The notes beneath the pieces are model-generated. The model saw nothing but the letters and a program-made list of their open reading frames with translations, did no database searches and was not told the origin of the DNA. Below are positions 1 through 40,177 of a stretch of 40,177 bases of DNA, piece after piece (position 1 is the stretch's first letter; the number at the start of each line of letters is the position of its first letter). The position numbers and the translations under genes are program-made. The DNA is from Actinomycetota bacterium (GTDB taxonomy: Bacteria; Actinomycetota; Acidimicrobiia; IMCC26256; VFJJ01), in the NCBI GenBank assembly GCA_009886115.1, contig VFJJ01000197.1, forward strand, positions 1 to 40,177, written 5' to 3'.

Positions 1-94
1 CGGTGCCCGCGGTGCCCGCGGTGCCCGCGGTGCCCGCGGTGCCCGCGGTGCCCGCGGTGCCCGCGGTGCCCGCGGTGCTGCTGCTGCTGCTGCT
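1..94. repeat. In-frame tandem repeat: (CGGTGCCCG) at least 8 copies, followed by (GCT)6
   Basis: Perfect 9-bp units at 1-72 plus a partial unit, and GCT x6 at 77-94. On the minus strand this encodes Ser6-(Thr-Ala-Gly)n inside the DUF222 gene. Confidence 0.95.
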
Positions 95-850
95 GGGACC
101 TTCGTCGGCGAGGCGTTCGGCTCCGACGTGGACGACGACGAGGGGTCGGGCCGGGTTCTGGGCCAGGATCTCGGGATGGCCTGCGCACATGGTGACGAGG
201 GCGTCGGCCATGCGGGCGCCTCGCCGGACGGGTTCGCCGTGTTCGAGCCGGCCTTCTTCGGGCATGTTGTCGGCGAGCCGGTTCAACGTTTCTTCCACGA
301 TGACGGCCTGCTCACCCGAGAGCTGTCCCCGGATCCGGAGTGTCGAGTCGTGTCGGCGGATGAGTTGCACGAACCGTTCCTGATGCTGGGAGAGCGCATC
401 CTTCGCACTGACGGGACGTAACGCTCGGGCCTTGACGACCGTGGAGTGATACGACCAGCCCGGAGCTTGCTCGGCGAGCTCGGCATCAAGGCCGGAATCG
501 GGCTCGGCACCGGCGTCGGCACCGGCGTCGGCGGTGGCGACGGGGGCGAGGACCTGGAGTTGGTCCCACGACAGGCGACCTTGACGCCAGGCCTGCATGA
601 GCGCGGGGATGGCCGGGGCCCGGGTGGCGATGGCAACCTCACGACGAGCGGTTGCCAGTGACAGGTTCGCCCGGGCTGCCAGCCAGGTGGCCGTGTCGGG
701 CATCCCGTCGACCCGGAAGCCTTGAGCCTCGTCGAACGCGGCGATCACATCGATCAACTCGGCATGAACAGCCGTCATCAACGCTCGCAACTCACCGAGC
801 GTGTCGGCCAACTCCTCCGGTTCGATATCGGCGAATCGGGTCCAGTCCAT
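1..850 (-). CDS. DUF222 (13E12/REP13E12-type) protein, probably an HNH endonuclease; 3' end runs off the window
   Basis: Not in the ORF track because it has no stop in the window. Manual translation from ATG 850 is open to the edge: MDWTRFADIEPEELADTLGELRALMTAVHAELIDVIAAFDEAQGFRVDGMPDTATWLAARANLSLATARREV...AWRQGRLSWDQL...LRIRGQLSGEQAVIVEETL...ARMADALVTMC...PLVVVHV, the typical DUF222 pattern. The HNH domain is expected beyond the window and is not seen. Confidence 0.85.
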   Translation of the reverse strand, partial: MDWTRFADIEPEELADTLGELRALMTAVHAELIDVIAAFDEAQGFRVDGMPDTATWLAARANLSLATARREVAIATRAPAIPALMQAWRQGRLSWDQLQVLAPVATADAGADAGAEPDSGLDAELAEQAPGWSYHSTVVKARALRPVSAKDALSQHQERFVQLIRRHDSTLRIRGQLSGEQAVIVEETLNRLADNMPEEGRLEHGEPVRRGARMADALVTMCAGHPEILAQNPARPLVVVHVGAERLADEGPSSSSSSTAGTAGTAGTAGTAGTAGTAGTAGT

Positions 851-858
851 CGACCGTC

Positions 859-880
859 ATGATACCAGGGGAGTACGACA
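859..880 (-). promoter_or_regulatory. RecA-NDp/PafBC-type DNA-damage promoter of the DUF222 gene (leaderless)
   Basis: Minus strand reads TGTCGT-N10-TATCAT-N8-ATG. The mycobacterial PafBC motif is TGTCGG-N10-TANNNT, so there is one mismatch and the spacing is exact. Confidence 0.7.
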
Positions 881-1078
881 GTAATGACCTCCTCCACGAC
901 CAAAAGAAGAGATGCAATTTGAACCACCGGACATGACCCGGAGACAGTCATCGTCACATCGAGATGGGGTGACCGATCAACGAGCCGATATCATCGCCAC
1001 CGACCTTGGCGACGGGGGTTGTGCGGTCGTTTCTCGCCAATGACGGATGCGGTGCGAGCGGGCAGCGCTGTCCACGAG

Positions 1079-1108
1079 TCGACAGTCGAACACATGTTCG
1101 ACTACGAT
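1079..1108 (+). promoter_or_regulatory. LexA SOS box inside the spacer of a sigmaA-type promoter
   Basis: TCGAAC-ACAT-GTTCGA at 1086-1101 is a perfect actinobacterial SOS box (TCGAAC-N4-GTTCGA; the palindrome extends over 1084-1103). It lies between TCGACA (-35-like, 1079-1084) and TACGAT (-10, 1103-1108), which are 18 bp apart. Confidence 0.85.
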
Positions 1109-1168
1109 GGACCGGGTCGAACCCGGTGTCGCCGATCTCGGCGACACCGACGTGCGCGAGGAGCTCCG

Positions 1169-1582
1169 ATGGCCCGTGAAGATCCCAGCGTGGTCGCTCT
1201 GGTCTCCGACCTCATCGACCGGTCGCGTATCCAGGGCGTCATCGCTGGTGTGCGATTCGCCGGGACGCCCACGGCGGCGGCCAGCATCGGGGGCGACGTG
1301 GTCGTGGTCGACCTGGTCCGCTTCGTCGCCGCGATCGCACCGTTGCGGGCCACGCTCCCCGACGCTCGGATCGTGGCCTTCGGGCCGCACGTCGACGACG
1401 TCGGCGCGGCCGCAGCCCGCGACGCCGGCGCCGACCTCGTCGTTGCCCGTTCGCGTTTCTTCCGCCAGATCCGCCGCTGCGTGCTCGATGTCGACGGCGC
1501 CGAGACCAACCCCGACGACCCCGACGACACCGACGACCCCGAGACCAACCCCGACGACACCGACGACACCGAGACCGACTGA
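1169..1582 (+). CDS. Small atypical CheY-like receiver-domain protein with an acidic repeat tail (137 aa)
   Basis: RBS GAGGAG at 1158-1163. Receiver-like pattern VVALVSD...VVVVDL...IVAFGPHVD...AARDAGADLVVARS; tail ETNPDDPDDTDDPETNPDDTDDTETD. Confidence 0.65.
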   Translation: MAREDPSVVALVSDLIDRSRIQGVIAGVRFAGTPTAAASIGGDVVVVDLVRFVAAIAPLRATLPDARIVAFGPHVDDVGAAAARDAGADLVVARSRFFRQIRRCVLDVDGAETNPDDPDDTDDPETNPDDTDDTETD

Positions 1583-1597
1583 GTCAGCCCAGGGGCG

Positions 1598-2350
1598 TCA
1601 GATCATGGGCCAGGGGTAGGGGTAGTCGGTGCGGGGCTCGGGGAGGACGGCCTCGCTGGTGAGCGCGTCGACGCGCATCCAGAGCGCCTCGAGCTCGTAG
1701 GGCGAGAGCAGATTCGCCAGGCGGCTGCGGTGCGGCTTGAGCAGCACCGAGCTCAGGACCCGGAGCTCGTCGAGGGTGGCGTCGTCGAGGGGATCGCCGA
1801 TGAAGTCCCAGATGACCGTCCGGAGCTTGTGGTCGTCGTGGAACGTGAGGCCGTGGTCGATGCCGACGATCGTCCCGTCGACGGTGGAACGCAGCACGTG
1901 CCCGGCCTTGCGGTCGGCGTTGTTCACCACCACGTCGAACGCAGCGAAGGCGCGGAACCGGTCGGGATGCTCATCGCGGAGGGTGAGGTAGTGGTCGTTG
2001 GGATCGTGGGGAACGAACTCCTGCACCATGCCCTCGCCGTGCGGCCCGTCCCGCAGCACCGTGCGGGGCACCACGTCCCAGCCCAGCAGCTCGGAGACCT
2101 CGAACGCCGCCACTTCACGCTGGCAGAGCGTCCCGGCCGTGAAGTCCCAGAGGGGCCGCTCGCCACGCCGGGGCTTGTAGATCACGAGCATCTCGGCGTC
2201 GTCGAGCACCGCCGTGCCGAGGAAGGTGGCGTTCGACGAGTACCGCATCCGCCCGAGGAGCTGTAGCTCACCACACGCGAGCACCCCGGCCCGTTGCTCG
2301 GGCGGCAGCTGCGGGGGAACGGGAAATCCGGCGAGGGTGGCGTCGGCCAT
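1598..2350 (-). CDS. SCO1664 family protein (PI3/4-kinase-like fold)
   Basis: Motifs YSSNATF, IYKPRRGERPLWDF, REVAAF, NNADRKAGH, IDHGLTFH, KLRTVIW and a PYPWP C-terminus. Start moved to ATG 2350, just after the DUF3090 stop. Confidence 0.9.
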   Translation of the reverse strand: MADATLAGFPVPPQLPPEQRAGVLACGELQLLGRMRYSSNATFLGTAVLDDAEMLVIYKPRRGERPLWDFTAGTLCQREVAAFEVSELLGWDVVPRTVLRDGPHGEGMVQEFVPHDPNDHYLTLRDEHPDRFRAFAAFDVVVNNADRKAGHVLRSTVDGTIVGIDHGLTFHDDHKLRTVIWDFIGDPLDDATLDELRVLSSVLLKPHRSRLANLLSPYELEALWMRVDALTSEAVLPEPRTDYPYPWPMI

Positions 2351-2358
2351 CGGGCAGC

Positions 2359-3006
2359 TCAGTTCATCCCTGGGCAGCCCTGCCAGTTCTGCTGCGGACA
2401 GCCCTGGCGCTCGGGTTCCATCGGGAGGCGGCACAGCTCGCAGATCGGCCGTCCTGCGGCCACCACCCGAGCGGCCTGCTGGGCCAGCGCCCGCATCTGG
2501 GCCCGCGTCGCGAGCACCCGCACCAACCGCCCCGTCGGCTCGGCCCCGAACGAGGGATGGGCGCCCGAGACGCGTGGCCGACCCTGCTCGTCCACGTCGG
2601 CCTCGCTGGTCCCCGTGGGATCGTCGGCATCGTCGGGGTCTTCGTCGTCGGTCTCCGCCGCGGGTGCAGGATCGTTGAACTCCTGCAGCTCGAGCACGAT
2701 GAGACCACGTCCCACGTCGAAGCCCAACCGGATCTGCCGGGCCCGGAAGTTGGGTTCGGTGGGTTCCTGGAGGGCGGCCGCGGCGGCAGGGACATCGGAG
2801 CCCGGATCGTTGGGGAGACGACGATCGAGCTGCTCGAGCAGGGCCAATGCGTGTCGGGCCAGCGCCGCGACCTGCTGCTTCTCGACCAGGACGGTGATCT
2901 GGAGCGATCCGGCCTCGGCCTGGATCAAGAAGGCGCGCTGGCCCGGCTCGCCCACGGCGCCGGCCCCGAGCCGATCGACCGGGTCGAGCTCGATGGCCTC
3001 GGTCAT
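2359..3006 (-). CDS. DUF3090 family protein
   Basis: GAVGEPGQRAFLIQA, EKQQVAAL and the C-terminal VVAAGRPICELC...P...GCP motif; conserved position between the phosphomutase and SCO1664 genes. Confidence 0.9.
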   Translation of the reverse strand: MTEAIELDPVDRLGAGAVGEPGQRAFLIQAEAGSLQITVLVEKQQVAALARHALALLEQLDRRLPNDPGSDVPAAAAALQEPTEPNFRARQIRLGFDVGRGLIVLELQEFNDPAPAAETDDEDPDDADDPTGTSEADVDEQGRPRVSGAHPSFGAEPTGRLVRVLATRAQMRALAQQAARVVAAGRPICELCRLPMEPERQGCPQQNWQGCPGMN

Positions 3007-3749
3007 CCTGGGCCGTCGGAGGGTCCCGCCGCGGCTTCCGGCGGTTCCGCCGCCGTTCCCGGCGGCTCGGTCGGGGCCTCTGGGGGCGGTGGAAGCATCT
3101 CGGCGAACCCGCCGGTGTCGTTGAACTTCACGACAGCGGCACCGTGGGGACCGATCGTCAGCCCGGTCACCGACGCCGGCGAGATCACCAGCCGTTGGAA
3201 CTGGTCGAGGTGCGTCCCGGCGAAATGGGCGACGGCCGCCTTGATCACGTCGGCGTGCGAGACGATGACGACGAGCTCACCGGCATGGCGGCCCGCCACC
3301 TCCTCGACGGCGGCAACGGCGCGGTTTTGCATCTCGCGGATCGACTCACCCTCGGGGAACCGGGCCAGCGACGGGGTGCGCTGCACCTGCTTCCAGATCT
3401 CGGTGGAGACGAGGTCCTTGATCTGCTGACCGGTCCAGGTGCCGTACTCGGCCTCGATCATGCCGTCGAGTCGTACCACGTCGAGCCCGTGGTGTGATGC
3501 GATGGCCGCCGCCGTCTGCATGGTCCGCTCGATGGGGCTGGCGTAGATCGCCGAGACGGGCAGGTCCTTCAGGCGCTCGCCCACGTCGGCTGCCTGGGCC
3601 TGCCCTTCTTCGGAGAGATCGATGCCGGGCAGTCGGCCCGAGAGGATCGGACCCGTCTGGTGGGTGACCGCGTGCCGCACCAGCAGCACCCGGGTCGGCG
3701 GCGGGGTCCGAGGGGCGGCGGCGGGGTCCGCCTGCGAGGGTTCGGGCAT
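3003..3749 (-). CDS. Histidine phosphatase / MSMEG_4193-family putative phosphomutase
   Basis: LLVRHA, LSGRLPGIDL, SPIERTMQTA, EAEYGTWTG, FPEGES, SHADVIK. The start ATG 3749 is preceded by TACCCT at 6 nt (leaderless). Confidence 0.9.
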   Translation of the reverse strand: MPEPSQADPAAAPRTPPPTRVLLVRHAVTHQTGPILSGRLPGIDLSEEGQAQAADVGERLKDLPVSAIYASPIERTMQTAAAIASHHGLDVVRLDGMIEAEYGTWTGQQIKDLVSTEIWKQVQRTPSLARFPEGESIREMQNRAVAAVEEVAGRHAGELVVIVSHADVIKAAVAHFAGTHLDQFQRLVISPASVTGLTIGPHGAAVVKFNDTGGFAEMLPPPPEAPTEPPGTAAEPPEAAAGPSDGPG

Positions 3750-3830
3750 CGCGCGAGGGTACGCGGTCTCGTCGCACGTGTGCGGAGGAAAGCTCGTGTC
3801 ACGAGCATTTCTGCCGGAAGCCAGCGGAGG

Positions 3831-3865
3831 ATCGGAACAACACCGAGAATCGGAACAACACCGAG
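3831..3865. repeat. Tandem duplication of ATCGGAACAACACCGAG (18-bp period)
   Basis: Exact copies at 3831-3847 and 3849-3865. Each unit is a mini-hairpin TCGG-N7-CCGA. Confidence 0.9.
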
Positions 3866-3869
3866 CACG

Positions 3870-4097
3870 GCCGGTGTGGCGCGGTCCCCGTCCCGCACCA
3901 GATCGCGAGCGACCCGGGGGACGGGGACCCCGCAGGCTGCCTCCCCGCAGCGACCCCGCGACGGGACCGCATGAGCGGGGCCCGTCGTGACCAAGGTGGG
4001 ACGGGCTCGCTACTGGCTCCCCGCCGGCCAAGCGACCGAGTACGGCCGGCGGATCATCGCTTCCCCGAGGCCCTGCGCAGGCAGGGAGCCTCGATGC
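3870..4097 (-). ncRNA. Candidate structured RNA of unknown family
   Basis: Five consecutive stems (4066-4093, 4021-4052, 3980-4006, 3936-3951, 3883-3929), a kink-turn-like motif, G-U pairs that work only on the minus strand, and a CATACT -10-like box at 4107-4102. Both flanking genes have their own leaderless -10 boxes. Confidence 0.5.
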
Positions 4098-4157
4098 CTG
4101 CAGTATGGCGCATCGTGACCCCGGGGCCAATGAGACGAGCGACCTATGCTCGCTTTC

Positions 4158-4601
4158 ATGACGGATGCCCAGCCTGTCCGGTTGACCGCCGGTCTCCCCC
4201 AGACCGTGATCCCGCCCGAGCCCGCCGCCGTCCTCGACGCCCTCGCCGCAGCGGTGCGCGAGCCAGAGCCCGCGGCCCGCAAGGCGGCGGTGGCGCTGGT
4301 TGCGGGCGGCCGTCCCCGATTCCTCGCCGCCTGGGCCACGCTGGCCGAGCTGGCCGACGATCCCGTGGAGTCCTACGCCTACGCGCGGGTGGGGTATCAC
4401 CGGGGCCTCGACCAGCTGCGCGCCGCAGGGTGGCGCGGATCGGGCTACTGCCGGTGGACGCACGAGTCGAACCGGGGCTTCCTCCGTTCGCTCGAGGCGC
4501 TCCGAGCGGCGGCCGAGCGCATCGGCGAGGCCGACGAGGCCGCCCGCTGTGCCGAGTTCCTCCTCCAGCTCGACCCCGAATGGACCCGCCGGTCGGTGTG
4601 A
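4158..4601 (+). CDS. DUF3151 family protein
   Basis: AYARVGYHRGLDQLRAAGWRGSG...WTHESNRGFLR...IGEADEAARCAEFLLQLDP. The -10 TATGCT (4145-4150) sits 7 nt before ATG 4158. Confidence 0.9.
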   Translation: MTDAQPVRLTAGLPQTVIPPEPAAVLDALAAAVREPEPAARKAAVALVAGGRPRFLAAWATLAELADDPVESYAYARVGYHRGLDQLRAAGWRGSGYCRWTHESNRGFLRSLEALRAAAERIGEADEAARCAEFLLQLDPEWTRRSV

Positions 4602-4651
4602 TCCACCGCTCGCCGATTCCTCCTCGATTCTCCTCGAGTGCCCTCTCGAGC

Positions 4652-6310
4652 TCAGGTGCCGCCGGCCGGGCCGACGAGCTCGGGGACGATCTCGCTGGCG
4701 GCATGACGGGCCCGCAGCACCTTCTTGTCGAACTTGCCGACGGAGGTCTTGGGCACCTCGGCGATGAACGCCCACCGCTCGGGCAGCCACCACCGGGCCA
4801 CCTGGGGCGCCAGGAACGCCGACAGCGCTGCTGCGGTGGCCGCACCGGCGGTGACCCCCTCGCGCAGCACGACACAGGCCATCGGGCGCTCGTCCCACCG
4901 TTCGTCGGGCACCCCGATCACCGAGGCCTCGACCACGTCGGGATGGGCCATGATCAGGTTCTCGAGCTCGACGGTCGAGATCCACTCGCCGCCGGACTTC
5001 ACGACGTCCTTGGCCCGGTCGGTGATCTGCACGAAGCCATGGTCGTCGACGTTGGCGATGTCGCCCGTGCGCAGCCACCCGTCGTGGAACTTCCCGGGGT
5101 CGGGGTCGAGGTGGTACGACGCCGTCACCCACGGGCCTCGTACCTCGATCTCGCCGACGCTCTCACCGTCCCACGGCAGCTCGTTGCCGTCGTCGTCGCA
5201 GATCCGAAGCTCGACGCCGGGGATGACGCGACCCGTGCGCACCCGCCAGGCCATCTGCGACTCGGCGTCGGTCGCGGCATCCTTCGGGGGATGGCCCATG
5301 GCGGCGAGCGGGCTGGTCTCGGTCATGCCCCAGCCCTGGATCATCCTCACGCCGAAGCGTTGCTCGAGCTTCTCCATGAGCGAACGGGGGACGGCCGACC
5401 CGCCGCACATGACCATTCGAAGTGACGAGAGGTCGATCTCGTTGCTCTCGCCGAAGCGCACGATGTCGGCCCAGATCGTGGGGACAGCGCCCGAGAACGT
5501 GGGGCGCTCGGCCGCGATGAGGCGAGTGAGCGGCTCGGCCTGGAGGTACTGCTGGGGCATGAGCAGGTCGGCACCGGCCATGAACGCCGCGTAGGGCATC
5601 CCCCAGGCGTTGGCGTGGAACATCGGCACGATGGTCAACAGCGTGTCGGTCTCGCAGACCCCCAGCACCGCTGCCGAGGTGATCGCCAGCGAGTGGAGCC
5701 AGGCCGAGCGATGGCTGTAGGCCACACCCTTGGGGTTGCCGGTGGTGCCGCTCGTGTAGCACATGGCGCAGGCCGAGCGTTCGTCGATGTCGGGCCACGG
5801 GTAGCTGGGCGGGGCCGCTTCGAGGAGCGCCTCGTAGTCGTGCACCTCGTAGCCCGGGCCGCCGTCGAGCACGGCTCGGTCGCCGGGGCCGGTGACGATG
5901 ATGTGCTCGACGGTCGTGAGCTCGTCTTTCACCCGGGCGAGCAGAGGCAGGATCGACCCGTTGGCGATGACGACGCGGTCGTGCGCGTGGTTGGCCACGT
6001 AGGCGAGTTGCTCGGGGAACAGCCTGATGTTGAGCGTGTGCAGCACAGCGCCCATCGAGGGGACCGCCAGGTAGGCCTCGACGTGCTCCTGGTTGTTCCA
6101 CATGAACGTGCCGACCCGGTCGCCGGGGTTCATCCCCAGTGTCGCCAGCGCCCCGGCCAGCCGCTCGGCCCGATCGCCGACCTGAGCGAAGCTCGCCCGC
6201 CGGCAGTGGTCGCCCTCGAAGGTGATCACCTCGCTGGTCGCATGCACCCGACGGCCGTGGCGGAGGATCATCTGCACCGAGAGGGGGAAGTCCTGCATCG
6301 TGCTCAACAT
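4652..6310 (-). CDS. Medium/long-chain fatty acid--CoA ligase (AMP-binding family)
   Basis: YTSGTTGNPKG P-loop, PMFHANAWG, GWGMTE, GWLRTGD, DRAKDVVKSGGEWIS, PKTSVGKFDKK; RBS AGGAGG before ATG 6310. Confidence 0.95.
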   Translation of the reverse strand: MLSTMQDFPLSVQMILRHGRRVHATSEVITFEGDHCRRASFAQVGDRAERLAGALATLGMNPGDRVGTFMWNNQEHVEAYLAVPSMGAVLHTLNIRLFPEQLAYVANHAHDRVVIANGSILPLLARVKDELTTVEHIIVTGPGDRAVLDGGPGYEVHDYEALLEAAPPSYPWPDIDERSACAMCYTSGTTGNPKGVAYSHRSAWLHSLAITSAAVLGVCETDTLLTIVPMFHANAWGMPYAAFMAGADLLMPQQYLQAEPLTRLIAAERPTFSGAVPTIWADIVRFGESNEIDLSSLRMVMCGGSAVPRSLMEKLEQRFGVRMIQGWGMTETSPLAAMGHPPKDAATDAESQMAWRVRTGRVIPGVELRICDDDGNELPWDGESVGEIEVRGPWVTASYHLDPDPGKFHDGWLRTGDIANVDDHGFVQITDRAKDVVKSGGEWISTVELENLIMAHPDVVEASVIGVPDERWDERPMACVVLREGVTAGAATAAALSAFLAPQVARWWLPERWAFIAEVPKTSVGKFDKKVLRARHAASEIVPELVGPAGGT

Positions 6311-6452
6311 GGTGGCCTCCTGAGCCGCTGTGTCGTCGGGGCTGCGGGGTCGTGAGCAGCCGTCGCGCTCGAGTGCGTCGTGGCATCGCCGGCTCAGCCG
6401 GGATGAGCGCGCCGATCGCAGCGCAGGATACGAGCGCGCCACACTGTTGGCC

Positions 6453-8000
6453 ATGAGCGCGACCGCCGGCCCGATCGTCGAGACCGTCGCGGGCCGGATC
6501 GCCGGCGCCGCGACCTCGAACGGCATCACCGTCTTCCGGGGGGTGCCCTACGGCGGATCGGCCGCGGGGGCCCAGCGATTCCGCCTGCCGACGCCGCCGA
6601 CGCCGTGGGCGGGTGTTCGCGCTGCCGTCGAGTTCGGCCCCGCAGCCCAGCAACGCCAGATCCCGTGGTTGGCTCAGCTCCTGCCGGGGATGGGCACCGG
6701 GGAGCTGAGCGAGGACTGCCTCTCGCTCAACGTCTGGACGCCGGGGTGCGATCCCGCAGCGAAGCGCCCCGTGATGGTGTGGGTCCACGGCGGCGCGTTC
6801 ACGATCGGCTCGGGCGCCGAGCCGTGGTACGAGGGCTCCAAGCTCGCGCGGCGGGGCGATGTCGTTGTCGTGACCGTCAACTACCGGTTGGGTATCTTCG
6901 GCTTCGCCGCGCTGGCGGGCGCCGGCCAGGGAGCGCTCGTCGACGCAGCGGTGGCCAACGCCGGGCTGCACGATCAGGTCGCGGCGTTGCGGTGGGTCCG
7001 CGACAACGTGACCTCCTTCGGGGGTGATCCAGCCAACGTGACGATCTTCGGGGAGTCGGCCGGGGCCATGTCGGTGAGCGCCCTGCTGGGCATCCCGAGC
7101 GCCCGAGGGCTGTTCCACCGGGCGATCGCCCAGAGCGGCGCCGCCCATCATGTGGCTCCGGCTGCCCATGCGGGCGAGGTGGTCGATCGGATGCTGCATG
7201 CGCTCGACCTCGACGCTTCCTCGGCGAGCCGCTTGCGCGACATGCCCGTCGAACGGCTGCTCGAGGTGCAGCTCGAGATGGAGCTCCGAACCTGGTCGGA
7301 CGCCGACGCCCATCACCTGGCGTTCTGCCCCGTGGTCGACGGCGATCTGCTGCCCGCGCACCCGCTCGATGCGATCCGTGCGGGGAGCGCCGCAGGCGTC
7401 GCTCTCCTCGCGGGCTCGAACCGCAACGAATGGAACCTGTTCCAGTTCCTCGACCCCGACCTCAACCGTCTCGACGACGTCCGCTTCGTGGAGCGCTGCG
7501 AAGCCCTCTACCCCGGACACGGCGCCGAACTGGCGGCCGCCTACGTCGACGCCCATCCCGCGGCCACACCCTGGCAACGGCTCCTGGAGCTGCGGACCGA
7601 CTGGGGATTCCGGGTACCGGCGCTCCAGCTGCTCGAAGCGCAAGCCGTCCACAGCGCGCACACGTACCGCTACGAGTTCGCGTGGCCGTCGCCGGCCATG
7701 GGAGGCATGCTCGGGGCCTGTCACGCCTTGGAGCTCCCGTTCGTGTTCGACACCCACGACGTGCCCGGGACGGCCGTCTTCACCGGTGAGGGAGCGGCCG
7801 TCGACCGCCTCACCCGGGCGATGCAGGACGCCTGGATCGCCTTCGCCCGCACGGGCAACCCGAACCATGACGGGCTTGCGGCCTGGCCCGGTGCCATCGC
7901 TGCCGCCGGTCGTCCCTGCCTGGTGCTCGACGAGACCATCCACGTCGACCCGGGTCGAGACGATGCCGATCACCACGCGTTCTGGCGCCGGCACCGCTAG
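6453..8000 (+). CDS. Type B carboxylesterase/lipase
   Basis: SEDCLSLNVW, WVHGGAF, NYRLG, FGESAG (nucleophile Ser), SNRNE (acid), ACHALE (His). Confidence 0.95.
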   Translation: MSATAGPIVETVAGRIAGAATSNGITVFRGVPYGGSAAGAQRFRLPTPPTPWAGVRAAVEFGPAAQQRQIPWLAQLLPGMGTGELSEDCLSLNVWTPGCDPAAKRPVMVWVHGGAFTIGSGAEPWYEGSKLARRGDVVVVTVNYRLGIFGFAALAGAGQGALVDAAVANAGLHDQVAALRWVRDNVTSFGGDPANVTIFGESAGAMSVSALLGIPSARGLFHRAIAQSGAAHHVAPAAHAGEVVDRMLHALDLDASSASRLRDMPVERLLEVQLEMELRTWSDADAHHLAFCPVVDGDLLPAHPLDAIRAGSAAGVALLAGSNRNEWNLFQFLDPDLNRLDDVRFVERCEALYPGHGAELAAAYVDAHPAATPWQRLLELRTDWGFRVPALQLLEAQAVHSAHTYRYEFAWPSPAMGGMLGACHALELPFVFDTHDVPGTAVFTGEGAAVDRLTRAMQDAWIAFARTGNPNHDGLAAWPGAIAAAGRPCLVLDETIHVDPGRDDADHHAFWRRHR

Positions 8001-8005
8001 TTCCA

Positions 8006-8056
8006 CGTTCTTTGCGTCTGAAACCGCGCCCGGCGTGGCCGTGGACGCAAAGAACG
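8006..8056. repeat. REP/MITE-like palindromic element, copy 1 (may also act as a terminator between convergent genes)
   Basis: CGTTCTTTGCGTC-N25-GACGCAAAGAACG, a perfect 13-bp inverted repeat; homologous copy at 28775-28829. Confidence 0.8.
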
Positions 8057-8082
8057 GGAGGTTCGGCGGGTGGGCGTCAGGC

Positions 8083-9621
8083 TCAGCAGACCGTTCCGTC
8101 GGCCGGGGCCTCGAGGTCGATCAGGTAGGCGTCGACGGCATCGTCGATGCAGTCGCTCTTGCCGCCGTAGGCCGTGTGACCCTCGCCCTCATAGGTCAAC
8201 AGCACGCCCGAGGCGAGCTGCTCGGCCAGGGCCACGGCGCCCTCGTACGGCGTGGCAGGGTCGCCGGTCGTGCCCACGAGCAGGATCGGCGGCGCGCCGG
8301 GCACGGTCTCGGTGCTCGGAATGGGATCGGCTGCCGTCGGCCAACCGGTGCACGAGGCCAGCCCGAGCCCGATGAAACGGCCCCAGACCGGGTACCGAAC
8401 GGCCAGCTCATCGGCCAGGCGTTCCGCGTCGTCGTATGACGGCCGCTCGTCGCTGTCGGCGCAGTTGATCGCCACGTTGGCGTCGCTCAGATTCCCGTAC
8501 ACGCCGTCACCTTGGTAGTCGGTGAAGTCGTCCGACAGAGCGAGCAGGATCGTGCCGTCGCCACCGTCGGCTGCGTCGAGACCGAGCTCGAGGTAGTCCC
8601 ACCCGGACTCGCTGTCGTAGAGGGCGCGGAGGATGCCGATCTGGGCCTCGCCCAGGTGCAGGAGGCGGCCGTCTTCCTCGAGCAGCTCGGCGTCGGTGGG
8701 CAGGGTCTCGCCATCCTCGAGGCGGGCGAGGACGCGCTCCATCACCGCCCGGGGATCGGGGCCGATCGGGCACGATCTCCGGCTCTCACACGCGGCGAAG
8801 AAGGCCCCGGTGGCCTCCTCGAAGCTGGCGGCGTCCTGGCTCACCGAGTCGGCCGCCTCGAGCTGCGGATCGACGACCCCGTCGAGCACCAGCGCCCGGA
8901 CACGGGCGGGGAACAAGACGGCATAGGCGTAGCCCAAGGAGGTCCCGTAGGAGTATCCCAGGTACGTGAGCCTCTCGTCGCCGATCGCTTCGCGGATCCG
9001 GTCGAGGTCGCGGGCGGCGTTGTTGGTGCCCACGCTGGACAGCAGCTCTCCGGCGTTGCGCTGGCAGGCGGTCACGAACTCGTCGTGGAGCGCCCAGACC
9101 CGCTCGATCTCCTGGGGGGTGTCGGGATCGCCGTCGAAGGCGGCGGAGGTCGCCGTGTCGTCCGCGCACTCGATGGCGGTGCTCTGCCCCACGCCCCGCG
9201 GGTCGAAGCTGACGAGGTCGAAGCGGTCCTGTACCGCCTCGGGCAACGACTCGAAGCCCGACCTGAGGAACTCGACGCCGGGCGCTCCCGGACCGCCGAA
9301 GTTGATCACCAGGGAGCCGACGCGCCGACCCTCGTCCTCGGCCGGCCGCCGGGTCACGGCGATCTCGATCTCGGGCCCGTCGGGATCGGCGTAGTCGACC
9401 GGCACGAGGAGCGTGGCACAGTCGAAGTCGTCGCTCTCGCCGTTGTCGCCTTCGGGACACGGCTCCCATGCGAGCGCGATCCCGCTCGACGCCCCGGGCG
9501 AGCTGGCGGTGGTCTCGGGCTCGGCTCCTCGAGACGTGGAGTCGTCGGCGCAGCCGGCAGCCATGAGCATCAGGACGAGCGCCACCGGGAGCCCGTTGAC
9601 CAAGAATGAGCTCCGTCGCAT
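8083..9621 (-). CDS. Lipoprotein alpha/beta hydrolase, TAP-like peptidase (S33 type)
   Basis: Lipobox MAAGC after a signal peptide; NFGGPG, FDPRGVG, GYSYG, GDPATPY, GEGHTAY; RBS AGGAGG. Confidence 0.92.
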   Translation of the reverse strand: MRRSSFLVNGLPVALVLMLMAAGCADDSTSRGAEPETTASSPGASSGIALAWEPCPEGDNGESDDFDCATLLVPVDYADPDGPEIEIAVTRRPAEDEGRRVGSLVINFGGPGAPGVEFLRSGFESLPEAVQDRFDLVSFDPRGVGQSTAIECADDTATSAAFDGDPDTPQEIERVWALHDEFVTACQRNAGELLSSVGTNNAARDLDRIREAIGDERLTYLGYSYGTSLGYAYAVLFPARVRALVLDGVVDPQLEAADSVSQDAASFEEATGAFFAACESRRSCPIGPDPRAVMERVLARLEDGETLPTDAELLEEDGRLLHLGEAQIGILRALYDSESGWDYLELGLDAADGGDGTILLALSDDFTDYQGDGVYGNLSDANVAINCADSDERPSYDDAERLADELAVRYPVWGRFIGLGLASCTGWPTAADPIPSTETVPGAPPILLVGTTGDPATPYEGAVALAEQLASGVLLTYEGEGHTAYGGKSDCIDDAVDAYLIDLEAPADGTVC

Positions 9622-9674
9622 CGGTCCTCCTGTCGCGAGACGCCGGGCCCGAGCGTACGAGCGATCGAGCGTGC

Positions 9675-11807
9675 TCACCCGGCAGGGCTCGAGGTGCTCG
9701 CGGTCGGTGCACTCGTCGTCGCTGGGACCGTGGTCGTCGTCGGGTTCGAGACCGTCGAGCAGACCTCGAGCGCCAGGCTCATGCTCTCCTCGAAGTCGGC
9801 CGACGGCTGCCCGGCGACCGCGGCCGCGAGCTCGTCGATGCCGACCGCATCGCGAACCAGGTCGACGATGCACTCGGCACCGGCGCGATCGATCCGCTCG
9901 ACGGCCTGGGTGGAGGCGACGAGGCCGGCTCGGGCGACCAGGGCATCCCAGGTGGAGGTCTGCTCCTCCCGAACCGTGGGGGCCAGCCCCGTCTCGTTGC
10001 ACAGGCCCAGCGTGACGACATCGTTCTGCAGCTCGATGTCGGCCCCGGGAACGGTCTCGGCCCAGACCCTGAACGCGTCGTCGACCTCGTCGAGATCCTT
10101 GAGCGTTCGGCCGGCGACCGAGACCCTGAGGCAGGTCTCCGAACCGCGCCTGGTGAGCAGATACACGTCGCCGTCGGTGCCGGTGACCGCGGTCCAGGCC
10201 TGCTGGAAGTTGGTCCGCTCGCCGATCAGCAGGAGCAGGTGCAACACGCCGAGCCGGCCGGACGCGAGCGGGATCTCACCGGGACCGGGCGTCGGAACGT
10301 CGACTCGACGAGCCTCGTGGCCGACCAGGGCGTCCAGGGGGAACAGCAGATGATCTGTCGAATCGGGAGGATCGGCGTAGAACGCCGACAGGGCGTCGCG
10401 TCCCTCGGCTTCGAGCACCAGACCGAGCCAGTCCGATCCCAGCCTGAAGGGTGCCTCGTGGGCTGCGACCAGAGCGTCAGACGGCCCGCGTGCAGGTTCG
10501 GGGGCCATGAGGATCGCCAGCTCTGCGCTCTCGGGATCGATGTCCATGCCGATCCGGTCACCGATCTCCTGCTCGAGCGCGGAACGATCGCTCACCGACA
10601 TGTCGGCGAGCAGCGCCGCGGTGATGCGGTCGGCGTCGCCCTCGATCAGGGAACGACGGGCCACCGCCTCGTCGACGGCGAACCCGCCGTCGCCGATGTC
10701 GCTGTGCTGATCGACCAGCGCGACCAGGAGCTGGCGACCGATCGCAATGCGCCCGAGTGGCGTCACCGTCTCGCCCCGCAGATACAGCGTGTCGACGGTG
10801 ACGTCGTAGCGCGCCGCCGCGAGGGACGGGAGGACGGTGGCAGCCTCGCCGGTCGTCGATCTGAGCGATCGGGCCCCGATCCGAGATCCCGGCGTCTCGG
10901 CGGTCGAGGTCGTATCCGTCGTCGGCCCGGTCGGCGTATCCGTTGCGGGGGTTGCCTTGGACGGAGAGACGGTCGGGGGGAGCAGGCCTGCCGTCAACAG
11001 GACCGCATCCCAGGCCCGAGCCGACCGCTCGGTTGCCGCGACGGTTCCGGGCGTCTCGACCGGGGGGTCGGCCCCATCGTCGGCGTCATCGGTCGCCCAG
11101 CCCTGGTCGACTCTTTGATCGAACTCGATCTCGGTGAGGACCTCGACGTCGACGGGGAACTGGAACGTCAGGCCCCGGGTGTTCTCGACGGCCCGGGCGA
11201 TCGACGCGATGCGGCCATCCCATTCGATCTCGATGGGTGCCAGGGTGGCGAGGTTGCTCGGCACCTGGTCGCCCGACACGGGCTGTCGTCCGATGGCGAG
11301 ATAGACGACGCCGATCACCGACACCGTCGCCAGGGCGAGGAGCACGCGAAACGTGGCCGACGACGAAGAGCTGAGGATGGCTTGCAGCGTCACCGCCTCG
11401 GCCGCCTCGGCCCTTCTCGTGGCTCGTGTCGCGACCTCGCGACCGCCGCCCAGCTCCGACGAGTCGACCTCCGGCTCGAGCTCCCACACGAGCTTGTCGT
11501 CGAGGTCGACGTTCTCGGCGTGGAGATCGACGGGGCCGGCATGATCCAGCGAGGGTCGACCCAGGGCGGCCCCGAGCGCTCCACGGCCGACCGTCGCGGC
11601 CGATCGGTCGGTGGGGTTCCTGGCCTGGTCGCCGGTGTCGGAACCCGGCTCGGCCACCCGACAGCTCCAACAGCTCGGCTCGGCGAAGTGCACCCTGCTT
11701 CCGCACGCGAAGCAGGTGGTCATCAGCGACGCTCGACACGACGGGCAGTTGTTGTCGAGCAGGGGTGCGGGCTTGCCGCAGCGCGGGCAGCTCGGATCGA
11801 CCCTCAT
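9675..11807 (-). CDS. Double zinc-ribbon membrane protein with an extracellular degenerate metallopeptidase-like domain (paralogue B, 710 aa)
   Basis: Four CxxC pairs (CPRC, CPSC, CFAC, CWSC), one TM helix (VLLALATVSVIGVVYLAI), then WDGRI..VENTRGLTFQFPV, RQLLVALVDQH and SLIEGDA. ATGA overlap with the upstream gene. Confidence 0.75.
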   Translation of the reverse strand: MRVDPSCPRCGKPAPLLDNNCPSCRASLMTTCFACGSRVHFAEPSCWSCRVAEPGSDTGDQARNPTDRSAATVGRGALGAALGRPSLDHAGPVDLHAENVDLDDKLVWELEPEVDSSELGGGREVATRATRRAEAAEAVTLQAILSSSSSATFRVLLALATVSVIGVVYLAIGRQPVSGDQVPSNLATLAPIEIEWDGRIASIARAVENTRGLTFQFPVDVEVLTEIEFDQRVDQGWATDDADDGADPPVETPGTVAATERSARAWDAVLLTAGLLPPTVSPSKATPATDTPTGPTTDTTSTAETPGSRIGARSLRSTTGEAATVLPSLAAARYDVTVDTLYLRGETVTPLGRIAIGRQLLVALVDQHSDIGDGGFAVDEAVARRSLIEGDADRITAALLADMSVSDRSALEQEIGDRIGMDIDPESAELAILMAPEPARGPSDALVAAHEAPFRLGSDWLGLVLEAEGRDALSAFYADPPDSTDHLLFPLDALVGHEARRVDVPTPGPGEIPLASGRLGVLHLLLLIGERTNFQQAWTAVTGTDGDVYLLTRRGSETCLRVSVAGRTLKDLDEVDDAFRVWAETVPGADIELQNDVVTLGLCNETGLAPTVREEQTSTWDALVARAGLVASTQAVERIDRAGAECIVDLVRDAVGIDELAAAVAGQPSADFEESMSLALEVCSTVSNPTTTTVPATTSAPTASTSSPAG

Positions 11808-13744
11808 GGGGCCGCGTCCGCCACGCTCCCGACGGCGTTCTGCGCGGGGTAGAGGGAGTTCAGCGCCGGGTAGTAGCCAGCGCATGCCGCCACGGCTTGC
11901 GCGAAGGTCGGCGTGTCGAGCATCGAGCCGGTCGTCGTCTCGGCCACCGCAGCGTCGACCAGGCCGTCGTTTCCGAGTTGCGCCCGCATGCTGTCGACAA
12001 CGCAGAACCCCGCGTCGGCGTCGACCCCGAGGGTGATCACCGCGCCCAGCGCCTGCGCCCGGGCCATCTGGACGAGCCCGGCCGACCACCGCTCGGTCCT
12101 GGTGGTCTGCGAGTTCGTCGCCGCGCCGGTCGCCTCCAGCATCGCTGTCGTCGTCGTCGTCGATTGAACGGCCCCCGAGGGAGCGATCCCCGTCGTGGTC
12201 GCGGCTGACGGGGTGTCGATGGTCGCGGCCGAGCAGGTGTGCAACGAGATCGACGCGGGCTTCGAGACCACCGTGGCGTTCGGCAGACCCGCCGCCCAGC
12301 GCTCGAACACGTCGAGCACGACCCCAGGGGCCGTTGCCGCGTCGAGGGCGACCGTGAGATCGAGGCAGACCTGCTCGGAGGTGCGACTCACGAGATACCG
12401 ATCGTTGCGCCACTCGGCCGCGGCGGCGAGGCTGGGGTCGAAGTCGAGGCGTTCACCGAGGAGCACCAGCAGGTGCAACGCCCCGAGTCGGCCCTGGGCC
12501 ACCACGTCGAACCCGCTGGCCGGCGAAGGCGATTCGATGGACGGACGGGTGTTGGTCCGGCCCGGGGAGAGCAGCTCGATCTCGCCGGGCGCGGCAACGG
12601 CGAAGAGCTCGCCGACGGAGAGATCGTCACCTCCCCGGTCCCTGAGCTCCAAGGCCAGCCAACCGTCATGCGCCGTCGTGCCCAGGAGATACGACGCCGC
12701 GCCGAAGCCCTGCGTGTCCAGGAGCAGACGCCGGGTGGCCACCTCGTCGTGCTGCGCCGTGGCGTGTTCATCGCGCTCGACCCCGACCAGCTCGGCGACG
12801 TATCGATCGACGATCGCGCTGCGCGCCGACGCGATCCGCGCCGCCCAGCCCGTGACGGCCTCGAGCTCAGCGGCTTCCGGGGCGCTCACGTCGAGGTGCT
12901 GGGCCAGCAGCGCCACCGTGAGCTGGCCCACGAGCTCCGCGCGGACGTCGGTCCCGGCTCCCGTCGCCGAGATGTACACGACTCGCTCGCCGTTGTCGTA
13001 GGCCACCCGGCTGGCGACGACGGAAGCCAATGAGGCCGTCGGCGCGTCGTCGTGGACCCCCGCTGCCGCCCCGACCGAGCTCCACACGGCGCCCGACGCG
13101 TCGAGTGCTGCGACGAGCAGGTCGTTGTCGCGATGCGCGACGAACTCGGGATCGTCGAAGACCACGGTCACGGGTTCCCGGAACTCGAGCCCGACCTCGT
13201 TCTCGACGAAGGCGACGAGATCGGTGACGCGGGGGTCCCACCTGGGCTCCTCGGCCGATGTCGTCTCTCGACCGTCCGCTGACGGGCCGCCGTCGCGTCC
13301 CTGGGTGACCAAGAAGGCGCTGCCCGCACCGGCGGCGAGCGCCAGCACCGTCAGGATCTTCACGGCCGAGCGGGAAGCGCCGGAGCGCGCCGTGGACGAC
13401 GAGAGGAAGGCTGGCAGCGCGGCGTCGGTGCGGGCGGCGCCTGTCGCCCGTCCGTTCCGGTGCTTGCGGCCGCGCGCGGACTGCTCGGCGTCGGAGCTCC
13501 CACCATCGGCTCCGGTTTCGCCGCTCGGGTCGACGTCGGGTACGGGCTCGCCATCGCGTAGCGATGACGGGTGACCGGCAGCCGGGTGCTCGACCCGACA
13601 GTTCCAGCACACCCCCTCGGCCAGGTGGACGGCGGCACGACATCGGCGACACGCTGTCATGAGCGACGCTTGGCACTCGGGGCATTTGTTCTCGAGCAAC
13701 GGCGCCGACCCGCTGCAGCGGGGGCAGACCGCCTCGATCTTCAT
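11804..13744 (-). CDS. Double zinc-ribbon membrane protein with an extracellular degenerate metallopeptidase-like domain (paralogue A, 646 aa)
   Basis: CPRC, CPEC, CRRC, CWNC; TM ILTVLALAAGAGSAFLV; WDPRV..VENEVGLEFREPV; GQLTVALLAQH. Shares GRLG.LHLL.L.GER with paralogue B. Confidence 0.75.
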   Translation of the reverse strand: MKIEAVCPRCSGSAPLLENKCPECQASLMTACRRCRAAVHLAEGVCWNCRVEHPAAGHPSSLRDGEPVPDVDPSGETGADGGSSDAEQSARGRKHRNGRATGAARTDAALPAFLSSSTARSGASRSAVKILTVLALAAGAGSAFLVTQGRDGGPSADGRETTSAEEPRWDPRVTDLVAFVENEVGLEFREPVTVVFDDPEFVAHRDNDLLVAALDASGAVWSSVGAAAGVHDDAPTASLASVVASRVAYDNGERVVYISATGAGTDVRAELVGQLTVALLAQHLDVSAPEAAELEAVTGWAARIASARSAIVDRYVAELVGVERDEHATAQHDEVATRRLLLDTQGFGAASYLLGTTAHDGWLALELRDRGGDDLSVGELFAVAAPGEIELLSPGRTNTRPSIESPSPASGFDVVAQGRLGALHLLVLLGERLDFDPSLAAAAEWRNDRYLVSRTSEQVCLDLTVALDAATAPGVVLDVFERWAAGLPNATVVSKPASISLHTCSAATIDTPSAATTTGIAPSGAVQSTTTTTAMLEATGAATNSQTTRTERWSAGLVQMARAQALGAVITLGVDADAGFCVVDSMRAQLGNDGLVDAAVAETTTGSMLDTPTFAQAVAACAGYYPALNSLYPAQNAVGSVADAAP

Positions 13745-13984
13745 TGCGCTCTCCCTGGCCGCACCCGTGATCGGTCCCGCCGCGACGAACCATGCCGCCT
13801 GGCGTGGACTGATCTCCTCCTCGGAGATTCGACCGGCTCAGGGCCTCGCTTGAGCAGTTCAGCTCGGGCGGGCCACCGGTCCGCACCTTCGCGTGAACGC
13901 GAGGAGGGTCCGAGGTTTGGGCAAAGACCCGAGATCGCTCCGGGGCCACTGCGCTTCGCGGCGTTTCGACCCGTATCGACGAAT

Positions 13985-14020
13985 TGTCAAAAGGTTTTCA
14001 ACAGGTCGCCCTTCTACGAT
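13985..14020 (+). promoter_or_regulatory. Tandem 11-bp direct repeat plus -10 box upstream of multicopper oxidase 1
   Basis: TGTCAAAAGGT-TTTCAACAGGT-N8-TACGAT; the same architecture recurs at 15677-15712. Confidence 0.65.
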
Positions 14021-14056
14021 CCCGGGACTGTTCGAACCGAACTCCAGGGGTGGGGA

Positions 14057-15637
14057 ATGGCGCTCACACGGCGCGAGATGTTGAAGTTGGGGATTGCCGG
14101 GTCGGCGGCGGTGGCGCTGCCGCTCCAGCGAGTGGTGAGCGGCGCTGTGGCCCAGACCCGGATCGCCGAGAGCAGCTTGCCGGCGCCGTTCACCGTCCCG
14201 TTCGCGGTCCCGCCGGTCATCACCCCGCACCGAACCGACGCCACCACCGACTACTACATGCTCACGCAGAAGCAGTCGACGGTTCAGATCCTCCCGGGCA
14301 TCAACACGCCCGTCTGGGGTTACAACGGCATCGTCCCCGGCCCGACGATCGACGTGCAGCAGGGTCGCCAGGTGCTCATCCGCCAGGTCAACAAGCTCCC
14401 GGACCGTCACCCCATCGCCGGGTACCAGCCCTGGACCTCGACGCACCTCCACGGCTCGCCGTCGTTGCCGCAGTTCGACGGCTACGCCAGCGACATCACC
14501 CGGCCGGGACAGTACAAGGATTATCGCTATTCCAACACCGAGAGTGCCCGTACGCTCTGGTACCACGATCACGGGGTGCACCACACGGCTGAGAACGCCT
14601 ACATGGGGCTGGCGGCGTTCTACCGGCTGCACGATCCCCTCGAGGTGTCGTTGCCGATCCCCAAGGGGAACTACGACATCCCGTTGATGATCCACGACGC
14701 CATGTTCGCCACCGACGGGCAACTCATCGGTGACGACCACGATCATTCGGGCATCATGGGCGACGTCATCCTCGTGAACGGCCGCCCGTGGCCCGTGATG
14801 CAGGTCGAGCAGCGCAAGTACCGGTTCAGGATCCTGGTCGGGAGCATGTCGCGCTCGTACCGGTTGAAGCTCGACAGCGGCCAGATGATGACGGTGATCG
14901 CCGGCGATGGCGGGTTCATGCCGGTACCGCAGCCTGTCAGTGTGCTGCGGACGGGCATGGCCGAGCGCTACGAGGTGATCATCGACTTCGCCAACATCCC
15001 GATCGGCCAGCGGGTCGTGATGCGCAACCTCCCTCGCAGCGACAGCGACGACAACAACATCTCCTACACCCACACCGACAAGGTCATGGCCTTCGATGTC
15101 GTTGCACCGTCGTCGAGCTCAGCGAACAACGAGATCCCGGCGGTGCTCGACCCGAACAACCCGGTCATGGCCCTCCAACCGGCCCAAGCCGTCGCCCGTC
15201 GAACCATGAAGCTCGACCGCTCCAAGGGCCAGTGGACGATCAACGGCACATCGTGGGCTGACGTGGTCGCCAGCGGATACAAGAAGGTGATGGCCAACCC
15301 CAAGCTGAACGACATCGAGATCTGGACGATCGAGAACGCGAGTGGCGGCTGGTTCCACCCGCTGCACATCCATCTCGTCGACTTCAAGATCCTCGACCGC
15401 AACGGCTTGCCCCCGCTGCCCCAGGAGCTGGGCCCCAAGGATGTTGTCTACGTCGGCGAGAACGAGACGGTACGGCTGATCATGCGCTTCGGCCCGCACC
15501 TCGGGAAGTACATGATCCACTGCCACAACATGGTCCATGAAGACCACGACATGATGACCCAGTTCGAGGTGGGCACCGGCGGACCCGACCCCATCCGGGC
15601 CGCTCTTCCCAAGTGGGGCTCGCCCCCTGCCCCATGA
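14057..15637 (+). CDS. Multicopper oxidase 1 (CotA/bilirubin oxidase-like), Tat-exported, 526 aa
   Basis: Tat motif TRREMLK; all four copper-binding motifs: THLHG, WYHDH, HPLHIHL, HCHNMVHEDHDMM. Confidence 0.95.
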   Translation: MALTRREMLKLGIAGSAAVALPLQRVVSGAVAQTRIAESSLPAPFTVPFAVPPVITPHRTDATTDYYMLTQKQSTVQILPGINTPVWGYNGIVPGPTIDVQQGRQVLIRQVNKLPDRHPIAGYQPWTSTHLHGSPSLPQFDGYASDITRPGQYKDYRYSNTESARTLWYHDHGVHHTAENAYMGLAAFYRLHDPLEVSLPIPKGNYDIPLMIHDAMFATDGQLIGDDHDHSGIMGDVILVNGRPWPVMQVEQRKYRFRILVGSMSRSYRLKLDSGQMMTVIAGDGGFMPVPQPVSVLRTGMAERYEVIIDFANIPIGQRVVMRNLPRSDSDDNNISYTHTDKVMAFDVVAPSSSSANNEIPAVLDPNNPVMALQPAQAVARRTMKLDRSKGQWTINGTSWADVVASGYKKVMANPKLNDIEIWTIENASGGWFHPLHIHLVDFKILDRNGLPPLPQELGPKDVVYVGENETVRLIMRFGPHLGKYMIHCHNMVHEDHDMMTQFEVGTGGPDPIRAALPKWGSPPAP

Positions 15638-15676
15638 GGTTTGGTCCCTCACCGCGCTTCGCCCGATTCGCGGGGA

Positions 15677-15712
15677 TGCCAAAAGGCTGCTCAAAGGTCC
15701 CATTTGTACGTT
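15677..15712 (+). promoter_or_regulatory. Tandem 11-bp direct repeat plus -10 box upstream of multicopper oxidase 2
   Basis: TGCCAAAAGGC-TGCTCAAAGGT-N8-TACGTT, matching 13985-14020 in sequence and spacing. Confidence 0.65.
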
Positions 15713-15801
15713 CGCCTACGCAACGTTGGTGGGAGTCCCATCCGAGGGCCGGGTTCGCGCCCTGGACCATTCGAGATAGGTGACGAGCGAGGAGCGGTCA
15801 C

Positions 15802-18006
15802 ATGACTGACGAGCTCGAAGGCGACATCTTGGAATCCGAAAGTGAGGGCACGATTCCGCGCCGAGCCCTCCTGAAGCTCGGCGTGGCGGGGGCTGCGGCG
15901 CTCGCGCTCGGGAGTGCCGGGTCCCTGATCGTGCCGGACCTACGCCGTAGGGGCCTGTTGTCCGCCAACGGAGTGTTCGACGCGGCCTCGATCGCGTGGG
16001 CCGATACTCTGTACAAGGAGCTCTTCCCCACGAGCCCCCTGATCGTGTCGCCCTTCCAGGACGAGCTGCCCATTCCCAGGGCACTGGCGCCCACCCCGAT
16101 GTCGGAGTACAGCTCCTGGAAGACACCGCCGGGACCCGGAAACGGCCAGCAATCGGCATACGGCAACGACAGGCATCAGATCTGGCCGAGCACCGTTGGT
16201 TATCCCGACCCGATCGTGTACCAGATCAAGGTGCAGGTGAACACGCATGCGTTCACCACGTCTCAGGTACTCCCGATCGACTCGAAGGGGCTCCCGTCGA
16301 TCTCGTTCGACGCGACCGGCAAGAGATATCCCGCGGGGACGCGACGGGCGCTGCCACCCAGCACGATCTATGGATTCAATGGGACCTTCCCCGGCCCCAT
16401 GATCAACGCCGAGTACGGCAAGCCCGTGCTGCTCCGGTTCCAGAACGAGTTGGATGAGAACCCCCTCGACCTCGACCGCCAGGACTTCGGCTCGCCCGAC
16501 TGGTCATTCCTGACCCACCTCCACAACGGGCACACGGCTCCCGAGAGCGACGGCAACCCGCACTACGCCATGAACTACGGCCCACGGGATCGCGGGTACG
16601 CCCCCCAGATGTGGGTCGACAACCTCTATCTCAACTGGCCCGCGGGTGGCGATTCCCGCGAGAAGCAGAGCTTCTTCTGGATGCACGACCACACCATGGA
16701 CCACACTGGCGCCAACGTCTACAAGGGCATGGTTGGCCTGTACCCGATCTATGATCCCGCGCAGAACCTGGACGCGGGCGACGAGACAATGGGCTACCGG
16801 TTACCCGGCGTCCGAACGAACAACCCGGACGGGTCGTTCGACGTCGAGTACGACATCCCGCTGGCGATCTACGACTGCCGCCTCGACGACGGGGTCACCA
16901 AGCACCTGGACATCCACGACGGGATGGGCGAGTACCCCGAGGCGAAGAACCCGCGCACCCATCCGGAGTGGTGGGGCAAGACGTTCTACAAGCACTTCCC
17001 CAACCACGGCTTCGTGGGTGACATCTTCACGGTCAACGGGACGGCTTACCCGGTGCTGGAGGTCAAGCGGCGCAAGTACCGCTTCCGGTTCCTCGACGCG
17101 TCCGTCGCCCGTATTTACGAGTTCAAGCTGATGAGCTCGACACAGGGGCCGAAGACGGCCACGTCGCTCGGCTACACGGGAACCGAGCTCCAGGGTCAGT
17201 ACCGCATCCCCGACGCGCAGCAGTGCATGCAGTTCACCCAGATTGCCACTGACGGTGGCCTCATCCCGTTCCCGATAACACGCGACTCGTTCGAGCTCTG
17301 GCCCGCCAAACGCCGCGAGTTCATCGTCGATTTCACGAAATATCAGGATGGCACGCCGACCACGAAGGGCGACGTGATCTACCTGACCAACGTGATGAAG
17401 ATGCCCGACGGACGCATGTGGACGAACTCGTCGAGATCCCTTCCGGACCCGAACTACAAGATACCGGTCCTGAAGATCGTGATCGGCGACGACGCCCCAG
17501 ATGACAGCCAGATCCCCACCGCGCTTCGCCCCCTGCCGGATGTACCAGCGAACTGGCAATCGATGCTCGACAATCGCACGATCTTCGAGGTGAAGCGCGG
17601 CAGCCTGGGTGGTGAGATCGAGTGGCTGATCAACGGCAAGCCATTCGATCCGGCACAAGTGGCGACGAGCCTGAGGAATCCCGCAGGCAGGTCGCCGCTC
17701 GCACAGCAGCGGATGGGGAGCTACAACCTCTGGGAGCTGCGCAACGGTGGTGGCGGGTGGGTGCATCCATTCCACCTGCACATGGAGGAGCATCGCACGC
17801 TCATGCGCAACGGGAAGGTCGTGAAACCGGGTGACGCGGCGCACCCCGACGACATCTCCAAGGAGGATCTCGTGGCGTTGGATCCCGGTGAGTCGGTGAT
17901 CATCGGCCGATACTTCCGAGACTTCATCGGTCCCTATGTTGGCCATTGCCACAACCTCGCGCACGAGGACCACGCCATGATGTTCGGCTGGGAGATCGTG
18001 CCGTAG
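15802..18006 (+). CDS. Large multicopper oxidase 2, Tat-exported, 734 aa
   Basis: Tat motif PRRALLK; THLHNGH, WMHDH, HPFHLH, HCHNLAHEDHAMM; RBS GAGGAG. Confidence 0.95.
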   Translation: MTDELEGDILESESEGTIPRRALLKLGVAGAAALALGSAGSLIVPDLRRRGLLSANGVFDAASIAWADTLYKELFPTSPLIVSPFQDELPIPRALAPTPMSEYSSWKTPPGPGNGQQSAYGNDRHQIWPSTVGYPDPIVYQIKVQVNTHAFTTSQVLPIDSKGLPSISFDATGKRYPAGTRRALPPSTIYGFNGTFPGPMINAEYGKPVLLRFQNELDENPLDLDRQDFGSPDWSFLTHLHNGHTAPESDGNPHYAMNYGPRDRGYAPQMWVDNLYLNWPAGGDSREKQSFFWMHDHTMDHTGANVYKGMVGLYPIYDPAQNLDAGDETMGYRLPGVRTNNPDGSFDVEYDIPLAIYDCRLDDGVTKHLDIHDGMGEYPEAKNPRTHPEWWGKTFYKHFPNHGFVGDIFTVNGTAYPVLEVKRRKYRFRFLDASVARIYEFKLMSSTQGPKTATSLGYTGTELQGQYRIPDAQQCMQFTQIATDGGLIPFPITRDSFELWPAKRREFIVDFTKYQDGTPTTKGDVIYLTNVMKMPDGRMWTNSSRSLPDPNYKIPVLKIVIGDDAPDDSQIPTALRPLPDVPANWQSMLDNRTIFEVKRGSLGGEIEWLINGKPFDPAQVATSLRNPAGRSPLAQQRMGSYNLWELRNGGGGWVHPFHLHMEEHRTLMRNGKVVKPGDAAHPDDISKEDLVALDPGESVIIGRYFRDFIGPYVGHCHNLAHEDHAMMFGWEIVP

Positions 18007-18042
18007 ATGTTGGTTCATTTCCAGACGAGGAGTTCCAAGATA

Positions 18043-18723
18043 ATGAACCGGAGCTCACCACGGCTCTCATGGGCGACGATCGCAATCCTGGCTTTCGTGA
18101 TCTCCTTTGGCGACGGCTTCATCGCCACGTCCCTACACGGTGCGATCGGTGCTATCGAGCGCACCGGTTCGCCGTTTGCGTACTGGCTTCGTAGCTCGAC
18201 GTTGATGCTCCCGCTGTACGTCCTAGCGGTGACGGTTGCCCTCGTGGCCGCACGTCGCTGGGTCGGGCAGAGCCGGCGAACGCCGGTCAAGCTGGCCGTC
18301 GCCGCGCTACTCGTCATCGGGATCACGAGCGCCGTCGGGGTCGCCGAGGTGGCAGCCAGCTCGACGTACGACTACCACCTCCAGTCACGTGAGCTGGAAC
18401 GCGTGCATTCGGTGCATTCGGTGCATTCACATCCGAGCAGCACCCACCCCGCAACGCTCGATCTGGCGTCGGGTTCAACATGTTCTGCGCTCTGTGAGGC
18501 GAAGCGCTCCACGCTCGCCGTGCATGTGCGGGCCGTGAAGTACGCCGCCGTCGTGCTGTTGATCACGAACCTCGTGCTGGTCGCATTCGTGCTGGTGTTC
18601 CGCGGCGATCGCTTGTGGCTGCGGCACGACCGGATACGGGGTGCGCATCGGGGACGACACCGCCACCGTGCCGCTGGCGGTGTCGGGCATCTCGCCGGAA
18701 CCCGAACCTCGATCGCCTCATGA
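18043..18723 (+). CDS. Membrane protein (about 4 TM) with a His-rich loop and a CxxxC motif
   Basis: Hydrophobic segments; loop VHSVHSVHSHPSSTH...TCSALC; RBS GAGGAG at 18027-18032 (alternative start 18007). The stop overlaps the next ATG (ATGA). Confidence 0.75.
   Translation: MNRSSPRLSWATIAILAFVISFGDGFIATSLHGAIGAIERTGSPFAYWLRSSTLMLPLYVLAVTVALVAARRWVGQSRRTPVKLAVAALLVIGITSAVGVAEVAASSTYDYHLQSRELERVHSVHSVHSHPSSTHPATLDLASGSTCSALCEAKRSTLAVHVRAVKYAAVVLLITNLVLVAFVLVFRGDRLWLRHDRIRGAHRGRHRHRAAGGVGHLAGTRTSIAS
18403..18429 (+). repeat. 9-bp tandem repeat GTGCATTCR x3 encoding (Val-His-Ser)3
   Basis: GTGCATTCG-GTGCATTCG-GTGCATTCA read directly from the sequence. Confidence 0.9.
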
Positions 18724-20288
18724 CACTGACTCGGCGCGAGATGCTCAAGTTGGGGCTGGCGGGGTCGGCGGCGATCGCGTTGCCCGTCCGGCGGATGGTT
18801 CGCGCCGACGACGGGCCCGGTCGGATTTCCGAGAGCCGCCTCCCTGAGCCTTTCACGGTGCCCTTCGCGGCGCTGCAGGTACTGGCACCGTCTCGTGTCG
18901 ACGCGACGACCGACTACTACTCGATCACCCAGCGCCCGGCAACGGCCCAGATCATCCCCGGGTTCGACACGCCGGTGTGGGGGTACAACGGCCTCGTACC
19001 CGGGCCCACGATCGAGGCTCAGCAGGGTCGACGGGTCGTTGTGCGCATGGCCAACGCCTTACCGGCGACGCATCCCACTCTGGGCTACCTCCCGTCGACG
19101 TCGACCCATCTTCACGGCGCGCCGTCCCGTCCCCAGTACGACGGGTACGCCAACGACCTGACGCTCCCCGGGCAGTGGAAGGACTACGTCTACAACGACG
19201 TGCCCAACGGCCGCACGATCTGGTACCACGATCACGCCGTCCACCACACGGCCCCGAACGTGTACATGGGCCTGGCCGGCATGTACCTCGTGCGAGACCC
19301 GCTCGAGCAGGGGCTGGCGATCCCCCAGGGCCGCTATGACGTGCCCCTGATGATCCAGGACGCGCTCTTCGCCAGCGACGGCAGCCTCCTCTTCGACGAC
19401 GATGACGAGTCGGGCCTGATGGGCGACGTCATCCTCGTCAACGGTCGGCCGTGGCCGGTGATGCGGGTGGAGCGGCGCAAGTACCGGTTCCGGATCCTGA
19501 TCGCCAGCTTGTCGCGCTCGTACCGGCTGGCCCTCGACACGGGTGATCCGCTCACCGTGATCGCCACCGACGGCGGCTTGATGGCGGCCCCTCAGCCCGT
19601 CACCAGACTCCCCGCCAGCACGGCGGAGCGTTACGAGGTGATCATCGACTTCGCCAAGTATCCGATCGGGCGACGAGTCGTGCTGCGCAACCTGAGCAAC
19701 AAGAACAACGTCGACTATCCCGATACCGACAAGGTCATGGCCTTCGACGTCGTCGATGAGCCCTCGAGCACGGAGGGTAACTCGATCCCCTCGGTGCTCG
19801 ACCCGAACAACCCCGTGATGGCCCTCGATCCGGCCCTGGCGGTGGCCCGGCGATCGATGAAGCTCGATCGCGGTGGCGGCCAGTGGACGATCAGTGATGT
19901 GATCTGGGACGACATCGTGGCCAGCAGGTTCAGGAAGGTGTTCGCCAACCCCCAGCTGAACGACGTCGAGATCTGGACGCTCCAGAATTCGAGCGGCGGT
20001 TGGTTCCACCCGTTGCACCTCCACCTCGTCGACTTCAAGATCCTCGACCGCAACGGCAAGCCTCCGCGGGCTCACGAACGGGGCCCGAAGGACACCGTGT
20101 ATCTCGGCGAGAACGAGACGATCCGCGTAATCGCCCGTTTCGGCCCCCACCGCGGTCGATACCTGGTGCACTGCCACAACGTCGTGCACGAAGACCACGA
20201 CATGATGACCCAATACGAGGTCGGAACCGGCGGAGACGACCCCATCACGAGCGCGCCCGCAGTGTGGGGCACCCCTCCCGCTCCCTGA
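18720..20288 (+). CDS. Multicopper oxidase 3, close paralogue of oxidase 1, Tat-exported, 522 aa
   Basis: TRREMLK; THLHG, WYHDH, HPLHLHL, HCHNVVHEDHDMM; long identical blocks with oxidase 1 (MGDVILVNGRPWPVM, TDKVMAFDVV, VLDPNNPVMAL, LVDFKILDRNG). Confidence 0.95.
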   Translation: MTLTRREMLKLGLAGSAAIALPVRRMVRADDGPGRISESRLPEPFTVPFAALQVLAPSRVDATTDYYSITQRPATAQIIPGFDTPVWGYNGLVPGPTIEAQQGRRVVVRMANALPATHPTLGYLPSTSTHLHGAPSRPQYDGYANDLTLPGQWKDYVYNDVPNGRTIWYHDHAVHHTAPNVYMGLAGMYLVRDPLEQGLAIPQGRYDVPLMIQDALFASDGSLLFDDDDESGLMGDVILVNGRPWPVMRVERRKYRFRILIASLSRSYRLALDTGDPLTVIATDGGLMAAPQPVTRLPASTAERYEVIIDFAKYPIGRRVVLRNLSNKNNVDYPDTDKVMAFDVVDEPSSTEGNSIPSVLDPNNPVMALDPALAVARRSMKLDRGGGQWTISDVIWDDIVASRFRKVFANPQLNDVEIWTLQNSSGGWFHPLHLHLVDFKILDRNGKPPRAHERGPKDTVYLGENETIRVIARFGPHRGRYLVHCHNVVHEDHDMMTQYEVGTGGDDPITSAPAVWGTPPAP

Positions 20289-20303
20289 TCAAAGGGCTGT
20301 TCG

Positions 20304-20843
20304 ATGAGCATCGAGACCGAGATCCAGCCGGTGGGCTCTCCCGCCGTTGGCGCACCCCCGGCCGTCGCCGCGAAGTGCTCCGCATCGAGACGGGCCGTGG
20401 CGCTCGGAGCCTTCACGTCGGCCTATGCCGGGCTCGTCCACCTCGTCGTGGCCCCCGAGCACCTGGGCCACTGGTGGGTGTTCGGGGTGTTCATGATCGC
20501 CGTCGGCGTGGGCCAGATCGGATTGGCCGGCTGGGTGCTCCGCCGACCGGGGACATCGTCGGCGATGGTCGGGATCCTGGGCTCGCTGGCGATCGTCGCC
20601 GTCTACTTCGTCGCCCACACCCGGGGCATCGACATCGGTCCGGCCGGAGACGACGGTCACGGTGGGGGTCACGACGCCGAGACGGCCGGACCGGCCGCGA
20701 TCGCGGCGACGGTTGGCGAGCTCGTCACCATCGGCGCCTTCATCACCCTGTTGCCGCTCATGTTGCGCCGGCGCGTCGTGAATCTCCTGGGGGCGCTCGG
20801 GCTCGGGGCCTGGGCGCTCTGGCTGCTCGGCGGCCTGGGTTGA
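20304..20843 (+). CDS. Membrane protein (about 5 TM) with membrane-associated histidines
   Basis: AGLVHLVVAPEHLGHWWVFGVFMIAVGVGQ and the loop DDGHGGGHD; otherwise hydrophobic. Confidence 0.8.
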   Translation: MSIETEIQPVGSPAVGAPPAVAAKCSASRRAVALGAFTSAYAGLVHLVVAPEHLGHWWVFGVFMIAVGVGQIGLAGWVLRRPGTSSAMVGILGSLAIVAVYFVAHTRGIDIGPAGDDGHGGGHDAETAGPAAIAATVGELVTIGAFITLLPLMLRRRVVNLLGALGLGAWALWLLGGLG

Positions 20844-21493
20844 CAGCCGAAGCCCCGACGGAAGCTCTCGCCGTCGCCGACTCCCTCAAGGACGCCGACG
20901 CGCTCTCGGACATCGACGGCTGCGCGGACATCGACGCTGAAGGCCGTGTCGGCGCCGGCGCGGTGCGCCCGGGCCCGGCGGGCGATCTTCATCTTCGGAC
21001 CCGTCGGTGGCCGCTTCGCCTGCGCACGGTTCTCGGACTTGTCCTCGCAGCCGGCGCGCTGGTGTGCTGGATGTTCGTCGCCGAGCCCGTGCGGGTGCAG
21101 TCTTCGAGCATGGCGCCGACGCTCGATGACGGCGATCGGATCATCGTGAACAAGCTGGCCTACAGGGTCCACGATCCCCGCTCGGGTGACGTGATCGTCT
21201 TGGAAGCGCCCGACGATGCTGGGCTGGTCGTCAAGCGCGTCGTGGCCGTCGGGGGCGACGAGGTGGGTATCGAGGACGGGGTGCTCGTCGTCAACGGGGT
21301 GGCGAGGAGTGAGGCCTACGTCGACCAGGAGACCATCGACGGTGTTTACTTCGGCCCGGTCGAGGTTCCCGTGGGCACGGTGTTCGTGATGGGCGACAAC
21401 CGGGCCGAGTCGGTCGACTCTCGAGAGTACGGCGCCGTGTCGATCGACGATGTCGTCGGGCGGGTCTCGTGGCGGGTGTGGCCGCTCGGGTGA
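20840..21493 (+). CDS. lepB: Signal peptidase I
   Basis: TM helix followed by SSSMAPTL (Ser), VVKRV (Lys) and MGDNRAESVDSR. The probable TTG start overlaps the upstream stop (TTGA); start uncertain. Confidence 0.92.
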   Translation: MTAEAPTEALAVADSLKDADALSDIDGCADIDAEGRVGAGAVRPGPAGDLHLRTRRWPLRLRTVLGLVLAAGALVCWMFVAEPVRVQSSSMAPTLDDGDRIIVNKLAYRVHDPRSGDVIVLEAPDDAGLVVKRVVAVGGDEVGIEDGVLVVNGVARSEAYVDQETIDGVYFGPVEVPVGTVFVMGDNRAESVDSREYGAVSIDDVVGRVSWRVWPLG

Positions 21494-21548
21494 CGGGCCG
21501 GGCTCAGGCGAGCGCCTTGGAGCGGTCGTCGGCGTGGCAGCATGCTCC

Positions 21549-22493
21549 ATGATCGAGCGCGCCGTTGCTGTCGACCGTCCGGACTTCACCGTCCACCACT
21601 CGCCGCTCCCGGGGCGCGACGTGACCGCTGCCTACTGGCGTGAGGGAGTGGGCGGCCGTCCACTCGTGCTGTTGCACGGATTCCCCGAGACCAAGCGGAT
21701 CTGGGCCCGATGCGTGCAGCCCCTCGCCGATGCCGGCTTCGAGGTGATCGTTCCCGACCTCCGCGGCTACGGCGACAGCAGCCTGGCGCCCGACGGCCAC
21801 TACGACATCGTCGCGTACAGCCTCGACGCCCATGCCCTGGTCCACGACGTGCTCGGCCACGAGACGTGCAGCGTGGTCGGCGGAGACGTCGGTGGGGCGG
21901 TACTCCCCGACCTCTCAGCCCGGTTCGCGGGCTTCGTAGAGCGCCAGGTGATCTTCAACACCATGGCCCCGCATCTCCCCGAGCTCTACGAGGCCGCAGG
22001 CATCGCGCCCGATCCGCCGGTCACCGAGCGGCCCCAGTCCGACTACTTCGTCCGCCAGGGCACCGATGCCGACGGCCTCATCGCCGAGCTGGCCACGCCC
22101 CAGCTGCGCCGGTCGTACATCCGCGACTTCTACACACACCGCCTGTGGGGAGCGCCCGGAGCCTTCACCCGCGACGACGTGGAGTGGATGGCCGAGCCGT
22201 TCGAGGACGCCGCCCGGCTCCGGGCCGCGATCGCGGTCTACGAGTCGGCCTTCGGCAATCGCCAGTTGGAGGCCCCCCCGGCCAACCGTGGCCCGAACGC
22301 GACGCCCACGCTCATCCTGTACGGCCCCGAGGACCACGTCGTCGCGCCATCGTTCTACCGTCGCTGCGAGGTCGCCTTCCCCGTGCACGTCGGACCCTTC
22401 CTCGTGCCCGGGGCCGGGCATTTCCTCCAATGGGAGCGGGCCGACATCCTCGTGAACGCCGTCGTCTCGTTCCTCGGCGCGCCGGCGCAATGA
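21549..22493 (+). CDS. Alpha/beta hydrolase, epoxide hydrolase/haloacid dehalogenase-like
   Basis: LLHGFPE, PDLRGYGDS, GGDVGG (Asp nucleophile), AGHFLQWE. Confidence 0.9.
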   Translation: MIERAVAVDRPDFTVHHSPLPGRDVTAAYWREGVGGRPLVLLHGFPETKRIWARCVQPLADAGFEVIVPDLRGYGDSSLAPDGHYDIVAYSLDAHALVHDVLGHETCSVVGGDVGGAVLPDLSARFAGFVERQVIFNTMAPHLPELYEAAGIAPDPPVTERPQSDYFVRQGTDADGLIAELATPQLRRSYIRDFYTHRLWGAPGAFTRDDVEWMAEPFEDAARLRAAIAVYESAFGNRQLEAPPANRGPNATPTLILYGPEDHVVAPSFYRRCEVAFPVHVGPFLVPGAGHFLQWERADILVNAVVSFLGAPAQ

Positions 22494-22512
22494 TGAATGC
22501 GACAGGGAACCG

Positions 22513-24209
22513 ATGAGCGCCCGTCTGGTCTACGACCACTTCTACTCGTACGAGGAGCTCGGGAGCTTCCTGCACGACCTGGCCGCCGAGTTCCCCGGGT
22601 TGCTGAGCGTCGAGAGCATCGGGAGGTCGTTCCAGGGACGTGAGCTGTGGCTGGCGACGGTCACCAACTCGGCGACCGCTCCACACTCCGAGAAGCCGGC
22701 ACTGTGGCTGGAGGCCAACATCCATGCCATCGAGCTGACGGGTTCCCATGCCGCGCTCCAACTGATCGAGCGCCTCGTGACCACACATGGCCACGACGAG
22801 CGGGTGACGAGGGTCCTCGACACCCGCTGCTTCTACGTGCTCCCCCGCCTCAATCCCGACGGCGCCGAACACGTGATGCGCCCAGGTGCTGCGTACGTCC
22901 GCTCGTCGGTGCGCCCCTACCCGCGGCTCGACCAGCAGGACGGCTTGGTGGAGGGTGACGTCGACGGTGACGGGCGGGTCCTCACCATGCGGGTTCCCGA
23001 TCCTAACGGGGCCTGGATGGCCCATCCCGACGAGCCCCGGCTCCTCGTGCTACGCGACCCCGAGGACGACGGCGCCGCCGGCCCGTGCTTCCGGCTCCTG
23101 CGCGAAGGCACGATCGAGGGCTACGACGGAACGCTCGTCCCCATCGCCCCCGACCTGTTCGGGCTCGATCTCAACCGCAACTACCCCATGGAGTGGCGCC
23201 CCGAGGGCGATCAGACGGGTGCCGGTCCGTATCCGACGTCGGAACCCGAGATCGCGGCCGAGGTCGCGGCCATCACCGAGCGGCGCAACATCTCGGCGTT
23301 CGTCGCGTACCACACCCACGGTGGGCTCTATCTCCGTCCGTACAGCGCGCACGCCGACGACACCATGCCCACCTCCGATCTCCGGACCTACACCAAGATC
23401 GGACGAAAGGCGACCGAGCTCACCGGATACCCGGTGCTGGCGGTGTTCCATGACTTCCTCTATCACCCCAAGCAGGTGGAGACGGGGGCGTCCGACGACT
23501 GGGCCTACGACCATCTCGGCGTCTTCGCCTGGACGGTCGAGTTCTGGAGCCCCAAACGCCGGGCCGGCATCGCCGACGACAAGCCCATCGACTGGTTTCG
23601 TGAGCACCCGGTCGCCGACGATCTCGCGATCATGCGGTGGAACGACGAAGCCTTGGGAACAGAGGGTTTCGTCGACTGGTACCCGGTCGAGCATCCGCAG
23701 CTCGGACCGGTGGAGCTCGGCGGCTTCCCCTGCTCCAGCCGTGGAGCAACCCGCCGTTCTCGATGCTGGAGGCCGAGATCGCCCCACACGCCGACATGAT
23801 GATCCACCACCTGTTGATCTCGCCCCTGCTGCGGCAGCGTTCGGTGGAGGTCTCGGCGGTCGGCCCCGGGGTGTGGAAGGTGCGGGTGGTCGTCGAGAAC
23901 GCCGGTTGGCTGCCCACCAAGGTCACAGAGAAGGCCGTGGAACGCAAGGCGGTACGACCGATCGAGGCCGAGATCGTCGTGCCCGACGGTGCGGTGCTGG
24001 TGGGCGGCGATCGGAGGATCGAGCTGGGCCAGCTCTCGGGCCGGTCGTCGAAGACCACGCCCATGGACGCCTTCTCGGGGACCCTCGATCCCACGTCGGA
24101 TCGGGCCAAGGTCGAGTGGGTCGTGCGGGCTGCCGAGGGCACCACGGTCTCGGTCACGGTGCGCCACGACCGCGGCGGCGTCGTGCGAGCCGACATCGTC
24201 CTGGCCTGA
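22513..24209 (+). pseudogene. M14 zinc carboxypeptidase split by a 1-nt frameshift at about 23728 (real lesion or sequencing error)
   Basis: The first frame has NIHAIE, LNPDG, DLNRN, YHT and TVEFW. After GPVELGGF the plausible sequence continues in another frame (LLQPWSNPPFSMLEAEI...VENAGWLPT...DIVLA). One extra C in TTCCCCTG would give a single ORF of about 565 aa. Confidence 0.85.
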
Positions 24210-24370
24210 CCGCGGCGGTCGGCGGCATCTTCACGCAGTTCGGCGGACCGCTCGGCCACACCGCAGTCATGGCACGCGAGTTCGCCATACCCGCCGTGGT
24301 CGGCGCCGGTGTGCTTCCGCTGCACCTGAACGGGCTCCTCGGGACCCTCACGGCTCCGCCGCCCCGCTGA
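24206..24370 (+). pseudogene. Isolated fragment of a PEP-utilising enzyme mobile (phosphohistidine) domain
   Basis: GGIFTQFGGPLGHTAVMAREFAIPAVVG matches the GG.LSH.A..ARE.GIPAVVG signature; only about 54 codons, with no conventional start before the motif. Confidence 0.7.
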
Positions 24371-24390
24371 CGGCTCGGCCGCCGGCCAGG

Positions 24391-25260
24391 TCAGGTCAGG
24401 AGGGCCTCGGGGGTGAGGGCGACGATACCGGTCGCGCCCAAGGCCCGGAGATCGCCGAGGCGTTGCCACAGGTCTCTCTGGGTCACGACGAAGTGGACGG
24501 CCACGAGATCGTCGCGGGCGGCGAGGGGGAGCACGGTCGGCGAAGCCAGCCCGGGGAACACCTGGCTCAGATCGCCGACCCGGTCGCGGGGCACGTGCAG
24601 CATCACGTACCGGTGCCGGCGGGCGTCGAGCACGGCTTCGAGGCGGAGCACGAGGTCGTCGAGCACGGCCACGACCTCGCCGACCGCGAGATCACTCGAT
24701 GGGCGGCGCACGAACTCGGCCTGGCAGGCGCCGATGACCTCGAGCGCCCGCAGCCCATTGGTGACGAGGCTGGTGCCGGTCTCGCGCAGGTCGACGATGG
24801 CGTCGGCCAGACCGGCCGCGCACACCCCTTCCAGCGACCCGCCCATGGCGACGACGGTCACGGTGACGCCTCGATCTGCGAAGAAGCGCTCGGTGGTGGC
24901 CGGCAGGTGGGTGGCCACGACGCAGCCGCGGAGATCGTCGACGTTGGCGCGTCCGTCGTCGGCTCGCGAAGCGACGACGAGGTCGGTCTTGGCGAAACCC
25001 AGCGCCAGACTCGGGTAGGTCTCGATGCGGTGCTCGCCCACGATGTCGGTGGCGAGGAACGCCGCATCGAGAGCGCCGGCCGCGAGCGCGGCCGCGGCGT
25101 CGCGGGGCCGCATCTCGATGCACTCCAACCCGTCGACGTTGGCGCGCGCGCCCGCGCCGTGGAACATCGACGTGGAGTATCCGGCAGCCTTGAGGAGCGC
25201 CAGGCAGTCGTCGCGCAGGCGTCCCTTCGACGGGATGGCGACCCGTGCCCCGACGGTCAT
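24391..25260 (-). CDS. hisG: ATP phosphoribosyltransferase (long form)
   Basis: VAIPSKGRL, RPRD, GSLE, ADAIVDLRETGTSL..NGL, and a C-terminal regulatory domain (PGLASPTVLPL); RBS GAGGAG; directly downstream of hisE. Confidence 0.93.
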   Translation of the reverse strand: MTVGARVAIPSKGRLRDDCLALLKAAGYSTSMFHGAGARANVDGLECIEMRPRDAAAALAAGALDAAFLATDIVGEHRIETYPSLALGFAKTDLVVASRADDGRANVDDLRGCVVATHLPATTERFFADRGVTVTVVAMGGSLEGVCAAGLADAIVDLRETGTSLVTNGLRALEVIGACQAEFVRRPSSDLAVGEVVAVLDDLVLRLEAVLDARRHRYVMLHVPRDRVGDLSQVFPGLASPTVLPLAARDDLVAVHFVVTQRDLWQRLGDLRALGATGIVALTPEALLT

Positions 25261-25273
25261 CGTGCTCCTCGGC

Positions 25274-25567
25274 TCATGTCCGGCGCCGGTGGAGCACAGC
25301 GAGCACGTCGTCGATCGAGACGCCGACCCCGACGAGCCCGACGAGGGTGTGGAACAGGAGATCGGCGGCTTCTTCGGCGGTACGGTCACGGTCGATCTGA
25401 GCCCGGCCGAGCTCGAGACACAGCTCGAACGCCTCTTCCATGATCTTTCGCTGGGCCCGTTCGGGATCGGCGAAGAGCGTCGCCGTGTACGAGCCGGGGG
25501 GCGGATCGTCCCGCCGGCTTCGCAGCACGGCTTCGAGCTCAGGGAGCACGTTGACGTCCTCGGCCAT
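25274..25567 (-). CDS. hisE: Phosphoribosyl-ATP pyrophosphohydrolase
   Basis: GSYTATL, RKIMEEAFE, EEAADLLFH, and DDVLAVL.RR at the C-terminus. Confidence 0.93.
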   Translation of the reverse strand: MAEDVNVLPELEAVLRSRRDDPPPGSYTATLFADPERAQRKIMEEAFELCLELGRAQIDRDRTAEEAADLLFHTLVGLVGVGVSIDDVLAVLHRRRT

Positions 25568-25597
25568 CCATCGGCTCCACTCGGTCGCGGTCGTGCC

Positions 25598-25804
25598 TTA
25601 CTTGGCCAGCGTGACGATGGCTTGGGCCCAGGCGACGTACTTGCTCTCAGCCAGATCACGGACGGTCTTGATGTGGAGCGCCTCGTCGAGCAGGCCGGCC
25701 ATACGCGGCGAGATGCCCTGGAGCGCCTCGACGGGCAGATCGGCGATCTCGGCGAAGCTCTTGCCCTCGTGCTCCTTGTCGACGAACTTGGCGATGTCGG
25801 CCAT
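25598..25804 (-). CDS. Conserved-looking small hypothetical protein (68 aa, helix-hairpin-helix-like)
   Basis: RBS AAGGAG; MADIAKFVDKEHEGKSFAEIADLPVEALQGIS...IKTVRDLA..KYVAWAQAIVTL; strong GC3 codon bias. Confidence 0.8.
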   Translation of the reverse strand: MADIAKFVDKEHEGKSFAEIADLPVEALQGISPRMAGLLDEALHIKTVRDLAESKYVAWAQAIVTLAK

Positions 25805-25891
25805 CAGGGTCTCCTTCGTATGTGGGATCTGGAGGGTTGAGTCTCGCGCTTCATGCGACGGGCGCGTTGGCGCGCTCGGGTTCACCGGAGA

Positions 25892-26410
25892 TCACGAGAT
25901 CCGTCGAAGCTCCCGCAGGTAGCGCTCGCGCTTGGCGAGGTAGCTCTGCATGCCGTGGATGATCTCGGCCCGGTCGGCGGCGTTCTCGCGGATCTGGGCC
26001 GGGACCCCGAGCGCCAGCGCTCCCTCGGGCACGATCATCCGGTTCCTGACCACGGCGTTGGCACCCACGAGCGCCCCGGTCTTGACCACGGCCCCGTGGA
26101 GCACGACGGCGGCTGTGCCCACCAGCGCGCCGTCCTCGATCGTGCAGCCCTCGAGGTGTGCGAGATGGCCGATCACGCACTCGGCGCCCACGATCGTCGC
26201 CAGCTCGGCCGTGCAGTGCAGCACCGCGCCGTCTTGGATCGAGGTGCGGGCACCGACCGATATCCGGCTCTCATCGCCCCGCAGCACCGCGCACGGCCAG
26301 ATCGTGGCCTCGGCGCCGATCTCGACGTCGCCGATGATGACGGCTTCGGCGGCGACGAACGCGCTGGGGTGGATGCGGGGAGCGATGTCGCCGAGGGCGT
26401 AGACGGGCAT
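25892..26410 (-). CDS. Gamma carbonic anhydrase family (hexapeptide repeat) protein
   Basis: IIGDVEIG, AVLRGD, TSIQDGAVLH, IGHLAHLEGC; -10 TACCTT 7 nt before the ATG. Confidence 0.92.
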   Translation of the reverse strand: MPVYALGDIAPRIHPSAFVAAEAVIIGDVEIGAEATIWPCAVLRGDESRISVGARTSIQDGAVLHCTAELATIVGAECVIGHLAHLEGCTIEDGALVGTAAVVLHGAVVKTGALVGANAVVRNRMIVPEGALALGVPAQIRENAADRAEIIHGMQSYLAKRERYLRELRRIS

Positions 26411-26467
26411 GACGAGCAAGGTACCGCTGCGCCTCGGTGGGCCTCGCACCCGGTTACCCTGCAGGTG

Positions 26468-27217
26468 ATGCGTGAGCAGGGACCGGCCGGCAACGTCACC
26501 CCGCCACCGCGCCCGAGCGCTGGCGGTCGAACCGACGAACGCCGCATGCTCTCGGGCCGTGATTCCCGAACTGAGGAGTTCCTCCGGGTTCTCCGCATCA
26601 GCGGGGAGTTCATCCGGGGCTTCCGGGCGCTGCACTTCCTGCCGCCCTGCGTGACCCTCTTCGGCTCGGCTCGCTTCGGCGAGGGCCACGAGCACTATGC
26701 CAGCACCCGCCGACTTGCTGGGCGGATCGGCTCCGACGGTTGGGGCGTGATGACCGGCGGGGGGCCGGGGCTGATGGAAGCGGCCAACCGCGGTGCCCGT
26801 GAGGTCGGCGCCCTCTCGGTCGGGGCGACCATCGACGTCAACCGCGAACCAGCAAATCCGTACTGCGACCACACGGTGCCCTTCCACTACTTCTTCGCCC
26901 GCAAGGTGATCCTCGTGAAGTACTCCTACGGCTTCGTGCACGCTCCCGGTGGCTTCGGAACGCTGGACGAGCTCACTGAGGCCTTGACGCTCGTACAGAC
27001 CGGAAAGATCGCCGAGTTCCCGACAATCCTCTTCGGAACCCGGTACTGGCAAGGGTTTCGTGATTGGGTCGCGGACCGCCTGGTTGGCGAAGGCGCCATC
27101 CACCCCGACGATCTCGACCGGCTCGTGATCACCGACGACGACGACGAGCAGGTCTCCGAGATCCTCCGTGGCGCCGCAGCCCATCTCGGCCTCGAGCTCT
27201 CGCCGCGAGCGCTCTGA
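26468..27217 (+). CDS. LOG family (TIGR00730-type) nucleotide phosphoribohydrolase
   Basis: FGSAR, TGGGPGLMEAANRGA, YFFARK, PGGFGTLDEL; -10 TACCCT 7 nt before ATG 26468. Confidence 0.93.
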   Translation: MREQGPAGNVTPPPRPSAGGRTDERRMLSGRDSRTEEFLRVLRISGEFIRGFRALHFLPPCVTLFGSARFGEGHEHYASTRRLAGRIGSDGWGVMTGGGPGLMEAANRGAREVGALSVGATIDVNREPANPYCDHTVPFHYFFARKVILVKYSYGFVHAPGGFGTLDELTEALTLVQTGKIAEFPTILFGTRYWQGFRDWVADRLVGEGAIHPDDLDRLVITDDDDEQVSEILRGAAAHLGLELSPRAL

Positions 27218-27340
27218 CGTCGACCGGACACCGAACCGACAGCGACCCCGGGCTCAGGTTCGGGACAGATCGGGCCGATACGGACGATCACGCACCATCT
27301 GTGCGATACCGTCGAGCTTGGCGTCAGGGAGGAGACCCGG

Positions 27341-28744
27341 ATGAGTCAGATCGGGATGCGGTCGGACGCGGTCGTGTTGTTCGGCGTCACCGGCGACCTC
27401 GCCTACAAGAAGCTGCTGCCGTCGCTGTACAGCCTGGCCGAGCGGGGTCGGCTCGGGGTGCCCGTCATCGGGGTCGCCCGCAGCGACTGGTCCGACGGCC
27501 AACTCCGTGAGCGGGCTGCGGCGGCGATCAACGAATCCGGGATCGCGATCGACGACCGGGTGATGCACGACTTCCTCCACACGATGACGTACGTCCGGGG
27601 CGGCTACGGCGAGTCGGCCCTCTACGAGCGCATCGACACCCGCCTCAAGGAGGTCGGGAGCAAGCATCCGTTGTTCTACCTGTCGATCCCGCCGTCGGTG
27701 TTCGACGAGGTCATTGGTGGCTTGGGCCGGGTGGGCCTGAACGAGCAGACCCGGGTGATCGTGGAGAAGCCGTTCGGCCGCGACCTTGCCACTGCGCTCG
27801 AGCTCAACCGGATCCTGCACGAGCATTTTTCGGAATCGGCGATCTATCGAATCGATCACTTCCTTGGTAAGGAGCCGGTCCAGAACCTGCTCGTCTTCCG
27901 TTTCGCGAACTCGCTCTTCGAGCCCATCTGGAATCGTCATCACATCCACAGCGTCCAGATCACCATGACCGAGAAGTTCGGGGTGGAAGGGCGGGGTGGC
28001 TTCTACGAAGAAGTCGGCGCGCTCCGCGATGTGGTGCAGAACCATCTGCTGGAGTTGATCACGATCTTGGCCATGGACCCGCCGGTCTCGGCCGACGCCA
28101 ACGCCTTGCGCGACAAGAAGGTCGAGGTCTTGAAGGCCATCCGTACGCTGCCGCCCGAGCGTGTCGTGCGGGGTCAGTACGTGGGATACCGCGACGAGGA
28201 AGGTGTCGATCCGCAGTCCGACATCGAGACCTACGTGGCGCTCGAGTTCGAGATCGATTCGTGGCGCTGGTCGGGCGTGCCGTTCCTCGTGCGTGCTGGT
28301 AAGGCCATGAAAGAAACCATCACCGAGGCGGTCGTGGAGTTCAAGGCCCCGCCGCGGCTGCTCTTCGGCGCGGCCGACGGCGCGCCCCCACCGAGCCAGT
28401 TGCGCTTTCACATCAAGCCCGATGACAAGACGGTGCTCACGCTCCAGGCCAAGGCGCCGGGCAGCGAGATGGTCACCCGTCCCGTCGACCTCGCGGTGAG
28501 CTATGAGGACAGCCTGGGCGAAGGTCCCGAGGCCTACGAGCAGTTGATCGACGACGCGATGGATGGCGACGCCCAACGCTTCGCCCGTCAGGACGCCGTC
28601 GAGGAGGCCTGGCGCATCGTCACGCCGGTGCTCGAGGACCCGCCCCCGGTGAAGCCGTACTGGAAGGGCTCGTGGGGCCCGGAGGAAGCCGCTCGGATCG
28701 CAGCCGGCATCGGTGGTTGGACCCCCTTCCACAGCGCGCACTGA
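27341..28744 (+). CDS. zwf: Glucose-6-phosphate 1-dehydrogenase
   Basis: FGVTGDLA, EKPFGRD, YRIDHFLGKE, RDVVQNHLL, RWSGVPF; RBS GGAGGAG. Confidence 0.97.
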   Translation: MSQIGMRSDAVVLFGVTGDLAYKKLLPSLYSLAERGRLGVPVIGVARSDWSDGQLRERAAAAINESGIAIDDRVMHDFLHTMTYVRGGYGESALYERIDTRLKEVGSKHPLFYLSIPPSVFDEVIGGLGRVGLNEQTRVIVEKPFGRDLATALELNRILHEHFSESAIYRIDHFLGKEPVQNLLVFRFANSLFEPIWNRHHIHSVQITMTEKFGVEGRGGFYEEVGALRDVVQNHLLELITILAMDPPVSADANALRDKKVEVLKAIRTLPPERVVRGQYVGYRDEEGVDPQSDIETYVALEFEIDSWRWSGVPFLVRAGKAMKETITEAVVEFKAPPRLLFGAADGAPPPSQLRFHIKPDDKTVLTLQAKAPGSEMVTRPVDLAVSYEDSLGEGPEAYEQLIDDAMDGDAQRFARQDAVEEAWRIVTPVLEDPPPVKPYWKGSWGPEEAARIAAGIGGWTPFHSAH

Positions 28745-28774
28745 CGCTGATCGCCTTGTCCCGCCAAGCCAACC

Positions 28775-28829
28775 CCCGTTCTTTGTGTCCAGAGCCGCGT
28801 CTGGCACCGTCCTGGACACAAAGAACGGG
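28775..28829. repeat. REP/MITE-like palindromic element, copy 2
   Basis: CCCGTTCTTTGTGTCCAG-N19-CTGGACACAAAGAACGGG, a perfect 18-bp inverted repeat; homologous to 8006-8056. Confidence 0.8.
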
Positions 28830-28859
28830 CACGGTTGCCGGCTGCTCGGCGTCGCCGCC

Positions 28860-31571
28860 ATGACCGACGCTGAACGGCGCAGGCTCTCCGAAGACCGGCT
28901 CGGGATCGCACCGTGGCGGCGCTGGGGGCCCTATGTCTCGCTCCGCCAGTGGGGCACGGTCCGTGAGGACTATTCCGAGCACGGCACGGCGTGGGAGTAC
29001 TTCCCGTTCGACGATGCCCGCTCGCGCGCCTACCGGTGGGGCGAGGACGGCCTGGCGGCGATCTGCGATCGCTGGCAGCACCTGTGCCTCGGTCTGGCGC
29101 TGTGGAACGGGCACGATCCGATCCTGAAGGAGCGGCTCTTCGGGCTGTCGAACCACGAGGGCAACCACGGCGAGGACGTGAAGGAGCTGTGGTGGCCCCT
29201 CGACGGGTTACCCACCCACGCATGGCATCGCTGGTGCTACCGCTATCCACAGCGTCGATTCCCCTACGAGCAGTTGCGGGACGAGAACGCTCGGCGCTCT
29301 CGGAGCGAGCCCGAGTTCGAGCTGGCCGACACCGGGATCTTCGACGACTCGCGGTTCTTCGACGTGGAGCTGGTGATGGCCAAGGTGTCGCCCAACGACC
29401 TGTGCCTGCGTTACGACATCACCAACCACGGCCCCGACGTCGCGGCGCTGCACGTGCTCCCGCAGGCGTGGTTCCGCAACACCTGGGCCTGGGGCCGCGA
29501 CGACCGCTATCCGAGCCTCCAGGCGATCGACGACCACACCGTGCTCGCCCGGCACGACACCCTCGGTCGGTTCCAGATCGCGTTCGACCCGGCGGTGCCG
29601 ATGGCCGGCGACGGCCTGCTGTTCACCGACAACGAGACCAACAGTGAGCGCCTCTGGGGATGGCCGTCGCGGACACCCTTCGTGAAGGACGCCTTCCACG
29701 ACCATGTGATCAGCGGCGCAGCAACCGTCAACCCGGAACGCCGAGGCACCAAGGCCGCGGCGTGGTATCGCCTGGAGATCCCGTCGGGAGCGACCGCGTC
29801 GATCAGGGTTCGGGTGCGTCCCGACCTCCCCGATCTCCCTGAGCCCAATGCGTTCGGCGCCGGATTCGGCGAGGTGTTCGCGCTGCGTCAGCGCGAGGCC
29901 GACGACTTCCATGCCGCGCTCGCCGGCGACGACATGCCCGCAGTCGAGAGCGTCGTGATGCGCCGCGCCGTCGCCGGGCTGCTGGCGACCAAGCAGTACT
30001 ACCACTTCCACGTCGAGGAGTGGCTGGACGGCGATCCGTCGCAGCCGGCTCCTCCCCCGGGTCGACGGACGCTGCGCAACGCCGACTGGACCCATCTGGC
30101 CAACACCGACATCGTGTCGATGCCCGACGGCTGGGAGTACCCCTGGTACGCCGCGTGGGACTTGGCGTTCCACATGATCCCGATGGCGTTCGTCGATCCC
30201 GACTTCGCCAAGGAGCAGCTCCTGCTCCTGTGTCGCGAGTGGTACATGCACCCGAACGGACAGTTACCGGCGTATGAATGGGCGCTGGGCGACGTGAATC
30301 CGCCGGTGCACGCCTGGGCGGCGTGGCGCGTCTACAAGATCGACGCCCGCAACTCGGGCGTCGCCGATCACGACTTCCTCCAGCGCGTGTTCCACAAGCT
30401 GTTGCTGAACTTCACGTGGTGGGTGAACCGCAAGGATGCCGACGGCCGCAACGTGTTCGAGGGTGGGTTCCTCGGCCTCGACAACATCTCGCTGTTCGAC
30501 CGCTCCAAGGCACTCCCGGCTGGGGGGCGACTCCATCAGGTCGACGCCACGGCCTGGATGGGCATGTTCTGCTTGAACATGCTGGCGATGGCCCTCGAGC
30601 TGGCCCGGACCGACCGCGCCTACGAGGACGTCGCCACCAAGTTCTTCGAGCATTTTCTCGCGATCGCCAACGCCTTGAACAGCGCCGGACCCAGTGGGGT
30701 GTCGTTGTGGGACGACGAGGACGGGTTCTTCTACGACGTGCTGTCGATCCCCGGGCGGGCGCCGATCCCCTTGAAGGTGCGCACGATCGTCGGGATCATC
30801 CCGCTGTTCGCCGTCGAGACCATCGAACCCGAGGTGCTCGAAGCGCTCCCCGACTTCGCGGCCCGCATGCGCTGGCTCATCAAGAACCGCCCCCGCTTGT
30901 GCGGCAACGTGTTCGACCTCGACCTGCCCGGACGGGGCCAGCGGCGGATGCTCTCGCTGATCGGCCCCGAGCGCCTCCGCCTGATCCTGAGCCGGACCCT
31001 GGCCGAGGACCGGTTCCTCTCGCCCTACGGCGTTCGGTCGTTGTCGAAGGCCCATTCGGAGCGTCCGGTACGGGTCGAGATCGACGGTGTCGTCCACGAG
31101 ATCACGTACGAGCCCGGCGAGTCGGCGAGCGGCACGTTCGGCGGGAACTCCAACTGGCGGGGCCCGGTCTGGTTCCCCATCAACTATCTGCTCATCGAGT
31201 CGCTGCAGAAGTTCGGGCTCTACTTCGGTGACGACTTCACCGTCGAGATGCCGACGGGCTCGGGCCGATTCATGGATCTCGACGGGGTCGCCGACGAGCT
31301 CTCGGACCGCCTCATCTCGCTCTTCGTCCCCGGCGCCGACGGGCGCCGTCCCCTCAACGGCGGCCGCGACCTCTACGACCAGGATCCCCTGTTCGCGCAG
31401 CACGTGCACTTCCCCGAGTACTTCCACGGCGACTCCGGTGCCGGCCTCGGCTCGAGCCATCAGACCGGCTGGACGGCCCTCGTGGCCAAGCTCATCCGCC
31501 AGCAATCCCGCCCCCGCAACGCCCCCGGCATCTCAGCCGAGAAGTTCCGCCAGCGCCGCGACGAACCCTGA
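28860..31571 (+). CDS. GH63/MGH1-like glycoside hydrolase (about 903 aa)
   Basis: WGPY.S.RQWGTVREDYS, RSRAYRWGEDG, SMPD.WEYPWYAAWDLAFH, GQLPAYEW, GGFLGLDNI, NSNWRGPVW, EYFHGD.GAGLG.SHQTGWT. Confidence 0.92.
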   Translation: MTDAERRRLSEDRLGIAPWRRWGPYVSLRQWGTVREDYSEHGTAWEYFPFDDARSRAYRWGEDGLAAICDRWQHLCLGLALWNGHDPILKERLFGLSNHEGNHGEDVKELWWPLDGLPTHAWHRWCYRYPQRRFPYEQLRDENARRSRSEPEFELADTGIFDDSRFFDVELVMAKVSPNDLCLRYDITNHGPDVAALHVLPQAWFRNTWAWGRDDRYPSLQAIDDHTVLARHDTLGRFQIAFDPAVPMAGDGLLFTDNETNSERLWGWPSRTPFVKDAFHDHVISGAATVNPERRGTKAAAWYRLEIPSGATASIRVRVRPDLPDLPEPNAFGAGFGEVFALRQREADDFHAALAGDDMPAVESVVMRRAVAGLLATKQYYHFHVEEWLDGDPSQPAPPPGRRTLRNADWTHLANTDIVSMPDGWEYPWYAAWDLAFHMIPMAFVDPDFAKEQLLLLCREWYMHPNGQLPAYEWALGDVNPPVHAWAAWRVYKIDARNSGVADHDFLQRVFHKLLLNFTWWVNRKDADGRNVFEGGFLGLDNISLFDRSKALPAGGRLHQVDATAWMGMFCLNMLAMALELARTDRAYEDVATKFFEHFLAIANALNSAGPSGVSLWDDEDGFFYDVLSIPGRAPIPLKVRTIVGIIPLFAVETIEPEVLEALPDFAARMRWLIKNRPRLCGNVFDLDLPGRGQRRMLSLIGPERLRLILSRTLAEDRFLSPYGVRSLSKAHSERPVRVEIDGVVHEITYEPGESASGTFGGNSNWRGPVWFPINYLLIESLQKFGLYFGDDFTVEMPTGSGRFMDLDGVADELSDRLISLFVPGADGRRPLNGGRDLYDQDPLFAQHVHFPEYFHGDSGAGLGSSHQTGWTALVAKLIRQQSRPRNAPGISAEKFRQRRDEP

Positions 31572-31610
31572 GCTCTCGGTAGACCCGAGCACTTCGGCGG
31601 GTACCCGTCG

Positions 31611-31740
31611 CGCGCCGGGTTGTTGACCGAGGAGGTCGTTCCCGCGGTTCCCGCGCCCGTGTTGGCTGAAGCGTGGCGGGGCTGGGGTCGCCAGGCGAGC
31701 CTGGCCCGCTTCCTGGCTCTGTGCGCGATCGAGCGACGCA
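31611..31740 (+). pseudogene. Internal remnant of a PIN-domain (VapC-like) gene
   Basis: RAGLLTEEVVPAVPAPVLAEAWRGWGRQASLARFLALCAIE resembles the middle of actinobacterial PIN proteins (VPA.VLAEAWRG..RQA.L); both termini are missing. Confidence 0.55.
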
Positions 31741-31832
31741 CGCTTCATGACTTCGATCTGCTCGCCGCGCCGGGCCCTTTCGGTCGACCTCTCACCTCAC
31801 TGTGAGGAAAACAGCGAGCGATCGATGCCCGG

Positions 31833-32510
31833 TCAGCGGCCGGGGGCGCGGCTGCGGACCATGGCCCGGGCGAGGGCCTGGTCGAGCAGCACGAGCACGG
31901 TGTCCTTCACGGCGTCCTTGGCCCGAGCGTCGGTGGTGACGATCGGAACCTCGGGGCTCAGGTCGAGCGCCTCGCGGATGTCGTCGAGCTCGTGGGCGAG
32001 TCGTCCGTCGAAGCGGTTCACGGCGACCACGAACGGGAGGTCGCGGTGCTCGAAGTAGTCGACGGCCGGGAAGCAGTCGTCGATGCGCCGGGTGTCGACC
32101 AGCACGATGGCGCCGAGCGCACCCGTGATGAGGTCGTCCCACATGAACCCGAAGCGGTCCTGGCCGGGCGTGCCGAAGATGTAGAGGATGATGGAGCGGT
32201 CGATCGTGACCCGTCCGAAGTCCATGGCGACGGTGGTCGTGGTCTTGGTGGTGACGTCGCCGCGATCGTCGATCTCGGCCCCGAGGCTGGTCATGGCGGC
32301 TTCGGTGGTGAGCGGGGGGATCTCGGAGATCGCCCCGACCATGGTGGTCTTGCCCACGCCGAATCCGCCGGCCACCACGATCTTCACCGGGATCGGCTGC
32401 GCGCGGTCCCCCGCTGATCGCGCGATGGCGCCCGCCGCAACAGTCGGGCCTGCCGAAGCAGGAGCCGGAGTCGCTGGAGTGGCCGGAGTTTCAGAGCGAG
32501 CGAACGCCAT
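31833..32510 (-). CDS. Conservon small GTPase (CvnD/MglA-like ATP/GTP-binding protein)
   Basis: GGFGVGKTT P-loop, TTTVAMDFG, FGTPGQDRF, NRFD, DAR. Confidence 0.93.
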   Translation of the reverse strand: MAFARSETPATPATPAPASAGPTVAAGAIARSAGDRAQPIPVKIVVAGGFGVGKTTMVGAISEIPPLTTEAAMTSLGAEIDDRGDVTTKTTTTVAMDFGRVTIDRSIILYIFGTPGQDRFGFMWDDLITGALGAIVLVDTRRIDDCFPAVDYFEHRDLPFVVAVNRFDGRLAHELDDIREALDLSPEVPIVTTDARAKDAVKDTVLVLLDQALARAMVRSRAPGR

Positions 32511-32928
32511 CAATCAACCTCTTGATCAGCTCGACATCGTCGGTCGGGGCGACCAACGGGATGCTCCGGTCGAGGTACCCGGCAGTGATGAGATCTCCGC
32601 AGAGCACCCGGGCCACCGTGATCGGGATCTTCATCGCTGCCGAGATCTCGGCCACCGACACGGGCTCGGACGCCAGTCGGGTGATGTCGGCGAGCTCGAA
32701 CGCCAGCCTCGGCGAGGCTGATCGTCCGGCGTCGGTCGCCGAGACGATCGTCTCGAAGGCGATGTCCTGGTCGGTGCGAGTACGCCCCCGGGTCAAGAAG
32801 AACGGTCGGACGGGATCGTCGTCCTCGAGCACGTCGCACGGTGGGGCGGGCGGCGTGAGGGAGCGCGACTCGAGGAGCCTTTCACGGCCGTCGAGCGCAG
32901 CGCGATCGGTCCGAAATCTCGGGCTCAC
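32491..32928 (-). CDS. DUF742 protein (CvnC-like)
   Basis: VRPFFLTRGRT, SVAEISA.M.IP..VARVL.GDL, and L.RLIDGVRSL at the C-terminus; position in the conservon. Confidence 0.9.
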   Translation of the reverse strand: MSPRFRTDRAALDGRERLLESRSLTPPAPPCDVLEDDDPVRPFFLTRGRTRTDQDIAFETIVSATDAGRSASPRLAFELADITRLASEPVSVAEISAAMKIPITVARVLCGDLITAGYLDRSIPLVAPTDDVELIKRLIDGVRSL

Positions 32929-33350
32929 AGCTGCAGGCTGTTCTTCAACTCGGTGACGAGTGCGGGGGTGAGCTGCGCGCCGACCCTCTCGATGAGAAGG
33001 GTCATCTCATAGCCGACGAGCCCGAGCTCGCACGTCTTCTCGGTGGTCACGGCGAGGGCCGATCCGCCGTTGATCGAGGCAACGAAGAGGTAGCCCCGAT
33101 ACATCTCGACGATGATCTGGCTCAGCCCACCGCGGCCCATGATCCGGGAAGCCCCGTCGGCGAGACTCCGCATCCCTGAGACGATGGCGGCGAGCTTGTC
33201 GGCTGAACCCCGCTCCATGGTGGACGAGATGGCCATGAGCAGTCCGTCGCCGGACACGGCGATCGCCTGTTCGACGCCGACGGTGTTGTCGACGAAGCTC
33301 GACAAGAGCCAGTTGAAGTTCTGGGCGCCGGTACTGAGGGTCGTGGTCAC
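32925..33350 (-). CDS. Roadblock/LC7 protein (CvnB/MglB-like)
   Basis: NWLLSSFV, VSGDGLL, LAAIVSG..SLA.GA, GLVGYEM.LL; GTG start at 33350. Confidence 0.92.
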   Translation of the reverse strand: MTTTLSTGAQNFNWLLSSFVDNTVGVEQAIAVSGDGLLMAISSTMERGSADKLAAIVSGMRSLADGASRIMGRGGLSQIIVEMYRGYLFVASINGGSALAVTTEKTCELGLVGYEMTLLIERVGAQLTPALVTELKNSLQL

Positions 33351-33432
33351 TGTCGCTGCCCTTCCGTGTCCCGTGCCTGATCCGCTCGAGAGCTGTCGCC
33401 GGCGAGACGCGGTTGCGAGCGTTGACACGACC

Positions 33433-35643
33433 TCATGATCCGGGCTCCGCGTCTCTGATCGCGTCGTGCACGCCCGACTGGAAGCTCGAGAGGCGTGCCT
33501 TGACGTCATCGGCCGTCGCCACCGGGATGCCTTCGGTTCGCTCGGGCACCGGGCCCGTGTCGGGAAGTTGCGCGCCGCGGACCCTTCGCCGCAACCCTGA
33601 GGCACCCAGGGTACCCGCCGTTCGCGCTCCTACCGGCTCGAGGGCTGGGGTCGGGCCTGGGGCTGCGGCGGCCTCGGCCTCAGCGGCGAGATCGTGTTCG
33701 GTCTCGCGAGCCATGGTCACACCGGCCTGGAAGCTGGCGAGTGAGGTACGGGTCTCGTCCGGAGATCGCTGCTCGGCCGGGCCGGTCTCCAGCTCCTTCG
33801 AGACGATGTCTCCCAGGTGTGCACCCCGGACCCGGCGCTGGAGCCGGGGAGGACCGGCGTCGTCGAACTCGGGGTGCTGCGTCGCGGGGTGCTGCGCCGA
33901 GACGGGGCTCGGAGCGGGCGGGGCGGGCGCGGCGGCGAACGTCGGCTGCGGCAACGGGGGCAGTGGTGGCACCGGCTCGGAGACGTAGGTGGGTCGCGGC
34001 GCGAGCGGGGCACTGATCCGGAGGGCGGTGTTCGACGGCTCACCCGGATCGAGTTGGGACTCCACGTCGATCTCCACGATCGCCAACGGAAGCTCGACCT
34101 GCACGGTCAGACCGTCGGCACCGGAATCGACGAACGTCGCTCTGATGCCGTGCCTGGCTGCGAGACGCCCCACCACGTAGAGGCCCAGGACCTTGGTGGG
34201 AGCCAGGTCGAGACGAGCCACCTCGTCCAGGCGCCGGTTGGCCTCCGCGAGCTCGGGCGGCGACATCCCGATGCCCTGGTCGATCACCGTGATGACGTAG
34301 CCGTGATCGGCCTTTCGCCCGACCACACGCACTCGGCTGGTCGGGGGGGAGAAGACCGTGGCGTTCTCGATGAGCTCTGCGAGCAGATGGGCGACATCGG
34401 CGATGGCATTGCCCCTGACCCGGGCAGGCTCGATGTCGTGGAACTCCACCCGGTCGTACGACTCGATCTCCGACAGCGCCGCTCGGACGACGTTGCCGAG
34501 CTCGACGGGCTTCGTCCACGTGCGAGCAGGCTCCGATCCGGCGAGCACGAGGAGGCTCTCGGCGTTGCGACGCATGCGGGTGGTCAGGTGGTCGAGGCGG
34601 AAGAGGTCGTCGAGGGTCTCGGGATCCCGCTCGGTTCGTTCGAGCTCGGAGATGAACGACAGCGTGCGATTGAGCAGGCTCTGGTTGCGGCGACCCAGGT
34701 TCACGAACATCTCGGCGACGTTGCGGCGTATGCGGGCCTGTTCCGACGCGAGCTTGACGGCCGTCTGCTGCACGGTGTTGAACGCAGCCGCGAGGTCGGC
34801 GAGCTCATCGGAGCTGTCGACACCGAACTCGTCGAGCCCCGGGATCGCGAGCGCATCGTCGTCGGCCCCCATGTTCTGGATGGCGTACACCACCCTGGGG
34901 AGCTCCTCCTCTGCCGCACGGTACGCCGCAGCCGTGAGCTGCTTGACGGGACGACTGATCGCCCTGATCACGGCGACCCCGAGGGCGACGGCCAACACGA
35001 TGATCGCTCCGAGGACGATGGCCAGAATGGTGAGGCGGGATCGGATCAGGTCGCGGGCGTCGGACTCCTGGGCCGCGAGCTCCTGGCGTGCCAGGGTGAC
35101 GACCTGATCGATCAAGCGCTGGTGCTCTTCGAAGCTGGGCCTGACCTCGTTGTTGAGGATGGTGATCGCGGCATTGAGATCCCTGGTGGCCACGGCCGGA
35201 AGGAATCGCTCGTCGACGGCGACGAAGAACTCGACACCGGAGCTCCACGACAGGTCGAGGAACAGCGTGCGGAGCTCTTCGTCGTCGAGCGCGGTCTGCC
35301 AATAGTCATGGCGCTCATCGAAGCTGGCCCGTCCGGCCGAGATGGCTTCGATGGAGCGGGCGATGTTGAGATCGGACTGTTCGGCCGTCCCGATCCCGGC
35401 CGAGAGCGAGGACAGTTCGTTGGCGATCTGGTTCGCCGCCAGGTAGCTCTCGACCGCATAGCTCGGTGGCGGGAGAACGTCGGCGATGAGCTCGTTGGTC
35501 TCGGCGAGGTCCTGGTACTTGTCACCGTTGATCCGCACGGCTTCGAACGTCGGCCAGGCGACCGCGGCTGCGCCCACGATCGCCACGAGCGGCACGGCGA
35601 TCACCAACGCCAGCTTGGTTCCGATGTTCAGCCTGCGAAGCAT
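33433..35643 (-). CDS. Conservon membrane sensor kinase (CvnA-like): 2 TM, extracytoplasmic sensor, HAMP, HATPase
   Basis: LFRLDHLTTRMRRNAESLLVLAG, HLLAELIENATVFSPP, DQGIGM, LGLYVVGRLA, and a Pro-rich tail with LQRRVRGA repeats; RBS AGGGAG. Confidence 0.92.
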   Translation of the reverse strand: MLRRLNIGTKLALVIAVPLVAIVGAAAVAWPTFEAVRINGDKYQDLAETNELIADVLPPPSYAVESYLAANQIANELSSLSAGIGTAEQSDLNIARSIEAISAGRASFDERHDYWQTALDDEELRTLFLDLSWSSGVEFFVAVDERFLPAVATRDLNAAITILNNEVRPSFEEHQRLIDQVVTLARQELAAQESDARDLIRSRLTILAIVLGAIIVLAVALGVAVIRAISRPVKQLTAAAYRAAEEELPRVVYAIQNMGADDDALAIPGLDEFGVDSSDELADLAAAFNTVQQTAVKLASEQARIRRNVAEMFVNLGRRNQSLLNRTLSFISELERTERDPETLDDLFRLDHLTTRMRRNAESLLVLAGSEPARTWTKPVELGNVVRAALSEIESYDRVEFHDIEPARVRGNAIADVAHLLAELIENATVFSPPTSRVRVVGRKADHGYVITVIDQGIGMSPPELAEANRRLDEVARLDLAPTKVLGLYVVGRLAARHGIRATFVDSGADGLTVQVELPLAIVEIDVESQLDPGEPSNTALRISAPLAPRPTYVSEPVPPLPPLPQPTFAAAPAPPAPSPVSAQHPATQHPEFDDAGPPRLQRRVRGAHLGDIVSKELETGPAEQRSPDETRTSLASFQAGVTMARETEHDLAAEAEAAAAPGPTPALEPVGARTAGTLGASGLRRRVRGAQLPDTGPVPERTEGIPVATADDVKARLSSFQSGVHDAIRDAEPGS

Positions 35644-35803
35644 CGAGCTCTCCCTACCGGCGCTGGCACCGACGAGGCGCCCCGTTTGATGCCTGACTCC
35701 CAGCACGCTCCAGGGAGGGCGCGGGCTCCAGCGATGGGCGCCTCGGTGCCCGCCACTGAGGATGCATCGGCACGGGGTGGTCTCACTGAAGTGCTCGGTC
35801 CTC

Positions 35804-36964
35804 TCACGTCGACGACCATTCTTCGGTCGGGCTCGGATGGACGGCGCCTTGTCCGACACCTGAAGTCTTGCTCGCTTCGGGTCGAGGTACGTACGCGCCC
35901 GCGGTCGGGTCGAGGCGTCGGGCCCAGGCCTTCACCACGTTCTGGTCGCTCAACACGACCACCCGTGCCGAGGACGCACGCCCGGCGATCCAGTCGAGCA
36001 AGCGTCGCACGACATCCGAGGGTAGGGCCCGCAGGGCGTGGTCGACGAGCACTGGTCGATCGCCGATGACCGACTCCAGGCAGGCCTTGGCCTCCTCGAA
36101 CGACGCCGCCAGGTTGACCGGAGCCGCCTCCGGATCCGGCTCGGTTCCCTCGGGCTCGGGTGGGGCGGAGACGATGCCCTCGAGTCGCTCGACCAGCTCA
36201 TGGTCACCGAGGTTCAACGCGGCCACGCCGGCTCCGAGCAAGCGCTCCGTTCGAGCTCGGAGGCTCGCCCGTGCGGCTTCGCGCTCGCTTCGGCGCGCGC
36301 TGGCATCGCTCATCACCTTCACGAGCTCGCGCTGGGACTCCTCGATCTCGTCAACGGCTTCGCGGAGGCGCTCCCTGGCTCTGCTGTCGACGGCGGCGGA
36401 AGCGCTGGTGAGGACGAAGTCCTCGTACGTGCTGAACCCGAGCCCAGCGAGCAGCTCCTTGAGCTCGACGCGGGCATGCTCGCGTCGCCGCCGGCCCCCG
36501 GTGTCGATCTTGCGCCGACCCGCTGTCTCGTCGTGCCCGAGGGCACGGTCGTGGGCTGTGTCGATGGCCCGACGGACCTCGGGCGAGAACAGGTCCGATC
36601 CGGTGTTGCGATTGGCGAGCTCGACCGCCTCGTTGGCCCGCGTCACACGATCCTGCGCAGCGTTCACCTCGGCGTCGTCTTCGTCGGAGTCGACGGTCCC
36701 GGCGAGGTCGTGCCAGCTGGAGAGCAGTGCGGCGGCGATCGACGGGTCGAAGCCGACCACCTGCAGCGGGGTCCGGAACTCGGGGAGCAGGGCCTGGTCC
36801 GACACGGCGGCTCGGAGGTCGGCGAGCTTGATGATCGCGACGTCTGCACCCAACGCTCGGGCGACGGCGTCTCCGAGACGGCCGGATCGGTCCCGGACAT
36901 CCTCGATCACCGTCAGGCGCTCGTGCAGGACGAGCGTCGAACCCAGATCACGTTCGAGTGTCAT
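35804..36964 (-). CDS. Coiled-coil protein with a degenerate SMC/ABC-ATPase-like C-terminal segment
   Basis: Long E/R/A-rich helical stretches; C-terminal PVLVDHALRAL...LLDWI...VVVLSD...AWA resembles a Walker B/D-loop/H-loop region; no Walker A. Confidence 0.6.
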   Translation of the reverse strand: MTLERDLGSTLVLHERLTVIEDVRDRSGRLGDAVARALGADVAIIKLADLRAAVSDQALLPEFRTPLQVVGFDPSIAAALLSSWHDLAGTVDSDEDDAEVNAAQDRVTRANEAVELANRNTGSDLFSPEVRRAIDTAHDRALGHDETAGRRKIDTGGRRRREHARVELKELLAGLGFSTYEDFVLTSASAAVDSRARERLREAVDEIEESQRELVKVMSDASARRSEREAARASLRARTERLLGAGVAALNLGDHELVERLEGIVSAPPEPEGTEPDPEAAPVNLAASFEEAKACLESVIGDRPVLVDHALRALPSDVVRRLLDWIAGRASSARVVVLSDQNVVKAWARRLDPTAGAYVPRPEASKTSGVGQGAVHPSPTEEWSST

Positions 36965-37158
36965 GTCAGGCGATCCCAACACGTGTGGCCGCTCCCCGTC
37001 GATACCCCGCAGTGATACCGCGCACGTCGTTCGTCAGCCCTGAAATCGGTCGAGGTCGTCGACGCCTTGAGCACGTTGCGCCGCTTCGGCCCGGTCCGAT
37101 CCGTCGGCTTCGTCGGACCTGCGCGGTATCGCGCCTCCGAGCGATATCGTGAGCGTCG

Positions 37159-38598
37159 ATGCACATCCTGTTCGCTGCGGCAGAGTGCGCGCCCCTGGTC
37201 CGTGTCGGTGGGCTGGCCGAGGCCGCCTCCTCACTGGTTCGGACCCTGCGGGACTCGGGAGTCGTGGTGACCCTGGTGATCCCCGAGTATCGAGATCGCG
37301 ACCATCGGGTCGAGCTCGCTGAGGAGGTCACGGTTCCGCTCGAGGTCGACGAATGGGCTCGCCCGGCGACCGCCCGATTCGGGATCGCCGAGGGCTTCGG
37401 GCCGATCGTCACCGTCGACGTTCCCGGGATCGCCAAGCCGCATCCGTACGTCGACCCGACCACGGGCATCGGTTGGGCCGACAACCCCTTGCGGTTCTTC
37501 GCGTTCTCGGCCGCGGTGGGCGCCTTGGCCGAGCTGCTCGACCCGGACGTCGTCCACGTCAACGACTGGCACACGGCGGGGGCCCTGGGGTTCACCGGTG
37601 TCACGCGACCGAGCGTCTTGACGGTCCACAACCTCGCGTACCAGGGACAGTGTGAGCTTGCGTGGGCGGCCCGGCTCGCGTCGCGGGCCGACGTCGACGC
37701 GTACGTCTGGGCGGGCGACACCAACCCGCTCGCCGGCGGGATCCGCTTGGCGGACAGGGTCGTGGCCGTGAGCCCCACGTACGCGCGCGAGATCGTCGAT
37801 CCGGCCCACGGCATGGGACTCGACGAGGTCCTCGTCGCCAAGGGCCCGGCGCTGTCGGGGATCATCAACGGGATCGACGCCGCAACGTGGGATCCAGCAG
37901 CGAACCCGGCGCTGCCGGCTCGATTCGACGCGACGCGCCTCGCGCCGCGCGCACGGTGTCGGGCGCACCTCCTGACCGAGTTGGGCTGGAGCGACGCCGT
38001 CGGGGTGCCCGCTCCCGATCTGATGCTCGGGATGGTCACTCGCATGGTCGACCAGAAAGGCGTCGATCTCGCACTGGCGCTGGTGCCGTACCTCGACGGC
38101 TTGGGCGCCCGGTTGGTGATGCTGGGATCGGGCGATCCCGACCTCGTGGCCGAGGCTCGGCGGGCGATGCACGATCACCCCGATCGGGTCGCCTTCCACG
38201 AGGGCTATGACGACGCGTTGGGGCATCGGATCTTCGCCGGTTGCGATGCCGTCCTCGTCCCCAGCCGCTTCGAGCCGTGTGGGCTCACCCAGATGCAGGC
38301 CATGCGGTACGGCGCGATGCCCATCGTGACCGACGTGGGTGGACTGCACGACACGGTCATCGACGCCGATCGCGATCGTCTGCTCGGGACGGGTTTCGTC
38401 GCTCGAAAGGTCGAGCCCGCCGCGCTCGTCGACGCGGTGCACCGCGCAGCACGAGCCTGGCGAAACCGGCCGCGCCGTGAAGCGATCCAGCGCCGAGGAA
38501 TGACGGCCGATTGGTCGTGGACCCGGCCTGCAGCGCAGATCGTCGACCTCTACGAGGATCTGTTGACACCCAGTCCAGCTCCGGGGTCCCGATCCTGA
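37159..38598 (+). CDS. glgA: Glycogen synthase (GT5, ADP-glucose type)
   Basis: AECAPLVRVGGL, HVNDWHT, TVHNLAYQG, VSPTYAREI, GIINGID, TRMVDQKG, PSRFEPCGLTQMQAMRYG. Confidence 0.93.
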   Translation: MHILFAAAECAPLVRVGGLAEAASSLVRTLRDSGVVVTLVIPEYRDRDHRVELAEEVTVPLEVDEWARPATARFGIAEGFGPIVTVDVPGIAKPHPYVDPTTGIGWADNPLRFFAFSAAVGALAELLDPDVVHVNDWHTAGALGFTGVTRPSVLTVHNLAYQGQCELAWAARLASRADVDAYVWAGDTNPLAGGIRLADRVVAVSPTYAREIVDPAHGMGLDEVLVAKGPALSGIINGIDAATWDPAANPALPARFDATRLAPRARCRAHLLTELGWSDAVGVPAPDLMLGMVTRMVDQKGVDLALALVPYLDGLGARLVMLGSGDPDLVAEARRAMHDHPDRVAFHEGYDDALGHRIFAGCDAVLVPSRFEPCGLTQMQAMRYGAMPIVTDVGGLHDTVIDADRDRLLGTGFVARKVEPAALVDAVHRAARAWRNRPRREAIQRRGMTADWSWTRPAAQIVDLYEDLLTPSPAPGSRS

Positions 38599-38653
38599 GC
38601 GCTGCGAGGGCCTGGAAACGTCGCCCTGCGCCCGGGGAATAGGCTCCTCGGCA

Positions 38654-39922
38654 ATGGCCGCTTCCCCGAAGGTCCTCGTGGCGATCCTCGCCGGTGGTGA
38701 GGGCAAACGCCTGCACCCGCTCACGAAGGAACGGGCCAAGCCCGGCGTGCCCTTTGGCGGCTCGTACCGGCTCGTCGACTTCGTGTTGTCGAACTTCGCG
38801 AACGCCGGCTTTCTCAAGATCATCGTGCTGACCCAGTACAAGAGCCACAGCCTCGATCGTCACATCTCCCAGACCTGGCGGTTCTCGACCCTGCTGGGGA
38901 ACTACGTGGCCTCGGTGCCGGCCCAGATGCGCCGGGGGCCGTACTGGTTCTCCGGCTCGGCTGACGCCATCTTCCAGAACTTGAACCTCGTCGCTGACGA
39001 GCGCCCCGACATCGTGTGCGTGTTCGGTGCCGACCACATCTACCGGATGGATCCCAGGCAGATGGTCGAGCGGCATCTCGACCTCCGCGCCGGGGTCACC
39101 GTGGGGGGCATCCCCGTTGCCAGCGACGAGGCGCATCAGTTCGGGATCATCGAGACCGACGGGCGCGACAAGATCGTGCGCTTCCACGAGAAGCCCGCCA
39201 ACCCACCTTCGGTCCCCGGCGAGCCCGATGTGTGCCTGGCCTCCATGGGGAATTACGTCTTCAACACCGAGGTGCTCGTCGACGCCGTCACCGAGGACGC
39301 CGCCGATCCCGACTCGTCGCACGATCTCGGAGGCGACATCATCCCGAAGCTCACCCAGGCCGGTATGGCCTATGTCTACGACTTCCGCGGCAACTGGGTC
39401 CCCGGACAACTCCAGCGCGAGCGGGGCTACTGGCGCGACGTCGGGACGATCGACGCGTACTACGCGGCGAACATGGACCTCATCGCCCCGGTGCCGATCT
39501 TCAGTCTCTACAACCGCGATTGGCCGATCTACACGTACCAACCGCCGTTGTCGCCAGCCAAGCTCGTGCGCGGGTCCGATGGGTTGCCGGGCGCCGCCTC
39601 CGACAGCCTCCTGTGCGAAGGCTCGATCGTCTCCGGTGGTCGGGTCGAACGATCGATCGTGGGCCCCGGGTGCTACATCGACCAGGGCGCCGAGGTGGAG
39701 GAAGCCATCTTGTTCAGCGACGTGACCATCGGCCCCGGAGCCGTGGTGCGGAACTGCATCATCGACAAGCATGTCCACGTGCCGGCCGGGTTCGAGATCG
39801 GGGTTCATCCCGAGCTCGACAGCGCCCGGTTCACCGTGTCGGCCGCCGGGATCGTGGTGATCGAGAAGGGCCGAGATCTTTCCCTGTCTATGGAGACTGA
39901 TGGTCATGCCGGCGCGGTCTGA
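38654..39922 (+). CDS. glgC: Glucose-1-phosphate adenylyltransferase
   Basis: LAGGEGKRLHPLT..RAKPGVPFGGSYRLVDF, QYKSHSL, ADHIYRMD, FHEKP, ASMGNYVF, YWRDVGT. Confidence 0.97.
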   Translation: MAASPKVLVAILAGGEGKRLHPLTKERAKPGVPFGGSYRLVDFVLSNFANAGFLKIIVLTQYKSHSLDRHISQTWRFSTLLGNYVASVPAQMRRGPYWFSGSADAIFQNLNLVADERPDIVCVFGADHIYRMDPRQMVERHLDLRAGVTVGGIPVASDEAHQFGIIETDGRDKIVRFHEKPANPPSVPGEPDVCLASMGNYVFNTEVLVDAVTEDAADPDSSHDLGGDIIPKLTQAGMAYVYDFRGNWVPGQLQRERGYWRDVGTIDAYYAANMDLIAPVPIFSLYNRDWPIYTYQPPLSPAKLVRGSDGLPGAASDSLLCEGSIVSGGRVERSIVGPGCYIDQGAEVEEAILFSDVTIGPGAVVRNCIIDKHVHVPAGFEIGVHPELDSARFTVSAAGIVVIEKGRDLSLSMETDGHAGAV

Positions 39923-40177
39923 GAGTCCAGCACCCCAGGCGACCGGAACGGGGCGCCCCGAGGGGCATCGCCGCAAGCAGGCGGCGTTGGCGCGCGCCCG
40001 CCGGCGACGTCAGCGACGTTTGACCATCGGGGCCACGGCGCTGGGTCTGGGTGCTGTGGTGTGGGCGATCGTGGCCGCCGCGACCGACGACGGCGGAGGG
40101 GGGCGGCCGGCGGCGGAGACGACCGTCACCACGGCTCCCTCGATCACCACGGTGCCCGGCTCGTCCGTACCGGAAAC
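39900..40177 (+). CDS. Partial membrane-anchored protein (N-terminus only)
   Basis: Open to the window edge from ATG 39900 (GGAG upstream): a basic stretch RARRRRQRR, a TM segment LTIGATALGLGAVVWAIVAAA, then a Thr/Pro-rich linker. Function not assignable. Confidence 0.65.
   Translation, partial: MVMPARSESPAPQATGTGRPEGHRRKQAALARARRRRQRRLTIGATALGLGAVVWAIVAAATDDGGGGRPAAETTVTTAPSITTVPGSSVPE

Follow-up and report, generated by a model that had tools for sequence, protein, structure and literature searches.

Organization of the locus

The window, that is, the whole stretch of 40,177 nucleotides of Actinomycetota DNA analyzed here, carries on its minus strand an operon of three genes, which encode a histidine phosphatase of the MSMEG_4193 family (named 'phosphomutase'), a DUF3090 protein and an SCO1664-family protein. 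A DUF3151 gene lies divergently on the plus strand. The region between the two divergent genes holds promoter-like boxes, a hairpin, a riboswitch aptamer and a stretch of competing pairings, all read from the minus strand (Table 1).

Table 1. Features of the locus (positions are those of the window).
Feature	Position	Strand	Basis or remark
SCO1664-family protein	1598..2434	-	TIGR03843 274.3 bits; start codon uncertain
DUF3090 protein	2359..3006	-	TIGR03847 135.2 bits; PF11290 1.4e-37
MSMEG_4193-family histidine phosphatase ('phosphomutase')	3003..3749	-	TIGR03848 222.3 bits (cut-off 203.85); His_Phos_1 3.9e-49
TACCCT, predicted -10 box of the ancestral leaderless promoter	3756..3761	-	6 nt before ATG 3749
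Variable spacer with 18-nt tandem repeat, 2.2 copies	3827..3865	-	repeat search
Hairpin D:E, candidate terminator or 3' end structure	3879..3933	-	inverted repeat; -46.2 kcal/mol
Segment C2 and candidate anti-terminator hairpin C2:D	3922..3958	-	-25.0 kcal/mol; putative role
Hairpin B:C, first element of the platform	3959..3987	-	inverted repeat, folding energy
c-di-GMP-II-GCG riboswitch aptamer (RF03170): P1, P2, kink-turn, P3, pseudoknot	3990..4071	-	covariance model and covariation
Pseudoknot 3' strand AGCGA-GC-CCG, pocket G4006, C4005, G4002	4002..4011	-	model positions 69, 70, 73
Pseudoknot 5' strand CGGUCGCU in the P3 loop	4031..4038	-	pairs with 4011-4002
Kink-turn, bulged strand GC-GAU-GA-U	4053..4060	-	partner G-GA-GC, 4020-4015; alignment to Rfam consensus
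5' hairpin ahead of the aptamer	4066..4093	-	folding, here and in the sister genome
-10-like box CATACT	4102..4107	-	putative; conserved in the sister, between variable flanks
-35-like box TTGGCC	4125..4130	-	putative; 17 nt upstream of CATACT, identical in the sister
DUF3151 gene, divergent	4146..4601	+	PF11349 2.1e-37

The phosphatase is present in 40 of the 41 genomes of the order. The family's Mycobacterium tuberculosis homologue Rv2135c is reported to be an acid phosphatase, not a mutase (PMC3866925). The SCO1664-family protein shows a weak similarity to PI3_PI4_kinase, at 25.0 bits, below the 27.1 cut-off. According to a review, SCO1664 is invariably linked to the mycothiol gene mshC (PMC4255298); positions 1-1600 of the window gave no NCBIfam match for mshC.

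At 23 of 30 loci of the order, the phosphomutase start is preceded at 6-8 nt by a TANNNT box, as against 0.3% at random positions, and this comparison backs the original prediction that both neighboring genes have leaderless -10 boxes of their own. No Shine-Dalgarno-like sequence was seen before ATG 3749. The DUF3151 gene likely starts at ATG 4158 rather than at 4146, several relatives aligning from residue 5, and the box TATGCT (4145-4150) stands 7 nt before this ATG, as expected for a leaderless mRNA. On the side of the RNA, the TTGGCC box has 8 of 12 consensus matches, which is under the threshold of the promoter scan, and the scan called no promoter.

Of 28 loci from relatives, 22 have DUF3151 divergent beside the phosphatase, the two genes being separated by an estimated 4-207 nt; this gap comes to 397 nt in the window and, in the single sister species, to 365 nt. 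Within it, the aptamer ends 240 nt before ATG 3749, on the same strand as the operon. A hidden gene in these 240 nt was considered and rejected, as the 141-aa open reading frame at 3569-3994 does not survive in the sister genome, whose insertions and deletions there are not multiples of three. A further observation on open frames is that one frame of the minus strand stays open for 709 codons over 3003-5132, running through the phosphomutase, the riboswitch leader and the antisense of DUF3151. This long frame is an artefact of GC-rich DNA and could mislead gene callers.

Identity and fold of the aptamer

The minus strand from 4071 to 3990 matches the Rfam family RF03170 over the full length of the model (positions 1-85 of 85) at 63.3 bits, with an E value of 2e-9 for the whole window, where the gathering score is 47.9 bits. 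On the same bases RF03169 scores 55.5 bits, below RF03170, which is the best of clan CL00127, and a scan of 3700-4250 with all Rfam models at E values up to 1 gave nothing besides RF03170. We regard its membership in RF03170 as nearly certain, which makes the element a GCG-variant riboswitch with the c-di-GMP-II fold. The original prediction had presented the RNA as unassigned and had itself named a strong match in an Rfam scan as the outcome that would remove its novelty; that scan finds just such a match, to a family already catalogued. Hence, the class of RNA is not new. What is unusual is its location, before an actinobacterial operon that is conserved and is already served by a promoter.

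The core of what had been read from the letters, a structured minus-strand RNA with a kink-turn and competing pairings, is nevertheless real, as the Rfam match, covariation and folding all indicate. For the covariation check that had been proposed, 30 aptamers of the c-di-GMP-II fold, taken from 41 genomes of the same order, were aligned, and the fold does covary. With the pseudoknot included, 91.1% of the cells hold standard pairs, and 18 of the 25 pairs change on both sides. None of 500 column shuffles reached these pairing and covariation values, and in a control where the partners were slid by 1-3 columns only 33-45% of cells were paired. P2 and P3 are paired in 95.6% and 96.3% of cells, respectively, with compensatory changes. 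P1 is weak across the alignment, where the inner four pairs hold and the outer three are paired in about half of the cells or fewer; in the window it consists of three G-C pairs followed by a bulge.

The second hairpin of the original description (4052-4021), closed by a kink-turn pattern, corresponds to P3 (4052-4020), and its closure to P2 plus the kink-turn of the family. It contains a perfect 9-nt inverted repeat (4021-4029 with 4044-4052), and all 30 sequences share, without change, the G-A/A-G core of the kink-turn between P2 and P3 (the GA and GAG columns). Absent from that description was the pseudoknot, in which CGGUCGCU of the P3 loop (4038-4031) pairs with AGCGA..CCG (4011-4002) while G4006 and C4005 are bulged. 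In this helix 99.5% of cells are paired over seven pairs, with G-C to A-U swaps in 8 of 30 sequences; in the window, one further compensated change is seen at the next pair, where C-G is swapped for U-A. What had been taken as a separate segment A (4010-4000) in fact provides the 3' strand both to the pseudoknot and to P1, and so belongs to the aptamer's 3' half.

Ahead of the aptamer, the first hairpin (4093-4066) folds as described, at -18.8 kcal/mol in the window, and its counterpart in the sister genome at -19.4 kcal/mol despite 64.5% identity. The whole 357-nt leader folds with z = -3.3, and one of 100 shuffles folds as well.

The three letters of the family's name are taken here to mean model positions 69, 70 and 73, from the model consensus and because the spacing fits the contacts in 3Q3Z, the solved c-di-GMP-II riboswitch, where A69, A70 and G73 contact the ligand (PMC13715770). 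Window and sister species alike have G, C and G at these positions. The remaining 28 aligned relatives carry AAG (11), GAG (9), ACG (7) or ACC (1). As a side note, the best-scoring Rfam sub-family of the clan does not track the pocket, since several AAG sequences (loci L002, L010, L012 and others) score best on RF03169. A full-text search turned up no ligand reported for either RF03170 or RF03169, the family-defining paper (PMC5358364) lying outside that search. Our guess is that the ligand is c-di-GMP or a related dinucleotide.

A putative expression platform

The 115 nt that follow the aptamer (3989-3875), here called the platform, are home to the mutually exclusive pairings. All of those originally proposed, A:B, B:C, C:E and D:E, were found. 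A:B is a perfect 7-mer, GCCCGUC with GACGGGC; B:C joins 3959-3968 to 3978-3987 in an inverted repeat of -19.8 kcal/mol; C:E is an inverted repeat of 3887-3895 with 3957-3965; and the D:E arms, 3879-3894 and 3918-3933, are 16 nt long and 94% complementary. The loop of D:E had been credited with an inner stem that uses G-U pairs. Two such pairs are indeed there in the window, but the sister genome loses one pair of the stem. A candidate role for this loop as a decoy of a pseudoknot strand (GGUCGCU) was rejected, as the sister genome reads GGCCGCU.

One segment had been overlooked. C2 (3958-3947), which lies between C and D, can pair with both neighbors (C:C2, -12.3 kcal/mol), and with it the platform is predicted to comprise six consecutive segments, each able to pair with either neighbor, in the series A:B, B:C, C:C2, C2:D and D:E. 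C2 can also capture the aptamer strand 4013-4002 in a duplex of -26.6 kcal/mol, which is part of the unconstrained minimum free energy (MFE) structure and which 11 of 1000 dinucleotide shuffles of the platform equal. In models of the growing transcript, the MFE structure switches between this anti-aptamer helix and its alternatives.

When the aptamer is held closed, the arrangement with D:E reaches -100.9 kcal/mol, as against -90.5 kcal/mol for that with the C2:D anti-terminator. D:E is better by some 10 kcal/mol and is present at equilibrium whatever the state, so that any switching would depend on kinetics. These folding models are fragile, in that the MFE predictions for the sister differ after only four substitutions in the platform. 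A scan for intrinsic terminators gave no sites, and D:E is followed by GCGCCACACC, with no U tract. Its role as a terminator is therefore a putative one.

Conservation and distribution

Compared with the one sister species, the aptamer is 93.9% and the platform (3989-3875) 96.6% identical, the platform thus being the best conserved stretch. The corresponding values are 84% for the phosphomutase coding sequence, 77.8% for its third codon positions and 52% for the spacer. The conservation ends just behind D:E. Of the four differences in the platform, three lie in loops or bulges, either in B:C or in the anti-aptamer helix, and the two that concern B:C are placed one in the loop and one in a bulge; on the other hand, one change weakens the outer stem of the anti-terminator and another costs the inner D:E stem a pair. 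We take these patterns of identity to suggest that the aptamer and the platform are under selection for function. The carriers of the platform are two near-identical genomes, and the covariation evidence covers the aptamer only. Four DNA runs yielded only a variant like that of the sister genome and a repeat-number variant, with no new covariation. The 18-nt repeat of the spacer has one more unit in one metagenome contig and is absent from the sister genome. A reading of the pyrimidine-rich spacer as a Rho site was dropped, the spacer of the sister being G-rich.

In a DNA search of 41 genomes of the order, the platform was found in the window's genome and the sister only, two other matches being short and weak. 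A search anchored on the protein covered 80 loci from genomes and 72 from metagenomes, of which a single one exceeded 54% identity. With our covariance model (R1), an aptamer upstream of the phosphatase homologue was found at one of the 80 genome loci, that of the sister, two further weak matches both lying inside coding sequence, and at none of the 72 metagenome loci below an E value of 0.05. From this distribution, the module of about 300 nt (promoter-like boxes, 5' hairpin, aptamer and platform) appears to be a genus-specific insertion between divergent genes that were ancestrally leaderless.

The other 28 aptamers examined in the sample of the order precede other genes, namely those for glycosyltransferases, GH114 hydrolases, Ig-like or SpaA-type surface proteins, a GGDEF protein, MoaA and unknowns. 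The Pfam-supported ones stand within about 70 nt of the start, with the exception of one, which lies about 390 nt before the GGDEF gene. Separately, in two genera that belong to one family, radical SAM genes of the MoaA type are preceded, at a distance of 45-70 nt, by c-di-GMP-II-fold aptamers with ACG and ACC pockets (L015:1501-1584 and L025:1501-1582, in the order relatives G028 and G009). This is an unexpected link of the c-di-GMP-II fold to molybdenum cofactor synthesis.

A pattern scan for the GCG pocket returned at least 122 stretches and 80 loci, among which 13 model matches in 10 loci are real; this is a sample, not a census. Among the matches listed, these GCG sites lie 17-60 nt before genes for DUF11, DUF5658, GSDH-like and unknown proteins, and their hosts are Chloroflexia, Frankiaceae, Egibacteraceae and other metagenome-assembled genomes (MAGs). 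Five GCG aptamers (L032, L033, L050, L051 and L101), from MAGs of Frankiaceae, Actinomycetota and Mycobacteriales, have a P3 loop that is enlarged by an additional, inserted hairpin of about 30 nt. The first four are arrayed along one contig before successive genes for DUF11 surface proteins, and the gene behind the fifth has no Pfam match.

The window's genome itself has 20 GGDEF matches and one DAC domain, and gave no match for the SMODS domain. The aptamer described here is the single RF03170 or clan aptamer found in it, where the best 150 of several thousand first-look candidates were scored per model; likewise, a loose pattern scan of the genome gave 88 matches, of which one has the compact architecture, and this is the same aptamer. 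A search of the genome for c-di-GMP-I riboswitches gave no match, and its control gave none either.

A model of read-through control and its alternatives

The original prediction had left two options, a stand-alone noncoding RNA and a riboswitch feeding the phosphomutase-DUF3090-SCO1664 operon. The second proves the better of the two; the RF03170 match supports the identity as a riboswitch, and its coupling to the operon is putative. Our preferred reading is cis-acting, ligand-gated control of read-through into the operon, to which we would give a probability a little below one half. In the model, the RNA would be laid out as TTGGCC-N17-CATACT, the 5' hairpin, the aptamer (4071-3990) and the expression platform (3989-3875). 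With ligand bound, the pseudoknot and P1 would hold segment A, hence B would pair with C; C2 would then be free for D, which would delay the D:E hairpin, and the polymerase would read through the variable spacer into the operon. With no ligand, the 3' strand of the aptamer or C would take C2, D:E would form at once, and the transcript would end near 3878. The riboswitch would then be a second, signal-dependent input besides the ancestral leaderless promoter, and not the sole control. The direction of the switch, in which ligand raises read-through, is a more doubtful part of the model than the control itself.

Several observations bear on this choice. The spacer varies in length, so structural coupling to the start codon is unlikely, which leaves termination or read-through. 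Read-through at D:E is the likeliest output because conservation stops behind D:E, the length of the spacer varies and there is no ribosome-binding site. The same-strand orientation and the 20 GGDEF domains of the genome also count for a riboswitch linked to the operon. Much also weighs against read-through: the advantage of D:E even with the aptamer held closed, the missing U tract and the scans that called neither terminator nor promoter, the fragility of the folding models, the two changes in the sister that weaken the anti-terminator and the inner D:E stem, the weak P1, a platform carried by two genomes only, the operon's own promoter, the want of a ribosome-binding site before the first gene of a read-through mRNA, and a context that is atypical both of the aptamers of the order and, among the matches listed, of the GCG sites.

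Some of the same facts would also suit an RNA of about 215 nt (from about 4095 to 3878) that stands alone and acts as a ligand sponge or in trans, with D:E as a constitutive terminator or 3' stabilizer. D:E is present in every equilibrium state modeled, conservation against the sister ends directly behind it, and the operon keeps a conserved leaderless promoter with no ribosome-binding site before its ATG. If the 3' end were constitutive, however, the elaborate alternative pairings would have no obvious use; moreover, D:E is followed by no U tract and no target is known. Trans-acting riboswitch RNAs are in any case rare, Listeria SreA being an example, and we hold this reading to be unlikely. 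It is a good deal less probable that read-through occludes the leaderless TACCCT promoter, so that ligand would lower expression of the operon. Pure conjecture as it is, this idea draws on the two predicted tandem promoters some 345 nt apart on the same strand, and on the AUG, which in a read-through transcript would be internal and would have no Shine-Dalgarno sequence whereas the ancestral mRNA is leaderless; yet many leadered mRNAs of actinobacteria are translated with no Shine-Dalgarno sequence. Equally improbable, in our estimate, is a stranded relic, a module that came with or before a gene since lost and is now idle for its neighbors. Its presence in one genus only and its context, atypical for the family, would fit such a history. 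A relic would hardly be expected to be better conserved than the flanking coding DNA, as the aptamer and the platform are while the adjoining spacer has decayed to 52% identity, nor to score close to the best of the order (63.3 vs 64.0 bits with the same model).

It is scarcely credible that the stems arose by chance in GC-rich DNA, or that the 15-codon upstream open reading frame (uORF) is a peptide-leader attenuator. The matched bases are 72% G+C, and such DNA is prone to form stems; chance is nonetheless hard to reconcile with the E value of the covariance model (2e-9) and with compensatory changes at 18 of 25 pairs. The uORF (4057-4010) that had been pointed out does exist, but it does not hold as a feature of its own, for its ATG is part of the GAUGA of the kink-turn. 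Among the 30 relatives, this position reads ATG in 7, so that 23 lack it, a start-type NTG codon in 19, which might be taken in favor of a uORF, and no start-type codon in 11. The frame lies wholly within the aptamer, where P3 changes pairwise and not codon-wise. From the alignment, then, the uORF is best seen as a by-product of the kink-turn consensus.

Implications

The element is a new member of a known family with an orphan ligand, in an unusual and recently acquired position. On the widest interpretation, one actinobacterial genus has recruited a riboswitch of the cyclic-dinucleotide type to provide a conserved operon with a further input, gated by a signal, by way of either a read-through mRNA or promoter occlusion. 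Taken as a whole we consider this unlikely, but, if true, it would tie the phosphatase-DUF3090-SCO1664 operon to second-messenger signaling and would place in a metabolic gene setting an orphan riboswitch variant that otherwise stands before surface proteins. The recruitment would be recent, a riboswitch module of about 300 nt having been inserted between genes that were leaderless before and have been since, and it raises the question of how a switch borne on a leader could act on a leaderless operon. In addition, the sole clan aptamer found in a genome with 20 GGDEF matches (again among the best 150 candidates scored per model) carries an altered pocket. That an orphan variant whose usual targets are secreted proteins stands before a cytoplasmic operon is a small clue either to its ligand or to the role of the operon.

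Comparison with known riboswitches

One solved relative is the canonical c-di-GMP-II riboswitch (RF01786, 3Q3Z). In this RNA, too, three helices meet at a junction and the fold includes a pseudoknot and a kink-turn, and its pocket is likewise formed from bulged residues of the pseudoknot's 3' strand (PMC13715770; PMC9495366). In 3Q3Z, A69 reads one guanine of c-di-GMP and G73 the other, a third adenine intercalates between the two bases of the ligand, and an A-U pair of P2 stacks on the ligand's backbone (PMC13715770). The window departs from this at three places, in that the guanine-reading A69 is replaced by G, the intercalating A70 by C, and the backbone-stacking A-U pair by A-C (A-G in the sister genome). 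Judged from these replacements, the ligand specificity of the window's aptamer may differ from that of canonical c-di-GMP-II.

In its proposed logic, the window's riboswitch resembles the c-di-GMP-II on-switch of Clostridioides difficile, in which the bound aptamer is reported to favor full-length transcription (PMC9495366). The two differ in that the C. difficile switch has a termination assay behind it, whereas the terminator of the window is predicted, has no U tract and precedes an operon with a second promoter. The GAG variant, RF03169, belongs to the same clan, has the same fold and is common in the order (9 of 30 aptamers); it carries A at position 70, where the window has C. With RF03170 itself, the window's aptamer shares the full-length match, the helices, the kink-turn, the pseudoknot and the G/C/G pocket. 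Its setting is what sets it apart, since the verified GCG sites lie, among the matches listed, 17-60 nt before their genes, whereas the aptamer of the window stands 240 nt before the operon and is followed by a long conserved platform.
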